Below, piece by piece: positions 1-64,000 of a stretch of DNA of 64,000 nt; the first letter of the stretch is position 1, and every line of letters begins with the position of its first letter. The notes under the pieces were generated by a model, which saw nothing but the letters and a program-made list of their open reading frames with translations, did not search any database and was not told the origin of the DNA. This stretch comes from Candidatus Dormiibacterota bacterium (GTDB taxonomy: Bacteria > Chloroflexota > Dormibacteria > Aeolococcales > Bog-877). The stretch is from contig DATLRH010000005.1 in NCBI GenBank assembly GCA_035534755.1, positions 83,881 to 147,880 on the forward strand. The letters are read 5' to 3'. Position numbers and translations under genes: made by a program.

Positions 1-428
1 TGGAGGACGCTGTGTCCGCCACCCGAGCCGCAGTCGAAGAGGGAATCGTTCCCGGCGGGGGCACCGTCTTGCTGCTCGCCCAGACGGCATTGGACAAGGT
101 CAAGTTGGAAGGCGACGAGCAGATCGGGGTGACCATCGTTCGCCGGGCGCTTGAGGAGCCCGCGCGCCAGATCGCCAACAATGCCGGGGCCGAGGGATCG
201 GTGGTCGTGGAGCGAGTCCGCGGTCTTCCGGTAGGCCACGGGTACAACGCCGCGACCGGCGAGTTCGTCGACATGGTCAAGGCGGGCATCATCGACCCGA
301 CCAAGGTGACCCGGTCCGCGGTCCAGAACGCGGCCTCGATCGCTGGGCTCCTGCTGACCACCGAGTCCTTGATCACCGACATCCCGGAGAAGAAGGGAGC
401 TGCCGCTCCCCCGATGCCCGAGTACTGA
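1..428 (+). CDS. groL: Chaperonin GroEL (60 kDa), C-terminal fragment; 5' end lies outside the window
   Basis: Translation ...[15 protein letters not shown]...[32 protein letters not shown]... matches the conserved GroEL equatorial C-terminal region; ends with a Gly/Pro/Met-rich tail. Confidence 0.9.
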
Positions 429-461
429 GAATCTGACCGGCCTCCGGGCCGGCGCGTCTTC

Positions 462-504
462 AGGGGCGGGGAGGCCATCGGGCCGCCCCGCCCCTAACTT
501 TTGC
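462..504 (+). terminator. Rho-independent terminator after groEL
   Basis: GC-rich inverted repeat AGGGGCGGGG...CCCCGCCCCT followed by AACTTTTG immediately 3' of the groEL stop. Confidence 0.5.
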
Positions 505-562
505 CTGGAGGCTCGAGGCGCCGTCCCCCGGCCCCCGGCGGCCGGCGCCTGGCAGGCAGGGG

Positions 563-1285
563 TTACCCGGACCGGGTCCACCCAGGCAGAGCCCGGACGG
601 GCGCCAGGTCGGGGTCGCGAGCAGCGTTCTGGACGAGATCGGAGTTGAGCGAGACCGCCAGAGTCACCTCAGTCATGGCGTCCTCGGTCCGGCCGACTCG
701 GGCCATGGCGCACGCGAGCGCGTAGCGGGCCATTCCCAGGGCGGGCCTGGGCAACCGGACCGCCTCGGCCAACGCCACAGCGGAGCCGTGCAGCCGCAGG
801 GCACGCTCCCCCTGACCCCGGCTCAGCCAGTGCTCACCCAGGTGGCCGCCTGGATGCCAGAAACCCCGGACCACCACCTGGAGCCACAGCTGACGACCAT
901 GCAGCCATGGGTTTCGGCCCGGGTCGGTGAGATCAGAATCCGGGAGGTCCCAGAGCAGGTGCACCAGCTCGGCCGTGGTCGAGAGGCTCCCGGCTAGGAC
1001 CTGGTCGGAGTTCGGTCGGGCGAATCTGTGAAAGATCTCCGAAGACGTGTGGTCGGTCTCCGCAAAGGAGGGCCGGGTTTCACCAGCGAGGACCGCCCGG
1101 AGACGGACGACCTGCTGTGACTTGAACTCGGTGCTGTGGGCGATCAGGGCTGAGAGCGGCCAGTCCTGGGGAGTACCCGGTCGCGCCCTATCCTCTCCCG
1201 ATTCGCCGAGCAGGGCCGCTTCCTCGGCGCCGGCGACGAGCCGCACCATGGCTCCGATCGATTCTCTCAGTTCAGAACCTGGCAC
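563..1285 (-). CDS. Hypothetical protein, possibly DinB/mycothiol-dependent maleylpyruvate isomerase N-terminal-domain-like
   Basis: 240-aa ORF with coding-like GC3 bias; N-terminal segment PGTPQDWPLSALIAHS resembles the W...AH signature of MDMPI_N/DinB_2 proteins; weak assignment. Confidence 0.3.
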   Translation of the reverse strand: MPGSELRESIGAMVRLVAGAEEAALLGESGEDRARPGTPQDWPLSALIAHSTEFKSQQVVRLRAVLAGETRPSFAETDHTSSEIFHRFARPNSDQVLAGSLSTTAELVHLLWDLPDSDLTDPGRNPWLHGRQLWLQVVVRGFWHPGGHLGEHWLSRGQGERALRLHGSAVALAEAVRLPRPALGMARYALACAMARVGRTEDAMTEVTLAVSLNSDLVQNAARDPDLAPVRALPGWTRSG

Positions 1286-1891
1286 GCTTCACCTCGTAGG
1301 GCGGCTTTCGCCTGTGCTTCCGATCCCGTTGCATTCGCGATCGACGGGGCATCCTGCCGGCGGCGGGCACGGATCTGGACCGGCCCCGGGACGGCGGCGA
1401 TCTCCACCGGGTTGAGGTCGGCGAGCGCGAGTCGCTGGCGAAGACCTCGGGGTCGCACCGGAGTGCAGGTGTCTCCCAGATGGATGAGGCGAAAGCGCCA
1501 ACTACCGGCGGCGTCGCGGGCGACGAATAGCCCGCCCGGGGTCAGCACTCGGCCCACCTCAGCAAATAGTCGATCCTGAGCTTCTGCGTCGACCAAGTGG
1601 TGGAGCATGGTGAAGCAGGCGACTGCTGAGAAGCTGGCGTCTACGAAGGGCAGCTGGGCGGCGTCGCCGTGGACGACGTTCAGCGTCGGGCCAAACTCCC
1701 CGCGCAGGAAAGCGACCGTAGTGAGGATCGTTTTCCAAGGCGACCAGGTCGGGCGCCTGGTGGATGAGTGCTCTGGTGCTGGACCCGTATCCGGGTCCCA
1801 GTTCCAGAACCCGAGCGCCCAAGACCGCGTCGTGGAGCGCCTGCGGAAGCATCTCGCCGCGACGTAGCCAGCCCAGCGTGGGGACCGGCAA
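1267..1891 (-). pseudogene. Class I SAM-dependent methyltransferase interrupted by a single-base frameshift (or sequencing indel)
   Basis: Motif I (VLELGPGYGSSTRAL...DLVALENDP) is in the frame of ORF 1559..1891; downstream motifs (NVVHGDAAQLPFVDASFSAVACF...GRVLTPGGLFV) are in the frame of ORF 1267..1914; the two frames differ by 1 nt with the junction near 1700-1725. Confidence 0.5.
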
Positions 1892-1971
1892 AGACTGTGA
1901 TGGTATCGATTCACTTCTTTCCGTTGATCTCGAGGCGCAACGTCATACTACCAGGAGTGTAGCATTGCTAT

Positions 1972-1985
1972 TACTCTCGAGAGTA
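1972..1985. promoter_or_regulatory. Perfect 14-bp palindrome TACTCTCGAGAGTA; candidate TetR operator in the divergent methyltransferase/tetR intergenic region
   Basis: Perfect inverted repeat centred in the ~125-bp, relatively AT-rich spacer between the divergent genes. Confidence 0.35.
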
Positions 1986-2015
1986 CGCAGTGTTTCGGAC
2001 GGGTATCATGGCGCG

Positions 2016-2615
2016 ATGGCCAAGGCTGAGCGCTCACGAAACGGGGCCGAGGCCGCTCGCGCACAGCCCGCCCGGGTTCGGGACCAGCGCCTGCTTCAGG
2101 CCGCGGTCGCGGTGCTGGCCAAGTCCGGGTGGGACGGCCTTACGATGGATGCGGTCGCCAAGGAGGCCGGACTCTCTAGGGTCACCGCGTGGCGCCTGGG
2201 CGCGACTCGGGAGGCCCTGGTGAGCGCGCTGCTTCTGAACCTGGAAGAGGACTACCGCCGGGCGCTCTGGCCGGCCCTCACGGAAGAGGGATCGGCCCGA
2301 GAACGGCTGGCTCTCGCCCTGCGGGCGCTATTCGACGTCGCCGAGGCGCACCTCCCGTTGCTTATGGCCTCGGATCAGGTCTTTCACCGTGCTAGCCTCG
2401 GCGGGCTGAATTTCAATGAGCCGTTCTCGCGACTATTTCGGGACGGCTTGGAGGACGGTAGCCTGGCGTCACCGGGCGGCGATCCCGATCAGGCCGCCGA
2501 CCTGCTCTTCAACACCGCCTGCTGGCCGTATGTTCACCTCCGGGGCCGGCATCGTTGGGACCGGGAGAAGCTCGCCTCCATGCTGGTTGCCGTGCTCATG
2601 CCCAAGGCGGAATGA
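2016..2615 (+). CDS. TetR family transcriptional regulator
   Basis: N-terminal HTH (LLQAAVAVLAKSGWDGLTMDAVAKEAGLSRVTAWRL) typical of TetR_N; ~200 aa; start taken at MAKAERS because the upstream in-frame extension looks non-coding. Confidence 0.75.
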   Translation: MAKAERSRNGAEAARAQPARVRDQRLLQAAVAVLAKSGWDGLTMDAVAKEAGLSRVTAWRLGATREALVSALLLNLEEDYRRALWPALTEEGSARERLALALRALFDVAEAHLPLLMASDQVFHRASLGGLNFNEPFSRLFRDGLEDGSLASPGGDPDQAADLLFNTACWPYVHLRGRHRWDREKLASMLVAVLMPKAE

Positions 2616-2716
2616 TCCGCTCGACTGGGGAGGACTCGGATCCGTCTCGCGCCCCATAGAATCCCTACCCCGGCGGCTCCAGATCGGCGGTCCCGGATCC
2701 GAGGAGGAACCATAGG

Positions 2717-3223
2717 GTGTCGTCGAGGCGTCCTGATCCTGAAGCAGAAGCGCTGGCCGAGCGCTGGGTCGGCCTGTACGGGGATCTAGCCTTGCGAACC
2801 GCCTACCTATTCCTTCGCGATCAGGGTCTTGCCGAGGACTGCGTCCAGGACGCCTTCGTGAGCGCGTGGCGGGCCCGCTCCAGCCTGCGCGACCCCGGGG
2901 CCGAACGCGCTTGGCTGATGACGATCGTGGCCAACACTGCCCGCTCACACCTCCGCCGCCGGATCCCCATCCCAACCGACACCCTCCCCGCTGATCCCTC
3001 CACTCACGACCCGTTCGACGAGCTGGCCCTTTCGGCCGACCTGGGACTGGCACTGGACCAGCTGCCGTCCGACCAGCGCGAGGTGATCGTGCTTCGGGTC
3101 TACCTCGATCTCTCGGTCGAGGAAACCGCCCGCGCCCTCAGAGTGGCCGAGGGTACTGTGAAGTCCCGACTAAGCCGCGCCTTGGAGGCCCTTCGCCTGA
3201 TATGGACCCCGACGACCGACTGA
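2717..3223 (+). CDS. ECF (sigma-70 family) RNA polymerase sigma factor
   Basis: Region 2 (DCVQDAFVSAWRA) and region 4 HTH (LDLSVEETARALRVAEGTVKSRLSRA); GTG start. Confidence 0.8.
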   Translation: MSSRRPDPEAEALAERWVGLYGDLALRTAYLFLRDQGLAEDCVQDAFVSAWRARSSLRDPGAERAWLMTIVANTARSHLRRRIPIPTDTLPADPSTHDPFDELALSADLGLALDQLPSDQREVIVLRVYLDLSVEETARALRVAEGTVKSRLSRALEALRLIWTPTTD

Positions 3224-3903
3224 CGGACCAGGTGCGCGAAGAGCTCCGCCGCTCCTTGAGCGAGATGCGACTGCACCCGGAATTCCGCGAGGAGCTGAAG
3301 GGGAGGCTCCTGGCGACGCCGGCCCGCGGGTGGCGCCGTTGGGTGGCCGCCTGGCCGGCGGTGAGCCACCATCCCGGGGCGGTGGCGGGCGTTGCCCTGG
3401 CGGCGATTGTGGTCGCGGTCGGGCTTCCCCTTGCGGCCGTCCTACACCAGCACTCAACGACCAGCCCGCGCTACCTGGTGACAATTTCGCCCCGACTCGG
3501 CGCCGGGGCCAACCGCGCCGCAGTCGCCGCCCCAGCCACGTGCTCTGGGAAGACCGTTCATCTGAGTGTCTCCCCGGCCCGGGCCACGCTCGCCGCAGGT
3601 CAGGGCGTCCAGTTCGAGGTTACCGAGACCGGAGCCGCCTGCCTACTCGACGCGACGGTCGCGGGTCCGTCGGCGGCCGGCCTCTCGATCGTTCCCACCT
3701 CACTGTCATCGGCAACCCCGAACGGGGCTTCCTTCCGGGTCAGCTGGTCCGGCCGTCCGGCGGCGACTGCGGCGGGGACCAAGTCGAGCGTGTCGGCAGG
3801 CTCGGGACCCGGGCGCCAGCTAGCCCCGGGTGTCTACCGGGTGACCGTGAGCGCGGCACCGTCGGGACCCCGGGTGATCATCTCGATCACGATCACGGGG
3901 TAG
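3202..3903 (+). CDS. Putative anti-sigma factor (single-pass membrane protein) cognate to the upstream ECF sigma
   Basis: Overlaps the sigma gene by 22 nt; short N-terminal cytoplasmic helix region, one TM helix (VAGVALAAIVVAVGLPLAAVL), Ala/Ser/Thr-rich extracytoplasmic domain. Confidence 0.5.
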   Translation: MDPDDRLTDQVREELRRSLSEMRLHPEFREELKGRLLATPARGWRRWVAAWPAVSHHPGAVAGVALAAIVVAVGLPLAAVLHQHSTTSPRYLVTISPRLGAGANRAAVAAPATCSGKTVHLSVSPARATLAAGQGVQFEVTETGAACLLDATVAGPSAAGLSIVPTSLSSATPNGASFRVSWSGRPAATAAGTKSSVSAGSGPGRQLAPGVYRVTVSAAPSGPRVIISITITG

Positions 3904-3992
3904 TGTCACTGCTACCGCCCCTGTCCCCTCCTGGCGCCTGGGCGGGGAAGGACGGGGCACTCCGCGGTCATGGGTGACAATGGCCTCGAACC

Positions 3993-4820
3993 ATGGCCGC
4001 GATCCTCACCCTCCTGACCGACTTTGGCTCGACCGACGGATACGCGGGCGCGCTTGAAGGAGCTATCGCGCGGGTATCACCCACGCTTCGGGTGGTCACG
4101 ATCACCCACGGGGTCCCCTCCCACGACATCGGAGCGGGCGCCTACTGGCTCGGGGCATCGGCGCCCGCCTTTCCCCACGGCACAGTCCACTGCGTCGTGG
4201 TGGACCCCGGGGTCGGCACCGAGCGGCCCCTAGTGGCGGCCCGGGTTGACCATCAGATCGTCGTCGCCCCTGACAACGGACTGCTTCACTTCCTATGGGG
4301 CCGCGGCCAGGACCGGGTGGCCGTCCGGGTTGACACCTCGGGACTCGACCGCTCCCGGATCAGCTCGACCTTTCACGGCCGCGACGTGATCGGCCCGCTG
4401 GCCGCACGGCTCGCCGTCGGGGCCGCTCGTTTCGAGAATCTCGGGCCCAAAATTCCAAGCCCGCAGCTGATGAGTGAGTTCCTACCCCAGGGCGATTCCT
4501 CGGGCACCACCGCCCGAGTCTTGGTCGTCGACCGGTTCGGCAACATCATCTTGGCGGTGTCACGTACTCCTTGGTACACGCCGATGCCGGCCAGCGTCTC
4601 ACTCGGTGGCGGCCGGGTGATCTCCCAGTTGGTGCGCACCTACGGGGAGATCACGGATGACTTCGCCATGCTGTGGAATAGCGCCGACCATCTGGAGATC
4701 GCCGGCAAAGCGGTGAACGCCGCCGACCGCTTGCACCTCCTCCCGGGCGATCTCGTTCGGGTGGCCTGGGCGACACTCTCTGAGGTGCTCCCGGCGAGCT
4801 CGCGTTCGGCCACCTCATGA
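3993..4820 (+). CDS. SAM hydroxide adenosyltransferase family protein (DUF62; fluorinase/chlorinase-like fold)
   Basis: N-terminal LTLLTDFGSTDGYAGALEGAI and overall ~275-aa architecture characteristic of DUF62/SalL-like proteins. Confidence 0.75.
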   Translation: MAAILTLLTDFGSTDGYAGALEGAIARVSPTLRVVTITHGVPSHDIGAGAYWLGASAPAFPHGTVHCVVVDPGVGTERPLVAARVDHQIVVAPDNGLLHFLWGRGQDRVAVRVDTSGLDRSRISSTFHGRDVIGPLAARLAVGAARFENLGPKIPSPQLMSEFLPQGDSSGTTARVLVVDRFGNIILAVSRTPWYTPMPASVSLGGGRVISQLVRTYGEITDDFAMLWNSADHLEIAGKAVNAADRLHLLPGDLVRVAWATLSEVLPASSRSATS

Positions 4821-5551
4821 ACCGGCATTCAGCGGCCACCGCGGCGCAAGCGCGGGGGCTCGACGGGGCCGCGAATGACCTGGGAGTTTCCCCGGAGGAA
4901 CTGATGGCCGTCGCCGGGTTCCAGTGCGCGCGGCTGGCCCTCCGGCTCCTCGCCAACCCACACGACCCTCGTACCGTGGCAGTCCTGGCGGGTCGCGGCA
5001 ACAACGGCGGTGATGCTCTCGGCTGCGCGCGCCATTTGGCCCGCTGGGGCTGCGAGGTCAGGGCCCTGACTTGGGCCAGTGACACCGATCCCCGGAGCAG
5101 TTCAGCCCGCCAGGTCCACGCCGCACAGGAAAGCGGGGTCGAGATCCGGGTACCCGGTGGAGCCGCGGAAGGAGACCTGGCCTGGGCAACTCGAGGAGCG
5201 GCCCTCCTGGTCGACGGCTTGTTGGGCACGGGCAGTCGTGGCGCTCCTCGCGAGGAGATCGCGATCGCAATCGCTGCCGCCAACCTTTCGGGAGCGCGGA
5301 TTCTGGCAGTGGACTTGCCAAGCGGGCTGGACGCGGACACTGGGAGGGCCGCTGGCGAGTGCGTTCGCGCTCGTTTCACGCTCATGTTGGCGGCGCCCAA
5401 GTTGGGATGTCTCGCTGCGCGGGCCCGCCAGTTCGTCGGCGAGCTCTGGCTGGCTGACATTGGCGCGCCCGCCGGTGCTTACCTGGCCGTCGAGCTCGAC
5501 CCACCAACCTTTGTCGGCGACGGCGGCCTGGGGCGAGTGCAGGCTGCTTAG
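4817..5551 (+). CDS. NAD(P)H-hydrate epimerase (YjeF N-terminal domain protein)
   Basis: LAGRGNNGGDAL motif of YjeF_N/Nnr epimerase domain; ATGA start/stop overlap with the upstream DUF62 gene. Confidence 0.7.
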   Translation: MNRHSAATAAQARGLDGAANDLGVSPEELMAVAGFQCARLALRLLANPHDPRTVAVLAGRGNNGGDALGCARHLARWGCEVRALTWASDTDPRSSSARQVHAAQESGVEIRVPGGAAEGDLAWATRGAALLVDGLLGTGSRGAPREEIAIAIAAANLSGARILAVDLPSGLDADTGRAAGECVRARFTLMLAAPKLGCLAARARQFVGELWLADIGAPAGAYLAVELDPPTFVGDGGLGRVQAA

Positions 5552-5815
5552 CCCGCGGGGAACACGGCGGGTTGGTCGACCCATAGCCCCGGCCCATGGG
5601 CACGCCGACTCTTCCGAGTGCCAGAGTCATGCGGAGACCGGTCCCGGCTCCCGGTGGACAGCCTGCGAGCGGGCTAAAGACTCTTGCCTGAGCGACCACC
5701 CAATAGCGCCAGGACCGGCCGCGCCGGCGTCAGGCCAGATCCAGGAGGGCCGGTTGCGCCCGGACCGCGTGCGGGTTATGCTTGCCCCAGCTCGCGTGTC
5801 CATACACGCAACGTC

Positions 5816-6337
5816 ATGAATACCGTCCTAGAAAGACCGCAGATCGCCGCGAGCACGCTGGAAGGTTTGGTGCGCCAGCATCTCGATTCCCTGGTCACCT
5901 ACGCCCTTCACCTCACCGGGACGGCCGAGGATGCCGTCGAATACGTGACTGCGGGACTCTTTCACGCCCGGCAGTTCCCAGCCGCCGCGCTGGAGCGCGA
6001 CGGGCGGGCGATCCTCTATCGAGCCGTGACGCGTGCCGCCCGCCAGAACCAGCACTATCCCCCGCAGCGGCGCGGGGTCGCCCGCTTCTTCTCCAAGCGT
6101 CCCCCGTTGATCAGTCTGGGTCCGGCCGCCGCCGACGCGGGTCGGATCAACACCGCCAAGAGGGCCTTGTTAGCGACCGAGTTCAGTCGCCGCGCATCCT
6201 TGCTGCTGCGCGACCTAGCCAAGCTGTCCTATCGCGAGATTGGGGTGGCGATGGAGTGTTCCCCGGAGGCGGCGTCCCGCCTGGTGGCCTCGGCGCGTCG
6301 GGAGTTTGGCAGCATCTATCGCGATATCTCGATATGA
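5816..6337 (+). CDS. Sigma-70 family (ECF-like) sigma factor
   Basis: Region 4 HTH LLLRDLAKLSYREIGVAMECSPEAASRLVASARREF and a region-2-like N-terminus; ATG at 5816 chosen because the upstream in-frame stretch is Pro/Arg-rich. Confidence 0.65.
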   Translation: MNTVLERPQIAASTLEGLVRQHLDSLVTYALHLTGTAEDAVEYVTAGLFHARQFPAAALERDGRAILYRAVTRAARQNQHYPPQRRGVARFFSKRPPLISLGPAAADAGRINTAKRALLATEFSRRASLLLRDLAKLSYREIGVAMECSPEAASRLVASARREFGSIYRDISI

Positions 6338-7914
6338 AATGCAGCCTGCTGACCCTGAGCTGCGCCCTCGACGGGGAGCTTTCCCGCGAACGTCAGCTTG
6401 ATCTCGACGCTCATTTGGTCACCTGCGAACGGTGCAAGACTGGGATGAGGTATCTCCGCGAGGAGACCGAGCGCGTTTCCCTGCTCGCCGCAGTCAGGTT
6501 GGCGCCAGACAAGGCGACCGCACTGCTAGAGCGCAGCCGGATCCTGGTCTCTGGAGACGTGCACCCGGGGAGCGAATACGCGGGGGTTCCTGGACAGGCG
6601 GTCCCCCAGCCCCAGCTCCCCGCGCCTGATCCGTTCGGCGCGCTCGGGATCGGGGCGGCAATTCTGGAAGCCGCCCCCGAACCGGACCCGGGTTCCGTCC
6701 CGGCGACGGATGACTCGCCGGAACGGCCCCCCTCCGCAGTCATCCCGGAGGCGGAGACGGTGACGGAGGCGGTGACGGAGGAATCGGAGCTGGAACAGGG
6801 CAGCGCGTTCGAGGCCGAGCAGGCCGACCTCTCGTCTGCTGACGCGTTCGCCGCGGTTCCAGAGGTGCTGTGGCTGATGGACACCCCCGAGGAGCCGGCC
6901 GCCGAGGACCCGACGGAAAGTCCCGGCGCCGCGGGGCTCCCGGTGCCACGTGAGCCCTCGGACATCTTCTCGGGCCCAGCAGAGCCGTCCCCTTCGGCGG
7001 AACCCTCCGCGATCCCCGACCACGAACCGGAAACGGTGTCTCGTCCCAGCTCGATGGTAGTGCCCGGCTGGGAACCCGCGACCGAACTCAAGATGCCGTG
7101 GGAGGACATCCCGTCCGCCGCGCCCGCCCACGACACCTGGACTCCCGAGCTGGCCGGCGTCCCGGTTTCAAGGGAGAGTCCCCTGCCACCACCGGCGCCC
7201 TTCCCGGCGGCGCCCCCCGCCCGGCCTGCTGCCGCGGCCGTGCCGAAGCTCCAATCCGACCCGAAGCGGCCGGGATTCGACCGGGGAATTCCGAAAGGGA
7301 CCGCTGGGGGCGGTCGACGGCCGGTTCCCCCCAAGCCAGGAAGCAACGGCGCTGAGCCGCGCAGCTGGACCCGGACCGGGCTGATCGCTGTGGCGGCCCT
7401 CGCCGTGGTGCTGATCCTCTGGAACATCACCCATGGCCCGGGCCAGAAAGCTGTCCCCCCTCCCCGCGGCCAGGCGAGCCCCGCTGCCACGGCGACGCCC
7501 CGCCCATCGGCTACCGCCACACCGTCGACCACGGCCCCGCAGCTGACTCTCACGGGCACCCAGACGCTCGGGAGCGGAGGCACCGGCTACCAGGTCCAGA
7601 GCGTGCAATACGGAGTGCACGGGTCTCAGTTCTGGGTGGTCATCCACTTCACCGGCGGCACAGGGGTGCCTACCATCACCTCTGGATTCGACGGCGCTCA
7701 GACCATCTACCTGGAGATGCAGGGGGTCGCGCCCGGAACCGCGGTCGCGCAGCCGGCGGCCGGAAGCTTGGTATCCAGCGTCGAGGTGGGCCATGTCGCC
7801 GGGTTCAAGGGCGCCGTGTATGTTCTCCAACTCAGCCGCGCGGCCCAGATCTCGCCCTCGGAGCTGACCGGCAGCGAGGCTGGGGCACCGGGCTACTTGG
7901 CAATCATCCAGTAG
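6334..7914 (+). CDS. Zinc-binding (ZAS-type) anti-sigma factor. It has a long disordered acidic/Pro-rich linker, a single TM helix and a C-terminal extracytoplasmic beta-domain
   Basis: ATGA overlap with the sigma gene; N-terminal LSCALDGELS...HLVTCERCK with an H-x3-C-x2-C ZAS motif; TM GLIAVAALAVVLILWNI; C-terminal ~130-aa Gly/Thr/Val-rich domain. Confidence 0.55.
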   Translation: MKCSLLTLSCALDGELSRERQLDLDAHLVTCERCKTGMRYLREETERVSLLAAVRLAPDKATALLERSRILVSGDVHPGSEYAGVPGQAVPQPQLPAPDPFGALGIGAAILEAAPEPDPGSVPATDDSPERPPSAVIPEAETVTEAVTEESELEQGSAFEAEQADLSSADAFAAVPEVLWLMDTPEEPAAEDPTESPGAAGLPVPREPSDIFSGPAEPSPSAEPSAIPDHEPETVSRPSSMVVPGWEPATELKMPWEDIPSAAPAHDTWTPELAGVPVSRESPLPPPAPFPAAPPARPAAAAVPKLQSDPKRPGFDRGIPKGTAGGGRRPVPPKPGSNGAEPRSWTRTGLIAVAALAVVLILWNITHGPGQKAVPPPRGQASPAATATPRPSATATPSTTAPQLTLTGTQTLGSGGTGYQVQSVQYGVHGSQFWVVIHFTGGTGVPTITSGFDGAQTIYLEMQGVAPGTAVAQPAAGSLVSSVEVGHVAGFKGAVYVLQLSRAAQISPSELTGSEAGAPGYLAIIQ

Positions 7915-8066
7915 CCCGATTTCGAAGTCCAGCGCGCTGGGCGCCGGGCCGATGGGGCTTTCGGCAGCCTGCTCTAGGCCCCGACGCAAGGCCACGAGTC
8001 GGGCCGGCCTGACCCCGCTCGGAACGCCCCCAAGCTGCGGCTGGAGCGAAGGCCCGGGAGAAGCGG

Positions 8067-8720
8067 TCAGTTGCGGCCATAGGTGGGTGGCGAGGAGGAG
8101 GTGTTCGCCAGTTTAAGGTCGAGCATGGTTATCTCCCGATTCAAAAGCTCAATCTCCTGGCGCAGCCGGTGGCTGACGATCGACTGCTCCAGCAGGCGCT
8201 GCTTGTGGGCCAGCTCGACCATCAGAGTTGAGGCGATCACCCAGGAGAGGAGAAGCGGGTCGCTGGGTAGGGGATTGACGCCTGCCGACCGAGCCGTGAG
8301 GCGGGAAAGCCCTCCCGTGTAGCGGGTCAGGGCGAGGCGAGCCTGACTGGCCAGGATGAAGGCGGCCGGGTCCGGAGTCTGGTCTTCCAGAAGGTCCACG
8401 GAAGCTCGCGGATAAGGGCGCCCGGGTACCAACTCCTTGATGCGGAAGCGCTGGGCACCGGTCACCTCCAGGCGGCTCCTGCCCTCGGGAGACGGTCGCA
8501 CGGTTCTGATCACCGCGACCGTGCCCACCGATTCCGGGTCCGCCGGCCCGGCGACTTCCTCCCCGCGCCGAATCGCCACCACGCCGAACCTCTCGCCCGA
8601 CTCCTGACAGTCGCGCACCAGCGACTGGTAGCGCGGTTCGAAGACGTGGAGAGAGAGCGGCATGTGGGGGTAGAGGACCACACGGAGCGGGAACAGGGCC
8701 AGCTCAGCCACGGTCGCCAA
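8067..8720 (-). CDS. LON N-terminal (substrate-binding) domain-only protein
   Basis: N-terminus LALFPLRVVLYPHMPLSLHVFEPRY matches the Lon N-terminal domain signature; no ATPase or protease domains. Confidence 0.7.
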   Translation of the reverse strand: MATVAELALFPLRVVLYPHMPLSLHVFEPRYQSLVRDCQESGERFGVVAIRRGEEVAGPADPESVGTVAVIRTVRPSPEGRSRLEVTGAQRFRIKELVPGRPYPRASVDLLEDQTPDPAAFILASQARLALTRYTGGLSRLTARSAGVNPLPSDPLLLSWVIASTLMVELAHKQRLLEQSIVSHRLRQEIELLNREITMLDLKLANTSSSPPTYGRN

Positions 8721-8758
8721 GGATGTGGTTCACCCCGCGACGGCCAACCGGTTGCGCC

Positions 8759-10636
8759 TCAGATTCGCTCCAGCGGAGTCAGGCCTAGCAGCTCGAGCGA
8801 ACGGGCCAGGGTCGCCCGGGTCGCATCCACCAGCCCCCGCCGCAGGCCGCGAAGATCCCGATCCTCAAGCTGGTATAGGCGGCCGGAGTGCTCATAGAAA
8901 TCGTTGAACGCAGTGGCCAGCGCGAAGGTGTAGCCGGCCAGGGTCGAGGGGCTGAGCCCATCCGCAGACTCCGCGACCACCCGCGGGAAGCGCTCGATCA
9001 TCTTCACTAGCGCCTGCTCGGCGAGGCTGAGCTCGGGCATCTCTTGAGGCATCGGGAGGGGTTCAACTTTGGCCAGTATTCCACAGGCCCGGGCGTGGGC
9101 ATATTGCAGGTAGACCCCGGTGTCCCCGCTCGTCCGCAAGGCCTCGCCGAAGTCGAAATTGATGATCGAATTGAGCCCGAAGCGGAGCAGGTAGTAGCGG
9201 ACCGCGCTGGCCGCAAGCAGGCCCGCGGTGGTCCCGTCGCGGGCTTTGGAGCGGACCTGGCGCTCGGCTTCGTCAAGAAGGTCGTCGGCCCCGACCTCGA
9301 TGCCGCGGCGCCCGCTCAGCGTGTACATCGCCTTGCCCTCCCTTATGTCGAAGCCGAGGGCCGCCGCCGCGTTTGGAGAGAGCGCGACCACCTCGTACGC
9401 GAGGTGGTGCAGGGCCTTGGCCTGAGCCTCGAAACCAAGCCTGCGCAGAGCCGACTGCACTGCTCTCTGGGGCGCGGCCTGGCGCTGGTCGATCACGTTG
9501 ACCACGCGGGCGCCTCTCCCGAAGCGGCTCGGAGAAAGCTGGGCGAGCCCAGGATCGGCCGTCGTCGATGCCGGCCCCTGCGGCGACCAGAGTCGATAGT
9601 CGAAGTCGAGGCCCAGCACGCCGAACTTCCACAGATGGTAGGCAATGTCCTTACCCGTGTAGGTGGCGATGCCGTCACTCTTGACCAGGACCTTGGCGTC
9701 GCCGTCGTCGGCATCCTCCGTCGAGGTGCCGTCTTCGAGGGGAAGTACCCAGCATCCTTTGAGAGGCCCCGTGGAAGGCCTCCGAATTACCCCCGACTCC
9801 TGCATCCAGTCGAGGGCATGGCCCAGGAACCCGCGCTCGATGATGTCGGACTCCCAGGTCAGAAGGTCATAGCCCACCCCCGCTCGGGCCATCGTCCGCA
9901 GGTGGGCATCGACGATCTTTCCGGCGAGCTGCTTGGCGGCCACCGCGACTTCCCCTTCTCTCCCCTCGATCTGGCGCAGGGTGCGGACTCGCAGGGCCAC
10001 CAGCTCCGGCTCGGCCTCGTAGCGGCGACACACCTCCACGTAGGCGCGGGAGCAAAACCGGTCGAATGGCTCGTCGGCCGCCGGGGCTAGGCCCAGGTTG
10101 CGGATTCCCACCAGGACGTCGGCGACCTGGACGCCGGTGTCGTCGATGTAGTTCTGCACCTCGACCTGGTGACCCCGGGCCCGCAGCAAGCGGGCCACCG
10201 TGTCGCCGATGCAGGCGTTACGAAGGTGTCCGACGTGGGCCGCCTTATTGGGGTTGGTGGCGGTGTGCTCGACGATCACCTTGGGGCCGGCCAGAGGGTC
10301 GGGGCTGACCACTTCACCTAGGGCGAGCGAGCGCTCGATCACGGCGGGGGTGAGTGAGGCGAAATCAATCCTCAGGTTGAGATAGCCACCGCCGCTGACA
10401 GTGATCTCGCGGCTGTGCTCGACCGGCTGCTGGCCGAGGATCTGGGCCAGCTGGGCCGCGATCTCACGCGGCGGCCGCTTCAGGGAACGGGCGAGCCGGA
10501 AGGCGACCGCGGAGGAATAGTCTCCCATCTCGGGAACCGCCGACGGCTCCACGGCGAGGTCGGGGGCGGCACTCGCGCCCAGGCTCAGAACGGCACGCTC
10601 GAGGGCGCGCGCAAGCGAGTCCTGGAGATCGGGCAT
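8759..10636 (-). CDS. argS: Arginine--tRNA ligase
   Basis: 625 aa; HVGHLRN (HIGH-type) motif, the class I ArgRS catalytic core and a DALR anticodon-binding C-terminus. Confidence 0.9.
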   Translation of the reverse strand: MPDLQDSLARALERAVLSLGASAAPDLAVEPSAVPEMGDYSSAVAFRLARSLKRPPREIAAQLAQILGQQPVEHSREITVSGGGYLNLRIDFASLTPAVIERSLALGEVVSPDPLAGPKVIVEHTATNPNKAAHVGHLRNACIGDTVARLLRARGHQVEVQNYIDDTGVQVADVLVGIRNLGLAPAADEPFDRFCSRAYVEVCRRYEAEPELVALRVRTLRQIEGREGEVAVAAKQLAGKIVDAHLRTMARAGVGYDLLTWESDIIERGFLGHALDWMQESGVIRRPSTGPLKGCWVLPLEDGTSTEDADDGDAKVLVKSDGIATYTGKDIAYHLWKFGVLGLDFDYRLWSPQGPASTTADPGLAQLSPSRFGRGARVVNVIDQRQAAPQRAVQSALRRLGFEAQAKALHHLAYEVVALSPNAAAALGFDIREGKAMYTLSGRRGIEVGADDLLDEAERQVRSKARDGTTAGLLAASAVRYYLLRFGLNSIINFDFGEALRTSGDTGVYLQYAHARACGILAKVEPLPMPQEMPELSLAEQALVKMIERFPRVVAESADGLSPSTLAGYTFALATAFNDFYEHSGRLYQLEDRDLRGLRRGLVDATRATLARSLELLGLTPLERI

Positions 10637-10676
10637 AGGCGCGTGATCGTACCGCGTCAGGCGCCGGCGCCCTGCT

Positions 10677-11000
10677 TCAGACTAGACCGTCGAGCTTGGC
10701 CTTGAGGGTAGACTTCGGCTGGTAGCCGACCAGGCGCTGAACCGCCTCGCCGCCCTTGAAGAGGATCAGGGTGGGAATGCTCATCACGCCGAACTGACCT
10801 GCGACATTGGGATTGGCATCGACGTCGAGCTTGGCCACTTTGACCCTGGGGCCGTACTCAGTGGCTAGGTCCTCGACGATCGGAGCCAGCATTTTGCAAG
10901 GCGCGCACCAGTCAGCCCAGAAGTCCACAAGAACCGGCGTCTCGGACTTGATCACCTCGCTTTCGAAGGTCGCATCGCTCACCTGAACTGGCTCAGCCAT
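10677..11000 (-). CDS. trxA: Thioredoxin
   Basis: 107 aa with the WCAPCK active site ([14 protein letters not shown]). Confidence 0.9.
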
Positions 11001-11015
11001 GGTCTTCTCCCGGCG

Positions 11016-11354
11016 TCAGGCGCCTTGACCCGCTGGGGCGGCGCTCCCGGACGCTGAATCTGATTTCGGTGCCGTTGTTTTGGTCTCGCCCTTGCCGTCC
11101 CCGGTCCCGGCTGGAGCCGCGGCCGGGGTGGCCGCCGGCTTGGTTTCAGCGGTGGTCGGGGTGATCGAACTGGAGGACGAAGACCTGGAGTCGTTCTTGT
11201 AGAAACCCTGCCCCTTGAAGACGATCCCGACGGGGAATACCATCCGTCGGACCGGGGCGGCACAGATGGTGCACTCGCCTAGGGCTGGGTCTCGGATTCC
11301 TTGGACGGCCTCGAACTGATGACCGGCCTCGCAACGATAGGCGTAAGTAGGCAC
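11016..11354 (-). CDS. FmdB family zinc-ribbon protein with a Ser/Thr/Ala/Pro-rich C-terminal tail
   Basis: MPTYAYRCEAGHQFE...CTICAAPVRR is the FmdB/CxxC...CxxC zinc-ribbon signature. Confidence 0.7.
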   Translation of the reverse strand: MPTYAYRCEAGHQFEAVQGIRDPALGECTICAAPVRRMVFPVGIVFKGQGFYKNDSRSSSSSSITPTTAETKPAATPAAAPAGTGDGKGETKTTAPKSDSASGSAAPAGQGA

Positions 11355-11446
11355 TCCGTACTAAACCCTACCCGAATTGGCCCCAACTCCAAACTGAGTT
11401 CCGGCCTGGCGCCGCCCCTGCCCCGCCAGGAGCGGGACGGACGGAC

Positions 11447-12685
11447 TCAATCGAGGGCCATGAGGACGAGGCCGGCGGGCACCTTGGGGAAGAAGTAGGT
11501 CGACTTCTGGGGCATCGCCTCGTCCGCCACCGCTACCGCCGCCATCTCGGCGACCGAGGGTGGGTTGACCAGGAGTGCCACCCCGGCCAGGGCCAGGGCC
11601 AGCGCGTGCGCTTCCTGAGCATCGCGCGTGAAGCGCACCGCCCCGGCGGCGGCGGCGTCCGACCCGATCCCGAGCAGAGGTTCCAGGATCTCCCTTTCCA
11701 GCACGGCGACATCGAGCCTGAGCACCGGGCTGGGATTCGACCGGCGAGGGCGGCTGACCACCTCAGCGCCCGTCGTACCGATTAGACCAAAGGCGTGGGC
11801 CTGCGCGCGCAGGCCCCCGATCAGGGCGAGGGCCTCCGAGACCGTGCTGGCCGGCTCCCTCCGCCAGCCGCGACGGGCCAGTTCTGCTGCGATCGAGTCC
11901 ACCCCCCGAGTGGCCTGGGGAACCACCCGGTGGGTGGGCAGGATCACATTGCCAGGATCGGCCAGCGGGGAGACCAGAGTGAGCACCTGGCGGAGCCCCA
12001 GGTTGAGCGCCGTCTCGTAGCGGTGATGGCCATCGGCAATGAAAAGCCGGGTCTGGCTCAGTCCCTTGCTGACCTGGGCGGCGATCTCAGGGTTGCTCGC
12101 CCGCCACAGCTGGTGGCGCTCCGAGCCGTACTCGCCCGCGACGACCGCCTCGGCGAAGGGAGCTTCGGCGGACACGATCTCGACCAGCCGGGCGGTGACC
12201 GCCGGAGCGTCCTCGTAAAGCATAAAAATTGGCGACGTCTGCACCCGGGTTGCCTCGAGCAGGCGGAGCCGGTCAGCGCGGGGAGCAGTCATGGTCAGCT
12301 CATGACGGAGTACTTCGCGGCGCTCGTGAGCCACCGGCTCCACGCCAACGAAGCAGCCCAGTCGCTCGCGGGGGCCACCGCCGCCGGGCGGCCGGAAGGA
12401 GTGGCGATGAACGTACACCGAAGGCAGTTCGTCCTGAACCAGTACCCCCTCCTGAAGCCAGGCGTGCAGGTGGTCGCGGGCACGGGTGTACCGGTCCCGC
12501 TCTCCAGGGACGTCACCCTCAAAGTCGCGGCCCAATTCGATGCGAACGACGTTCTGAAGCGCTCTGCCGTAAAGCTCCAGCTGCAGCTGCGGGTGGATCA
12601 CGTCATAGGGAGGGGCCAAGACCGAGTCGAGCTGGACTAGCGACGGCTGGTAGAGAAGTCCGCGAAAGGCAGAGACCTCGGCCAC
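11447..12685 (-). CDS. DUF1015 family protein
   Basis: MAEVSAFRGLLY...PPYDVI N-terminus typical of DUF1015; lies immediately downstream of serA, a conserved pairing. Confidence 0.65.
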   Translation of the reverse strand: MAEVSAFRGLLYQPSLVQLDSVLAPPYDVIHPQLQLELYGRALQNVVRIELGRDFEGDVPGERDRYTRARDHLHAWLQEGVLVQDELPSVYVHRHSFRPPGGGGPRERLGCFVGVEPVAHERREVLRHELTMTAPRADRLRLLEATRVQTSPIFMLYEDAPAVTARLVEIVSAEAPFAEAVVAGEYGSERHQLWRASNPEIAAQVSKGLSQTRLFIADGHHRYETALNLGLRQVLTLVSPLADPGNVILPTHRVVPQATRGVDSIAAELARRGWRREPASTVSEALALIGGLRAQAHAFGLIGTTGAEVVSRPRRSNPSPVLRLDVAVLEREILEPLLGIGSDAAAAGAVRFTRDAQEAHALALALAGVALLVNPPSVAEMAAVAVADEAMPQKSTYFFPKVPAGLVLMALD

Positions 12686-12689
12686 TGGG

Positions 12690-14288
12690 CTAGAAGGAGA
12701 CCAGGTGAAGGTCGGTCACCCCGTCGATGGCCCTCAGCTCGGCGGCCAGCGCCGGCGGGACCGACTCGTCGATCTTGACGGCGGTGACAGCCCTCCCCCG
12801 AGGCGCGTCACGTCCCACCTGCATCTCCGCGATGTTCACATTGGCCTGCCCGAGCAGCTGCCCAATGGAGCCGATCAGGCCGGGCCGGTCTTGATGTTCG
12901 AAGAAGAGGAACCTACCGTGCGGGTCGAGATCTATGCGCAGACCGTTCAGCCGGACAATCCTTGGCTCGCCGCTGGCCGTGGTGCCTTCCAATTCAGATG
13001 GGCCATCGCCGTCCACCCGCAACACCAATGAGCTTGACCAGGTGCCGGGACCCCGGCCGCGCTGCTCGGTCACCTCGATGCCGCGCTGGCGGGCAACCGC
13101 CCGAGCGTTGACCGCCGTGACCCGGTCCTGAGTGAAGGTGCGCAGGATCCCGCCCAGGGCCTCGGCCGTGATCGAACCCGGCTGGACTGCGGCGAGATCT
13201 CCCCGAAAGAGCATCTCGACACCTCGGATCCTACCCCCCCCCAACTGCGCGTACAGGCTCCCCATAGTCGCCGCCAGGGCCTGATATGGCACGATCAGGC
13301 TGGCCTCCTCGGGCGCGACGGCCGGAGCGTTTACGGCCCAGCGAGCCGGCCGGCCGGCGAGGACCTCGGCGATCTGGTCGGCCACGTCATTGGCTACCGA
13401 GAGCTGGGCTTCCACAGTGGACGCCCCCAGGTGCGGCGTGACCAATATCGCTGGCTCATGGAGCAGGGGGTTGTCCGGGTCGGGAGGCTCTTTGGTAAAG
13501 ACGTCGACGGCCGCGCCCGCCAGGTGGGCAAGACGAACCGCATCCGCCAGAGCGCCCTCGTCGACGATGCCGCCCCGGCCGACATTGAGAACTCTCGATC
13601 CCTGGGGCATCCGGGCCAGCTGCTCGGGGCCGATCAGACCGCGAGTAGCCTCGCTCAGTGGGGTGTGGACCGTGAGCACATCGGCCCGGGCCAGCGCCTC
13701 GTCCAGGCTGAGCAGCTCGACCCCCAACTGCTCGGCGCGCTCCCGGGAGACGAGGGGGTCGAAGGCGACCACTCGCATCTGCAGGCCCTGGGCCATGCGG
13801 GCTACTTCGGCACCAATCTTGCCCAGGCCGATGACCGCCAGGGTCTTGCCGCGCAGCTCGCTCCCGACCAGCTGGGCGCGCTCCCACCGCCCGCTTCGAA
13901 GAGCCGAGTCACCACGGGCGACATTCCGGACCAGAGCCAGCATCAAGGCCAGGGTGTGCTCCGCAGCGGCCACGGTATTTCCAGTTGGAGCGTTGACCAC
14001 CAGGACGCCGTGGGCGCTCGCCGCCTCGACGTCGATGTTGTCGACCCCAACCCCGGCTCGGCCGATGACTCGGAGTTGGGCTCCAGCGGCGATCACCTTC
14101 GCAGTCACCTTGGTCTCGCTGCGCACCACCAGTGCCTGGAAGGGACCGACCCGCTCCGCCAGCTGCTCCTCGCTGAGCTTGAGGGCGACCTCGACTTCGC
14201 CGACAGCGCGAAGCCGGGCGATGCCGTCCGCGGCGATGGGGTCGGCGACCAGAATGCGGGGCCGGTCCGAAGCTATCGGCGAAGACAT
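12690..14288 (-). CDS. serA: D-3-phosphoglycerate dehydrogenase (long form with ACT domain)
   Basis: 2-hydroxyacid dehydrogenase NAD-binding motif (AVIGLGKIGAEVA) and catalytic domain plus a C-terminal ASB/ACT regulatory region; start placed at MSSPIASDRPRILVAD. Confidence 0.85.
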   Translation of the reverse strand: MSSPIASDRPRILVADPIAADGIARLRAVGEVEVALKLSEEQLAERVGPFQALVVRSETKVTAKVIAAGAQLRVIGRAGVGVDNIDVEAASAHGVLVVNAPTGNTVAAAEHTLALMLALVRNVARGDSALRSGRWERAQLVGSELRGKTLAVIGLGKIGAEVARMAQGLQMRVVAFDPLVSRERAEQLGVELLSLDEALARADVLTVHTPLSEATRGLIGPEQLARMPQGSRVLNVGRGGIVDEGALADAVRLAHLAGAAVDVFTKEPPDPDNPLLHEPAILVTPHLGASTVEAQLSVANDVADQIAEVLAGRPARWAVNAPAVAPEEASLIVPYQALAATMGSLYAQLGGGRIRGVEMLFRGDLAAVQPGSITAEALGGILRTFTQDRVTAVNARAVARQRGIEVTEQRGRGPGTWSSSLVLRVDGDGPSELEGTTASGEPRIVRLNGLRIDLDPHGRFLFFEHQDRPGLIGSIGQLLGQANVNIAEMQVGRDAPRGRAVTAVKIDESVPPALAAELRAIDGVTDLHLVSF

Positions 14289-14367
14289 GAGAAGTTCCTC
14301 TGGGGCATGAGCGCACGGGCTCCAAGGGCGGCTGCGCGGCAGCGGTTCCTCCCGGGCCAAGGCCAGT

Positions 14368-15197
14368 CTATCGGACCCGGGCGCGACGCCTCGTCTTGGG
14401 TTCCCAGAGCCTGATTCCGCCCAGCAGCCCGGCCGCATTGTCCACCAGTGTCACGTCGTCGCCCAGCGGGACCCGCACATGGGTCGAATTGCCCCCGCCC
14501 ACGTAAAGGTGATCGAAAAAGAGGAGTGCCCTGACTGTCTCCACCGTCCGCAGCACCCGGCGGTTCCAGCGCTTGTTGCCGACCTTGCTCCGAGCCGCAT
14601 CGCCGACGTACTCGCTGTAGGTGCGGTCGCCGTGGCAAGGATGGTGGGCCAACTCGAGATGGACTGATGGAACCCCGTCCTGAAAGACGGCACTTCCGAA
14701 CGCGGTCCCCAGGGTGACCACCACCTCCAGTCCTTTACCTTTTATCACCGCCAGTCCCTGCACCTCGGCGTCATTACCCACCCGCACCGGGCGGCCCAGT
14801 GCCCGGGTCCCGGCTCGGGCGAGATTGAAGTGACTCCAGGCCCGCTCCAGGGGGGGGGAGATGGCGGTTCCCTCCCCGCCCTCCCTGATGAAGTGAGGTG
14901 CGCTCAGGACAACTCCGGCCCGGACCACACCGGGAAACCCAACCGAGACCCGGTCGAATTCGGGACCCGACCCCGCCAGCTTCTTGAACACCCGGATCAT
15001 GTCCGACGGGCTGAGGGGATATTCGGTCTTCACCCTGGTCGCCGCGGCACGAGGCTTCCCGGCGCTATCGAGGACCTCCGCCTTGATACCGGTGCCCCCG
15101 ACGTCGATGGTCAGCGTGTCCTGGGATCGGCGCCGGGTGCGGCCCGGCGCGGCGCGGACCCCAACGGCGACCGGACGGCGGGCTACGGCCACGGTCA
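14368..15197 (-). CDS. ppgK: Polyphosphate glucokinase / ROK family sugar kinase
   Basis: LTIDVGGTGIKAEV N-terminal ATP-binding motif typical of PPGK; ~276 aa from MTVAVARRP. Confidence 0.75.
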
Positions 15198-15292
15198 TTG
15201 GCCTCCTCTGCGACTGCGGACCCCTCGGCACTGTACCTCGCCGACGCTAGTTTTGGGCCCCTCGGGGGTGGCGCCCAGGCCGCTCCGGGCCC

Positions 15293-15526
15293 TTAGTGCT
15301 GGTCGGTCGCGAAGGGAAGAAGCGCCATGTGCCGGGCGCGCTTGAGGGCGACCGTTAGCCGCCGCTGGTGCAGCGAACAGGTCCCGGTCACCCGCCGGGG
15401 CAGTATCTTGCCGCGTTCGCTGATGTATCGGCGCAGCCGGGAGACCTCCTTGTGGTCTACCTCCACGATGCGCTCCAGGCAGAAGTTGCAGACTTTGCGT
15501 GGGCGGCGCCGGGCGTACTCCGACAT
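15293..15526 (-). CDS. rpsR: 30S ribosomal protein S18
   Basis: 77 aa; [38 protein letters not shown]... conserved S18 core. Confidence 0.9.
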
Positions 15527-15568
15527 GCTCTGTTCTCTCAGCCTCCGAATGGTCTGTTCACGGCTCGC

Positions 15569-16054
15569 CTAGAAGGGTATGTCGTCAGGGTCGATATCCC
15601 CGTCGGGAACTTCGGCCAGGACCGGGGCCGCCTCGTCGCCGCCGGCGGGAGTTGGAAAGGACTGCACCCGGGGACCGCTGTCGCCTCCGTCCGAAGTGGA
15701 TCCCTTCGGGTCAAGGAATTGGATGTCGTTACAGTTGACCTCGGTGCGGTAACGCTTCTGGCCGTCCTGGCCGTCCCAGGAGCGAGTCTGGAGCCTTCCC
15801 TCGATGTAGACCAGGCTGCCTTTGCGGAGGAACTGGCCCGCCAGCTCGGCCAACTTGCGTTGGCCCATGTTCCAGACCACCACGTCGTGATAGTCGGTGA
15901 ACTCACGGCGCTCACCGTCCTGCGAGCTGCTGTAGCGGTTGGTGGCGATTCGCAGCTGGGTCACCGGAACCCCGCTGGGCAGATACCGCATCTCGGGATC
16001 CGCTGTGCAGCGACCAATCAGCATCACTCGATTGAGCGAACCCGCCATCGTCAC
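15569..16054 (-). CDS. ssb: Single-stranded DNA-binding protein
   Basis: OB-fold N-terminus (LNRVMLIGRCTADPEMRY), Gly/acidic tail ending DDIPF. Confidence 0.9.
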   Translation of the reverse strand: MTMAGSLNRVMLIGRCTADPEMRYLPSGVPVTQLRIATNRYSSSQDGERREFTDYHDVVVWNMGQRKLAELAGQFLRKGSLVYIEGRLQTRSWDGQDGQKRYRTEVNCNDIQFLDPKGSTSDGGDSGPRVQSFPTPAGGDEAAPVLAEVPDGDIDPDDIPF

Positions 16055-16542
16055 TCCTCCCCGTTCTCATCGCCGGCCAGCTCCTTAGGGCCGTCGGCCA
16101 ACTCGATGACTGCCGGCTCCCCTCCGCTATCGACGTCTTCAGCACTGTCCCCTGGCCCGGCGCCCTCGGGGACGGTCTCGCCGCCCGCGTCACCGCGCTC
16201 TTTGCTGCGGGTGCGAACTCGCCCCCTGCGGTCCTCGTCGCCAGGCAAGTAGTAGACCTGCTTGAGACTGATCAGATGGCGGATCACCCGGTCGTCGAGT
16301 CGAAGCTGCCTCTCCAACTCGCGGACTTTATCCGCCGGCAGCGTCAACTCCTTGAGGGCGTAGTACCCGTCGTTGAACCCGGCGATGGGATAGGCCAGCC
16401 GGCGGCGACCCCAGAGCGAGGACTTCGTCAACTCACCGCCGTGCCCGGGAACCAAGGCCGCAATCTCGTCCATGGTGGTGCGCACCTGATCCTCGTCGAT
16501 ATCAGGTCGGACGATGTAGAAGAGCTCGTACTCGCGACTCAA
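16051..16542 (-). CDS. rpsF: 30S ribosomal protein S6 with a long acidic C-terminal extension
   Basis: MSREYELFYIVRPDIDEDQV...YYALKELTLPADKV matches S6; ATGA overlap with ssb. Confidence 0.85.
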   Translation of the reverse strand: MSREYELFYIVRPDIDEDQVRTTMDEIAALVPGHGGELTKSSLWGRRRLAYPIAGFNDGYYALKELTLPADKVRELERQLRLDDRVIRHLISLKQVYYLPGDEDRRGRVRTRSKERGDAGGETVPEGAGPGDSAEDVDSGGEPAVIELADGPKELAGDENGEE

Positions 16543-16656
16543 GACAGACGCCTCCCAGAACCTGTGGGTATGCAGCCGGCTGGGGACCGGGTGCAGGGAG
16601 TCTGAAGTCTAGCATTCGAGCTCACGCGCCCACCCAGGGTGGGCTCGACGGTCGGT

Positions 16657-17475
16657 CTAGGACCCGAGCTCCAGCACCTTCACCAGCCGCTGGCCATACC
16701 AGCGACTAAATAGAGCCACCGCGACAGCCAACGCCACGACCAACAGCACCACCACCAGGGGATGCAGCGGGCTGCTCGAAAGCGGCAACAAAGCGCCAAT
16801 CAAGCACCCCAGAGCTAGCGCGACCGCTACCGCGGCAAGCGAAAGTAGGGGCAGCCAGACGGAGATCCTGATGGCCCGACTGACCGGCGGGGGGGACATG
16901 GAAGCGAGTCGATCCCGGCGGATGACGGTCAGAGTTTGTACGTAATTCAGGGCCGGGGTGACCGTCAGTCCGACCACGGTAGCCCCTCCGTGTAACTTCT
17001 CGAAGAGTTCCGATCGCACCCGGAACTGCTCAACGTTCTTGCCCACCGTTAGTGCTACGGTCGCCAGGCTGGGAGTCGGAGAGACGAGGCTGGCGCCCAC
17101 CAACGGTCCCTGAACCGTGCGGGCCGGCAGGCGCCGGTCTCGGCGCATCGCCCGCATGGGCGGCGCCACCACAGAGGCTGAGAGCCCGACGATGGTCAGA
17201 GCCACAAGCAGGACCACCATGCCCAGGAGCAGGTCATGCTGACCGATCTCTACCAGAATGGCAAAGACGGCGGCGATGATCAGGAGCAGGCTAACCAGCG
17301 CCACCCCCAGGGTGAGGCGCCGGACCATCCCTGGGGCTAGGCCCTCCAGCAGTCCACCCCGGCTCATCACGTCGGATCGCCTTGGCGCCTGTGCCTGATC
17401 TCGAACGGCGGTTCGCTGCTGGCTCTCCAAGCGAGCCTGGCGACGGCGGAGTTCTCGACTTCCCGGGTTACGCAT
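16657..17475 (-). CDS. Hypothetical membrane protein (possible membrane-flanked bPH_2/DUF304-like topology)
   Basis: Several hydrophobic helices flank a soluble middle segment; good GC3 bias; no recognisable catalytic motif. Confidence 0.35.
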   Translation of the reverse strand: MRNPGSRELRRRQARLESQQRTAVRDQAQAPRRSDVMSRGGLLEGLAPGMVRRLTLGVALVSLLLIIAAVFAILVEIGQHDLLLGMVVLLVALTIVGLSASVVAPPMRAMRRDRRLPARTVQGPLVGASLVSPTPSLATVALTVGKNVEQFRVRSELFEKLHGGATVVGLTVTPALNYVQTLTVIRRDRLASMSPPPVSRAIRISVWLPLLSLAAVAVALALGCLIGALLPLSSSPLHPLVVVLLVVALAVAVALFSRWYGQRLVKVLELGS

Positions 17476-17657
17476 GGGATGCTAAGGATCGCATTTGGGG
17501 AGCGGTCGGCGTGCCGAAGGTGCGCTCAGCGGCCCCGGAAGGCGGTCCACTCTCCAAGGCTTGGGAGCCGCTTACCCGCTCGCCCAGGTGCCCTGCTTTG
17601 AGCTCGATGCGAGCCTGGGAAGGGGTCGAGCGGAGCAGGATGGGACCGCGGCCACGA

Positions 17658-17969
17658 TCAGGCTATAGGCGCCCTTCTCCGAGCCAATTCGCCCCCCGCG
17701 CAGAGCACGAGCACGAACGGGCCTAGGATGGCCGCGCCGAGAATCAGCCTGTCTGCCATGAGAAGGGGATGGTCCCGGGTGAGCGCTTCACGATGTGTGG
17801 GGCTGAAGACGAATTTCAGCGGCGTCCCCCGCTCTCCTCGTGACCAGGCGGCCACGCCCGCAGCCACTATCACCAAACCGTTGAGAGCGATCCCGCCGAG
17901 AAGGGCGGCTCCCCGTCGCTGGCGATTGACTCCGTAGGAGATTGAGATGGCCGCGGCGACAGCTGCCAC
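17658..17969 (-). CDS. Hypothetical small membrane protein
   Basis: Hydrophobic segments; GTG start; the frame stays open upstream so the N-terminus is uncertain. Confidence 0.25.
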   Translation of the reverse strand: MAAVAAAISISYGVNRQRRGAALLGGIALNGLVIVAAGVAAWSRGERGTPLKFVFSPTHREALTRDHPLLMADRLILGAAILGPFVLVLCAGGELARRRAPIA

Positions 17970-18149
17970 GATCGAGAGCTCCCCCGTCGAGAACCCAACC
18001 CCGCTAAGTTGGTTGTGCCCGGCGACCCTGCGAATCCCGCCGTCAGCGTAGACGCGGCGCCATTGGCGGTACGCAACCCTGGCGCGCAGGGACTTCTCGA
18101 ATCCGCCCGCCGACGGCGGACCATTGCCGGGACTGAAGTCAGCCGAGTA

Positions 18150-18223
<74 letters not shown>

Positions 18224-18272
18224 CGCCTTCGCCGGGGGCCCAGTCTACCGAACGTCAGAACCGCCTCCTTCC

Positions 18273-19220
18273 CTATCCCAACCCCGGCTGAACCTGCTCC
18301 ACTGAGTAGCCGAGCTGGGTCAGGATCGGGATCGTGCCGACTGTCACCGTCGGGAGTCGGTGAACCGCGACCCCGTCGGACCAGAACCCTGATGCGGTCA
18401 CCTGGTAGGCGAGACTCACCCGCATGGCTCCACCGACGTCGTAGGTCTGAGGGATCCAGGATCCGCTCGATGACGTCGTCCCGTCGGGCCAGGTCCAGGT
18501 CGCCGCCTCGGGCACCGCCTCGACCAACCACACGACATGCAGCGATTCGCCCAGATCTCCGTCTCCTAGATCGGGCTCGGAAAGATCGATCTCCGCGTAT
18601 GCCGTGACTGGAACCGGAGCTAGCGTCGCCTCCACCGGAACCCCCACAACTCCCGGCCCCGGGGGCGTCGCGGCAATCGACTCCGCCGGTACCTGGCCAG
18701 CGACCGCGGCCAGGAAAGCGCGCGGATTCAGCCCTGGTAGACAGGCAGAAGGAGCCGTCCCCTGTGAGCAGGGGCTCGGCGTCCTAGGTGCGGAGGTGAC
18801 CCGGGTAAATCGGACAACGCCTCCGACCCCGCAACTAACGGTGTACACCCAGCCCCAATCGGTAAGCGGCGTCGAAAAGACCAGGGGAATCCGCTGGCCA
18901 CCAAGCGTCCACAGACCTCCATTCGGGCCGCCCATCATGTCGACGGACGGCACCGCCCACTCGGTGGTGAGGTAGGGTGCGCAAGCCTGGGCTATTGTCG
19001 GGAAAGCCGTGCTCCAAGCGTGGGTCAATGACGGATGCGTGGGTGCGCTCGGGCCTTCCAGCGCGATGCAATTGCCACCGAATTCTGTCGCCGAAATGCT
19101 TGCGCGACATCCAACACTCGAACCCCCCAGCCCGTAACTGGCATTGGCTATAGACGGTTCCCAGACAGAGACGAGCGCGAGTCCAGCTAGCAGGGCGACT
19201 AGAGCACGGATACGTCGCAT
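18273..19220 (-). CDS. Hypothetical secreted protein (signal peptide, multiple Cys)
   Basis: MRRIRALVALLAGLALVS... signal-like N-terminus; several Cys pairs; lower GC than surrounding genes; no known motif. Confidence 0.4.
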   Translation of the reverse strand: MRRIRALVALLAGLALVSVWEPSIANASYGLGGSSVGCRASISATEFGGNCIALEGPSAPTHPSLTHAWSTAFPTIAQACAPYLTTEWAVPSVDMMGGPNGGLWTLGGQRIPLVFSTPLTDWGWVYTVSCGVGGVVRFTRVTSAPRTPSPCSQGTAPSACLPGLNPRAFLAAVAGQVPAESIAATPPGPGVVGVPVEATLAPVPVTAYAEIDLSEPDLGDGDLGESLHVVWLVEAVPEAATWTWPDGTTSSSGSWIPQTYDVGGAMRVSLAYQVTASGFWSDGVAVHRLPTVTVGTIPILTQLGYSVEQVQPGLG

Positions 19221-27377: not shown

Positions 27378-28874
27378 ATGCGCTGGTCTGAACTGGCGGC
27401 TGCGATCGGCCAGCCGGCCCTACCGGAGGCGGTCGGCAACCCCGAGGTGACCGCGATCGCCTACGACTCGCGACGCTCCCTCCCAGGCGCGGTCTTTGTG
27501 GCAGTTCCGGGCCAGCACTACGACGGCCACGACTTCGTCGATGCCGCCCTTGCGGGCGGCGCCGTCGTCGCCGTGGTGGAGCGCCCCCTGACTTCAGATT
27601 CTGCCGATCGACTAGTAGTCGTACCATCCGCCCGGTTCGCGCTGGCGGCGCTGGCGGCCAGCTTTTACAACCACCCCTCCCAGGCGGTCCCGGTCGTCGG
27701 CGTTACTGGGACCGACGGGAAGACCACGACCACAACCATGCTGCACGCTGCCCTGAGCGCCGCACTGGGCACGGTTGGCAGCCTGAGCACGGTAGATTTC
27801 CGAGTCGGTCAGGCGATCGAGGCCAATCTCAGCCGACAGACCACCTTGGAATCACTGGAGCTCCAGTCCTGGATGCGGCAGATGGTCGACCAGGGTTGCC
27901 GGGCGATTGCCCTCGAGGCAACTTCACATGGATTGGCGCTCGGTCGGCTGAACGAGATCGAATTCGCGGGTGCCGTGTACACCAGCATCACCCACGACCA
28001 CCTGGACTTTCACCGCTCCTGGGAGGAGTACTTCCAGGCCAAGGCCTCGCTCCTGGATCGGGCCGTCAGCTCCGGGGGCTTCGCCGTGCTCAATCGGGAC
28101 GATGCGCGCGCCTACCCTCGGCTGCTCGCGCGAGCAGGTTCGCGAACCCTCAGCTACAGCGCCAGCGGCGACCCCAGCGCCGACCTCCGAGCCGAGCGGG
28201 TCACCCCTCAGGGACAGGGGATCGAATTCAGGGCGATGACCCCGGCCGGTCCGGCCCCAGTCCACCTAAAGACCCCGGGGCGCTGGAACGTGGGCAACGC
28301 CCTGGCCGCGCTTGGGGCGGGCCTCTTGCTCGAACAGCCCCTGGCGCCCCTAGTTGACGGCCTGGCTGAGCTCCCTGCCGTGCCCGGACGGATGGAGGCC
28401 GTCGACCTGGGCCAGGCCTTCACCGTCATCGTCGATTACGCCCACACGCCAGAAGCCCTCACCCTGACCCTTCACGAGCTGCGTTCGGCCACCGCCGGTC
28501 GGCTCTGGGTGGTCTTCGGGAGCGCCGGGGAGCGCGACCTCGCCAAGCGCGGGGAGATGGGCAGAATCGCGGCCCAGCTGGCAGACCAGGTCGTGCTCAC
28601 CTCGGAGGACCCCCGCGGGGAGGACCCCTCGGCGATCATCGATGAGATCTGGGCGGGGGCTCTGGCGGCGGGAGCCGAGCCGGGCAACGACCTGCATCGC
28701 GACTCCGACCGCAGCCAGGCGATCCGGCTGGCCATCGGAAGTGCAATTCCGGGAGACACCGTGCTCCTGGCCGGAAAGGGCCACGAGCACAGCATCATCG
28801 GCGCCACCGGGGCAGTACCGTGGGATGAGCGGGAGGCAGCGGAGACTGCGTTGCGGGAGCTGAGGGGACTGTGA
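27378..28874 (+). CDS. murE: UDP-N-acetylmuramoyl-tripeptide ligase MurE-like Mur ligase
   Basis: N-terminal AYDSRRSLPGAVFVAVPGQHYDGHDF; P-loop GVTGTDGKTTTT; C-terminal TSEDPRGEDP resembling the MurE DNPR/EDP motif; stop overlaps the hutH start. Confidence 0.75.
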   Translation: MRWSELAAAIGQPALPEAVGNPEVTAIAYDSRRSLPGAVFVAVPGQHYDGHDFVDAALAGGAVVAVVERPLTSDSADRLVVVPSARFALAALAASFYNHPSQAVPVVGVTGTDGKTTTTTMLHAALSAALGTVGSLSTVDFRVGQAIEANLSRQTTLESLELQSWMRQMVDQGCRAIALEATSHGLALGRLNEIEFAGAVYTSITHDHLDFHRSWEEYFQAKASLLDRAVSSGGFAVLNRDDARAYPRLLARAGSRTLSYSASGDPSADLRAERVTPQGQGIEFRAMTPAGPAPVHLKTPGRWNVGNALAALGAGLLLEQPLAPLVDGLAELPAVPGRMEAVDLGQAFTVIVDYAHTPEALTLTLHELRSATAGRLWVVFGSAGERDLAKRGEMGRIAAQLADQVVLTSEDPRGEDPSAIIDEIWAGALAAGAEPGNDLHRDSDRSQAIRLAIGSAIPGDTVLLAGKGHEHSIIGATGAVPWDEREAAETALRELRGL

Positions 28875-30475
28875 GAAGGGGGTCTGACCGAGGCGAGGGC
28901 AGCGGCGCCACCAACGACCCTACGTCGCCTCCCGAAAACCCGAGGGCTGTGAGCCTGGGGGCAGAGGGGGTCGGGCCTGCTGCGGTGGTCGCAGTCGCGC
29001 GCGAAGGCGCTCGGGTGGAGATCTCTGCGGCGGCGACCAATGCCATGAAGAAGGCCCGATACCTGGTGGACCGGGCCGGCAGCAGCCCTGACGCGGTCTA
29101 CGGAGTGTCGACTGGATTCGGGCTTCTGGCTACCACGAGGATCGATCCGGACCGCCGATCCGAACTCCAGCATGCGCTGATCCGATCCCATGCCGCCGGT
29201 ATGGGTGCGCCCGTCGAGGAGGAGGTGGTGCGGGCGATGATGCTGCTACGTGCCCGCACCCTGTGCATGGGCTTCTCGGGGAGCCGGCCGGAAGTCGCGG
29301 AGGGGTTGGTGGCTCTGCTCAACGCAGGGATCACTCCGGTAGTTCCCGAGCACGGCTCCCTGGGAGCCAGCGGCGACCTGGCACCGCTGGCCCACATGTC
29401 CTTGGTGCTGATCGGCGAGGGTCGCGCCCAGCTGGGCGACGGTCGGACCTTGACTGGGGGGCAGGCCCTCCGGGAGTGCGGGCTGACTCCGCTCACCTTA
29501 GAGGTGAAGGACGGACTAAGCCTGATTAACGGGACCGATGGAATGCTAGGGATGCTAGTCCTGGCCCTCGCCGACCTGGCCATCCTCTTGCCCACCGCCG
29601 ACCTCGCCGCCGCCCTCTCGATCGAAGGGCTGATGGGCACCGACCGGCCCTTCGCAGCCGAGCTCCACCAAATCCGGCCGCACCCGGGCCAGATGCAGAG
29701 CGCCGCCAACCTCCGACTTCTCCTCCAGGGATCGCCCCTCCTGGCCTCGCACCGGTCCTCCCCCCACCTAGTCCAGGACCCTTATTCGATCCGCTGCGCC
29801 CCCCAGGTGGTGGGGGCCGCCCGTGACACCGCCGAGTTCGCTCGCCAGATCGCCGACCGTGAGCTTCGAGCAGCGGTCGACAACCCAGTTGTGCTTCCCG
29901 ACGGGCGGCTGGAGTCGACCGGGAATTTCCACGGCGAGCCGCTCGCCTTTGCCTGCGACTTCCTCAGCATCGCCGCCGCCGAGGTCGCTGCGATCGCCGA
30001 GCGGCGGGTCGACCGACTCCTCGACCCGGCCCGGTCTGCCGGGCTGCCCCCCTTCCTGGCTCCCGAGGCCGGTGTCAACTCCGGGCTCATGATCGCTCAG
30101 TACACCGCCGCCGCCATCGTTGCCGAGAATCGCCGACTTGCCAGCCCGGCGAGCGTCGACTCGATCCCCACCTCGGGGATGCAGGAGGACCATGTCTCGA
30201 TGGGATGGGGCGCCGCCCGCAAGCTCCGACTCGTGGTGGCCAACCTCTCCCGGGTGCTCGCCGTGGAGCTCCTGGCGGCCTCCCGGGCGGTGGAACTGCG
30301 AGCCCCGGTGGAGCCCTCCCCGGCTGACGCGGCGGTTGCCCAGCTGGTCCGCCAGCTGGGCGGAGGAGTGGGGCCGGACCGCTTCCTATCGCCGGAGCTG
30401 GAGGCGGTCGCTAACGCCGTCCGCTCGGGTGACGTGCTGCGCCGAGCCGAGCAGCTCGTGGGTCGACTGCGGTGA
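28871..30475 (+). CDS. hutH: Histidine ammonia-lyase
   Basis: [15 protein letters not shown] (Ala-Ser-Gly MIO-forming motif) and full-length HAL similarity. Confidence 0.9.
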
Positions 30476-32127
30476 GCGGGCCCCGCCCGGTGCGCGCGCC
30501 CCGGGGGAGCGAGCTGAGCTGCAAGGGCTGGCCCCAGGAGGCCGCCCTACGGATGCTGATGAACAACCTCGACCCCGAAGTTGCCGAGAACCCCGACCAG
30601 CTGGTCGTCTACGGGGGCTCTGGTCGGGCCGCCCGCTCCTGGGACGCATTCGACGCCATCGTCCGAGCTCTGCGCCAATTGGAGACCGACGAGACCCTGC
30701 TGGTTCAGTCCGGCAAGCCGGTGGGCGTCTTCCGCACCCACGAATGGGCTCCCCGAGTGCTGATCGCCAACGCCCTGCTGGTTCCCCAATGGGCGACCCA
30801 GGAGGAGTTCCGGCGCCTCGAACTCGAGGGGCTGACGATGTATGGGCAGATGACCGCCGGTTCGTGGATCTACATCGGGACCCAGGGCATCCTCCAGGGA
30901 ACGTACGAGACCTTCGCCGCCATCGCGGCCAAGCGCTTTGGCGGCTCCTTAGCCGGAACCGTGACCCTGACCGCCGGACTGGGTGGGATGGGCGGCGCCC
31001 AACCGCTGGCAGTGACCATGAATGGCGGCGTTGCGCTGTGCATCGAGGTCGACCCCGAGCGGATTCAGCGCCGGCTCGACCACCGCTACCTGGACCGCTG
31101 GGCTCCCGACCTGGACGCGGGGCTAGCGCAGGCGGAGGCCGCGCGAGGATCCCGCGAGGCGGTTTCGATCGCCGTCTTGGGCAATGCGGCCGAAGTCGTG
31201 CCTGAGATCGTGAGGCGCGCCGTCCCGGTCGACATCGCGACCGACCAGACGCCCGCTCACGACCCGCTGATGTACCTCCCACGCGGGCTCACCCTCCAGG
31301 AGGCGGCCGACCTCCGGCTGGAGGATGCCGCCGACTACATCCGAAGGAGCCGGGAGTCGATGGCCAGGCACGTGGGCGCGCTCGTTGAGTTGCTCGACCG
31401 CGGTGCCGAGGTCTTCGACTACGGGAACAGCTTGCGGGCGGAGGCGGAGCTGGGGGGCTGCCAGAGGGCCTTCGACTACCCGGGATTCGTTCCCGCCTAC
31501 ATCCGGCCCCTCTTCAGCGAAGGGAAGGGCCCCTTCCGCTGGGCGGCCTTGAGCGGAGACCCCCGCGACATCGCCGCCACTGATCGCGCCGCCCTAGAGG
31601 AGTTCCCCGAAAACGAAGCGCTGGCGCGGTGGATCCGGCTTGCCTCGGAGCGGGTCGCCTTTCAGGGGCTACCCGCCAGGATCTGTTGGCTCGGGTACGG
31701 GGAACGGGACCGGCTCGGGCTGCGCTTCAACCAGATGGTGGCCACCGGCGAGCTGCGGGCGCCGATCGTGATCGGCCGGGACCACCTCGACTCGGGCTCG
31801 GTCGCCTCCCCCTACCGGGAGACGGAGGCGATGCAGGACGGCAGCGACGCCATCGCTGACTGGCCAATCCTGAACGCCTTGCTCAACACATCCAGCGGCG
31901 CGACCTGGGTGTCTGTCCACCACGGCGGCGGGGTGGGCATCGGCCGGTCCATCCACTCTGGGCTGGTGGCGGTGGCCGACGGCTCCGAGCTGGCCGCCCA
32001 GAAGCTGGCGCGCTGCCTGCTCAACGATCCCGGTACCGGGGTGATGCGGCACGCCGACGCTGGCTACCCCATCGCCCTCGAAACGGCGGCCAACCGAGGC
32101 GTCCGGATACCCATGCAGGAGAGCTGA
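30472..32127 (+). CDS. hutU: Urocanate hydratase
   Basis: 551 aa; conserved urocanase N-terminus ([26 protein letters not shown]) and NAD-binding core. Confidence 0.9.
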
Positions 32128-33500
32128 TGCAGCTCTGGCTGGCGGAGCTGGCCTGGACCGGGACGAGCCTGGTCCCCCGCCTCCTCCTGGAAGAGGAGGC
32201 GGGCCGCTTCAGTCGAGTCGAAGAGCTTGGTACGGGCCTGATCCCCCCGGGCGCGAAGGTGCTCTCCGGACTCACCCTGCCGGGGTTAGCGAACGTGCAC
32301 TCCCACGGATTCCACCGGGCCCTGCGCGGGCGCTCCGAAGAGGCCCAGGGAGGAGGGGGGAGCTTCTGGGAATGGCGCCGACGCATGTACACCCTGGCCG
32401 GATTCCTGACCCCGGACGACTACTTCGGCCTCTGCCGGGCCGCCCTCGGGGAGATGGCCCTGGCGGGCATCACCGCAGTCGGCGAGTTCCACTACCTGCA
32501 CCACCGGCCCGGGGGCCACCCCTACCCGCGCCCGGAGATGGAGGAGGCAGTGATCGCTGCCGCCGAGGAAGCCGGCCTGCGGTTGACCTTGCTCGACACC
32601 TGCTACTTGCGACCCGGCTTCGACGGTGGCCCCCTGGAAGGGGCGGCGCTGCGTTTCTCCGACCGCGACGCTCAGGCATGGGCGCGCCGGGCCGACGGGC
32701 TGGCGGACGGCCCCCGGCTCCGCCTTGGCGCCGCCATCCACAGCGTCCGGGCGGTTGCACCAGACGCGATCCGGGTGGTGGCGGATTGGGCCAAGGATCG
32801 GGGTGCGCCCCTTCATCTCCATCTCTCCGAACAGCCCGAGGAGAATCTAGCCTCCCTGAGATCTACCGGGATGACCCCGACCGAGCTGATCGATTCGTGC
32901 GGGGTGCTTGGACCGCAGACGACTGCGGTACACGCAATCCACCTCACCCCGACCGACATCCGCCGCCTGGGACAGACCGGGACCGGCATCTGCGTCTGCC
33001 CCACCACCGAGCGCGACCTCGGTGACGGGGTCTGCGCGGCCGACCAGCTTCAAGCGGCTGGGAGCCCACTCTGCCTCGGGAGTGACAGCAACGCCGTGAT
33101 CGACCTCTTCGAGGAGGCCCGGGCGGTCGAGCTCGACCGCCGCCTAGTCACCGGCGGGCGCGGCTGGCTCAGCTCCTCCGCCCTCTTGCGGGCAGCGACG
33201 GCCCAGGGGATGGCCGCCCTGGGTTGGAACTCCGGGGAACTTCGTCGGGGCACCCTCGCCGACTTCGCCACCCTGAACCTTTCCAGTCCCCGACTTGCCG
33301 GTGCTGGGCTAGCGGATTTGCTTCCCAGGGTCGTTTTCGGCGCTGGGGCAGGCGACGTGCGCTCGGTCGTGGTTGGCGGAGAGCTGGTGGTCGAGGAAGG
33401 GCACCACGTCGGCCTGGGCAGCGTGGCGGAGAAGTTAGGGGTGGTGCTGGAGGCGCTCGAGCCCTCCTGGCAGAGGGCGCTCGCAGAGCTGGCCGGGTGA
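32127..33500 (+). CDS. hutF: Formimidoylglutamate deiminase (amidohydrolase superfamily)
   Basis: GLANVHSHGFHR metal-binding motif; ~457 aa; position between hutU and hutI. Confidence 0.7.
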   Translation: MQLWLAELAWTGTSLVPRLLLEEEAGRFSRVEELGTGLIPPGAKVLSGLTLPGLANVHSHGFHRALRGRSEEAQGGGGSFWEWRRRMYTLAGFLTPDDYFGLCRAALGEMALAGITAVGEFHYLHHRPGGHPYPRPEMEEAVIAAAEEAGLRLTLLDTCYLRPGFDGGPLEGAALRFSDRDAQAWARRADGLADGPRLRLGAAIHSVRAVAPDAIRVVADWAKDRGAPLHLHLSEQPEENLASLRSTGMTPTELIDSCGVLGPQTTAVHAIHLTPTDIRRLGQTGTGICVCPTTERDLGDGVCAADQLQAAGSPLCLGSDSNAVIDLFEEARAVELDRRLVTGGRGWLSSSALLRAATAQGMAALGWNSGELRRGTLADFATLNLSSPRLAGAGLADLLPRVVFGAGAGDVRSVVVGGELVVEEGHHVGLGSVAEKLGVVLEALEPSWQRALAELAG

Positions 33501-34693
33501 GCACCCTTCTCGCCGGGGTGGGTCGGCTCTTCACCTCCGGGCGACCGGTCGAGGAGGACATGGAAGTACTCCTCGACGATGGCGTGATCACCGCCATCGG
33601 GAAGAGTGGGACTTTGGCGGTGCCCACCGAGGCCCAGGTCTACGACTGCCAGGGAGCGCTCCTGACTCCGGGGCTGATCGACGCTCATACCCACCCCGTC
33701 TACGCCCGCCCCCGGCTGACCGAGATCGCCGAGCGGGCAGCCGGGGCGGGATACGCCGAGATCGCGACTCGGGGCGGCGGAATCAACTCCACCGTGCGGG
33801 AGACCAGGAGGACGCCCTGGGCCGAGCTCGAGGCTGGGCTGCGGAGCCGACTGCACCTATGGCTCGCCTGGGGGACCACCACCGTGGAGGCCAAGTCCGG
33901 CTACTGGCTCGAGCGGGAGGGCGAGCTCCGAGCACTGCAGCTCCTGGCGCAGCTGGCAAACCAGCCCGACCTGCCCCGGCTGGAGGTGACCTTCCTCGGC
34001 GCCCATGGGCTGCCGGTCGAGTCGCAGGGCAGGCGCGCAGAGTTTGTCACCGAAGTGGCGAGCTGGTGCGCCGACGCCCGGCTCGCAGGAGCCCGCTTCG
34101 CCGACGTGTTTTGCGATCAGGGGGCCTTCACGGTGGCCGAAGCCGGACGCCTGCTGGGGGCCGCACGCGAGGCCGGGTTGGAGCTGCGAATCCATGCGGA
34201 CGAGCTGGCCCTGAGCGGCGGAACCCAGCTCGCCGTCGAGCTGGGAGCGACATCGGCCGACCACCTCCTATGGTTGAGGACTGAGGACGTTGTCGCTCTG
34301 GCCGGCTCCGCGACGGTTGCAACCCTGTGCCCAGTGACCGCCCTGAACTTGGGGCGGAACCCCCCAGCCCGGGAGCTGCTGGCCGCCGGCGTCCCGGTCG
34401 CCCTCGGCACGGACCACAACCCGGGTACCTCGGGGGCCACCTCGATGAGCCTGATTGTGTGGTTGGCGATCACCGAGCTGGGGCTGAGCGTGGAGCAGGC
34501 GCTGGCGGCCGCCACCAGCGGGGGGGCTCGGTCGCTCGCGCTCCGGGATCGGGGCCGGATCGCCGTCGGACTGTCCGCAGATTTGGTCCTCTGGGACACC
34601 GACCATGAGGCTGGCTTCGCCTGGAATCCCATTCTCAGGCCGCTCCAAGTCTGGCGCGAGGGCCGGCGCGGCCCGGACCAGCCGGCCGGCTGA
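33497..34693 (+). CDS. hutI: Imidazolonepropionase
   Basis: GLIDAHTHPV and GTDHNPGTS amidohydrolase motifs; GTGA overlap with hutF. Confidence 0.85.
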   Translation: MSTLLAGVGRLFTSGRPVEEDMEVLLDDGVITAIGKSGTLAVPTEAQVYDCQGALLTPGLIDAHTHPVYARPRLTEIAERAAGAGYAEIATRGGGINSTVRETRRTPWAELEAGLRSRLHLWLAWGTTTVEAKSGYWLEREGELRALQLLAQLANQPDLPRLEVTFLGAHGLPVESQGRRAEFVTEVASWCADARLAGARFADVFCDQGAFTVAEAGRLLGAAREAGLELRIHADELALSGGTQLAVELGATSADHLLWLRTEDVVALAGSATVATLCPVTALNLGRNPPARELLAAGVPVALGTDHNPGTSGATSMSLIVWLAITELGLSVEQALAAATSGGARSLALRDRGRIAVGLSADLVLWDTDHEAGFAWNPILRPLQVWREGRRGPDQPAG

Positions 34694-34723
34694 GCGGGCT
34701 GCGGGCTAGATGGGGGGTCCCAA

Positions 34724-35335
34724 TTAGTCGGCCGGGAGCCTCACAAACCTGAGCAGGCGGCTATGCCCGACGGGGTCCACTCGGAGGTCGCCCAGCCCTC
34801 CGCTTTCCGCTCGTTCCATAAGCCCTTCGGTCAAGGACACGGCGGGGCCGACGTGGACCATCCCCTCGCCGCCGGGTCGCAGCAGGCGGCGGGCGATTTG
34901 GAGCAGATCGAGGGCGGGGAGGGCGGCCCGGGAGACCAGCACGTCGGCCCGCTCGAACCCCTGGCTGCGGGCCAATTCCCGAGCGTCCCGGGCGAACACC
35001 CTCACTCCGATCAGCCCCAGCTGTCCCAGGCAGTGGAGCAGAAACGTGGCCTTGGCAAGGTCGCGCTCGATCAGCCCCACCGAGAGCTGGGGCGCGGCGA
35101 TCGCGAGCGGGATTCCCGGCAGTCCGCCGCCGCTGCCGAGGTCGAGGACGCGCTCTGAGGGCGCCCAGTTGCGACAAGAGACCAGGTCCAGAGACTCTTC
35201 GATGTGGCGCGCCCAGGCGTCGGACCGCGCCACCCGAGTCAGGTTGACGTGATTGGATTCCGCGTACAGCAGATCGAGGTAACGCTCCAGCAGGCGTCGC
35301 TCCGGCAGGCTCGGGGGGAGTCCCGCGGGCCTCAC
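34724..35335 (-). CDS. rsmG: 16S rRNA (guanine527-N7)-methyltransferase RsmG/GidB
   Basis: VLDLGSGGGLPGIPLAIA SAM-binding motif and RsmG-specific N-terminus. Confidence 0.8.
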   Translation of the reverse strand: MRPAGLPPSLPERRLLERYLDLLYAESNHVNLTRVARSDAWARHIEESLDLVSCRNWAPSERVLDLGSGGGLPGIPLAIAAPQLSVGLIERDLAKATFLLHCLGQLGLIGVRVFARDARELARSQGFERADVLVSRAALPALDLLQIARRLLRPGGEGMVHVGPAVSLTEGLMERAESGGLGDLRVDPVGHSRLLRFVRLPAD

Positions 35336-35435
35336 GGCGCGGCCCTTGGGGGATCCCCCTCGCCAAGTCGGGCGTCGGCCCGAGTGAGCTGCCCGGCTAA
35401 CCAGAGCGCACTGACAGGGGCGGCGGGCGGCGCGA

Positions 35436-36350
35436 TCAGCTGAGCACGTCGTTCCGACTCAACGACGCCATCGATATCGACAACAGAAAGACCCACCAGG
35501 CGGCGATCACGAGCGCCGTCTCAAGCAGGGAAGTCGGCACCGCGGGGACGTTTAGTGTGCTCACCTGGGACGTGCTTTGGACCTGCAGGAGCGTGGGGAG
35601 GTGATTGAGGTTGGGACCGAAGAGAAACGCGGTCGCGTCCTCCCAGAGCCGCGACCTAGTGATCCCGGTCAATTGGGCAAGGGCAGCTGAGAGGCCGTTG
35701 TCGACGGGGAAGAAAAGCAGGGCGAGCACCATGCCGCTGGTGACCGAGCGTAGCAGCGACGCCATCGCCACCGAAAGCAGTACGCAGGAGAACTCACTCA
35801 CGGCGCAGGCGGCGATGGCCAGGCCGGCGTTTTCCCAGGCGGCCGCCGGCAGGCTTTGGAGCGGTGCCAGCGACCCCACCTGATGCTGCACCGCGAGCGC
35901 GGTCCCGATTGCCGAAAGGGCGACGAACCCTACCAGCAGCAGGAGCGCGTACAGGGAAAGCGCGGTGATCTTGGCCAACAGCAGCTGGTGCCGTCGGGTT
36001 CCCCGGGAGAAGATCACTCGTACCGTGCCCAGGTCGTACTCCATCCCAAGGAGACGGGCACCGCTGAGCAGGATCGCCACGCCGCTCCCGGCCGCCAGGA
36101 ATAGTTGCAGTGGGTGGAGGGCGTTGTAGAAGCCGGTCAGGGGATGGTGTCGGAACGACGCCTGGAACTGCTGCTGGGTCGCGAAGAGGACCATGACCAG
36201 GGCCAGAAAGAGTAGGCCCAAAAGGGTGATCACCCAAGTGGGCCGGTTGCGCCGGAGCTTGAACAACTCTCCCCTCAAAGCACCCCGGAAGGTGGGCCGG
36301 GCAGGGCGGGACTGAGGCAGGGTCAGCGCCGGAAGGGAGTGAGAGCTCAC
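35436..36350 (-). CDS. ABC-2 type transporter permease
   Basis: Six predicted TM helices; overlaps the upstream ATPase gene by 4 nt. Confidence 0.6.
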   Translation of the reverse strand: MSSHSLPALTLPQSRPARPTFRGALRGELFKLRRNRPTWVITLLGLLFLALVMVLFATQQQFQASFRHHPLTGFYNALHPLQLFLAAGSGVAILLSGARLLGMEYDLGTVRVIFSRGTRRHQLLLAKITALSLYALLLLVGFVALSAIGTALAVQHQVGSLAPLQSLPAAAWENAGLAIAACAVSEFSCVLLSVAMASLLRSVTSGMVLALLFFPVDNGLSAALAQLTGITRSRLWEDATAFLFGPNLNHLPTLLQVQSTSQVSTLNVPAVPTSLLETALVIAAWWVFLLSISMASLSRNDVLS

Positions 36351-37267
36351 CGGTCTTCGCCGGTGAGCTCAAGGAAGATCTCTTCCAGGTCGCGCTGCTG
36401 GCGACCGATCCCGTCCGGGACGAATCCGGCCCGGCTGAGCACGGTGTTCAGCTCTCGGCCGATTCCGCCCGGAGCCTCGGTGACGATCCGCCCCTGAGCA
36501 TCCAGCCGGGCGCCCTGACCCCAGGGTTGGCAGTGGAGAAGGTCAAGAGCTCCTTGGGGATTCTCCACCTCGACCACGAAAGGCCCGGAGGCATCCCGGA
36601 AATCCTCGATCCGACCGACCTGGATCAGCTGTCCCCGGCGAAGAATGGCTACCCGATCGCAGAGTCTCTCAACCTCGCCCAGCACGTGGCTGGAGATAAA
36701 TACGGTCTTGCCAGAGTCGCGAAGTTCGCGGAGCAAGGAGCGGATCGACCTGATTCCGGCCGGGTCGAGACCGTTGGCGGGCTCGTCGAGTACGAGCAGC
36801 TCGGGATCGTGGAGCAGAGCCACAGCAAGCCCCAGCCGCTGTTTCATGCCCAGTGAGTAGGTACCGACCTTGTCGCGCTGCCTATCTCCCAACTGAACCA
36901 GCTCCAAGAGCGCCTCCAGCCGCGCCGCGGGCACTCCTCCCAGAGGCGCGGCAAAAGCGGACAGGTTGTCCCGCCCGGACAGATGGAGGTAGAGGGCGGG
37001 AGTCTCCACCAATGGCCCGACCTTGGGCAGGACTGACTCCGCATGGCGGGCGACATCCTGGCCGAATACCTCGACCCAACCCGAAGTGGGGCGAATCAGC
37101 CCCAGGGCCATCCGCATGGTGGTTGTCTTGCCCGCCCCGTTCGGACCCAGAAATCCGAAGATCTCGCCCGCGCGGACTTCGAGATTGAGGTGGTCGACCG
37201 CGACCTTCGATCCGAAGCGCTTGCTCAGGTCGTGGGCGGCGAGCACCGTCGGGGGTTGGGGCCCCAT
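36347..37267 (-). CDS. ABC transporter ATP-binding protein (start uncertain; ORF is open to 37471 with a Pro-rich N-terminal extension)
   Basis: Walker A GFLGPNGAGKTTT, signature LSGGMKQRLGLAVAL, Walker B LLVLDEPANGLD. Confidence 0.8.
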   Translation of the reverse strand: MGPQPPTVLAAHDLSKRFGSKVAVDHLNLEVRAGEIFGFLGPNGAGKTTTMRMALGLIRPTSGWVEVFGQDVARHAESVLPKVGPLVETPALYLHLSGRDNLSAFAAPLGGVPAARLEALLELVQLGDRQRDKVGTYSLGMKQRLGLAVALLHDPELLVLDEPANGLDPAGIRSIRSLLRELRDSGKTVFISSHVLGEVERLCDRVAILRRGQLIQVGRIEDFRDASGPFVVEVENPQGALDLLHCQPWGQGARLDAQGRIVTEAPGGIGRELNTVLSRAGFVPDGIGRQQRDLEEIFLELTGEDR

Positions 37268-37501
37268 CCGGGGACCGGAGCTAGGCGGGGCTGAGCCCGC
37301 CCCGACCTCCTGGTCCGGACCAGAGGGCGCCTCGGATTCGAGCTCCTGCGCGGCGGGATCCCCGGTACCCACCGGCCCATCATCGGACTTTGGCGGCCGA
37401 GGGAGTCGGCCCGGCGGGGCCTCAGGAGAGACCGGCGACCGGCCTCCTACTGACCCGCAGGCTGTTGACACGCCGAGCCAGGCCCCGGTAGCGTCCCCGC
37501 C

Positions 37502-38098
37502 GTGCTGACCGCTGCCGCCTCGGTGCGCCCCAGGCCGGTTCTCGCCGACCTCCTCCCCGGGGAGAGGGTGCGAGACCTGCTCGTGGTCCTCGGTTACGCG
37601 GGGTTAGTGGGGATCTCGGCCCAGTTGGTGATCCGGCTGCCGTTCACCCCCGTCCCGATCACCGGCCAGACCTTCGCCGTGCTGCTCGGCGGCCTGGCGG
37701 TGGGAACGCGGCGGGGCGCCCTCGGGATGCTTCTCTACTTGGCGCTGGGGCTGGCCGGAGTCCCATGGTTCGCGGGCGGGTCCCACGGGATCTCCATCCT
37801 CTCGGCGCCCAGCTTCGGTTACCTGGTTGGGTTCGTCTTCGCGGCCTGCGTCTTGGGCTCGCTGGCCCGCGCCGGCTGGGACCGCAACCCCCTGACCGTG
37901 CTTCTGGCCCTGGTCGCCGGAAATGTGGTCATCTACCTTTTTGGCGCCACCTGGCTCGCCTGGCGCCTCCACGTGGGAGCCTCCGAAGCCCTCACGCTCG
38001 GGGTGACCCCGTTCCTAGTGGGTGACGCCCTGAAGGCGGCTTTGGCGGCGGCATTGTTACCAGCCGCCTGGAAGCTGTCCGGCCGTTCCCGGGGCTAG
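37502..38098 (+). CDS. bioY: Biotin transporter BioY
   Basis: PITGQTFAVLLGGLAVGTRRGALGMLLYLALGLAGVPWFAGG typical of BioY. Confidence 0.8.
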   Translation: MLTAAASVRPRPVLADLLPGERVRDLLVVLGYAGLVGISAQLVIRLPFTPVPITGQTFAVLLGGLAVGTRRGALGMLLYLALGLAGVPWFAGGSHGISILSAPSFGYLVGFVFAACVLGSLARAGWDRNPLTVLLALVAGNVVIYLFGATWLAWRLHVGASEALTLGVTPFLVGDALKAALAAALLPAAWKLSGRSRG

Positions 38099-38111
38099 AG
38101 ACCCGACCGGG

Positions 38112-38483
38112 TCAGTAGAGACCCAGCTCCAGCTTGGCCTCATCGGAGGCCATCGTGTGCGGGTCCCACGGCGGGTCCCAGATCAGGTCGACCTTGACGT
38201 CCCGGATCCCGGGTAGGAACTGAGTGGCGGAGTGAACCTGGGACTCCAGCATGGGTCCCATCGGGCAGTAGGGAGTTGTCAGGGTCATCGAGACTACCGC
38301 GTCGCCATCCCGGTCCACCACAACCCGGTAGACCAGCCCCAGGCTGACGATGTCCAACCCCAGCTCGGGATCGATCACCTCGCGCAGTGCTTCGCGGATA
38401 TCGTCGCCAGTCGCGATCGGGCCGGAGGCCGGCTGCACCGCTGTATTGGTCGCTACTGTTTGGTCGATCTCTGGTTCAGCCAT
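38112..38483 (-). CDS. sufT: SUF system Fe-S assembly protein SufT (DUF59/MIP18 family)
   Basis: IREALREVIDPELGLDIVSLGLVY...TLTTPYCPM DUF59 signature; last gene of the suf operon. Confidence 0.7.
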   Translation of the reverse strand: MAEPEIDQTVATNTAVQPASGPIATGDDIREALREVIDPELGLDIVSLGLVYRVVVDRDGDAVVSMTLTTPYCPMGPMLESQVHSATQFLPGIRDVKVDLIWDPPWDPHTMASDEAKLELGLY

Positions 38484-38949
38484 GGTCTCTCCCATCCGGG
38501 CTCTCCAGCTGAGTAAGCCCCGCCTCGAGCGCGTTCCAGGGAAGCATCGCGCACTTGACCCTGGCCGCGTAGCGGCGCACCCCGGCCAGTGCCTCAAGGT
38601 CGCCGATCTCCCCCACCGCGGCTGGGTCGCGGCCGTCCAGCAGCATGGCCCGAAAGCGCGTGATCAGCTCCTTGGTCGCGGCCACGGTCCTGCCCTGAAT
38701 CTCCTCGCTCATCATTGAGGCGGAGGCCATCGAGATCGAACATCCCTGACCCTCGAAGCCGACCGCCGCCAGCGCTCCGGCGTCGACTCGCAGGCTCAGA
38801 TCCACCTCATCGCCGCAGAGAGGGTTGTGTCCGTGGGTAGCGACATCGGCCGGGTCCAACAGGCCACGGTGGCGGGGATGCCGGTAGTGGTCCAGGATGA
38901 TCTCCCGGAACAGCTCGTCGTCCATGCCGACGGGATTGAGTTGCGCCAC
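38476..38949 (-). CDS. sufU: SufU/IscU-like Fe-S cluster scaffold (sulfur acceptor)
   Basis: NPLCGDEVDL and ...GCSIS... conserved Cys motifs of SufU; GTG start. Confidence 0.8.
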   Translation of the reverse strand: MAQLNPVGMDDELFREIILDHYRHPRHRGLLDPADVATHGHNPLCGDEVDLSLRVDAGALAAVGFEGQGCSISMASASMMSEEIQGRTVAATKELITRFRAMLLDGRDPAAVGEIGDLEALAGVRRYAARVKCAMLPWNALEAGLTQLESPDGRDHG

Positions 38950-38982
38950 CCGATCATCGTACGCCGACCCAAAATTACGAGC

Positions 38983-39008
38983 GGGGACCGGGGGCGCCCC
39001 CGGTCCCC
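38983..39008 (-). terminator. Perfect 26-nt GC palindrome GGGGACCGGGGGCGCCCCCGGTCCCC followed (minus strand) by a short U tract; terminator/attenuator-like element inside the suf operon
   Basis: Perfect inverted repeat ~35 nt upstream of the sufU start within a 367-bp sufS-sufU gap. Confidence 0.35.
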
Positions 39009-39316
39009 GTCGCTGGGTTTGCGAGATGAGTCCTGCTGACGCGGGACGGCCACGGACCCGGGCTTCAGACCCAGTTCAGGTACCCGTGGTTGACCAGCGC
39101 GTCGAGAGAGTTCAGGTCCCGGCCGCAGTACTCAGTCGTTCCCCAGGATGGTGAGAATCCGTTTGGTACTACCTTCGGGCATGGGCATTCCCTCCTTTTT
39201 CTTGGGGTACCGCCGAGACCGGGATGCGAAGGCTCCCGGCGAGCGGCCGGACGACGCTGTCAGGGCCTAGTTTAGGCCGGACAGCGGTGCCGTGGGAGAC
39301 GGGAGGCTGAATCCGA

Positions 39317-40551
39317 TCAGCTGGCAAAGATCCGATTGGCCTCGCCCAGTGCGGCGACGAGGGCGTCGACATCGTGGCGGTTGTTGTACAGGTAGAAGCT
39401 GGCCCGGGCGGTGGCGGCCACCCGCAGATTCCGCATCAGAGGCTGGCAGCAGTGGTGGCCGGCCCGGATGGCCACCCCGAAGCGGTCGACTATGGTCCCC
39501 ACATCATGGGGATGGACTCCCTCGAGGTTGAACGAAACGATCCCCAGCTGGTCTGCTCCTCGAGGTCCGTAGCGGGTCAGCCCCGGGACCTCGGAGAGCA
39601 TCTCGTCGGCATACTCGGTGAGCTCGACGCCGTGGCGGTAGATGGCCGCCATGCCGACCCTCTCCAGGTAGTCGACGGCCGCCTGAAGCCCCGCCGCTCC
39701 CGCGATGTCGGGCGTTCCGGCCTCGAATTTGTGGGGGATCTCGTCCCAGGTGGTCTTCTCGAGCGTGACCACCGAGATCATCGATCCACCGGTGAGGAAT
39801 GGTGGCATCTCCTCGAGCAGTTCCGGCCGGCCGTAGAGCACCCCGATCCCGGTGGGCCCGCACATCTTGTGGGCGGAGAAGGCGTAGAAGTCGGCATCCA
39901 GGAGCCCGACGTCGACCGGCATGTGCGGCACCGCCTGGGCGCCGTCGACCAACACGGTGATCCCCTCGGCGTGGGCCCGGCCAATCAACTCCGCCACTGG
40001 GTTGATCGTCCCCAGCACATTGCTCACGTGGGTCACCGCCAGCAGCCGGGTAGGTGCCTGCAGAAGACGTTCCGTAGCCTCCCGATCAAGCCGCCCGCTC
40101 CGGTCGACCGGGATGAACTCCAGCTGGCACCCGGTCTGGTCCCGGACCCGCTGCCAGGGAACCAAGTTGGAGTGATGCTCCATCTCGGAGCAGACGATCC
40201 GATCCCCGGGGCCGAGTCGCTCTCGGGCGAAGGCCTGAGCGACCAGGTTAATCGCCTCGGTCGTGTTACGCACGAAAACGACTCCCCGGGGGTCCGCACC
40301 CACCAGGCGAGCCACTGCGGATCTAGCTCCCTCGAAGACTTCAGTCGCCCGCTCGCCCAAGACGTGGACCCCGCGGTGCACGTTGGCGTTGGCATGGGAG
40401 TAGTAGTCGCTGATCGCCTCGATCACGGCCGTCGGCTTTTGGGAGGTGGCAGCGCTGTCCAGATAGACCAGCTCCCGTCCATTGACCCTTTCCTTCAGGA
40501 TCGGGAATTCGGCCCGGACCAAGGCGACGTCCAGGGTCGGAGTCGTCATCA
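39317..40551 (-). CDS. sufS: Cysteine desulfurase SufS
   Basis: Class V aminotransferase fold; PLP-Lys region SAHKMCGPTGIGVLY; catalytic-Cys segment RAGHHCCQPLM; start placed at MTTPTLDVALVRAEFPIL. Confidence 0.85.
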
Positions 40552-40878
40552 CAGTTCTTCCTCGCTGAGCGCCACCCACAGCTCGCCACCGCGGACCTCC
40601 ACTCGGTGGACTCGCACCGGCTCGACCGCCGGGAGCCCAATCGGCTCGCCGGTCTCGAGGTCGAACTGGCTGCCGTGAAGGGGGCACTCGATGGCACAGT
40701 TCTTGGGGTGGAGCTCCCCTTCGGAGAGCGAGGCCATGGCGTGGCTGCAGGTGTCGTCGAGACAGTGGAAGGCACCGTCCACGTTGAACACCGCGATCGG
40801 CAGCTCACCGACCTCAACCCGCGCGGCGTGGCCCGGCGGGATGGCGGCGGCGTCGCAGATCTGAATCCACTCCCCCAT
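40549..40878 (-). CDS. Rieske [2Fe-2S] ferredoxin-like protein in the suf operon
   Basis: CSH...CPLHG Rieske motifs (DDTCSHAMASL...CAIECPLHGSQF). Confidence 0.75.
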   Translation of the reverse strand: MGEWIQICDAAAIPPGHAARVEVGELPIAVFNVDGAFHCLDDTCSHAMASLSEGELHPKNCAIECPLHGSQFDLETGEPIGLPAVEPVRVHRVEVRGGELWVALSEEEL

Positions 40879-42242
40879 CAGGCAGAGCGGCTGGGCTCGG
40901 CCAGCGCCCCCGAGTGGGCGAGCGTCTCCAAGCCAGCCAGCACCCGCCCTCGGGAGACCTCCCTAATCACACCCTCGGGAAGAGCGTCGACAACGTCGGC
41001 GAAGAATCCCTCGACGATCAGCCGGCGCGCCTGCTGGCGCTCAATCCCCCGGCTCTCGCAGTAGAAGAGCTGGTTGTCGTCGATGCGCCCGGCGGTCGAG
41101 CCGTGCGTGCAGCGCACGTCGTTGGCGAGAATCTCCAGCGTGGGATTGCTGTCGGCTTTGGCCTGGGGGCTTAGCAGCAGGTTGCGGTTCTGCACATACG
41201 CGTTGGTCTTCTGCGCTCCCTCTTCGACCCGGATCAGCCCGGCGTAGACGGACCGCGAGCGGTCCGCCACCGCTACCCGGTGAAGGAGGTCGCTGGTCGC
41301 TCCCGGGGCCACGTGGTCTTGCAAGGTTTGCAGGTCGTGGTGCTGCCGCTGTCGACCGACGCAGAGACCGACCATGCGGGTGCTCGAGCCCTCGCCCAAC
41401 ATGAACGTCTCGACGTACGCCTTCTGCCAGGCGCCCCCGAGCATGTTCCAGCGCGCCTCGTAGCAGGCCTCCTGTCCGACTTTGGCCCGGATGGTGGACT
41501 GGACCACGGTCTGGTCCCCACAGCCCTGAAGGATCACGTGGGTGAGGTGTGCCCCCCGGGCGAGCTCCACCTCGGCCACCGGGCTCAGCAGTGAGGCGTC
41601 TCCGTCTGGGGAGATCCACTCCTCGACCAGGGTGAGCCTCGCTCCCTCCTCGAGCTTGACCAGGGTCCGGGGAAAGCTGGCACTGCCGCGACTGACCCCG
41701 TGCAGGAGCCGGACATAACCCTGGGGTTGCTGGCCCCGACCGACATGAACGCAAGCCCCCCCCCGGGTGGCGACGGTGTTCAGCGAGACCCACTTGCGCA
41801 GCCCCGGGGGGGCCACGTTCCCGGCGAGCGCCTGCCAGGTATCGGATTCGGCCGCGAGCCCGGCGGCAAGGGTGAGTGCGAGCTGAGCGCCGGCCGTGCC
41901 GGCGGACGTCCCTGGCGTCGGGAGGTTGCCCGTTTCATCGGAGACGATCGTGGCGGCCACGTCTCCTTTCGCGATCGGTCCTAGGAGGGCGGCGAGCAGA
42001 TACGACGGGGGTTCACCGGACTCGAGCGGCAGTGGCTCCGAGAAACTGGCGGGATCGAGCCGGTCGATCTGGGGGGTACGCCGCCAGTCCTCGTCCCGGC
42101 CAGACGACGGCCAGGGCGCTTCCCGGTAGGCGGCGAGCGCCGCCTCGCGAAGCTCCGCAAACCAGACCGGATCGCCGCCGGCCAGTGCGACTGCGGTTGC
42201 CTCCTCCCGGGTCAGCCGGTAAGCATGAGCGGTCTCGGCCAA
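40878..42242 (-). CDS. sufD: Fe-S cluster assembly protein SufD
   Basis: Conserved SufD C-terminal region ...VRCTHGSTAGRIDDNQLFYCESRGI... Confidence 0.85.
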   Translation of the reverse strand: MAETAHAYRLTREEATAVALAGGDPVWFAELREAALAAYREAPWPSSGRDEDWRRTPQIDRLDPASFSEPLPLESGEPPSYLLAALLGPIAKGDVAATIVSDETGNLPTPGTSAGTAGAQLALTLAAGLAAESDTWQALAGNVAPPGLRKWVSLNTVATRGGACVHVGRGQQPQGYVRLLHGVSRGSASFPRTLVKLEEGARLTLVEEWISPDGDASLLSPVAEVELARGAHLTHVILQGCGDQTVVQSTIRAKVGQEACYEARWNMLGGAWQKAYVETFMLGEGSSTRMVGLCVGRQRQHHDLQTLQDHVAPGATSDLLHRVAVADRSRSVYAGLIRVEEGAQKTNAYVQNRNLLLSPQAKADSNPTLEILANDVRCTHGSTAGRIDDNQLFYCESRGIERQQARRLIVEGFFADVVDALPEGVIREVSRGRVLAGLETLAHSGALAEPSRSA

Positions 42243-42287
42243 GACCGGCTCAGGAGCTCCCAGGGCGACCCGCCCTGTGCGGCGGCC

Positions 42288-43688
42288 TCACCCGACGCTG
42301 CCCTCCATCTGCAGGGAGATCAGCCGGTTCAGCTCGAGGGCGTACTCCATGGGAAGCTCCTTGACGAAGGGCTCGATGAAGCCGTTCACGATCATCGCGG
42401 TCGCCTCCTGCTCGGAGATCCCTCTCGATTGCAGGTAGAAGAGCTGCTCGTCGCCCACCTTGCTCACGGTCGCCTCGTGGCCTATCTGGACGTCCTGAGC
42501 CTCGACGTCCATGTAGGGGTAGGTGTCGCTGCGAGCCTGCTCGTCGAGCAGCAATGCATCGCAGCGAACGCTGGACTTTACCCCATGGGCCTTGGGGTAG
42601 ACCTTCAGGTGCCCGCGATACGAGGTCCTCCCGCTCCCCTTGCTGACCGACTTGCTGACAATCGTGCTGGTGGTGTTGGGGGCGACATGGATCACCTTGG
42701 CGCCGGCGTCCTGGTGCTGGCCGTCCCCGGCGAAGGCCACCGAGAGAACCTCTCCGTGGGCGCCTTCACCCATGAGGTAAATGGAGGGGTACTTCATGGT
42801 CACCTTGCTGCCCAGGTTTCCGTCGATCCACTCGACGACCGCGTGCTCTTTCGCGATCGCGCGCTTGGTCACCAAGTTGTAGACATTGTTGGACCAGTTC
42901 TGAATCGTCGTGTAGCGCACGTGGGAGTTGGGCATAGCAATGATCTCCACCACCGCCGAGTGGAGTGAGTCCTTGCTGTATGTGGGCGCCGTGCAGCCCT
43001 CGATGTAGTGGACGAAGCTGCCTTCCTCGGCAATGATCAGCGTGCGCTCGAACTGGCCCATGCTCTCGGTGTTGATCCGGAAATAGGCCTGGAGCGGGAT
43101 CTCCACGCGGACCCCCTTGGGGACGTAGACAAAAGAGCCCCCCGACCAGACCGCCGAGTTGAGCGCAGCGAACTTGTTGTCATTAGGGGGGATCACGGTG
43201 CCGAAGTACTTGCGGAAGATCTCCGGATGCTCGCGCAACCCGGTGTCGCAGTCACAAAAGAGAACGCCCTGCTTCTCCAGGTCTTCTCGGATCGAGTGGT
43301 AGACGACCTCGCTTTCGTACTGGGCAGATACTCCGGCCAGGAACTTGCGCTCGGCTTCAGGGATGCCGAGCCGGTCAAAGGTGCGCTTAATCCCCTCCGG
43401 GACCTCGTCCCAGGTCCGGCCCTGCTCCTCGGCCGGCCTGACGTAGTAGTAGATTTCGTCGAAGTCGATTCCGCTCAGGTCGGCTCCCCAGCTCGGCATC
43501 GGGCGCTGCCGGAAGTGCTCGAGCGCCTTGAGCCGGAACTCCAGCATCCAGGCCGGCTCTGACTTGCGTCGCGAGATGTCGGCCACCACCTCGGGGGAGA
43601 GGCCACGCTCGCTCCGAAACACGAACTCGTCCCCGTCGTTGAAACCGAACTTGTAGTCCTTGGTCAGGTCCTTCGCGGCGACTGCCAT
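42288..43688 (-). CDS. sufB: Fe-S cluster assembly protein SufB
   Basis: 466 aa; highly conserved SufB core (...[28 protein letters not shown]...[19 protein letters not shown]...). Confidence 0.9.
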
Positions 43689-43756
43689 TTGATCCTTCCT
43701 CGCTTCATCCCCACCGAGAGGAGTAATTCCGACCTGTTATTTGGTATTTTACCCGG

Positions 43757-44545
43757 CTAGGCCGCGGACGCGTCGTTCACTTCCAATCCCGCCTGGCGAA
43801 GCATGGGGTCGTACCCGTCCTTCTCGATCTGGTTCACCAGCTCACTCCCCCCCGAGGCGATGACCCTTCCGGCGGCCATCACATGGACCCGGTCGGGTTT
43901 GATGTAGTCCAGGATCCGCTGGTAGTGGGTGATGATCAAGACGCCCATACCCTGGCTGCGCACCCGGTTGACGCCCTCGGCTACGGTCCGAAGAGCGTCC
44001 ACGTCGAGGCCGCTGTCGGTCTCGTCCAGGATCGCCATTTCGGGTCTGAGCACCGCGAGCTGGACAATCTCCATCCGCTTCTTCTCTCCCCCGGAGAAGT
44101 TGTCGTTGATATAGCGCGACATGAAGGCCTGGTCCATCTTGAGCGCACTCATCTGATCGCGGACCAACTTGAGGAACTCCCGGGCCGGCAGGGACTTGCC
44201 CTGACCCTTGAGCGCCGCCCGGAGGAAGTTGACCGTGGTCACCCCGGGGATCGCGGTCGGGTACTGGAGACTCAGGAAAAGTCCCATCCGGGCTCGGTCC
44301 TCAGGGAGCTTGCCCAGCAGGCTCTGGTCCTTCCAGAGAATCTCGCCAGCGGTCACCTGGTACTTGGGATGACCCATAACGGCGTATCCGAGGCTGGTCT
44401 TGCCCGCGCCGTTGGGACCCATCAGCGCGTGCACCTCTCCCTGGGGCACGGCCAGGCTAACACCGGCGAGAATTCGCTTCCCATCGACGGCGACTTCCAG
44501 ATCGCGAATCTCAAGCGTGGCGCCGGCGGCGGTCGCTTCAGACAT
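43757..44545 (-). CDS. sufC: Fe-S cluster assembly ATPase SufC
   Basis: Walker A GPNGAGKTSLG, ABC signature FSGGEKKRMEIVQL, Walker B AILDETDSGLDVDA. Confidence 0.9.
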   Translation of the reverse strand: MSEATAAGATLEIRDLEVAVDGKRILAGVSLAVPQGEVHALMGPNGAGKTSLGYAVMGHPKYQVTAGEILWKDQSLLGKLPEDRARMGLFLSLQYPTAIPGVTTVNFLRAALKGQGKSLPAREFLKLVRDQMSALKMDQAFMSRYINDNFSGGEKKRMEIVQLAVLRPEMAILDETDSGLDVDALRTVAEGVNRVRSQGMGVLIITHYQRILDYIKPDRVHVMAAGRVIASGGSELVNQIEKDGYDPMLRQAGLEVNDASAA

Positions 44546-45023
44546 GCGCGGGCTGCCCCAGCTCGCGGCTAAAGGGGAGGCTCGCGACCGGGCACTCCGG
44601 GTCCAGGAACCCCGGCTCACGCAACATGTCCGCGAGCGTGGTTCCCCCCAGTACCTGCTGGACCGCGTGCTGGAGCCTTCCCCAGAGAGGCCGGCTGAGG
44701 CACTCAGGCTCCCTGGAGCAGGCCCCTGACTGGTAGTTTTCAGCCAAGCACTCGACCGGGGCCACCGGTCCTTCCATGAGCTCTACGATCTCAAGAACTG
44801 TCACATCCTGGGGGGTCCGGGCGAGCCTGTACCCACCGTGCAATCCGCGGGTGCCCTCGACCAGCCGGGCGCGGCGCAGCGGCGCAATCAGCTGCTCCAG
44901 GTAGGCCAGGGGCATTCCCTCTCGCCGGGCGATCTCGGCCAGGCTCAGGGGCGGCCCTCCGTGCCCCTTGGCTAGTTCGGTCATCATCCGGAGCCCGTAG
45001 TGGGCCCGGGACGAGATCCGCAT
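44538..45023 (-). CDS. Rrf2 family transcriptional regulator (IscR/SufR-like, Cys-cluster type)
   Basis: MRISSRAHYGLRMMTELA N-terminal wHTH; Cys cluster ECLAENYQSGACSREPEC consistent with an Fe-S-binding Rrf2; overlaps the sufC start. Confidence 0.75.
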   Translation of the reverse strand: MRISSRAHYGLRMMTELAKGHGGPPLSLAEIARREGMPLAYLEQLIAPLRRARLVEGTRGLHGGYRLARTPQDVTVLEIVELMEGPVAPVECLAENYQSGACSREPECLSRPLWGRLQHAVQQVLGGTTLADMLREPGFLDPECPVASLPFSRELGQPAHV

Positions 45024-45149
45024 CGCGACCGGGGTCGGGCCGATAAATCCGACTGGCACGCAGCCATTTTAGGCGCCGGGCCCGAGTCCCGGCCCACTGG
45101 AAGGGGAAGCCGGTCTCCTGCCAGGCCGCGACGGCGTGCCTACTTGGGG

Positions 45150-46247
45150 TCAGACGGCGAGCGCGCTCCGGCGCAGGGCGGCCACCTCGCGGCAGATCAG
45201 ACCGGCCGCTCGGGCCACCTCGGTCGCCGAGGTCGACCTGCCCAACGAGAGGCGAAGGTGGCCGGATGCCGTGTCGGGAGTCAGACCCATCGCCAGCAGA
45301 ACGTGCGAGGGAGCTAGCGACCCGCTGGCACAGGCCGAGCCTGCCGAGGCGCAGAGCCCGGCCCGGTCCAGGCGCAGCAGGAGCAACTCGCCCTCGACCC
45401 CCGGGAAGGCGAAGGTGCAAAAGTTGGGCAGCCGCTCACCGACCGGAGCACCGGTGGGAATGGCGTCGGGCAGCCCGGTGCTGATCAGCCGCCCGAGCTC
45501 GAGGGTGAGCGCGGCTTGGCGATCCATCTCGGCCTCCCGTTCGGCCTCCGCCAGCTGGGCGGCGATCCCAAAGCCGACGATCCCGGGGACGTTCTCCGTC
45601 CCCGAGCGCCGAGCCCGCTCCTGACCGCCTCCGGTGATCACCGGATCCAGAGCCGTCCCGTGCCGGGCGTAAAGGGCTCCCACCCCCTTGGGGCCGTAGA
45701 TCTTGTGGGCGGAGACGGTGAGAAGGTCCACCCCCAGCTCGCCGACGTCCAGTTTCAGCTTGCCCATCGCCTGCGTGGCATCGGTGTGGAAGACTGCCCG
45801 GGACCGCGAATGGGTGATTTCGGCCAGCTCCTGGATGGGCTCGAGAGTGCCCACCTCGTTGTTGGCCAGCATCACCGACACCAGCACGGTATCCGGCCTC
45901 AGCGCGGCCTCCAGAACCTCAGGCAGAACCCTACCGGCGCCATCCACCTCGAGCTCAGTTAGGTCGAATCCCTGGCGACGCAGATCGCGAGCGGTTTCCA
46001 GGATCGCCTCGTGCTCGATGGCGGAGATGATCAGGTGGCCGGCCGGCTTCCCCAGCTGGCGGACGACCCCGCGCAGAGCAAGGTTGTCGGACTCGCTTCC
46101 GCCCCCAGTGAAGACGATCTCCCGGGGTCGCGCGTGGAGGGCGACCGCCAACTGATCTCGAGCTCCGTCAACCAGAGCCCGGGCCGCCCGTCCGGCACCG
46201 TGGACGCTCGAGGGGTTGCCGAAAGTCTGGGACATGACCGGAACCAT
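45150..46247 (-). CDS. Cysteine desulfurase (IscS/NifS-like); the conserved N-terminus continues in-frame upstream of the first ATG with no canonical start
   Basis: PLP-Lys SAHKIYGPKGVGALY, catalytic SAGSACASG; upstream in-frame codons encode ...PTIYLDHAATTPIRREVLEA before the first ATG. Confidence 0.8.
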   Translation of the reverse strand: MVPVMSQTFGNPSSVHGAGRAARALVDGARDQLAVALHARPREIVFTGGGSESDNLALRGVVRQLGKPAGHLIISAIEHEAILETARDLRRQGFDLTELEVDGAGRVLPEVLEAALRPDTVLVSVMLANNEVGTLEPIQELAEITHSRSRAVFHTDATQAMGKLKLDVGELGVDLLTVSAHKIYGPKGVGALYARHGTALDPVITGGGQERARRSGTENVPGIVGFGIAAQLAEAEREAEMDRQAALTLELGRLISTGLPDAIPTGAPVGERLPNFCTFAFPGVEGELLLLRLDRAGLCASAGSACASGSLAPSHVLLAMGLTPDTASGHLRLSLGRSTSATEVARAAGLICREVAALRRSALAV

Positions 46248-46332
46248 CGCCTCGAGGACCTCGCGCCGGATCGGGGTGGTGGCGGCATGATCCAGATAGA
46301 TCGTGGGGGGCGCCGCCTCCAGGGCGACGGGG

Positions 46333-46677
46333 TCAGTCGTTGGCGCGCTCTTTGAGAAGTGCGGTCAACGGACCGGCATGCTCCCGCAGCGTCCGATGGA
46401 GCTCCAGCAACTCGTCATTGCTGATGGGATCCGCCTCCGAGGCCGGCGGCGCCGCCAGCCCGACCTCGAGCTCCGATTGCTCGCTCTGGGACTCGTCGCT
46501 GGGAGCCAGCTCCAGCGCCACCAAGAAGGCTAGCTCGCAGTTCCGGCAGGTGACCTCGACGGTGTACTTGCGGCCCTCGTGGTCGAGCTCCCTGAGCTTG
46601 CAATCCGCCAGGGAACGGCGGCACATTGGGCAGCGAAACGCTCCGGCTCTCTCGCGCAGGAATGCCAAGATATCCAT
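46333..46677 (-). CDS. Hypothetical zinc-ribbon protein
   Basis: CPMC...CRNC (two CxxC pairs) followed by an acidic helical region; good SD (GGAGGAAG) before the ATG. Confidence 0.4.
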   Translation of the reverse strand: MDILAFLRERAGAFRCPMCRRSLADCKLRELDHEGRKYTVEVTCRNCELAFLVALELAPSDESQSEQSELEVGLAAPPASEADPISNDELLELHRTLREHAGPLTALLKERAND

Positions 46678-46744
46678 CTCTTCCTCCCCTCGAGTATACC
46701 CAGGCTGGCTGAGATCAGACTGAGCTGAGCCCGGCCGGCCGGGC

Positions 46745-47791
46745 TCAGCTGGGAAGGCGCTCCAGCACGGCGGCGGTGAACTCTTCGGTTCGGGCGTGTC
46801 CACCCAGGTCAGCGGTGCGGACTCCATCGAACACCGCGGCCATGGTGCCCTCCCGCACCTTGCCACCGAAGTCGACCAGGAACGGGTCGGAGGTGTGCTC
46901 CAGCAGCGCCGCGGCGGCCAGGATCATGGCCATCGGGTTAGCGATGTGCCGCCCCTGCAGAGCGGGAGCTGTTCCGTGGGGAGCCTCCGCCATGAGCAGA
47001 TTGGGCCGACTTGACTCGTCAAATCCGATCAGCAGCGACTCGCTCCCCGCCAGGGTGCCGTAAAGGGCGAGGACCAGGTCGGAGAGGATGTCGCCGTCGC
47101 GGTTCAGCGCCGGGATCACCAGCCGGTCGTCCCGGGTGAGGATCAAGGCGAAGGTCGCGTCGATCAGTTGAGGCTCGTAGCGGACTGCAGGATGGCGTCC
47201 ACTCGCGGCATCCATCTCTTCCTTGAGCATCCCCTCGTAGACCCGCGAAACCGTGAACTTCGGACCCCCGAAAACAGTCGCCCCAGTGCGACCCGCCTCC
47301 ACGAAGGCGTACTCAGCGACCCGCCGACAGTGCTCCCGGCTGATCTTGGTGGTGCGGAAGGAAAGCTCGTTGGCACCTTCCCCTTGCCTCCACTCCAGGG
47401 CCCCATAGGCGTCGTCCACAGCCATGCGGACCACGGTGATGGGGGAATGGACCCCCCCCAGCGGGGCGACCCCGGGGATGCGTCGCCCAGTGCGGACGAT
47501 GACGTCTCCGCCGACCTCGGCGCGGAGGATGGCGTTCGGGCTCTCGATCTGACCGATCCCCTCAGGCGTGACGGTCGCCGCCTTGAGCCCGAAGTGGCTA
47601 GCACACATCATCTGAGCCGCCTGGTGAACCACCTGGTTGGCGCTCGCCTGGCGCGACTGGAGGCTGAGGTCGACATGCTCCAGGGTCAACCGCGAGGCCA
47701 GCCCGGGCAAGCTCAGGACCCGGAGTGCCTCCACCAGGAGCTCCTCGCCGGTCTGATCCCCGTGCAGGACCGTGATTGTGGGACGAGCCAC
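46745..47791 (-). CDS. Isocitrate/isopropylmalate dehydrogenase family protein
   Basis: NRDGDILSDLVLALYGTLAGSESL matches the N[LR]xGDIxSD family signature; 348 aa. Confidence 0.7.
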   Translation of the reverse strand: MARPTITVLHGDQTGEELLVEALRVLSLPGLASRLTLEHVDLSLQSRQASANQVVHQAAQMMCASHFGLKAATVTPEGIGQIESPNAILRAEVGGDVIVRTGRRIPGVAPLGGVHSPITVVRMAVDDAYGALEWRQGEGANELSFRTTKISREHCRRVAEYAFVEAGRTGATVFGGPKFTVSRVYEGMLKEEMDAASGRHPAVRYEPQLIDATFALILTRDDRLVIPALNRDGDILSDLVLALYGTLAGSESLLIGFDESSRPNLLMAEAPHGTAPALQGRHIANPMAMILAAAALLEHTSDPFLVDFGGKVREGTMAAVFDGVRTADLGGHARTEEFTAAVLERLPS

Positions 47792-47794
47792 GCC

Positions 47795-48508
47795 TTATGC
47801 GCTCGCCAAGAGCCGGAAGGACTCTGCGTAGGGGATTCCCTGGGGTTCCCCCATCTTGGCCATCCGCTCCAGCACCCGGGCTGAGAAGTCCTGCCCGGGG
47901 GCCTGCTGGCTGCGGTGCCGGGACAGGGCCTCGATCTTCCGGTTGACCGTTGCCGAGACGTCCACGAAATAGTCCGGGGACTCGGTCCCCGCGACCAGAA
48001 CCTCGCGTACCGAGTGCGGCCTCAACCCCTCCGCCAAGAGCTCGGGATAGGCGTGCGGGTTCCGGGCATAGGGGTAGACCGCCTCGATCGCCAGCTGACC
48101 CGCGGCCAGATGGTCCGGGTGGTTCCCGTAGAGGTTGGAATAATTGCGCACCGCGTTTTGACAGATGATCCGGTCGGGCCGGTACTGGCGAATCAGCCTG
48201 ACCAGCTCACGGCGGATCTCGTCGGTAACCGCAAGCCGGCCATCCGGCTGGTGCAGGAAGACGATGTCCTTGACGCCGAGTACGTTGGCCGCCTCCCGCT
48301 GCTCCGCCTCGCGGACGCCGGCCAGCTCAGCCAGATTCACCTCCTGGTCGGCCGCCCCGGCCGCTCCATCGGTGCAGATCACGTAGCTGACTTCGACTCC
48401 CCGATCGGTCCAGAGCGCGACCGTGCCGGCGGCCCCGAACTCGGCATCGTCAGGGTGGGCGACGATGACCAGCGCGCGCTCGAAGTTCGCCAACTGGTCG
48501 ACGGACAT
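47795..48508 (-). CDS. PIG-L/LmbE family N-acetylglucosaminyl deacetylase (MshB/Mca/BshB-like)
   Basis: VIVAHPDDAEFG zinc-binding motif of the LmbE family. Confidence 0.75.
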   Translation of the reverse strand: MSVDQLANFERALVIVAHPDDAEFGAAGTVALWTDRGVEVSYVICTDGAAGAADQEVNLAELAGVREAEQREAANVLGVKDIVFLHQPDGRLAVTDEIRRELVRLIRQYRPDRIICQNAVRNYSNLYGNHPDHLAAGQLAIEAVYPYARNPHAYPELLAEGLRPHSVREVLVAGTESPDYFVDVSATVNRKIEALSRHRSQQAPGQDFSARVLERMAKMGEPQGIPYAESFRLLASA

Positions 48509-48565
48509 TGGTAACCCAGGATATCTAGTCGGCGCCGCCCTCCCCCGGGGCCGTCCGCTTCCCGG

Positions 48566-49882
48566 TCAGCGAAAGAGCCAGGGCAACTTCAGCCGGAGCC
48601 CCCCATCCTTGAGGGCGTCGATGACGTCGTCGGCTAGAACTCGGCCGATCGGCCGCCCCTCGGCGTCGACCACCACGACTGACGAGGCGCGGGCCTCGGT
48701 GAGCCGGTCGACCACCTCGTCCAGGAAGGCCTCCGGATGCAGCGTCACCGGCCGGGTGGCCGGGACCAGTTCGCCAAGGGGGGTACTGTCCGCCGCGACC
48801 AGGAGGTCGAAGAGCGGCAGGTCGGCAATCAGGCGCCCCATGTCGTCAACCACCGCGACCGAGTCGATGTCCGCGCGGTGAGCGCTCTGGGCGGCCAGAT
48901 CTCGGCGCGCATCCATCACGGTTGCGGTTGGGGAGGCCTTGGCCAGAGCTGTCGTCATGAACCCACCGGCCATGGTCTCCGGGTAGCCCAGCAGAACCGT
49001 CAGCTGGCGGGCAACCTCGGGTGCGACGTGGGCCAGGATCGCGTCCGATTCGGACCGTTCCATGTCGCGCAGTACGTCGACCGCTTCGTCGGGCTCCATC
49101 GCCGAGATCAGCGCGCCGGCCCGCTCCGGAGGCGCATCCCGGAGGATGTCCTCAATCTGATCCGGCTCCATCTCCTCGAGCGCGTCGGCGACCGCCTCGG
49201 GGTCGAGGGCTGTGGTGAGTTCGTCCCGGGCCGGCTGGTCAAGCTTTTCCAGGAGGTCAGCAAGCTCGCCCGCGTTGAGCCGACGAAGCCCCTCGTTGGG
49301 CACCTGCAAGCGAAGCTCGGATCCGGGGTCCCCGAAGGGGTGGACCGCCGACCAGTCGACCAGGCGGCGGCGCTCCTGGGTGGCGACCGGGAGTACCCGC
49401 GCCCACCAGGGTCGGCTCTCACCGGCGACCGCCACCAGCCGCAGCCGACCGACCACGGGAGCCAGGAACAGGTCTTCGGCACGGAAGACTTTGACCCCGT
49501 CCACGTCGACGGACTGTCTGCCGAGCACGTCTTGGACCAGACACAACTCGCCCTCGCGGCGTACGAATCCGGTCCCACCCGACTTGCCCTGGCGAACCAT
49601 CACCGCCCTCGCGTCGAGCCGAAGGATGCTAGCGACCGGGTAAAACAGGTGCTGATCTCCAAGCTGGAGCACGATCCCGGTCACCAGGGGGTACGGTTCG
49701 CTGCCCGTCCAGCGGACAACCACATCGAGCAGCCGACCAGCCCCCCGACCGTCCTCGTCGGTCGGGGAAAGTGCGCGCAACTGATTCAGCGAAACCAGCG
49801 ACGCCTGCACCGACCGGGTGGTCAGCAGGCGCCGCCGCCGTCTACGAGGTCGGGCCGTTGGCGGCCGGGGCTGAGTGGCCAC
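48566..49882 (-). CDS. Soluble MgtE N-terminal domain + CBS-pair protein (no membrane domain)
   Basis: Central acidic helical MgtE_N-like repeat (ELTTALDPEAVADALEEMEPDQIEDILRD...) followed by two CBS-like modules; Arg-rich N-terminus. Confidence 0.6.
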   Translation of the reverse strand: MATQPRPPTARPRRRRRRLLTTRSVQASLVSLNQLRALSPTDEDGRGAGRLLDVVVRWTGSEPYPLVTGIVLQLGDQHLFYPVASILRLDARAVMVRQGKSGGTGFVRREGELCLVQDVLGRQSVDVDGVKVFRAEDLFLAPVVGRLRLVAVAGESRPWWARVLPVATQERRRLVDWSAVHPFGDPGSELRLQVPNEGLRRLNAGELADLLEKLDQPARDELTTALDPEAVADALEEMEPDQIEDILRDAPPERAGALISAMEPDEAVDVLRDMERSESDAILAHVAPEVARQLTVLLGYPETMAGGFMTTALAKASPTATVMDARRDLAAQSAHRADIDSVAVVDDMGRLIADLPLFDLLVAADSTPLGELVPATRPVTLHPEAFLDEVVDRLTEARASSVVVVDAEGRPIGRVLADDVIDALKDGGLRLKLPWLFR

Positions 49883-50171
49883 GATTAGCTAGAAGCGAGG
49901 TCGACTCGCGCTCGGTCGGCAGGGCCGAGTCTCAAGTTCACCCTGGTAGCATAAAGCGGCGCTGCGGCGCGATCTCCGACGCTGCTCCTGGCTTCGAGCC
50001 GGACTTGGGGTGTCGTCGGCCCGTTGAGCATGGAGGTGCGCATGGACGGTTCAAGTAGACCGCCTGGCCCACCCTATCTCGCGCCCGCCGTGAGCCTCTA
50101 GCAGTACGTCGGCGGCCTCCCGGCGCGCGCTAAGCACGTCGAGTACTCGCTAGCCCGCTAGGAGGTCAGAG

Positions 50172-51806
50172 TTGTCAGAGGAGCGGCTGCCGGTCGGGCC
50201 ACCGGGTCAGGGTCTCCCCGACTCCGCCCATCAGGGTGAGATTCGTGGCGCCCTGGGGACAGTACCGGCGTGGTCCCCCGACCGTCCCCGCTCCTGGTCG
50301 CGCCGCCTCCTGACCCTGGCCGCAATCATGGGGCCGGGGCTGATCGTGATGGTGGGCGACAACGACGCAGGGGGCGTCTCGACCTACGCCCAAGCGGGCC
50401 AGAATTACGGCGCCAGCCTGCTCTGGGTGCTGGTGCTGCTTATCCCCACCTTGATCGTCGCCCAGGAGATGGTGGTGCGCCTGGGAGCGGTCACCGGCGT
50501 CGGCCACGCTCGCCTGATCAAAGAGCGCTTCGGAACGTTCTGGGCCGCTTTCTCGGTCGGTGATCTATTTTTGCTCAATTTCCTAACGTTGGTGACCGAA
50601 TTCATCGGCGTTGACTTAGGGCTCCGGTACTTCGGGATCAACCCACTGGCGTCGGTCCCGATCGTCGCCGTCGGACTTCTCGCCATGGTGGCGACCGGCA
50701 GCTTCCAGCGCTGGGAACGATTCATGTTCGTCTTCGTCGCCACCAGCCTGCTGATGTTTCCCTTGGCGGCGCTTTCGCACCCGGGCGCAGCCCCGATTCT
50801 TAACGGCGTCACGCGTCCGGGTGTGGCCGGCGGTTTCAACTCGACCTCGGTACTTTTCGTGATCGCGGTCGTGGGCACCACCATCGCTCCCTGGCAGCTC
50901 TTCTTCCAGCAGTCGAATGTGATCGACAAGCGAATCACCACCCGCTGGCTCAAGTACGAGCTCGCGGACACCTCCATTGGAGCCGTGCTGACCACGGCCG
51001 GCGCCGCGGCTCTGATGGTGGCGACCGCCTTCGCCTTTTCTCACAGCGGGTACGCCGGCCGATTTGGCTCCGGGCTGACGGTGGCTGACGGCCTGCGCGC
51101 CCGGGCGGGTTCAGCATCGGGGGCGATCTTCGCTCTGATCCTGGTTAACGCCTCGGTGATCGGGGCATCCGCGGTCACCCTGGCCACCTCCTACGCCCTG
51201 AGCGACGTCCTCGGTCTCCGCCACTCCCTCCACCGAAGCGTCCGCGACGCGAAGGGCTTCTACGTCACCTTCGCGGTGCTCATCGCGCTAGCGGCGGGCA
51301 TTGTTCTGATTCCGGGCGCTCCGCTCGGGCTCATGACGACTGGAGTCCAGGTGCTGGCCGGTGTGCTCCTGCCCTCCGCGATCGTCTTCCTCCTGCTTCT
51401 CTGCAACGACTCCGAGGTGCTCGGCCCCTGGGTCAATTCGACCCGCCAAAACGTGGTCGCCAGTCTGATCGTCTCGGTTCTGGTCCTGCTATCGCTCATC
51501 CTCACCGTAACCACTGTCTTCCCCCGCCTGCCGTTGGGTCCGTTTACGATCTCCACCGTGGTAGTGGGAGGAGCGGGCCTGGCCTGGCTGGGTTGGACCT
51601 CCCGAAAGCGACGGCGAGCGGACCCGGAACGACAGCTCTCGATCGGAGGAGACCGTCAGCTCTGGCGGATGGCCCCTTTGGCCAGCCTCCGACCACCCAG
51701 CTGGTCCCGAACCCAGCAAGTCGGGATGTACGGACTCCGCGCCTACCTGGTGGTGGCGGTCGTCCTGCTCGCGGTCAAGATCGGCCAGCTGGCGCTCGGC
51801 CACTGA
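50172..51806 (+). CDS. mntH: NRAMP family divalent metal (Mn2+/Fe2+) transporter
   Basis: GPGLIVMVGDNDAGGVSTYAQAGQNYGASLLWVLVL and the multi-TM architecture are typical of MntH; TTG start preceded by GGAGG. Confidence 0.85.
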   Translation: MSEERLPVGPPGQGLPDSAHQGEIRGALGTVPAWSPDRPRSWSRRLLTLAAIMGPGLIVMVGDNDAGGVSTYAQAGQNYGASLLWVLVLLIPTLIVAQEMVVRLGAVTGVGHARLIKERFGTFWAAFSVGDLFLLNFLTLVTEFIGVDLGLRYFGINPLASVPIVAVGLLAMVATGSFQRWERFMFVFVATSLLMFPLAALSHPGAAPILNGVTRPGVAGGFNSTSVLFVIAVVGTTIAPWQLFFQQSNVIDKRITTRWLKYELADTSIGAVLTTAGAAALMVATAFAFSHSGYAGRFGSGLTVADGLRARAGSASGAIFALILVNASVIGASAVTLATSYALSDVLGLRHSLHRSVRDAKGFYVTFAVLIALAAGIVLIPGAPLGLMTTGVQVLAGVLLPSAIVFLLLLCNDSEVLGPWVNSTRQNVVASLIVSVLVLLSLILTVTTVFPRLPLGPFTISTVVVGGAGLAWLGWTSRKRRRADPERQLSIGGDRQLWRMAPLASLRPPSWSRTQQVGMYGLRAYLVVAVVLLAVKIGQLALGH

Positions 51807-52194
51807 GCCCATGCCGAAGATCGCCGGGTCAGCCCCGGCGCCTCGAACTCGAACTGACCTGTGGTTGGACCCCGAAACCGCCTTCGCAGCCTTGGGATAC
51901 TGCCGCGCGCGGTCAAGCTTTGCAGAGAAGGGGCGCCGAGTTGGGATCGTGCCCGTGCCCGCGATAGCTATCGCCCCAGTTGGGGTGCGACGCCTTGATC
52001 GAGCCTCCCCCGTCACGTCAAAGGATCACCCCCCTGGCCGGCACGCACGATCCGGTCCAACCTCCGGAGTCCCCACCGAGAGAAGTACCGGAGTTCGCTG
52101 AGGGTGCCAGTCGGTAAGGTTTGACATCGACCGGGCAGGGGCGGGTCCGCACTCTGGCGGGAGCGGCCTGCGTCGGGCAATGGACAGACCCGCG

Positions 52195-52737
52195 CTACGG
52201 GGTGGGAGTTGGGTGTCCTGGGGCGCCTCCACTTCCAGTCCCGTTTCCGCTCGAATTGCCTTTGCCGTTGGCGCCAGATCCCTTGCCAGGCGGCGACGAG
52301 GGTCGTCCGTGACGGTGACCCGATCCTGGGGTATTGGAGGGGGAGAGTCGGGAGGCAGCTGACCCGCCCGGCCGGGGAGGCGACGGCGACCCGATCGAGC
52401 CTCCGCGATGACGGTCAGGGGACGGCGAGGGACCGCTGCAGTCCCTTGCCGTCGGGCAGCCGGCCGCGGCGGCGGGGTGGCTTGGTGAGGGCGCCGGTCG
52501 CGCCGGGGCCGTGATCAGGTGCACCGCCGCCGTCGCGCCGCCGGCGAGCAGGGCGGCGCCGACAAGTCCGACGACGATCACCCCAACACGGGGTGCGAGG
52601 CGGAGTCTGCGGACCAGTTGCCCCCATCGGCCAGGTCCGCGTCTCAGGTACCGAGCCGTCTCGTGCGGCGGCTGGGACTCCTCGGGCAAGGCGCTCTGCA
52701 GCTGCGAGGTCAGCCAGCGATCAAACTCGTCAGGCAT
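52195..52737 (-). CDS. Putative anti-sigma factor / single-pass membrane protein (Pro/Ser/Gly-rich extracytoplasmic tail)
   Basis: Overlaps the ECF sigma gene by 8 nt; short N-terminal motif DEFDRWLTSQLQSAL, one TM helix, low-complexity C-terminus. Confidence 0.4.
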   Translation of the reverse strand: MPDEFDRWLTSQLQSALPEESQPPHETARYLRRGPGRWGQLVRRLRLAPRVGVIVVGLVGAALLAGGATAAVHLITAPARPAPSPSHPAAAAGCPTARDCSGPSPSPDRHRGGSIGSPSPPRPGGSAASRLSPSNTPGSGHRHGRPSSPPGKGSGANGKGNSSGNGTGSGGAPGHPTPTP

Positions 52738-53317
52738 CCTGCACCTGCCCCGTCCGCGACTCGGACCCCAGCGGTGTCTGGCGCGGCGTGGAATCCCGTC
52801 CCGTACTGGTGGCTAGATCTAGTTCCAGCTCGATCATCAGCTTCGCCTTTGCGGCGACCAGGCGCGAGGCCACCGTGCGCTCCGGGATTCCCAGGGCGAA
52901 GCCAATCTCGCGATTGCTGTACCCGTGGAGGTGCCGAAGGACAATGACGGCCGCTTGGCGCGGAGGCAGCTTCCGGAGAGCCCGTCCCAGGTCAAGCGAA
53001 GTCGCCACGTTTCCCGGGTCCGGCGGAGACTCGGGACGACCCAGTCGGCGGATCGATTCCGCCACGCCTCGCAGCTTCTGACGGCGGCGCACCGAGACCG
53101 CCCGATTGATGGCGATGCGGTGCAGCCAGGCCGCCGCCGGGGCCTCGGGCCGGTAGGAGGTCCAGTTGCGGAACGCCTGGACGAAAGCATCTTGGACGCA
53201 GTCCTCGGCGTCGTCGCCGACGATGGCGCGAACGGTCTGGAGCAACCTCGAACGCTCATCCCGATAAAGACGATCGAAGTCGGCCGCGGACCCGGGTTGA
53301 TACTCCTCAGCAGCCAC
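52730..53317 (-). CDS. ECF sigma factor
   Basis: Region 2 (DCVQDAFVQAFRNW) and region 4 HTH (HGYSNREIGFALGIPERTVASRL). Confidence 0.8.
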   Translation of the reverse strand: MAAEEYQPGSAADFDRLYRDERSRLLQTVRAIVGDDAEDCVQDAFVQAFRNWTSYRPEAPAAAWLHRIAINRAVSVRRRQKLRGVAESIRRLGRPESPPDPGNVATSLDLGRALRKLPPRQAAVIVLRHLHGYSNREIGFALGIPERTVASRLVAAKAKLMIELELDLATSTGRDSTPRQTPLGSESRTGQVQDA

Positions 53318-53393
53318 CAGCGCGAGTATGGCGCGTGGGATCCCGAGCGGGACCAGCCCGACGACACGGGGCGATGCCGATCAGGTGACAGGG

Positions 53394-53897
53394 CTAGGTA
53401 ACGTAATCGATCGCAGTCGCCGTGATCGTTCGGGGCCCCAGCCCGAAGTACCCCGCGAAATTCACGTAGGGCAGCGTCACCTGGATTTCGCAGCCGTAGG
53501 TTCCCCCCGGCAGTCCGGTTGAGCTGGGCGCCGGCGCGGCCCGGTCGGTGAGCGTGGCCGCCGTAATCGTCGTCGCGAACGGTCCCGCGGCGGCTCGGGC
53601 CGACGCCACCATCGCCGCCGGAGGCGGGGCTCCTGGGCACTGCGGCGAGTGGGTCGGAGTGGTCGACCAATTGACACTTGCCACCCCCCACCGCGCGGCC
53701 GCCTGGGCCGAATCGTTGGCGACCTGAACCTCCAACACGTAGGTGGCTCCGCTGAAGATGCCGACCACGGCAGCGAAAAAGAGCGGCGCGACCACCGCAA
53801 ACTCGACCATTGTGGCCCCGATCTGGCGCCGGCGACGGAAGCGGTGCCGGGGAGCGCTCCCGGGATGAATCAGAGCGAATCGCCGACCGACTCTCAC
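53394..53897 (-). CDS. TadE-like pilus assembly protein (pseudopilin)
   Basis: N-terminal TadE motif GATMVEFAVVAPLFFAAVVGIF. Confidence 0.6.
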   Translation of the reverse strand: MRVGRRFALIHPGSAPRHRFRRRRQIGATMVEFAVVAPLFFAAVVGIFSGATYVLEVQVANDSAQAAARWGVASVNWSTTPTHSPQCPGAPPPAAMVASARAAAGPFATTITAATLTDRAAPAPSSTGLPGGTYGCEIQVTLPYVNFAGYFGLGPRTITATAIDYVT

Positions 53898-54388
53898 TGC
53901 TCTGGAACCACCAGCACCTGGGCCGTGGAACCGATCGTCACCGGCGAGGGCAGGAGCGGGGTCAAGAGCGGCAGCCGGCAGGACACCGTGACCGTCTCGT
54001 AGTACGGGGCCCCACCGGGGGTGGGACTGCTGGGTGAGGATGTGACGGTGAGGCCCGAAGTCGGACAGTTGAGAGGACCGGCTCCGGCGTTGTTCTCGGC
54101 GATCGTCTGGAGCTGAGCCGCGGTATACCCGGTTCCGGCCAGGTAACCTGATCCTGAGGGGTCCAGGGTGGGAGCGTTTCCGGAGGCGTAGACCGCCGCC
54201 TGGCGAGCGCCGTCCGCTACCTGGATACCCACGAAGTACGCTCGAGCCAGATCGGCCCCGCCGCTGAAGAGCAGCAGCAGGAGCGGCAGGACGAGAGCGA
54301 ACTCAACCAGGCTCTGTCCCCGCGGACGGGCACGGTGGTTACTGGTAGAGCTCAACGCTGGTGGGGGAGGTGTTGGTGACCGGCGCAC
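53894..54388 (-). CDS. TadE-like pilus assembly protein (second copy)
   Basis: N-terminal GQSLVEFALVLPLLLLLFSGGADL TadE signature. Confidence 0.6.
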   Translation of the reverse strand: MRRSPTPPPPALSSTSNHRARPRGQSLVEFALVLPLLLLLFSGGADLARAYFVGIQVADGARQAAVYASGNAPTLDPSGSGYLAGTGYTAAQLQTIAENNAGAGPLNCPTSGLTVTSSPSSPTPGGAPYYETVTVSCRLPLLTPLLPSPVTIGSTAQVLVVPEQ

Positions 54389-55421
54389 AAGAAGGATCGC
54401 CTGCCGGGCAGATGGTCAGGCCCTGGACGCTGGGACTGGTGCTCGTGACTTGGCCCAAGATTTGCACCCGCGACGCCGAGGTGACGACCACCTCGATCAT
54501 GCCCGAGTAGGTCAGCTTGTACGGTCCCGCGTTGCTCGCGGAGTAGCCGGGGCAGTACCCCTTCTGGTACGAGCTGATGATCGGGATCAGGTAGGGCTGG
54601 CCCACGATCAAGGCGGGAGGGTTCCTGATGCCGACTCCAGGGCCAGTCTGGATGCAGGAGCCAGGCGCCAAGGGGAGCGTGATCGGCGACACCGGGTCGA
54701 TGTATCCCTTGAAGCTGGCTGGGGGACCGGAGCCACAGGTGTACTTGTCCCAGGACGGGTCTAGGAGCACCACAATGTCGGTGACCGCCAAGGGACCGCC
54801 GCTGCCCGAGTAACACAATGCGTCCCAGGCCGCGAAGGGCGCGCCGGACCCTCCCGCCACGGTGCCGAACAGCGCGGTGGATGTCGCGCCCTCGGTCGCA
54901 TTGTTGACCCCGATGATCCGCAGAATCAGGGTAGTGTGTGCGTCCTGCGCGGTGACTTCGACACCGGACGGTCCCACCCACGCGTTGGCGAGGCAATAAG
55001 GCTGCGCATAGCTGGAGACGGGTCCAAGCGAGGGCACCACACCAGCCTTTGGATAGCTCACGAAGTCGACCGTCGGTGAACCGGTCACCTTGCCTTGGGC
55101 CGCTGCGGCGGCAAAAGTGATCTTGGTCGCGGCGGCGGAGATTTGAGCGTCCCCGTAGGGCAGGGATTCCCCGGACACGCAGGCGTGGAAGTCCGCCGCT
55201 AGCAAGCTTGCTCCCGACTGGGCAGACGTGTCCGTCGCCGCCTGCAGAACCCGCTGGTCCACGAAGTCGCGTCCTGCGTCGATGCTCAGGCCCACGATGG
55301 ACACGATTGCGATCGCCGCGAGGGCGAATAACACTGCCACCTGGCCACCCTGCGACCTCCTCCGGCCTTCCGCCCGCTCCAGGCAGTGGACCTCGGTTCC
55401 CGGGAGCAGCCCGTTTCTCAA
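54339..55421 (-). CDS. TadG-like (Tad_N domain) pilus assembly protein
   Basis: N-terminal GGQVAVLFALAAIAIVSIVGLSIDAG resembles the TadG/Tad_N membrane anchor; large Gly/Ser/Thr-rich C-terminal domain. Confidence 0.5.
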   Translation of the reverse strand: MRNGLLPGTEVHCLERAEGRRRSQGGQVAVLFALAAIAIVSIVGLSIDAGRDFVDQRVLQAATDTSAQSGASLLAADFHACVSGESLPYGDAQISAAATKITFAAAAAQGKVTGSPTVDFVSYPKAGVVPSLGPVSSYAQPYCLANAWVGPSGVEVTAQDAHTTLILRIIGVNNATEGATSTALFGTVAGGSGAPFAAWDALCYSGSGGPLAVTDIVVLLDPSWDKYTCGSGPPASFKGYIDPVSPITLPLAPGSCIQTGPGVGIRNPPALIVGQPYLIPIISSYQKGYCPGYSASNAGPYKLTYSGMIEVVVTSASRVQILGQVTSTSPSVQGLTICPAGDPSCAPVTNTSPTSVELYQ

Positions 55422-55912
55422 GGCCGCCCCGGTGGGGACGCCACGGGCCCTCGGCCGATCGCGTGGACCGGATCGGCAGGCGGTGGCAGCTGAGAGTGCC
55501 CGGGCGACGTCCCGACCCGCCGATGGCCGGGCGGGACCGCGACCGGTCCCCGTCCTCGCACCCGGCTGCCGGCGCTGAGGCCTCGCATCCGGAGGTACCC
55601 GATTCCGCCGGGATCAGTACCGTGAAAGACCGGTGGCGAAGTTAGTGGGGAGTGGGACGGGCGAGACGAACCCGCGAGTCCGAGCGGCCCTATCCCCTGA
55701 CCGGCGCGAGGGGCTGCCGCCGAGACTGCGACAGCGACGACCGCGGCGAGGGCCGTCACCGCCATCAAGGCCGAGACGCGATGCCGTCTATGGACGCCGC
55801 TGAGGGAAGGGCGACCGCCCTCAGGAAGTCGCGCGTCCGCCAAGGCGACTGGAAGTTCTCGTTCCAGCCAGCCATCGAGGGGGTCGCCGCTGCCTATGCC
55901 TGCGTTCCACAT
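55418..55912 (-). CDS. Single-pass membrane protein paralogous to the 52195..52737 anti-sigma-like protein; translationally coupled to tadG
   Basis: N-terminal DPLDGWLERELPVALADARLPE is similar to DEFDRWLTSQLQSALPEE of 52195..52737; one TM helix; ATGA overlap with tadG; no adjacent sigma gene. Confidence 0.35.
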   Translation of the reverse strand: MWNAGIGSGDPLDGWLERELPVALADARLPEGGRPSLSGVHRRHRVSALMAVTALAAVVAVAVSAAAPRAGQGIGPLGLAGSSRPSHSPLTSPPVFHGTDPGGIGYLRMRGLSAGSRVRGRGPVAVPPGHRRVGTSPGHSQLPPPADPVHAIGRGPVASPPGRP

Positions 55913-56231
55913 GCTGAGAAGAGAACGCGTGTACCTGACGAAGTACCCATTCGGAGTCGGCTTTGGCTTCGCCTCGAGGGGAGAAAGTCCTCACTCCTGC
56001 CCAAAACGGCTTGGCCCGGGTCGGGCACCCGGCCGCCAACGCCGCATGGACTCGGGGGTCAGCGTTAGCACTTGGGTCAAAACGCGACCGCCCGGGCTTT
56101 CCGCCTCACGAGCGGAGCTCTTGCCTCCGACCACCCATCATCCGGGCCTCAGGAATCGCACCTCAACTCGAGAAGCGACTTCCGGGCCCCACGCCGGCCC
56201 GCGCACTGCTGGCTGGGGCAGTGAACCTGCC

Positions 56232-57098
56232 TCAGCCTGGGTCCCCCCGTAAACCCTCGACTCCGAACGCCGAAATCGTGGCCCGGGCGGCCAGACTCCC
56301 CGCGGCCATCGCCTGGGCGAGGGCGCCATCGTCGCGGCGCCCGAGCTCGGCCAAGCGACCGAGGACGCCCCCGGCCAGGGCATCGCCAGCACCCGTCGGA
56401 TCCACCACCGGCGACCCCGCCAGCGCCGGAAAGACCCGGGTATCGTCGAGGGAGACCTGCACGGCCCCGAGCACTCCCCGCTTCAGGATCAGCATGCGAA
56501 GGTCCCAGTGGGCGACCGCCTCCCGGGCCAAGTCCAGGGCATCCGGCAGTGGCACGGGGAAGAGACTTCGCAGCTCTTCTTCGTTGACGAAGAGCATGTC
56601 ACAGCGCTCCAGGAGCTCCTCCAGCCCCGACCGGTCGGTAGCGATGAAGTCGGTCATGGTGTCCAGGGCGACCAGCTCAGTCGGCCGACACTGGGCCAGG
56701 ACCTCGAGCTGGCGCTGGGGCGGCATCGACCCCAGGAAGAGAATCTCGCTGGTTCGGGCCAGAAGCGGTACCTCGGGCTCCCAGTCGAGATATACCCCAA
56801 GGCGCTGCTCCTGGTGGATCGGGACCGGTTCGGCGGGATGGTGCTCAGCGCGCCAGCGGTAGGTATCTCCGTTCATCTGCACCACACCGGAACGGTCGAT
56901 CGTCGCCGCATCGAGGAGATCGATGAGGGCCCGGCCATCGGTCCCGACGGCGGCCACCAGGCGCACCTCGCAGAAGCGGTGGGCCGCTAGCGCGAAGTAA
57001 AGGGCTGACCCGCCCGGAAGCGCGGTCCTCGAGCCAGCCGGGGTGGTCAGATCATCGAACCCAAGGGTCCCTGCGGCGGTGATGACCCAGCGGGGCAC
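56232..57098 (-). CDS. PfkB family carbohydrate kinase
   Basis: C-terminal DPTGAGDALAGG ribokinase-family ATP-binding motif. Confidence 0.7.
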   Translation of the reverse strand: MPRWVITAAGTLGFDDLTTPAGSRTALPGGSALYFALAAHRFCEVRLVAAVGTDGRALIDLLDAATIDRSGVVQMNGDTYRWRAEHHPAEPVPIHQEQRLGVYLDWEPEVPLLARTSEILFLGSMPPQRQLEVLAQCRPTELVALDTMTDFIATDRSGLEELLERCDMLFVNEEELRSLFPVPLPDALDLAREAVAHWDLRMLILKRGVLGAVQVSLDDTRVFPALAGSPVVDPTGAGDALAGGVLGRLAELGRRDDGALAQAMAAGSLAARATISAFGVEGLRGDPG

Positions 57099-57114
57099 TC
57101 CCTCCCGGGGCTGA

Positions 57115-57510
57115 CTACGAGGCGGGGAAGAGGGGGATGACAGTTGCCAGCCCTCGGCAGCGCTCGTCCTGAGCGGCCCGCATTAAGCGAGCCTGGACCT
57201 GGAACAGGATCCGGCCGACGTGGTCGGGATCCTTCCGCAATCCCAGCGCCGCGCGCAACCCCGGGTCAACCGAACTAGTCAGCGTCGCCACCTGGTCGAA
57301 GACCCAACTCGCAACGGCGGCCCCGGCCTGCAAGCGGCAGCGCTCGACCTGCTCCAGCAGGGCGTCGGAGGCGGCCAGCCTCTGCTGGGGTGTGCGGCGG
57401 TGCCGGGACCGAAAGATGATCTGGGCCCGGGCAGCCGCGATCTGGAGTGCGGTCACTTCATAGGGGTTGTGGTAGGAGCCGCCCAGCGACATGGCGGCCA
57501 TGATACCCAC
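57115..57510 (-). CDS. Hypothetical protein
   Basis: 131-aa ORF with coding-like bias; no recognisable motif. Confidence 0.3.
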   Translation of the reverse strand: MGIMAAMSLGGSYHNPYEVTALQIAAARAQIIFRSRHRRTPQQRLAASDALLEQVERCRLQAGAAVASWVFDQVATLTSSVDPGLRAALGLRKDPDHVGRILFQVQARLMRAAQDERCRGLATVIPLFPAS

Positions 57511-57537
57511 CGCCCGCGTGGCCTATCCTCAAGCAGA

Positions 57538-64000: not shown

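What the first reader, a model, noticed from the sequence alone, without database searches (positions are those of the whole stretch)
38950..39316. 367-bp structured gap inside the suf operon between sufS and sufU
All other suf genes in the operon are tightly packed or overlapping. sufS and sufU, however, are separated by 367 bp. The gap contains a perfect 26-nt GC palindrome (38983..39008) followed on the transcribed strand by GCUCGUAAUUUU, which looks like a terminator/attenuator. It also contains a strong AAAGGAGGGA Shine-Dalgarno (minus strand, ~39180) preceding only a tiny 16-18 codon ORF (MPMPEGSTKRILTILGND). This looks like an internal regulatory element, an sRNA, or a leader peptide. 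It could decouple sufU-sufT expression from sufCBD-sufS.
Basis: seen in the sequence. Interest (0 to 1): 0.5.

Follow-up and report, generated by a model that had tools for sequence, protein, structure and literature searches.

The report
Conserved small RNA gene beside sufU
The gap between sufS and sufU holds an apparently undescribed, conserved and folded RNA gene of about 290 bases with a tiny built-in reading frame; it occurs in one group of uncultured soil bacteria (Dormibacterota), always just in front of the iron-sulfur genes sufU-sufT, and what it controls is unknown.

Summary
The gap is 367 bp and contains a perfect GC palindrome, a strong Shine-Dalgarno sequence and a tiny ORF.

The gap is not a loose spacer. 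About 290 nt of it (window 39261..38971, minus strand) is a conserved unit found in about 25 distinct sequences from a Dormibacterota clade. The unit has these parts, in order:
- a conserved -10-like box;
- an invariant 5' segment;
- a hairpin (P1) whose stem sequence changes while its pairing is kept;
- an exposed AAAAGGAGG + AUG followed by a 15-16-codon ORF, whose length is kept but whose peptide is not;
- a 140-nt multi-helix domain with compensatory base changes, whose outer helix contains the stop codon;
- a very stable terminal hairpin, which is the palindrome.

The core is as conserved as sufU codon positions 1+2 (82-88% identity), against 53-60% at sufU third positions. It matches no Rfam family.

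The unit stays with sufU-sufT through at least eight different upstream contexts. sufU itself has a leaderless-type promoter that also exists in relatives lacking the element.

Best reading: a new, independently transcribed structured RNA whose fold is opened by ribosomes, and whose hairpin separates sufU-sufT from sufCBD-sufS. A cis-regulatory leader is the main rival. The function is unproven.

The parts
39269..39274 (-). -10-like box TAAACT of the RNA gene. Relatives have TAGACT, TAGAAT, TAAAAT, TAAGAT or TACACT. It lies 6-7 nt before the invariant 5' segment.
   Evidence: Conserved at the 5' edge of the conserved block, while the sequence upstream of it is not conserved and the upstream genes differ. 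The promoter role is inferred; the strict sigma-70 scan found nothing.
38971..39261 (-). Predicted RNA transcript, about 291 nt, from the inferred start (G39261) to the end of the T-run after the hairpin.
   Evidence: These are the limits of conservation in alignments A2/A4. The core is 82-88% identical to relatives, against 53-60% at sufU third codon positions. The single-sequence fold has z = -2.77.
39253..39259 (-). 5' strand of the candidate long-range pairing P0 (CAGCGTC), inside the invariant segment GACAGCGTCGTCC.
   Evidence: Complementary over 6-7 contiguous positions to the invariant loop GCGCTG in 22 of 22 sequences that include the 5' end. Both strands are nearly invariant, so there is no covariation and the pairing is unproven.
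39209..39247 (-). Hairpin P1, with a conserved outer stem and a sequence-variable inner stem and loop.
   Evidence: It folds in all 15 sequences of the close clade that include the 5' end, with different inner-stem sequences, at -21.5 to -27.3 kcal/mol against shuffled means of -14.5 to -19.5. The outer stem shows a C-G to U-A change.
39189..39200 (-). Shine-Dalgarno sequence AAAAAGGAGGGA in an A-rich, predicted unpaired stretch.
   Evidence: AAAAGGAGG is invariant in all 25 sequences and lies 8 nt before the invariant ATG. It is far stronger than the SDs of the suf genes.
39132..39182 (-). Mini-ORF from the invariant second ATG: 16 codons + TGA (MPEGSTKRILTILGND). An in-frame ATG at 39188 is not conserved.
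   Evidence: It has 15 codons in all other lineages and 16 in the window's subclade, and always ends in TGA. The peptides are very different, e.g. MPDSQQPTRTLVSID and MHDQPSSVPTPVSAG. There is no codon periodicity. One copy, L088, is frameshifted.
39010..39152 (-). 3' structured domain (helices P3 and inner hairpins). Its outer helix starts in the last four codons and includes the stop codon.
   Evidence: Covariance model R1 scores 166 bits here. Across 24 sequences, 95% of cells are paired and 13 of 36 pairs carry compensatory changes, against 6.5 +/- 1.6 in shuffles (0 of 500 reach the observed value); slid controls pair 33-43%. Fourteen lineage representatives folded singly keep the long outer helix, which starts in the last codons and includes the stop codon, in most cases.
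39091..39104 (-). Invariant internal-loop motif CGACGCGCTGGTCA (GGAGGCGCTGRTCA in other lineages). It contains the 3' strand of candidate P0 (39101..39095).
   Evidence: It is among the most conserved blocks across all lineages. It lies a fixed 32-35 nt after the stop codon and is mostly unpaired in the single-sequence folds.
38982..39009 (-). Terminal hairpin (the 28-nt perfect palindrome), the probable transcript end or terminator. The T-run is at 38974..38971.
   Evidence: A -27 to -37 kcal/mol hairpin sits at this position in every lineage, with unrelated sequences. There are compensatory changes within the clade. In the window the U-run starts 8 nt after the stem, so the terminator scan did not call it.
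38947..38961 (-). sufU leaderless-type promoter and start: -10 TACGAT (38961..38956), 6 nt, then GTG (38949..38947), with no SD.
   Evidence: TA[CG]GAT + 6-7 nt + GTG/ATG occurs in all element-bearing loci. TACAAT/TAGGAT + 6-7 nt + ATG/GTG occurs in L012, L016, L017, L020 and L021, which lack the element. This spacing is the most frequent one for TAnnnT before long ORFs in the window.
38476..38949 (-). sufU (NifU_N), followed by the overlapping sufT (38112..38495).
   Evidence: Pfam E = 1.9e-23. It is always the gene downstream of the element.
39317..40552 (-). sufS (class-V aminotransferase), the upstream neighbour in this genome only.
   Evidence: Pfam E = 1.5e-145. It is adjacent to the element in some lineages and absent from its side in others.

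Best explanation
The gap contains a self-contained gene for a structured RNA of about 290 nt. This RNA family has not been described and is restricted to one clade of Candidatus Dormibacterota.

**Shown by the sequence and its relatives:**
- a conserved -10-like box at the 5' edge;
- a hairpin (P1) and a 140-nt multi-helix domain whose pairs are kept through compensatory changes;
- an exposed, invariant strong ribosome-binding site and AUG;
- an open frame of fixed length (15-16 codons) whose amino acids are free to change;
- a stop codon and last codons that lie inside the outer helix of the 3' domain;
- a very stable hairpin that closes the unit.

**Inferred:**
- The RNA is transcribed from its own promoter and ends at the hairpin.
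- Where sufS lies upstream, the same hairpin also ends the sufCBD-Rieske-sufS transcript.
- sufU-sufT are then made from their own leaderless promoter, about 20 nt further on.
- Ribosomes that load on the RBS and run to the UGA must melt the outer helix, and probably also the candidate pairing between the 5' end and the invariant loop. The RNA would thus switch between a folded state and a ribosome-opened state.

I propose that this translation-gated fold is what the RNA uses to act. The invariant loop GGCGCUGRUC would be exposed or hidden for a partner still to be found. Because the RNA is constantly linked to sufU-sufT, the target is most likely connected with Fe-S cluster assembly. The partner and the output are not known.
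For: **Conservation.** Gap-like sequence occurs upstream of sufU in L004-L010 at 77-84% identity. It also occurs in 11 metagenome contigs and in the divergent lineages L100-L112 (nhmmer E 1e-16 to 1e-86; CM 16.8-83 bits). The core is 82-88% identical, against 53-60% at sufU third codon positions and 33-65% in the P1 loop.

**Structure.**
- On A4, 97.7% of cells are paired and 10 of 55 pairs are compensatory, against 3.5 +/- 1.4 in shuffles.
- On the 24-sequence alignment A7, 95% are paired and 13 of 36 pairs are compensatory, against 6.5 +/- 1.6 (0 of 500 shuffles reach the observed value); slid controls pair 33-43%.
- P1 folds in every lineage with different stem sequences.
- Most of 14 lineage representatives folded singly keep the long outer helix that starts in the last codons and includes the stop codon.

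**Own transcription unit.** The -10-like box is conserved while the upstream sequence and genes differ: sufS, an opposite-strand BNR-like + MoaD-like pair, an ABC ATPase, an epimerase, a phosphoesterase, an arylsulfotransferase, or an inversion. A hairpin of -27 to -37 kcal/mol is present in every lineage with unrelated sequences.

**sufU has its own leaderless-type promoter.** This holds even in relatives lacking the element. The distance from hairpin to sufU varies from about 45 to about 150 nt.

**ORF kept, peptide not.** The frame is 15-16 codons + UGA in 24 of 25 sequences. The peptides are unrelated between lineages, third positions are not freer than the others (diversity 0.08/0.13/0.15 at codon positions 1/2/3), and changes are about as often non-synonymous as expected without selection.

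**Stop codon is paired.** The stop-codon helix is 92% paired across the 24 sequences, and the stop-to-loop distance is fixed at 32-35 nt.

**No known family or protein domain.** Rfam 15 gives no match for the window or for divergent copies. No Pfam domain is found in any gap ORF on either strand.
Against: - There are no expression data. The promoter, the 3' end and translation of the ORF are all inferred from sequence.
- The strict sigma-70 scan found no promoter, and the terminator scan did not call the hairpin, because its U-run is displaced or weak.
- The unbroken linkage to sufU, on the same strand and immediately upstream, is the classical signature of a cis-regulatory leader rather than of a free-standing sRNA.
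- The candidate pairing P0 rests on two nearly invariant blocks. It has no covariation, and a 6-7-nt complementarity among about 60 invariant bases could be chance.
- No target or partner was identified. A duplex search against the sufU 5' end gave nothing interpretable.
- The covariation counts use structures derived from the same sequences, and A7 is fitted to the model, which favours the structure.
- ORF maintenance alone is weak evidence in GC-rich sequence: by my estimate, about 0.75 probability per lineage of no stop in 13 codons.
Confidence: 0.5

Rival explanations
1. The element is a cis-regulatory 5' leader of sufU-sufT: a riboswitch-like or protein- or ribosome-sensing leader. Transcription starts at the element's promoter. 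The structured domain senses a signal such as Fe-S or sulfur status, a metabolite, or translation of the mini-ORF. The hairpin then terminates or lets RNA polymerase through. Read-through would either supply sufU-sufT mRNA or occlude the leaderless sufU promoter.
For: - The element is on the same strand, immediately upstream of sufU-sufT, in every one of about 25 sequences, despite at least eight different upstream contexts.
- It has a conserved structured domain followed directly (3-10 nt) by a strong hairpin with a U-rich tail.
- Rare motifs tied to a single gene are usually read as cis-regulators, e.g. the Fibro-purF motif (abstract of PMC7668255, seen).
Against: - sufU has no SD and has a -10 box at leaderless distance. 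This arrangement is older than the element, because it also occurs in relatives lacking it.
- The hairpin stays intact in thermodynamic models with or without a ribosome at the stop codon in 12 of 13 representatives; L108 failed, probably because of my hairpin delimitation. No conserved antiterminator was found, and the candidate pairings seen in the window are absent in L104/L108 and L010 (and direct inspection of the sequences).
- The hairpin-to-sufU distance is not conserved: L106 and L112 carry about 100 extra nt.
- The strong RBS and ORF inside the 'aptamer' are unusual for a riboswitch.
Confidence: 0.28
2. The element is a gene for a functional 15-16-residue micropeptide. The conserved RNA downstream would be only a structured 3' UTR and terminator.
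For: - The strong SD is invariant and at optimal spacing, and the AUG and UGA are invariant.
- The frame length is kept, and the only indel is 3 nt.
Against: - The peptide sequences of different lineages share almost nothing beyond M-[PH]-[DE].
- Close pairs differ mostly by non-synonymous changes: L104/L108 and L106/L112 (sequences).
- Within the close clade, synonymous sites are as constrained as the others (0.15 diversity, against about 0.42 at sufU third positions). The constraint is therefore on the RNA.
- The 3' domain is more conserved than the ORF.
Confidence: 0.07
3. The element is a housekeeping or protein-binding RNA of this phylum that current covariance models do not recognise, such as a 6S-like or other RNA-polymerase-, ribosome- or chaperone-binding RNA. 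It would sit next to sufU only by inherited synteny.
For: - It has its own promoter-like box and terminal hairpin, a size of about 290 nt, and strong sequence and structure conservation.
- It is a single copy in the 64-kb window and in each locus of about 6-14 kb.
Against: - It is absent from the sufU region of other Dormibacterota (L012-L022). Presence elsewhere in those genomes could not be tested.
- No Rfam match, even a weak one, to 6S, SRP, tmRNA or RNase P.
- The architecture (RBS + ORF, asymmetric internal loop) is unlike 6S.
- The linkage to sufU persists through many rearrangements.
Confidence: 0.1
4. The gap is an ordinary spacer: merely the terminator of the sufS transcript, plus neutral sequence or the remnant of a lost gene or mobile element.
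For: - The spacing between sufS and sufU is very variable in this phylum, and other genes have been inserted there.
- GC-rich DNA forms many hairpins and open frames by chance.
Against: - The gap is as conserved as non-synonymous sites, and far more conserved than sufU third positions.
- There are compensatory changes in several helices.
- It is retained when sufS is not upstream.
- Single-nucleotide indels among homologues exclude any long ORF on either strand, and there is no Pfam hit.
- It is single-copy, so it is not a repeat element.
Confidence: 0.03

Closest known systems
Leader-peptide leaders and attenuators (trpL/hisL type; mgtL in the Salmonella mgtA leader). Named from general knowledge, not from a tool.
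   Same: - A short ORF with its own RBS lies inside a structured RNA.
- The ORF overlaps one strand of a helix, so translation remodels the fold.
- A hairpin lies downstream, and the whole unit is on the same strand in front of a gene.
   Different: - No regulatory-codon enrichment is conserved.
- No alternative antiterminator was found, and the hairpin is very stable.
- The stop codon lies about 130 nt before the hairpin.
- The downstream gene has its own leaderless-type promoter and no SD.
Dual-function sRNAs that also carry a small ORF (SgrS/SgrT, SR1/SR1P, RNAIII/hld). Named from general knowledge.
   Same: An independently transcribed and terminated RNA of a few hundred nt that combines a translated small ORF with conserved RNA structure.
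   Different: - In those cases the peptide is conserved and functional; here it is not.
- No base-pairing targets are known here.
- The strict linkage to one downstream gene is atypical for such sRNAs.
Rare orphan riboswitch candidates tied to one gene in one lineage, e.g. the Fibro-purF motif (PMC7668255, abstract seen).
   Same: - Few representatives and a narrow taxonomic range.
- Found exclusively upstream of one gene family.
- Defined by comparative sequence analysis only.
   Different: - This element carries a strong RBS and ORF inside the structured part.
- It is followed by a separate promoter for the downstream gene.
- No ligand can be guessed from an enzyme product.
Hairpin ('I-shaped') terminators of high-GC Gram-positive bacteria. 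Named from general knowledge.
   Same: A long GC-rich perfect stem with a poor or displaced U-tract at the end of a transcription unit.
   Different: This describes only one part of the element. The other roughly 260 nt are conserved and structured on their own.

Membership tests
Any described RNA family (Rfam 15, 4227 models, including 6S, SRP, tmRNA, RNase P, T-box, riboswitches, raiA) | A covariance-model match at or near the family's gathering score. | tested here: not met
   The only window-wide gathering-score hit is a tRNA at 18151..18224. In 38800..39450 the best hits are microRNA models on the palindrome, at 27 bits against a gathering score of 80. There are no hits at E <= 1 in five divergent loci.
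Intrinsic (Rho-independent) terminator | A stable GC-rich stem-loop. | tested here: met
   A 13-14-bp perfect stem in the window. Hairpins of -27 to -37 kcal/mol sit at the same place in 13 lineages, with compensatory changes.
Intrinsic (Rho-independent) terminator | A U-tract directly after the stem. | tested here: inconclusive
   In the window the UUUU begins 8 nt after the stem, and the consensus scan did not call it. Several relatives have CUUUUG, UUUGU or CUUUUU directly after the stem, while L008 and L112 have almost no U.
Leader-peptide transcription attenuator | A short translated ORF whose position controls alternative terminator and antiterminator pairings. | tested here: not met
   The ORF overlaps helix P3, not the hairpin. 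The hairpin stays intact in 12 of 13 constrained folds with the ribosome footprint unpaired; the L108 failure is probably an artefact of my hairpin delimitation. No conserved competitor of the hairpin was found.
Leader-peptide transcription attenuator | The regulated gene depends on read-through, with no promoter of its own between the terminator and the gene. | tested here: not met
   A conserved TA[CG]GAT + 6-7 nt + GTG/ATG without SD lies downstream of the hairpin. The same arrangement occurs in relatives lacking the element. The promoter role is inferred from sequence.
Riboswitch / cis-regulatory leader | A conserved structured domain with covariation. | tested here: met
Riboswitch / cis-regulatory leader | Consistent location upstream of, and on the same strand as, a functionally coherent gene set. 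| tested here: met
   It is always upstream of sufU-sufT.
Riboswitch / cis-regulatory leader | An expression platform that overlaps the sensing domain, and a ligand. | tested here: inconclusive
   No overlap between P3 and the hairpin was detected. The ligand cannot be tested with these tools.
Dual-function sRNA / small protein gene | A peptide sequence under purifying selection. | tested here: not met
   The peptides are unrelated between lineages. There is no third-position excess of change, and close pairs differ mainly by non-synonymous changes.
Dual-function sRNA / small protein gene | Own promoter and terminator (an independent transcript). | not testable with these tools
   Only sequence signals are available: the conserved -10-like box and the terminal hairpin. 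There are no transcript data.
Leaderless mRNA (for sufU) | A -10 hexamer 6-8 nt upstream of the start codon, and no SD. | tested here: met
   TACGAT-GATCGG-GTG in the window. The pattern is conserved in all lineages and in element-free relatives.
Repeat or mobile element (MITE/REP) | Multiple copies per genome. | tested here: not met
   There is one copy in the 64-kb window and one per locus (nhmmer; CM). Two hits in viral contigs were chance matches in coding DNA.

The most novel reading that the evidence does not exclude
The element would be a new class of translation-gated or ligand-sensing regulatory RNA dedicated to Fe-S cluster assembly. Ribosome loading on its built-in mini-ORF, or a bound metabolite or protein, would decide whether the 3' domain and the 5'-end/loop pseudoknot form. 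This would set either how much transcription runs through the hairpin across the leaderless sufU promoter (promoter occlusion), or whether the invariant loop can act on a partner. It would be a regulatory link between translation or sulfur/iron status and SufU-SufT in a phylum without cultured model organisms.
Probability: 0.15. Interest if true: 0.75.

Novelty: new member of a known kind. Interest (0 to 1): 0.55.

Why it matters
- No regulatory RNA has been described for Dormibacterota (AD3), an abundant soil phylum known mainly from metagenome-assembled genomes. My two literature searches on this found nothing.
- I know of no structured RNA tied to sufU-sufT, and a third search found none.
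- This element is well defined. It has about 25 sequences, clear boundaries, covariation in several helices, a covariance model that recovers all copies, and an unusual design in which a mini-ORF is threaded through the fold next to a leaderless gene.
- It can therefore be submitted as a new RNA family. It also gives a concrete handle for studying how Fe-S assembly genes are split into separate transcription units and controlled in this phylum.
- If it proves to be a sensor, it would add a new input to SUF regulation. If it is only a lineage-specific sRNA, it is a modest addition to the catalogue.

Tried and rejected
- **Known RNA families.** Rfam gave nothing, at gathering score over the window, at E-value thresholds over the gap, or over five divergent loci.
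- **A missed protein gene.** All gap ORFs of at least 20 aa were listed on both strands. There are no Pfam hits. Single-nucleotide indels among homologues break every long frame, including the antisense frame that looks open in several genomes.
- **Mobile or repeated element.** The element is single-copy. The arms of the palindrome occur once in the window.
- **Phage origin.** Two matches in viral contigs were chance hits in coding DNA. Three of the 14 metagenome pattern matches were ordinary RBSs of unrelated genes.
- **Alternative pairing of the 5' GUCCGGCCG with CGGCCGGGAC after the ORF.** This appears in the window's minimum-free-energy fold. It is rejected because the partner sequence is absent in L104/L108, while the competing P3 pairing covaries.
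- **Pairing between the ORF start and the region before sufU.** RNAalifold proposed it. It is broken in three sequences and has no compensation.
- **An SD-sequestering helix GGAGGG/CUCACC inside the ORF.** It is present in most lineages, but it is weak, interrupted and absent in L104/L108, so it is not relied on.
- **Complementarity of the RNA 5' end to sufU codons 9-14.** I saw this in the window by eye. It is lost in L004, L005, L104 and L106, so I treat it as coincidence. RNAduplex runs on long sequences gave uninterpretable output.
- **A shared Rrf2 operator between the rrf2 promoter and the element.** Nothing convincing was found. The rrf2 'leaderless' hit is probably a false start, because the conserved N-terminus MRISSRAHYGLR begins 36 nt further on.
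- **Literature.** Three searches found nothing on suf-associated RNAs or Dormibacterota ncRNAs.
Full report
**1. What is in the window**

On the minus strand the genes are rrf2, sufC (43757..44620), sufB (42288..43688), sufD (40878..42242), a Rieske-domain gene, sufS (39317..40552), a gap, sufU (38476..38949) and sufT. This comes from Pfam and from gene calls on three near-identical soil-metagenome contigs, L001-L003.

- The palindrome is perfect and really spans 28 nt (38982..39009). None of 100 shuffles contained a match.
- It is followed by GCTCGTAATTTT.
- AAAAAGGAGGGA lies at 39200..39189.
- ATGs follow at 39188 and 39182, and an in-frame TGA at 39134..39132.

The sufU start is GTG 38949. 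That column alternates between GTG and ATG in 17 relatives, whereas the ATG at 38925 used by gene callers is not conserved. The gap is therefore 367 bp.

**2. Where the organism sits, and how the sufS-sufU spacing behaves**

A scan of one genome per species with SufS returned Candidatus Dormibacterota MAGs as the closest relatives.

- In about 60 loci from Paenibacillus, Chloroflexota, Obscuribacterales and others, sufS and sufU abut, with a gap of -2 to +7 nt.
- In Dormibacterota the spacing is 1-52 nt in some genomes, 380-520 nt in others, and 0.9-3.3 kb in still others.
- In L006 and L007 two opposite-strand genes sit between sufS and sufU: a 362-aa BNR-like protein and a 93-aa MoaD/ThiS-like protein.

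**3. The gap sequence is conserved and belongs to sufU, not to sufS**

- BLASTN finds 77-84% identity to the gap, immediately upstream of sufU, in L004-L010 (alignment).
- A metagenome scan with the SD/ATG block gave 11 true copies, all upstream of sufU where the contig allows, plus 3 chance matches.
- SufU homologues of 60-73% identity, located on their contigs, all carry a recognisable but much diverged copy. nhmmer gives E 1e-16 to 1e-86, and the covariance model gives 16.8-83 bits.

The upstream neighbour differs from locus to locus:

| Upstream neighbour of the element | Loci |
|---|---|
| sufS | window, L004, L010, L100, L102, L104, L108 |
| BNR-like + MoaD-like genes, opposite strand | L006, L007 |
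| ABC ATPase, opposite strand | L084 |
| epimerase | L103 |
| phosphoesterase | L106 |
| arylsulfotransferase | L112 |

In L008 the whole block element-sufU-sufT-bioY is inverted.

Dormibacterota with SufU at or below about 58% identity (L012-L022) lack the element near sufU.

**4. Strength of selection**

Identity between the window and six relatives:

| Region | Identity |
|---|---|
| sufU third codon positions | 53-60% |
| sufU codon positions 1+2 | 89-90% |
| RNA core | 82-88% |
| P1 inner loop | 33-65% |

For the two most distant in-clade copies the core is 72-73% identical. The element is therefore under purifying selection comparable to that on protein-coding first and second positions.

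Single-nucleotide indels among homologues exclude a long ORF on either strand. No gap ORF has a Pfam match.

**5. Anatomy (window coordinates, minus strand)**

a. **-10-like box.** TAAACT lies at 39274..39269, with TAGACT, TAGAAT, TAAGAT or TACACT elsewhere. It is 6-7 nt before the invariant [G/C]ACAGCGY. Upstream of it conservation stops.

b. **P1 hairpin, 39247..39209.** The outer stem is conserved. The inner stem differs in sequence in nearly every lineage, yet it always folds, at -21.5 to -27.3 kcal/mol against shuffled means of -14.5 to -19.5.

c. **Ribosome-binding site.** An A-rich unpaired stretch holds the invariant AAAAGGAGG, followed by 8 nt and the invariant AUG (39182).

d. **Mini-ORF.** It has 16 codons in the window's subclade and 15 in all others, and always ends in UGA.

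e. **3' domain, 39152..39010.** Its outer helices begin in the last four codons and include the stop codon. A large asymmetric internal loop carries the invariant GGAGGCGCUGRUCA (CGACGCGCUGGUCA in the window), always 32-35 nt after the stop. Inner hairpins follow.

f. **Terminal hairpin.** After a 3-10-nt linker comes a -27 to -37 kcal/mol hairpin, which is the palindrome. Its sequence is unrelated between lineages.

g. **sufU promoter and start.** Next come the sufU -10 box and start codon (TACGAT-N6-GTG).

**6. Evidence for the RNA structure**

| Measure | 17-sequence clade alignment A4 | 24 sequences aligned to model R1, alignment A7 |
|---|---|---|
| Cells forming standard pairs | 97.7% | 95.0% |
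| Pairs with compensatory changes | 10 of 55 | 13 of 36 |
| Same in shuffles (mean +/- sd) | 3.5 +/- 1.4 | 6.5 +/- 1.6 |
| Shuffles reaching the observed value | 0 of 500 | 0 of 500 |
| Cells with compensatory changes (observed vs shuffled) | 22 vs 4.2 +/- 1.9 | 40 vs 9.7 |
| Cells paired in slid registers | 36-48% | 33-43% |

In L010 and L092 three consecutive pairs change from CUG/CAG to UCA/UGA.

Caveats: the structures were derived from these same sequences, and A7 is fitted to the model.

A further pairing, P0, is possible between the 5' CAGCG[U/C][C/A] and the loop [C/G]GCGCUG. It gives 6-7 contiguous pairs in 22 of 22 sequences and would make a pseudoknot enclosing P1, the RBS and the ORF. 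Both strands are nearly invariant, so it is only a hypothesis.

**7. The mini-ORF**

The peptides are MPEGSTKRILTILGND, MPERTKSILTTWGAD, MPDSNKRGLTNWGVD, MPDDSQSILTLGGAG, MPDSQQPTRTLVSID and MHDQPSTILAPVSAG.

- The frame, its length, the SD, the AUG and the UGA are kept. The amino acids are not.
- Within the close clade the three codon positions are about equally constrained (diversity 0.08, 0.13 and 0.15). All are far below the roughly 0.42 seen at sufU third positions.
- Close pairs (L104/L108 and L106/L112) differ mostly by non-synonymous changes.

So a functional micropeptide is unlikely. Either the act of translation matters, or the stretch is constrained as RNA. One copy (L088) has a 1-nt deletion; that contig also has a poor SufU match.

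**8. sufU is expressed on its own**

- In all element-bearing loci a TA[CG]GAT box lies 6-7 nt before the sufU start codon, and there is no SD.
- The same arrangement (TACAAT or TAGGAT + 6-7 nt + ATG/GTG) precedes sufU in L012, L016, L017, L020 and L021, which lack the element and where the upstream genes are unrelated or opposite.
- In the window, a spacing of 6 nt is the most frequent one between TAnnnT and a start codon that opens an ORF of at least 100 codons.

I therefore infer that sufU-sufT is a leaderless transcription unit, and that this state predates the element. The distance between hairpin and sufU is not fixed: L106 and L112 have about 100 extra nt.

**9. Mechanism**

*Shown:* the parts listed above, their conservation and their pairing.

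*Inferred:*
- The element is transcribed from its own promoter and ends at the hairpin.
- In genomes like this one, the hairpin also ends the sufCBD-Rieske-sufS transcript.
- sufU-sufT start afresh about 20 nt later.
- A ribosome that initiates at the strong RBS and reaches the UGA would have to open the outer helices of the 3' domain. With a footprint of about 13-15 nt beyond the stop, it would probably also disturb the loop that could pair with the 5' end. The RNA would then alternate between a folded and a ribosome-opened state.

In constrained folds with the stop region held unpaired, the terminal hairpin stays intact in 12 of 13 representatives. L108 failed both with and without the constraint, which I attribute to my hairpin delimitation. 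I found no conserved antiterminator. Translation therefore probably does not control termination at this hairpin.

What the folded or opened RNA acts on is unknown. The constant neighbourhood points to sufU-sufT and Fe-S assembly, but that is only guilt by association.

**10. Rivals**

- **Cis-regulatory leader or riboswitch of sufU-sufT (0.28).** This is the main rival. It is favoured by the never-broken, same-strand, immediately-upstream position. It is disfavoured by the separate leaderless promoter, the very stable hairpin without a competitor, the variable distance to sufU, and the internal RBS/ORF. A variant in which read-through occludes the leaderless promoter cannot be excluded.
- **An unrecognised housekeeping RNA (0.10).**
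- **A micropeptide gene (0.07).**
- **A plain spacer, terminator or gene remnant (0.03).**

**11. Comparison with what is known**

Nothing in Rfam 15 matches the window copy or the divergent copies. Three literature searches found no suf-associated RNA motif and no described Dormibacterota ncRNA.

In design the element resembles three things:
- leader-peptide leaders, because an ORF overlaps a helix;
- dual-function sRNAs, because an RNA gene carries an ORF;
- rare single-gene orphan riboswitch candidates such as Fibro-purF (PMC7668255, abstract).

It fails the defining tests of an attenuator (no alternative pairing, and the downstream gene has its own promoter) and of a peptide-coding dual-function sRNA (the peptide is not conserved). 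I file it as a new family within the known kind 'bacterial structured regulatory RNA'.

**12. Verdict**

The element is real, conserved, structured and apparently undescribed. Its function is open. Interest 0.55: it is a clean new RNA family with an unusual layout in an uncultured phylum, but there are no expression data and no identified target.

Noticed in passing
window 40549..40878 (-): A 109-aa Rieske-domain gene is embedded in the suf operon between sufD and sufS, overlapping both. It is conserved in the related loci (L001, L100, L102, L104, L108).
   Followed up: no
window 38925 vs 38949 (-): Gene callers start sufU at ATG 38925 (149 aa). Comparative evidence (GTG/ATG alternation, the conserved MAQ.NP N-terminus, and a -10 box 6 nt upstream) supports GTG 38949 (157 aa) and a leaderless mRNA.
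   Followed up: yes
window 2004 (+), 23316 (-), 57505 (-): Three further cases of TATCAT + 6-7 nt + ATG opening ORFs of 113-199 aa. They suggest that leaderless genes with a TATCAT -10 box are common in this genome.
   Followed up: no
window 46723..46750: A second 28-nt perfect palindrome, AGCTGAGCCCGGCCGGCCGGGCTCAGCT. It is the only other palindrome of that length in the window.
   Followed up: no
L006 6230..7604 and L007 6244..7620: Between sufS and the RNA element, these relatives carry two opposite-strand genes. One is a 93-aa MoaD/ThiS-like protein ending in GG/GGC (a possible sulfur carrier). The other is a 362-aa BNR/sialidase-like repeat protein.
   Followed up: partly
L008 6700..8600: The whole block RNA element-sufU-sufT-bioY is inverted relative to sufS and gidB. 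This shows that the block moves as a unit.
   Followed up: partly
L106 about 2880..2990 (between the hairpin and sufU): About 100 extra nt, including a direct duplication of GTTTCGTCAGGGCCC and further GC hairpins. L112 has a different insert at the same place.
   Followed up: no
L088 1616..2466: This copy has a 1-nt deletion in the mini-ORF. Its sufU gives only 51% identity by tblastn, although the flanking RNA is close to that of L006. The cause is probably assembly errors or a decaying locus.
   Followed up: no
L009, L011; proteins P0012, P0070, P0082: Contigs and proteins nearly identical to Dormibacterota suf loci are labelled Nanopelagicaceae, Verrucomicrobiia/Verrucomicrobiae or Micrarchaeia in their MAG records. 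This is probably mis-binning.
   Followed up: no
window 45023..45071 (-): The rrf2 gene that heads the suf operon has a TAAAAT box about 36 nt before the conserved start (MRISSRAHYGLR). The short 5' UTR contains GTCGG-N10-CCGAC, a possible operator.
   Followed up: no

What the first reader, a model, noticed from the sequence alone, without database searches (positions are those of the whole stretch)
46248..46340. Cysteine desulfurase lacks a canonical start codon for its conserved N-terminus; +1 frame relation to upstream zinc-ribbon ORF
The IscS/NifS-like ORF has its first ATG at 46247 (MVPVMSQ...). The conserved desulfurase N-terminal segment (...PTIYLDHAATTPIRREVLEA) is encoded in-frame immediately upstream. 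It lies between a TGA stop and the ATG, with no ATG, GTG or TTG codon in between; only CTG and ATC are available. The upstream 113-aa zinc-ribbon ORF (46333..46677) terminates exactly there. The desulfurase frame is +1 relative to it. The possibilities are a rare non-canonical start, a programmed or erroneous +1 shift fusing the two proteins, or a 1-nt sequencing indel.
Basis: seen in the sequence. Interest (0 to 1): 0.55.

Follow-up and report, generated by a model that had tools for sequence, protein, structure and literature searches.

The report
Cysteine desulfurase with non-canonical start codon
A normal-looking, evolutionarily constrained cysteine desulfurase gene in a Dormibacteria soil bacterium has no ATG/GTG/TTG start in front of its conserved beginning. 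The same is true in about half of its relatives, so it most likely starts at a rare codon such as CTG and is not a sequencing error or a fusion protein.

Summary
On the minus strand, the NifS/IscS-like ORF has its first canonical start at ATG 46247. The Aminotran_5 domain, however, begins 18 codons upstream at ATC 46301. No ATG, GTG or TTG lies between the in-frame TGA (46367-46365) and that ATG.

A sequencing indel is excluded. The junction is identical in three other assemblies, and 14 of 26 distinct Dormibacteria lineages show the same start-less layout. All 12 start-less lineages checked have intact ORFs, and their 18 "orphan" codons are under purifying selection (pN/pS 0.20).

A zinc-ribbon–desulfurase fusion is not supported. 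No fused homolog appears among 1.84 billion representatives. There is no slippery site and no significant RNA structure, and sister lineages have ordinary starts after the zinc-ribbon stop.

Most likely the enzyme is a separate protein initiated at a near-cognate codon. For this window CTG 46322 is favoured. It lies 10 nt after the zinc-ribbon stop, and in a sister subclade that position holds a conserved GTG start. NCBI already uses it (HVC38605.1, 390 aa). ATC 46301 is the main alternative.

One puzzle remains: the stop-to-domain spacer is always 3n+1 nt long. The case is ordinary to mildly interesting.

The parts
46333..46677 (-). Zinc-ribbon ORF (114 aa, C4 motif CPMC...CRNC plus a C-terminal helix). 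It has a strong Shine-Dalgarno (SD, ribosome-binding) sequence, GGAGG, 5 nt before its ATG.
   Evidence: no Pfam or NCBIfam hit; AlphaFold2 (AF2) structure model shows a zinc-ribbon sheet plus helix
46365..46367 (-). TGA that closes the desulfurase reading frame upstream. It arises from the Leu-Thr codons of the zinc-ribbon ORF.
   Evidence: present in most lineages
46338..46340 (-). In-frame ACG, two codons before the GAC codon that spans the zinc-ribbon stop, with AAAGAG 7 nt upstream. It is present in 21 of the 26 lineages even though the last two zinc-ribbon residues vary. Minor start candidate.
46333..46335 (-). TGA stop of the zinc-ribbon ORF, read as ..T GA. in the desulfurase frame
   Evidence: TGA in the same frame relation in all 26 lineages
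46302..46332 (-). 31-nt spacer between the zinc-ribbon stop and the first conserved desulfurase codon. The sequence is hypervariable, but the length is always 3n+1 across lineages.
46320..46322 (-). CTG, the favoured initiation codon. It lies 10 nt after the zinc-ribbon stop and gives a 390-aa protein, MEAAPPTIYLD...
   Evidence: exact match to NCBI HVC38605.1; a sister subclade has a conserved GTG start at this position
46316..46320 (-). GGAGG motif. It lies 14 nt before ATC 46301 and 11 nt before ACG 46304, which is longer than the 5-6 nt spacing seen at the window genes that have a clear GGAGG-type SD.
46299..46301 (-). ATC (Ile of IYLD). It is the first codon of the conserved domain and the alternative initiation codon.
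   Evidence: NCBI starts the L114/L115 ortholog at this codon
46248..46301 (-). 18 codons, IYLDHAATTPIRREVLEA: the conserved N-terminal desulfurase segment that precedes the first canonical start
   Evidence: entropy by codon phase 0.32/0.23/0.97; pN/pS 0.20 among start-less lineages
46245..46247 (-). First ATG. It is a conserved internal Met (LEAM), and several gene callers use it as the start, giving 365-aa truncated products.
45150..46322 (-). NifS/IscS-like cysteine desulfurase gene as best delimited (CTG start to TGA stop)
44538..45023 (-). Rrf2-family regulator gene, immediately downstream. It is followed by sufC, sufB, sufD and sufS (context).

Best explanation
The desulfurase is a separate, functional protein. 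Its translation starts at a near-cognate codon, not at ATG, GTG or TTG, and the conserved IYLDHAATTP... segment is translated.

For this window the most likely start is CTG 46322-46320. It lies 10 nt downstream of the stop of the well-translated zinc-ribbon ORF. That distance is close enough for translational coupling, where ribosomes finishing one ORF help start the next. Start at CTG is about 0.35 of the total probability. ATC 46301, with the adjacent ACG 46304, is the main alternative at about 0.2.

The family shows start-codon turnover. Different lineages start at -5/-4 codons (overlapping the zinc-ribbon 3' end), in mid-spacer, or directly before IYLD. About half have no canonical start at all.

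Shown here: the absence of a canonical start, translation of and selection on the N-terminal segment, recurrence across lineages, and the absence of fusions.

Inferred: which codon is used, and that coupling to the zinc-ribbon ORF helps.
For: The gap between the domain start and the first canonical start is real:
- There is no ATG/GTG/TTG between the in-frame stop and ATG 46247.
- Domain models and solved structures start at I22.

The sequence is reproducible:
- The junction is identical in 3 other assemblies.

The layout recurs and the gene stays functional:
- 14 of 26 distinct lineages lack a canonical start before the I codon.
- All 12 start-less lineages examined have intact 381-400-codon ORFs.
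- Their 18 N-terminal codons have pS 0.51 and pN 0.10, ratio 0.20. The next 50 codons give 0.28.

Support for CTG 46322 in particular:
- NCBI protein HVC38605.1 (390 aa, MEAAPPTIYLD) is an exact match to a CTG 46322 start.
- This CTG occupies the position of the GTG start that is conserved in the 390-aa subclade. That GTG is present in loci L095/97/98/99, and the called proteins P0010, 15, 19, 24, 29, 30 and 33 start at the same position.

Support for non-canonical starts in orthologs:
- NCBI calls CTG or ATC starts in two orthologs, L111 and L114/L115.
- L122 has only ATC and the CTG of YLD as near-cognates, while its sister L106 has GTG immediately before ATC.

Background from papers:
- In E. 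coli, CUG, AUC, AUU and AUA initiate at about 1-2% of AUG (bioRxiv 10.1101/063800).
- Coupling by termination-reinitiation works only at very short stop-to-start distances (PMC10666635).
- Many genes in the window have no SD sequence, so SD-independent initiation is normal here.
Against: - There is no direct evidence of initiation: no proteomics and no ribosome profiling. The organism is uncultured.
- CTG at this position is present only in WIN (this window), L084 and L096, so no single near-cognate codon explains all start-less lineages. L100 even has CTC at the I position.
- No SD sequence sits at a normal distance from any candidate.
- Near-cognate initiation is inefficient in E. coli.
- The NCBI call is automated and not experimental.
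- The conserved 3n+1 spacer length is not explained if initiation is inside or after the spacer.
Confidence: 0.62

Rival explanations
1. Initiation is at ATC 46301 (or the adjacent ACG 46304). This is the ancestral start position of the family (M-IYLD), and it would give a ~383-aa protein with no N-terminal extension.
For: - Profile models and many orthologs begin exactly here: MIYLD in P0046-P0064, GTG-ATC in L106 and L123, TTG-ATC in L121.
- NCBI starts the L114/L115 ortholog at ATC.
- L122 has essentially no other near-cognate codon.
- GGAGG lies 11-14 nt upstream in the window.
Against: - ATC is 31 nt from the zinc-ribbon stop, too far for termination-reinitiation (PMC10666635).
- The GGAGG spacing is about twice the 5-6 nt seen at SD-bearing genes here.
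- L100 has CTC at this position.
- Ile codons are all near-cognate, so their presence carries no information.
- It does not explain the 3n+1 spacer rule.
Confidence: 0.2
2. Initiation is at ACG 46340, inside the last codons of the zinc-ribbon ORF (8-nt overlap), with the purine-rich AAAGAG/AAGGAG 7 nt upstream acting as a weak SD sequence. The whole spacer would then be a floppy N-terminal extension.
For: - ACG is retained in 21 of the 26 lineages, although the last zinc-ribbon dipeptide varies: ND, DG, DD, HA, HG, always NAC GNC TGA.
- The synonymous third positions of the last two zinc-ribbon codons never vary; only 4 of 28 comparable columns behave this way.
- The AG-rich motif keeps a 7-nt spacing in divergent lineages.
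- It would explain the 3n+1 spacer rule and the absence of in-frame stops in the spacer.
- Other subclades have ATG or GTG starts 2-3 codons further upstream, overlapping the zinc-ribbon end.
Against: - ACG is a poor initiator in E. coli, 0.1-1% of AUG.
- Start-less L122 and L107 lack this ACG.
- A synonymous AAC to AAT change would create ATG, yet it is never seen.
- The spacer shows no codon periodicity (1.07/1.19/1.23).
- The statistics are weak and not phylogenetically independent.
Confidence: 0.1
3. A programmed +1 ribosomal frameshift at or just before the zinc-ribbon TGA produces a zinc-ribbon–desulfurase fusion protein.
For: - The +1 frame relation and the 3n+1 spacer are conserved in all 26 lineages.
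- The stop is always TGA, preceded by C and followed by C, G or A, which recalls the weak UGA-C termination context of prfB (own knowledge).
- The desulfurase frame is open for the last 6-10 zinc-ribbon codons.
Against: - No fused protein is found among 42 close homologs, 141 profile hits in 1.84 billion representatives, or 120 desulfurase homologs.
- The codon before the stop varies (GAC, GGC, GCC, CCC, TCC) and is mostly non-slippery.
- The SD-like motif is 9-10 nt away, not 3 nt.
- There is no significant local RNA structure (z = -1.25) and no Rfam hit.
- Twelve lineages have conventional starts in the region, nine of them downstream of the stop.
Confidence: 0.04
4. Translation really starts at ATG 46247, giving a truncated 365-aa product, or the gene is decaying.
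For: Several gene callers (JGI, ENA, Logan) choose this start for more than 15 ortholog clusters.
Against: - The 18 upstream codons are under purifying selection as strong as the rest of the gene in start-less lineages.
- They form the start of the fold in all solved homologs.
- This Met is conserved as an internal residue in orthologs that have canonical upstream starts.
- All ORFs are intact.
Confidence: 0.04
5. A 1-nt sequencing or assembly indel, for example in the C6 run at 46305-46310, hides the true start.
For: A six-C homopolymer lies in the spacer.
Against: - The junction is identical in three other assemblies and in the NCBI protein.
- Relatives lacking the homopolymer are also start-less.
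- Neither alternative frame contains ATG, GTG or TTG in the spacer, so an indel could not supply a start.
Confidence: 0.01

Closest known systems
Bacterial genes with annotated near-cognate start codons (e.g. infC and pcnB with AUU in E. coli; CTG/ATT/ATC/ATA starts allowed by translation table 11 and used by NCBI PGAP)
   Same: There is no ATG/GTG/TTG in front of a conserved N-terminus, and an in-frame CTG or ATC sits at the expected position. NCBI already annotates this very protein from CTG (HVC38605.1). Near-cognate codons are measurably active in E. coli.
   Different: The loss of a canonical start recurs in about half of a whole clade. The usable near-cognate codon is not at one fixed position. 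No autoregulatory logic like that of infC is known here, and no experimental evidence exists for this gene.
Translationally coupled gene pairs (termination-reinitiation; Huber et al. 2023, PMC10666635)
   Same: A small upstream ORF with a strong SD sequence ends 10 nt before the favoured start. The adjacency is strictly conserved. In some sister lineages the desulfurase start overlaps the upstream ORF's end.
   Different: Typical coupled pairs overlap by 4 or 1 nt and use canonical starts. Here the distance is +10 nt (or -8, or +31, depending on the start), the start is non-canonical, and coupling is untested.
prfB-type programmed +1 frameshifting
   Same: The downstream frame is +1. The upstream ORF ends in UGA, followed by C in this window as in prfB (C, G or A in other lineages). 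A purine-rich motif lies upstream.
   Different: There is no slippery CUU-U-like codon and the stimulator spacing is wrong. The shift site is not conserved, no in-frame fused orthologs exist, and many orthologs initiate independently.
Group I (NifS/IscS-type) cysteine desulfurases, PF00266
   Same: Full-length Aminotran_5 match (251 bits). The SAHK PLP-lysine motif and the GSACASGS catalytic-cysteine loop are present. There is 40-50% similarity to solved IscS/NifS enzymes.
   Different: It scores below the equivalog cut-offs for NifS, IscS and DndA. It sits next to a clade-specific zinc-ribbon gene and upstream of an Rrf2 regulator and a suf operon that has its own SufS.

Membership tests
Cysteine desulfurase, class-V aminotransferase fold (PF00266) | Full-length match to the Aminotran_5 profile above the gathering score | tested here: met
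   251.1 bits against a cut-off of 21.5; profile positions 1-369 of 371 align to residues 22-384 of the extended translation
Cysteine desulfurase, class-V aminotransferase fold (PF00266) | PLP-binding lysine (S-x-H-K) and the catalytic cysteine loop of group I enzymes | tested here: met
   SAHKIYGPKG and SAGSACASGSLAPSHV read directly in the translation; they align with the equivalent motifs of the solved cysteine desulfurase 9wep
NifS (TIGR03402) / IscS (TIGR02006, NF010611) equivalogs | Score above the curated equivalog cut-off | tested here: not met
   NifS 443.6 against 530.75; IscS 335.8 against 643.2 and 349.8 against 548. Only the label 'cysteine desulfurase family protein' is justified.
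Gene with a non-canonical (near-cognate) initiation codon | No in-frame ATG/GTG/TTG upstream of a conserved, selected N-terminal segment | tested here: met
Gene with a non-canonical (near-cognate) initiation codon | Not explained by a sequence error | tested here: met
   Identical junction in three other assemblies plus the NCBI protein; 13 further start-less lineages
Gene with a non-canonical (near-cognate) initiation codon | Direct demonstration of initiation at the codon (N-terminal peptide, initiation-site ribosome profiling, mutagenesis) | not testable with these tools
   Uncultured lineage; no such data are available in the tools
Programmed +1 ribosomal frameshift (prfB-like) | Conserved slippery P-site codon next to a poor stop, with an SD-like stimulator about 3 nt upstream | tested here: not met
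   The codon before TGA is GAC, GGC, GCC, CCC or TCC across lineages; the purine-rich motif lies 9-10 nt upstream
Programmed +1 ribosomal frameshift (prfB-like) | Orthologs in which the two ORFs are fused in frame | tested here: not met
   None among 42 close homologs plus 141 profile hits for the zinc-ribbon protein, or among 120 desulfurase homologs
Programmed +1 ribosomal frameshift (prfB-like) | Conserved +1 frame relation between the two ORFs | tested here: met
   The spacer is 3n+1 in all 26 lineages
Termination-reinitiation coupled gene pair | Stop of the upstream ORF overlaps the downstream start or lies within about 10-20 nt of it | tested here: inconclusive
   10 nt to CTG 46322, an 8-nt overlap for ACG 46340, 31 nt to ATC 46301. 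The verdict depends on the unknown start.
Termination-reinitiation coupled gene pair | Downstream translation depends on upstream translation | not testable with these tools
   Needs reporter experiments

The most novel reading that the evidence does not exclude
The invariant +1 (3n+1) relation between the zinc-ribbon stop and the desulfurase frame may be functional. It occurs together with repeated loss of canonical starts and a retained ACG (21 of 26 lineages) overlapping the zinc-ribbon end.

One possibility is a frame-registered hand-over of ribosomes from the zinc-ribbon ORF to the desulfurase ORF. This could be reinitiation that needs no canonical start codon, or a low-level +1 fusion product. 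It would set a fixed, low stoichiometry between a putative zinc-ribbon partner protein and the enzyme.
Probability: 0.08. Interest if true: 0.7.

Novelty: new member of a known kind. Interest (0 to 1): 0.33.

Why it matters
**Database quality.** At least 15 ortholog clusters in public protein sets are truncated by 18 conserved residues, because common gene callers allow only ATG, GTG and TTG. Annotation of Dormibacteria Fe-S genes should be corrected accordingly.

**Biology.** A housekeeping-type enzyme has persisted under purifying selection without a canonical start in about half of a clade. This is a clean natural case of start-codon turnover and near-cognate initiation in an uncultured phylum. 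It suggests deliberately low or coupled expression next to a conserved, uncharacterised zinc-ribbon protein. It does not by itself reveal a new mechanism.

Tried and rejected
- **Genome-contig scan with the desulfurase.** It returned only distant relatives (40-53% identity), because one search pattern was generic.
- **Fusion search.** The zinc-ribbon profile was run against 1.84 billion representatives. The few long hits (P0190 at 267 aa, P0192 at 2110 aa) are R-rich or low-complexity artefacts, not desulfurase fusions.
- **RNA element.** There is no Rfam hit, and the junction folds no better than shuffled sequence (z = -1.25).
- **Translational bypassing (hop from GAC to a downstream GAU).** Rejected by reading the sequence: the landing site would resume in the wrong frame, and the spacer is hypervariable.
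- **Genome-wide relaxed start usage.** Nine other ORFs in the window with long start-free upstream stretches all have their Pfam domains after the first canonical start. The effect is specific to this gene in this sample.
- **GTG/ATG at the -4 codon as the universal start.** This codon is G-N-G, where N is the synonymous site of a zinc-ribbon Arg codon. It varies as GCG, GTG, GGG or GAG (and differs outright in the divergent lineages), so the GTG there looks neutral.
- **Codon periodicity in the spacer.** None was found.
- **Stop-codon counts in the spacer.** 0 in the desulfurase frame against 3 and 2 in the other frames. This is suggestive only.
- **Fold search for the zinc-ribbon model.** It gave only weak generic zinc-ribbon matches: the NrdR N-terminus and Rpp21, E >= 0.04.
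- **Look-up of the NCBI contig for HVC38605.1.** Nothing on record.

Full report
**What is in the sequence.** All relevant genes are on the minus strand.
- A 114-aa ORF with a C4 zinc-ribbon motif runs from ATG 46677 to TGA 46335-46333.
- In the +1 frame relative to it lies a NifS/IscS-like cysteine desulfurase ending at 45150. Its first ATG/GTG/TTG is ATG 46247.
- Translating that frame upstream gives TGA (46367-46365) followed by PHFSKSAPTTDPVALEAAPPTIYLDHAATTPIRREVLEA and then the Met. None of these 39 codons is ATG, GTG or TTG.
- One-mismatch near-cognates are AAG 46352, ACG 46340, CTG 46322, ACG 46304, ATC 46301, CTG 46295 and ATC 46271.
- Pfam Aminotran_5 (251 bits) and TIGR03402 both place profile position 1 on I22, which is ATC 46301.
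- Solved IscS/NifS enzymes align their residues 3-6 there.

The zinc-ribbon ORF is 114 aa. The TGA that closes the desulfurase frame is at 46367; the zinc-ribbon stop is in a different frame.

**Whose genome.** The closest desulfurase and zinc-ribbon homologs are almost all from MAGs named Candidatus Dormibacteraeota/Dormibacteria. The local gene order is conserved in every related locus long enough to show it:
- PIG-L deacetylase, isocitrate/isopropylmalate dehydrogenase, zinc-ribbon ORF, desulfurase, Rrf2 regulator, sufC, sufB, sufD, sufS.

**Not a sequencing artefact.** The 160-nt junction is identical in three other assemblies: ENA ERZ27256799, ERZ924426/SRR5487326 and JGI 3300031670. These may derive from related samples. 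An NCBI MAG protein also matches exactly through the spacer-encoded residues. The next species (81% identity) has the C6 run interrupted and keeps the same architecture. Neither of the other two frames has a canonical start in the spacer, so a 1-nt indel could not supply one.

**A clade-wide pattern.** I read the junction in 26 distinct lineages.
- Fourteen have no ATG/GTG/TTG between the in-frame stop and the Ile codon of IYLD: the window (WIN), L091, L093, L096, L100, L104, L105, L107, L110, L112, L114, L116, L118 and L122.
- The other twelve have canonical starts at several different positions:
  - -4 codons from the GAN codon spanning the zinc-ribbon stop, overlapping the zinc-ribbon end by 14 nt (L084, L090, L108).
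  - Mid-spacer codon 4 (L095, L097, L098, L099).
  - Mid-spacer codon 6 (L101, L120).
  - Directly before IYLD (L106, L121, L123).
- Protein-only evidence adds more. Many orthologs start MIYLD. Several start 4-5 codons before that GAN codon: P0002, P0034, 36, 42, 44, 45, 48, 50 and 62.
- This is start-codon turnover. It also explains why public sets hold more than 15 clusters of 363-365-aa products, all starting at the same internal Met.

**The orphan segment is translated.** From the Ile codon onward, column entropy by codon position is 0.32/0.23/0.97. Among 12 start-less lineages, all with intact ORFs of 381-400 codons, the 18 codons before the internal Met have pS 0.51 and pN 0.10, ratio 0.20. 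This is at least as constrained as the next 50 codons, at 0.28. A product starting at ATG 46247, or a decaying gene, is therefore unlikely.

**No support for a fusion or frameshift.**
- The zinc-ribbon family comprises 42 close homologs of 84-124 aa. A profile search of 1.84 billion representatives gave 141 hits, almost all under 185 aa. The few longer ones are artefacts without desulfurase sequence.
- None of the 120 best desulfurase homologs carries a zinc-ribbon domain.
- The codon before the stop is GAC, GGC, GCC, CCC or TCC, so no conserved slippery site exists.
- The purine-rich motif is 9-10 nt upstream, not the 3 nt of prfB.
- The region folds no better than shuffles (z = -1.25) and matches no Rfam family.

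**Which codon?** This cannot be settled by comparison alone, but the evidence can be ranked.
- CTG 46322 is favoured, for three reasons.
  - It lies 10 nt after the zinc-ribbon stop.
  - It occupies the same spacer codon as the GTG that is conserved as the start of the 390-aa subclade, where neighbouring residues vary.
  - It is the start in the NCBI protein HVC38605.1, MEAAPPTIYLD..., 390 aa. That call is automated.
- ATC 46301 is the ancestral start neighbourhood (M-IYLD).
  - NCBI starts the L114/L115 ortholog there, and starts L111 at the CTG of YLD.
  - L122 has essentially only ATC available, while its sister L106 has GTG one codon upstream.
- Against any single answer: CTG 46322 is shared only with L084 and L096, and L100 has CTC at the Ile position.
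- From papers: in E. coli, CUG, AUC, AUU and AUA initiate at roughly 1-2% of AUG, and other codons including ACG at 0.1-1% (10.1101/063800). Termination-reinitiation is almost abolished by about 20 nt of intergenic distance (PMC10666635). This favours CTG over ATC if coupling matters.
- SD use in the window is mixed. Some genes, including the zinc-ribbon ORF, have GGAGG 5-6 nt from the start, and many have none. The GGAGG at 46320-46316 is 14 nt from ATC, so it is poorly placed.

**Unexplained features.**
- The spacer between the zinc-ribbon stop and the Ile codon is hypervariable and lacks codon periodicity (1.07/1.19/1.23). Yet its length is 31 (x16), 28, 22 (x3), 19 (x3), 13 or 10 nt, always 3n+1.
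- Distances between fixed anchors (GPLT in the zinc-ribbon protein, IYLD in the desulfurase) are 73, 70, 64 and 55 nt. So at least three true indels occurred, in or near the spacer, and all are multiples of three.
- The simplest reading is that many lineages translate the spacer as a floppy N-terminal extension from starts overlapping the zinc-ribbon end. This is shown only for some lineages.
- An in-frame ACG two codons before that GAN codon is present in 21 of the 26 lineages, although the last zinc-ribbon dipeptide varies (ND, DG, DD, HA, HG). The synonymous third positions of those two codons never change. Only 4 of 28 comparable columns are equally invariant.
- This keeps a minor ACG-start hypothesis alive. 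It also keeps alive, at low probability, a frame-registered coupling or fusion model. Start-less L122 and L107 lack this ACG.

**Comparison with known systems and verdict.** The enzyme is a group I, PF00266 cysteine desulfurase. It scores below the NifS and IscS equivalog cut-offs. The start problem belongs to the known category of near-cognate initiation codons, and the public NCBI record already annotates it that way. What is new is modest:
- the recurrence in about half of a clade;
- the turnover of start positions;
- the strict adjacency and frame relation to an uncharacterised zinc-ribbon gene.

I rate it a new member of a known kind, with moderate-to-low interest.

Noticed in passing
window 46333-46677 (-); loci L081-L124: The zinc-ribbon protein is a conserved, unannotated family with no Pfam or NCBIfam hit. 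It has a CPxC...CxxC ribbon, a variable acidic linker and a conserved C-terminal helix, DPISNDELLELHRxLxxHxGPLTALL. It sits immediately upstream of the NifS-like gene in every locus that extends that far. A profile search finds 141 representatives, nearly all small stand-alone proteins. It could be a partner or regulator of the desulfurase.
   Followed up: partly
window 46302-46332 (-) and the equivalent spacers in 25 other lineages: The spacer between the zinc-ribbon stop and the first conserved desulfurase codon is hypervariable in sequence. Its length is always 3n+1 nt (31, 28, 22, 19, 13 or 10). It never has a stop in the desulfurase frame, against 5 stops in the other two frames.
   Followed up: partly
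window 46336-46341 (-): The last two zinc-ribbon codons follow NAC GNC before TGA in 21 of 26 lineages, while the encoded dipeptide changes (ND, DG, DD, HA, HG). This preserves an ACG in the desulfurase frame. A synonymous AAC to AAT change would create ATG, and it is never seen.
   Followed up: partly
public protein clusters P0001, P0008, P0016, P0018, P0022, P0025, P0026, P0028, P0031, P0032, P0035, P0037, P0040, P0041, P0065, P0069: Gene callers that allow only ATG, GTG and TTG systematically truncate this desulfurase to 363-365 aa. NCBI PGAP instead gives CTG or ATC starts (390, 379 and 381 aa) for the same or orthologous genes. Databases therefore hold inconsistent N-termini.
   Followed up: yes
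window 39317-40804 (-): A second cysteine desulfurase of the SufS type (Aminotran_5, 485 bits) closes the adjacent sufCBDS cluster. The organism therefore has two desulfurases within 7 kb, which may allow low expression of the NifS-like one.
   Followed up: partly
window 44538-45059 (-): The start of the Rrf2 regulator is ambiguous. The longest ORF starts at GTG 45059 (173 aa), but the Rrf2 domain and most callers fit ATG 45023 (161 aa). Different assemblies are annotated differently.
   Followed up: no
window 46745-47791 (-): The isocitrate/isopropylmalate dehydrogenase gene is called as 348 aa in most assemblies but 329 aa in one. This is another start-site inconsistency in the same operon.
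   Followed up: no
window 46286-46288 (-): An out-of-frame ATG (GGATCATGCC) lies inside the DHA codons of the desulfurase and opens an 85-aa ORF in another frame. It is almost certainly spurious, but it could mislead start prediction.
   Followed up: no
window 46011-46355 (+) and many others: Long antisense ORFs with high GC3 overlap the real genes, as expected at 68% GC. They are not evidence of genes.
   Followed up: no

What the first reader, a model, noticed from the sequence alone, without database searches (positions are those of the whole stretch)
52195..55912. Tad pseudopilin trio (TadG, TadE, TadE) embedded with an ECF sigma/anti-sigma pair and a paralogous single-pass membrane protein
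The six co-directional minus-strand genes, in order, are:
- a membrane protein (55418..55912) whose start region is translationally coupled to tadG;
- a TadG-like protein;
- two TadE-like proteins;
- an ECF sigma factor;
- an anti-sigma-like membrane protein.

The first and last proteins share an N-terminal motif (D-x-x-D-x-WL...L..AL) and are evidently paralogs. No flp pilin gene or tadABC/cpaF ATPase genes are present in the cluster. This suggests a non-canonical use or regulation of TadE/TadG-like proteins, directly linked to an ECF sigma module.
Basis: partly seen in the sequence, partly recalled or inferred. Interest (0 to 1): 0.55.

Follow-up and report, generated by a model that had tools for sequence, protein, structure and literature searches.

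The report
Sigma-factor-controlled Tad pseudopilin operon
An uncultured soil bacterium (Candidatus Dormibacterota) keeps three pilus "minor subunit" genes, with no pilus machinery nearby, in one operon with their own dedicated sigma factor, a membrane anti-sigma-like protein and a copy of that protein; the arrangement is conserved across the phylum, but what it does is untested.

Summary
Six co-directional minus-strand genes are present: a 164-aa membrane protein (ORF1), a TadG-like protein (PF13400), two TadE-like proteins (PF07811, both with the G/xxxxEF prepilin motif), an ECF sigma factor and a 180-aa single-pass membrane protein that overlaps the sigma stop codon. No flp, cpaF/tadA or tadB/C/Z genes occur anywhere in the 64-kb window, nor within 8-10 kb of the module in the related loci.

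The module is conserved in Candidatus Dormibacterota. Sigma lies next to the trio in 17 of 19 informative loci, in three gene orders and several genome contexts.

A new result is an ECF-type promoter, GGGTA-N16-CGTT. It ends 8-11 nt before the first start codon. It occurs once in the window and 19 times in 286 kb of related loci (about 1.3 expected), 18 of them at the head of the operon.

The two membrane proteins share a conserved N-terminal helix, [F/L]-D-x-W-L-x-x-E-L-x-x-x-L. It is seen at profile level, not by pairwise BLAST.

Best reading: a self-contained sigma/anti-sigma switch drives a tadEFG-type minor-pilin operon. ORF1 probably acts as a feedback paralog. The pilus machine, if any, is encoded elsewhere. 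Anti-sigma activity and pilus use are inferred. This is a new variant of known kinds, of moderate interest.

The parts
55924..55948 (-). ECF-type promoter GGGTAC-N16-CGTT (-35 GGGTA at 55948-55944; -10 CGTT at 55927-55924), 11 nt upstream of the ORF1 ATG, implying a leaderless or near-leaderless transcript
   Evidence: It is the only match in the 64-kb window. The same motif at the same place is found in nearly every related locus: 19 exact matches in 286 kb against 1.3 expected, 18 of them upstream of the ORF1-like gene or TadG.
55418..55912 (-). ORF1: 164-aa single-pass membrane protein, first gene of the operon. Its N-terminal helix DPLDGWLERELPVAL is paralogous to that of the anti-sigma-like ORF6, followed by a membrane helix (about residues 46-68) and a Pro/Gly-rich tail.
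   Evidence: sequence. Orthologs in 12 other loci. Profile cross-hits and joint alignment. Synonymous-change support. No Pfam or NCBIfam family.
54339..55421 (-). TadG-like protein (360 aa): N-terminal Tad domain and membrane helix, then a Cys-rich beta-rich extracytoplasmic domain (five invariant Cys). The start TTG overlaps the ORF1 stop (cTTGA).
53894..54388 (-). TadE-like pseudopilin 1 (start GTG 54388 or TTG 54355). Class-III signal peptide and cleavage motif RG/QSLVEFAL.
   Evidence: PF07811, E 1e-10. The motif is invariant across loci. AF2 model with pLDDT 88.9: long N-terminal helix plus a small beta-sheet head. No PDB relative.
53394..53897 (-). TadE-like pseudopilin 2 (TadF-equivalent). 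Motif G/ATMVEFAV. The start GTG overlaps the TadE1 stop (GTGA).
   Evidence: PF07811, E 1e-8. Junction sequence. Conserved in all loci.
53318..53393 (-). 76-bp gap between TadE2 and sigma. It holds a conserved TGTCAC (53390-53385) and a -10-like CATACT (53330-53325), 7 nt before the sigma GTG. This is a possible separate promoter for a leaderless sigma/anti-sigma transcript.
   Evidence: CAWACT lies 7-10 nt before the GTG in 14 of 15 loci (GATACT in L022). TGTNAC or a near variant lies about 65 nt upstream in 10 of the 12 sigma-last loci. The function is inferred only.
52730..53317 (-). [quoted passage not shown]
   Evidence: Sigma70_r2, r4_2 and ECF. TIGR02937 is above its cut-off; SigE-fam_strep scores 98.5 against a cut-off of 141.6. 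Closest solved structures are M. tuberculosis SigE and SigL, and CnrH. 59-73% identical across loci.
52195..52737 (-). ORF6: anti-sigma-like single-pass membrane protein, 180 aa. About 50 cytoplasmic residues (helix DEFDRWLTSQLQSAL, then a PRY-type motif), a Gly/Ala-rich membrane helix, and a tail that is 55-65% Pro/Ser/Gly with a Cys pair. It overlaps the sigma stop by 8 nt.
   Evidence: Orthologs after sigma in 14 other loci. Only 4 hits among 1.84 billion representative proteins. No Pfam, NCBIfam or PDB relative.

Best explanation
This is a self-contained, Dormibacterota-specific ECF sigma regulon whose main, and possibly only, local target is a tadE/tadF/tadG-type minor-pilin operon.

Proposed mechanism, each step marked shown or inferred:
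1. Sigma and ORF6 are made together. Their genes overlap (shown), and they may have their own leaderless promoter, CATACT-N7-GTG (inferred).
2. ORF6 holds sigma at the membrane through its short N-terminal amphipathic helix (inferred from position and architecture).
3. An extracytoplasmic cue removes ORF6, probably by regulated proteolysis. Its Gly-rich membrane helix and disordered Pro/Ser/Gly tail suit this (inferred).
4. Free sigma transcribes orf1-tadG-tadE-tadE from GGGTA-N16-CGTT. The conservation and position of this promoter are shown; recognition by this particular sigma is inferred.
5. In the window's gene order, read-through would also raise sigma and ORF6 (inferred positive feedback).
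6. ORF1 is the first gene product and carries the same N-terminal helix as ORF6 (shown). It probably re-captures sigma or competes for it (inferred negative feedback). RsbN, which is a target of BldN, is a precedent.
7. The three pseudopilins are cut by a prepilin peptidase. A Tad or type-IV-filament machine encoded elsewhere then uses them to prime or tip a pilus (inferred from the invariant G/xxxxEF motif and the family's known role).
For: Domain identities.

Tight operon structure with overlapping stop and start codons.

Conservation of the trio with sigma:
- Sigma is adjacent in 17 of 19 informative non-redundant Dormibacterota loci.
- The genome contexts differ: PfkB/Nramp in the window, secE-nusG-rplK...rpoBC in many loci, purine genes in L005.
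- There are three gene orders, including sigma-first (L005, L022, L024).
- Sigma is more conserved (59-73% identity) than TadG (25-77%).

Promoter:
- It is the unique match in the window.
- There are 19 exact matches in 286 kb against 1.3 expected, with a maximum of 6 in 200 shuffles. Eighteen lie on the coding strand at the head of the ORF1-like gene or TadG. Start codons lie 8-11 nt downstream.
- Sigma-first loci carry the motif separately before the ORF1-like gene and before TadG.

Shared helix of ORF1 and ORF6.

Pseudopilin character:
- The prepilin motifs RGQSLVEFAL and GATxVEFAL are invariant or nearly so.
- A TadE-TadE-TadG trio lies directly beside SAF, TadZ, TadB, TadC and CpaF in the canonical locus L025. 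This shows the trio's ordinary role.
- TadE1 orthologs fused to He_PIG or PKD Ig-like domains imply surface exposure.
- The TadE1 model has a pilin-like long helix plus a beta head.

Precedent for an ECF sigma that drives surface structural proteins and its own anti-sigma: BldN/RsbN (PMC6101532).
Against: - There is no experimental or covariation evidence that this sigma reads GGGTA-N16-CGTT. The -35 element lacks the usual ECF 'AAC'.
- ORF6 and ORF1 match no known anti-sigma domain. Their roughly 50-residue cytoplasmic part is too short for a class I domain.
- No Flp pilin, ATPase, platform protein or prepilin peptidase was found in the window or in about 330 kb of related loci. A partner machine is therefore assumed, not seen.
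- Two loci have the trio without an adjacent sigma (L028, L013).
- Type B loci replace ORF1 with an unrelated small ORF, so ORF1 is dispensable for the core module.
Confidence: 0.55

Rival explanations
1. Machine-independent use. The TadG/TadE/TadE proteins do not build a pilus. They form a membrane-anchored pseudopilus or complex that is itself the input device of the switch. ORF6 and ORF1 would sense the membrane pool or assembly state of the pseudopilins through helix-helix contacts in the membrane, much as the PilS sensor kinase senses PilA (the PilS analogy is from my own knowledge).
For: - No tad or type IV pilus machinery lies in the window or near any of the roughly 25 related loci.
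- The membrane helices of ORF1 and ORF6 are conserved and rich in Gly and Ala.
- The extracytoplasmic tails have no folded sensor domain.
- Related Chloroflexota-like loci (L026, L027) also pair orphan trios with signalling genes, namely a two-component system.
Against: - The strictly conserved prepilin-peptidase motif implies processing, and by extension a filament machine.
- In L025 the same kind of trio is part of a complete tad locus.
- Ig-like domain fusions on TadE1 orthologs suggest an exposed adhesive tip.
- Minor-pilin genes separated from the core machine genes are common. Denise et al. note that prepilin peptidases are shared between systems and that minor pilins are not identifiable in many actinobacterial Tad-like systems (PMC6668835).
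Confidence: 0.15
2. ORF1 is not a sigma-binding paralog but an accessory or anchoring protein for the pseudopilins. Under this reading, the N-terminal helix shared with ORF6 binds some other common cytoplasmic partner, or is a sorting or oligomerisation signal.
For: - ORF1 is translationally coupled to TadG.
- ORF1 lacks the PRY motif that follows the helix in ORF6 proteins.
- ORF1 is replaced by an unrelated small ORF in type B loci, while sigma and ORF6 remain.
- The similarity is limited to about 15 residues plus general architecture.
Against: - The conserved residues W, L, L, L fall on one face of a helix in both families.
- The only conserved cytoplasmic protein encoded in the module is sigma.
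- ORF1 stays with the module even in the sigma-first order, and has its own copy of the promoter there.
Confidence: 0.2
3. The adjacency is historical only. The sigma/ORF6 pair controls other genes, and the GGGTA-N16-CGTT promoter is read by a different sigma factor.
For: - No direct evidence ties this sigma to this promoter.
- The sigma gene has its own conserved upstream elements.
- Two loci lack an adjacent sigma.
- Genomes may carry two paralogous modules with the same promoter motif (L012 with L018, L014 with L023).
Against: - The linkage survives at least three rearrangements and several genome contexts in 17 of 19 informative loci.
- The motif is essentially confined to the module in 286 kb and occurs nowhere else in the 64-kb window.
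Confidence: 0.08

Closest known systems
tadE-tadF-tadG pseudopilin genes of the tad (tight adherence, type IVc pilus) locus (Aggregatibacter; cpaJKL-type minor pilins in Caulobacter)
   Same: - Two PF07811 proteins with a G/xxxxEF prepilin motif, plus one PF13400 protein, encoded as a trio.
- The same kind of trio sits beside SAF, TadZ, TadB, TadC and CpaF in L025.
   Different: - Here the order is G-E-E.
- No flp, tadV or tadZABC lies within 64 kb, or near any related locus.
- The trio is fused into an operon with an ECF sigma, an anti-sigma-like protein and its paralog.
- The TadG C-terminal domain is Cys-rich, lacks a vWA domain and has no fold match.
BldN-RsbN of Streptomyces (an ECF sigma that drives the chaplin and rodlin surface-structure genes, with a single-pass anti-sigma that is itself a BldN target; PMC6101532)
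   Same: - An ECF sigma dedicated to secreted or surface structural proteins.
- A single-pass membrane anti-sigma with no similarity to class I domains.
- A member of the anti-sigma family (here ORF1) placed under the sigma-dependent promoter.
   Different: - No sequence relationship was found to any solved anti-sigma, RsbN included.
- RsbN has a 117-residue, three-helix cytoplasmic domain. ORF6 has about 50 residues with one clear helix.
- The targets are pseudopilins, not amyloid sheath proteins.
Class II anti-sigma factors (CnrY, NepR: a short two-helix clamp)
   Same: - A very short cytoplasmic sigma-binding region and a single membrane helix.
- CnrH is among the closest solved sigma factors.
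   Different: - No detectable sequence similarity. The PDB profile search did not return CnrY.
- The tail is long and disordered rather than a short periplasmic peptide.
- Binding was not tested.
Orphan TadE(PKD)-TadE-Tad trios next to a two-component system (and an unrelated ECF pair) in loci L026 and L027, the latter from Limnocylindrales
   Same: Stand-alone trios without an ATPase or platform gene within 10 kb, placed beside signal-transduction genes.
   Different: - The regulators differ: a response regulator and histidine kinase.
- The L027 sigma and its partner are not orthologous. There is no tblastn hit, no WL helix and no GGGTA-N16-CGTT motif.

Membership tests
Tad / type IVc pilus system | TadA/CpaF secretion ATPase (T2SSE) | tested here: not met
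   No T2SSE in the Pfam scans of the window. No Walker-A GxxGSGKTT ORF. No tblastn hit to the L025 CpaF in the window or in 24 related loci; the regex positive control worked.
Tad / type IVc pilus system | TadB/TadC platform proteins (T2SSF) and TadZ/CpaE | tested here: not met
   No Pfam T2SSF or ParA-like TadZ in the window. No tblastn hits.
Tad / type IVc pilus system | Flp major pilin and TadV/CpaA prepilin peptidase | tested here: not met
   A six-frame scan for G-x4-E-[YF] finds only the two TadE genes. No Peptidase_A24 domain in the ORFs scanned with Pfam. ORFs under 150 aa in 1-44 kb were not all scanned.
Tad / type IVc pilus system | Pseudopilins TadE/TadF (PF07811) with a G/xxxxEF processing motif, and TadG (PF13400) | tested here: met
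   all three are above Pfam gathering scores. The motifs RGQSLVEF and GATMVEF are conserved in all loci.
Tad / type IVc pilus system | Pseudopilins are cleaved by the prepilin peptidase and required for pilus assembly | not testable with these tools
   Needs the complete genome and experiments.
ECF (group IV) sigma factors | [quoted passage not shown] | tested here: met
   Sigma70_r2 (residues 17-81) and Sigma70_r4_2 (residues 109-160). TIGR02937 scores 73.2 against a cut-off of 42.9.
ECF (group IV) sigma factors | Co-transcribed cognate anti-sigma factor | tested here: inconclusive
   A single-pass membrane protein overlaps the sigma stop in the window and in 14 other loci. It has no recognisable anti-sigma domain.
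ECF (group IV) sigma factors | Target or autoregulated promoter with a conserved -35 and a CGT-containing -10 | tested here: inconclusive
   A conserved GGGTA-N16-CGTT lies at the operon head. The -10 fits, but the -35 lacks the usual AAC. Recognition by this sigma was not tested.
SigE-family (Streptomyces-type) ECF subfamily TIGR02983 | Score at or above the NCBIfam cut-off | tested here: not met
   98.5 bits against a cut-off of 141.55. It is the best-scoring subfamily, but this sigma is not a member.
Class I anti-sigma domain (RseA/RsrA/RskA/zf-HC2 type) | A cytoplasmic domain of about 80-90 residues with four helices, detectable by Pfam (zf-HC2, RskA and similar) | tested here: not met
   No Pfam or NCBIfam hit at E <= 1. 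Only about 50 residues precede the membrane helix.
Class II anti-sigma domain (CnrY/NepR) | A short two-helix clamp that binds sigma-2 and sigma-4 | tested here: inconclusive
   The size is compatible. The profile search of PDB sequences gave no CnrY or NepR hit. A complex model could not be run because chimeric or locus sequences are not accepted by the structure tool.

The most novel reading that the evidence does not exclude
Dormibacterota may use a detached TadE/TadF/TadG trio without a dedicated Tad machine, as part of a trans-envelope signalling device. In this reading, two paralogous proteins of a new, very short anti-sigma class (ORF6 and ORF1) read the membrane or assembly state of the pseudopilins and set the activity of a dedicated ECF sigma. 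[quoted passage not shown]
Probability: 0.12. Interest if true: 0.75.

Novelty: new variant of a known kind. Interest (0 to 1): 0.42.

Why it matters
Dormibacterota are abundant, uncultured soil and permafrost bacteria whose cell-surface biology is essentially unknown. No paper on their pili turned up in the searches.

This module gives three concrete handles:
- A phylum-wide operon with a defined promoter (GGGTA-N16-CGTT) and a dedicated ECF sigma. Both can be tested in a heterologous host.
- A lineage-restricted, very short anti-sigma-like family with an induced paralog. This could extend the known classes of ECF anti-sigma factors.
- A natural case in which minor-pilin genes are uncoupled from the pilus machine and placed under envelope-signal control. 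This bears on how pilus priming or tip complexes are regulated in bacteria that are probably monoderm (the envelope type is my assumption, not tested).

It does not overturn current views of either ECF sigma factors or Tad pili.

Tried and rejected
- Pairwise BLASTP of ORF1 against ORF6 found nothing significant. Profile and position-based tests replaced it.
- tblastn without composition correction gave floods of spurious hits from the Pro/Ser/Gly-rich tails. It was redone with composition statistics.
- The search for homologous proteins with the joint N-terminal alignment A2 returned nothing. The candidate list was probably swamped by low-complexity words, so a search was wasted.
- A single-sequence search of 1.84 billion representatives found only 4 relatives. 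The breadth of the family is therefore unknown beyond 'narrow'.
- A PDB sequence search with A2 gave only noise.
- Literature searches for TadE with ECF and anti-sigma, for the ECF re-classification paper, and for Dormibacterota with pili found no description of this association.
- The L027 ECF sigma beside TadE trios was considered as an ortholog and rejected: no tblastn hit, a different partner N-terminus, and no promoter motif.
- An ECF-type promoter directly upstream of sigma was looked for and not found. A different conserved pair of elements, TGTNAC and CAWACT, is present instead.
- The generic sigma-70 promoter and terminator scan gave nothing useful. The three overlapping terminator-like hits lie inside the TadE2 coding sequence.
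- The high-GC3 antisense ORF at 52209-52514 was considered as an alternative to the ORF6 tail and rejected. ORF6 is conserved in frame, overlaps sigma, and the skew is explained by its Pro/Ser/Gly codons.
- An exact-sequence look-up of a distant window protein failed because the start codon differs.

Full report
**Source and organism.** The window is a high-GC (about 68%) soil-metagenome contig. Identical genes occur on ENA contigs from PRJNA384362. Homologs of the TadG-like and TadE-like proteins that carry a source name are almost all labelled Candidatus Dormibacteraeota or Dormibacteria.

**Observation.** The ORF listing gives six co-directional minus-strand ORFs at exactly the reported coordinates.
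- Pfam confirms PF13400 (Tad) for 54339-55421, PF07811 (TadE) for 53894-54388 and 53394-53897, and the sigma-2, sigma-4 and ECF domains for 52730-53317.
- The two flanking membrane proteins match nothing in Pfam or NCBIfam.
- The junctions show a compact operon. The ORF1 stop TGA overlaps the only canonical TadG start (cTTGA). TadG and TadE1 overlap. TadE1 and TadE2 share GTGA. A 76-bp gap follows. Sigma and ORF6 overlap in ATGCCTGA.
- Both TadE proteins carry the prepilin-type motif (RG/QSLVEF and G/ATMVEF).

**Are ORF1 and ORF6 real genes and paralogs?**
- ORF1 was not called in the ENA annotation, and both ORFs have weak codon-position GC contrast.
- However, each has positional orthologs. 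Compared with L003 and L008, 38-54 codons per comparison differ only synonymously. The N-terminal part of ORF6 has normal coding bias, and the odd composition of the tails comes from Pro, Ser and Gly codons.
- Pairwise BLASTP of ORF1 against ORF6 is not significant.
- I therefore built an HMM from the first 50 residues of ten ORF6-position proteins only, and searched all 4235 stop-to-stop ORFs of the window and loci. After the ORF6 family itself, the next nine hits are all ORFs lying immediately upstream of TadG (E 3e-4 to 0.6), including the window's ORF1.
- A joint alignment of 21 N-termini has W, L, L, L (positions 8, 9, 13 and 17 of ORF6) at 90% conservation or more. A Gly/Ala-rich membrane helix follows about 35-45 residues later.

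**No tad machinery.**
- Precomputed Pfam hits for window 44.3-64 kb and my Pfam scans of 30 of the larger ORFs (>=160 aa) between 1 and 42 kb show housekeeping genes only. These include argS, serA, ssb, rpsF, a ThiF-like gene, the hut genes, a Mur ligase, SUF, BioY and ABC transporters.
- A six-frame scan finds no further Flp- or TadE-like motif.
- tblastn with CpaF, TadB, TadC, TadZ and CpaB from a genuine tad locus (L025) gives no hit in the window or in 24 related loci. The Walker-A regex, which matches that CpaF, hits nothing relevant.

**Conservation.**
- Context look-ups and a scan of GTDB species genomes gave 23 non-redundant loci, almost all named Dormibacterota.
- TadG, TadE1 and TadE2 are found in all of them except L020, whose contig ends within TadE1.
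- The ECF sigma is adjacent in 17 of the 19 loci whose sequence extends far enough. The exceptions are L013 and L028.
- The neighbourhoods differ: PfkB/Nramp here, secE-nusG-rplKAJL-rpoBC in many loci, and purine genes in L005.
- There are three arrangements:
  - Type A, as in the window: ORF1-TadG-TadE-TadE-sigma-ORF6.
  - Type B: ORF1 is replaced by an unrelated ORF of about 90 aa.
  - Type C: sigma-ORF6-ORF1-TadG-TadE-TadE, with TadE1 fused to an Ig-like He_PIG domain.
- Sigma (59-73% identity) is better conserved than TadG (25-77%).
- Linkage that survives rearrangement argues for a functional unit.

**Promoter.**
- Aligning the sequence upstream of the ORF1-like genes revealed GGGTA-N16-CGTT(C/T) ending 8-11 nt before the start codon.
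- In the window it is GGGTACTTCGTCAGGTACACGCGTT at 55948-55924, 11 nt before the ATG at 55912. It is the only match in 64 kb on both strands, against 0.28 expected.
- In 286 kb of non-redundant loci there are 19 exact matches, against 1.3 expected (maximum 6 in 200 shuffles). Eighteen are on the coding strand at the head of the ORF1-like gene or TadG.
- Type C loci have separate copies before the ORF1-like gene and before TadG. Type B loci have the variant with GGTT.
- The CGT-containing -10 and the spacing are typical of ECF promoters, from general knowledge of the family. The -35 GGGTA is unusual.
- The short distance to the start codon implies a leaderless or near-leaderless mRNA.
- No such motif precedes sigma. 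Instead, CAWACT lies 7-10 nt before the sigma GTG in 14 of 15 loci, and TGTNAC or a near variant lies about 65 nt upstream in most sigma-last loci. This may be a separate basal promoter, but that is inference only.

**Nature of the parts.**
- Sigma is a plain ECF sigma. It is nearest to, but below the cut-off of, the Streptomyces SigE-type subfamily. Among solved structures it is nearest to M. tuberculosis SigE and SigL, and to CnrH.
- ORF6 has about 50 cytoplasmic residues, which is too short for a class I anti-sigma domain. It has no relative in the PDB and only four relatives among 1.84 billion representative proteins.
- The ORF6 tail is 55-65% Pro, Ser and Gly. In the main clade it has a Cys pair about 20 residues after the membrane helix.
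- The TadE1 model is confident (pLDDT 88.9). It shows a long N-terminal helix and a small beta head, as in pilins, but has no close solved relative.
- The TadG model is mediocre (pLDDT 69.8) and matches no fold convincingly. Five Cys are invariant, which fits an extracytoplasmic location.

**Comparison with relatives outside the phylum.**
- A more distant TadE1 relative (L025) lies in a TadE-TadE-Tad trio directly upstream of SAF, TadZ, TadB, TadC and CpaF. That is an ordinary tad locus.
- Two others (L026, and L027 from Limnocylindrales) are orphan TadE(PKD)-TadE-Tad trios beside a two-component system.
- The ECF pair in L027 is not orthologous to the window's pair.
- The trio is therefore the familiar tadE/F/G set. 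Detaching it and pairing it with signalling genes recurs in this part of the tree. The ECF, ORF6 and ORF1 arrangement is specific to Dormibacterota.

**Mechanism.**
- The best-supported model is a dedicated ECF switch. Sigma is held by the short N-terminal helix of ORF6 and released on an envelope cue. It then transcribes orf1-tadG-tadE-tadE from GGGTA-N16-CGTT. In the window's gene order, read-through would raise sigma and ORF6.
- ORF1 would be an induced paralog that feeds back on sigma. The analogy is BldN/RsbN, where the anti-sigma gene is a target of its sigma and the regulon encodes surface structural proteins (PMC6101532).
- The pseudopilins are presumably processed and used by a filament machine encoded elsewhere.
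- Shown: gene content, operon structure, conservation, promoter conservation and position, and the shared helix.
- Inferred: sigma-promoter recognition, anti-sigma activity, the feedback role of ORF1, proteolytic release, and use in a pilus.

**Verdict.** The system is a new variant that combines two known kinds, an ECF sigma module and Tad minor pilins. It has a lineage-restricted, unusually short anti-sigma-like family. Interest is moderate. The main open question is whether these genomes hold a Tad machine at all, and it could not be answered with the data reachable here.

Noticed in passing
window 2717-3223 (+) and 3202-3903 (+): A second ECF sigma factor (Sigma70_r2 and r4_2) overlaps a 233-aa single-pass membrane protein with a different N-terminus (MDPDDRLTDQVREELRRSL...) and no Pfam family. 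This is another sigma/anti-sigma-like pair in the same window.
   Followed up: partly
window 53318-53393 (-); same position in 14 related loci: Conserved elements lie upstream of the sigma gene. CAWACT lies 7-10 nt before the GTG start (GATACT in L022), and TGTNAC(C) or a near variant lies about 65 nt upstream in most sigma-last loci. There is no GGGTA-N16-CGTT motif here. This may be a separate promoter for a leaderless sigma/anti-sigma mRNA, or an operator.
   Followed up: partly
L009 7755-8000, L018 226-445, L019 7725-8000, L020 7767-8000, L023 347-644, L029 8620-8854: In 'type B' modules the ORF1-like gene is replaced by a conserved ORF of about 90 aa, rich in Pro and Trp (MYVKVQLRLVP...EPSGRWW). 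It starts 9 nt after the promoter variant GGGTAG-N16-GGTT and ends overlapping TadG. It has no membrane helix and no WL motif.
   Followed up: partly
L012 with L018 (MAG clean217); L014 with L023 (MAG clean4834): Single MAGs carry two paralogous modules, one type A and one type B. Each has its own sigma and nearly the same promoter motif, which raises the possibility of cross-talk.
   Followed up: no
L004, L007, L012, L014, L016 (about 35 nt upstream of GGGTA); L009-type loci (about 12 nt upstream): A further conserved element, (A)CTTCGTTGC(A) or GGTTTCGTTGCCC, lies upstream of the -35. It is absent from the window, L003 and L008. Its function is unknown.
   Followed up: no
L005 11178-12143, L021 2713-3702, L022 9016-10032, L024 8839-10353; L026 and L027: TadE1 orthologs in sigma-first (type C) loci are two to three times longer than the window's TadE1. 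The L005 ortholog carries an Ig-like He_PIG domain, and TadE proteins in L026 and L027 carry PKD domains. This suggests an exposed, possibly adhesive, tip subunit.
   Followed up: partly
L028 8926-10894 (GCA_054609635.1); L013: These are exceptions. A TadG-TadE-TadE trio lies next to rpmG-secE-nusG with no sigma within 10 kb and no promoter motif (L028). L013 has no sigma in the 1.6 kb downstream of the trio.
   Followed up: partly
window 52420-52460 (ORF6 residues 94 and 100) and orthologs: The anti-sigma-like proteins of the main clade have exactly two Cys, about 20 residues after the membrane helix, in 9 of 10 loci. These are absent in the type B and C clades. Type B tails instead have His-rich repeats (GHGHSGTAPGHSP).
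   Followed up: no
window 55418-55912; L003 12643-13224; L004 9377-9988 and 12616-13464: Public gene calls often miss the ORF1-like and ORF6-like genes, or call an antisense ORF instead. The cause is their Pro/Ser/Gly-rich composition. An example is the antisense ORF at window 52209-52514, which has GC3 of 0.84.
   Followed up: yes
window 55382-55421: Between the TTG at 55421 and the conserved RRRSQGGQVAVLF, the window's TadG has no ATG, GTG or TTG. Close orthologs start about 20 codons later at an ATG. The window protein therefore either has a 20-residue N-terminal extension or uses a non-canonical start.
   Followed up: partly
window 5782-7914 (+), 20184-21287 (-), 16657-17475 (-), 563-1285 (-): Several sizeable ORFs with good coding signal have no Pfam family at E <= 1e-5 (710, 367, 272 and 240 aa).
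   Followed up: no
window 18150-18224 (-): tRNA-Val(CAC) is the only Rfam or ARAGORN hit in the window.
   Followed up: yes
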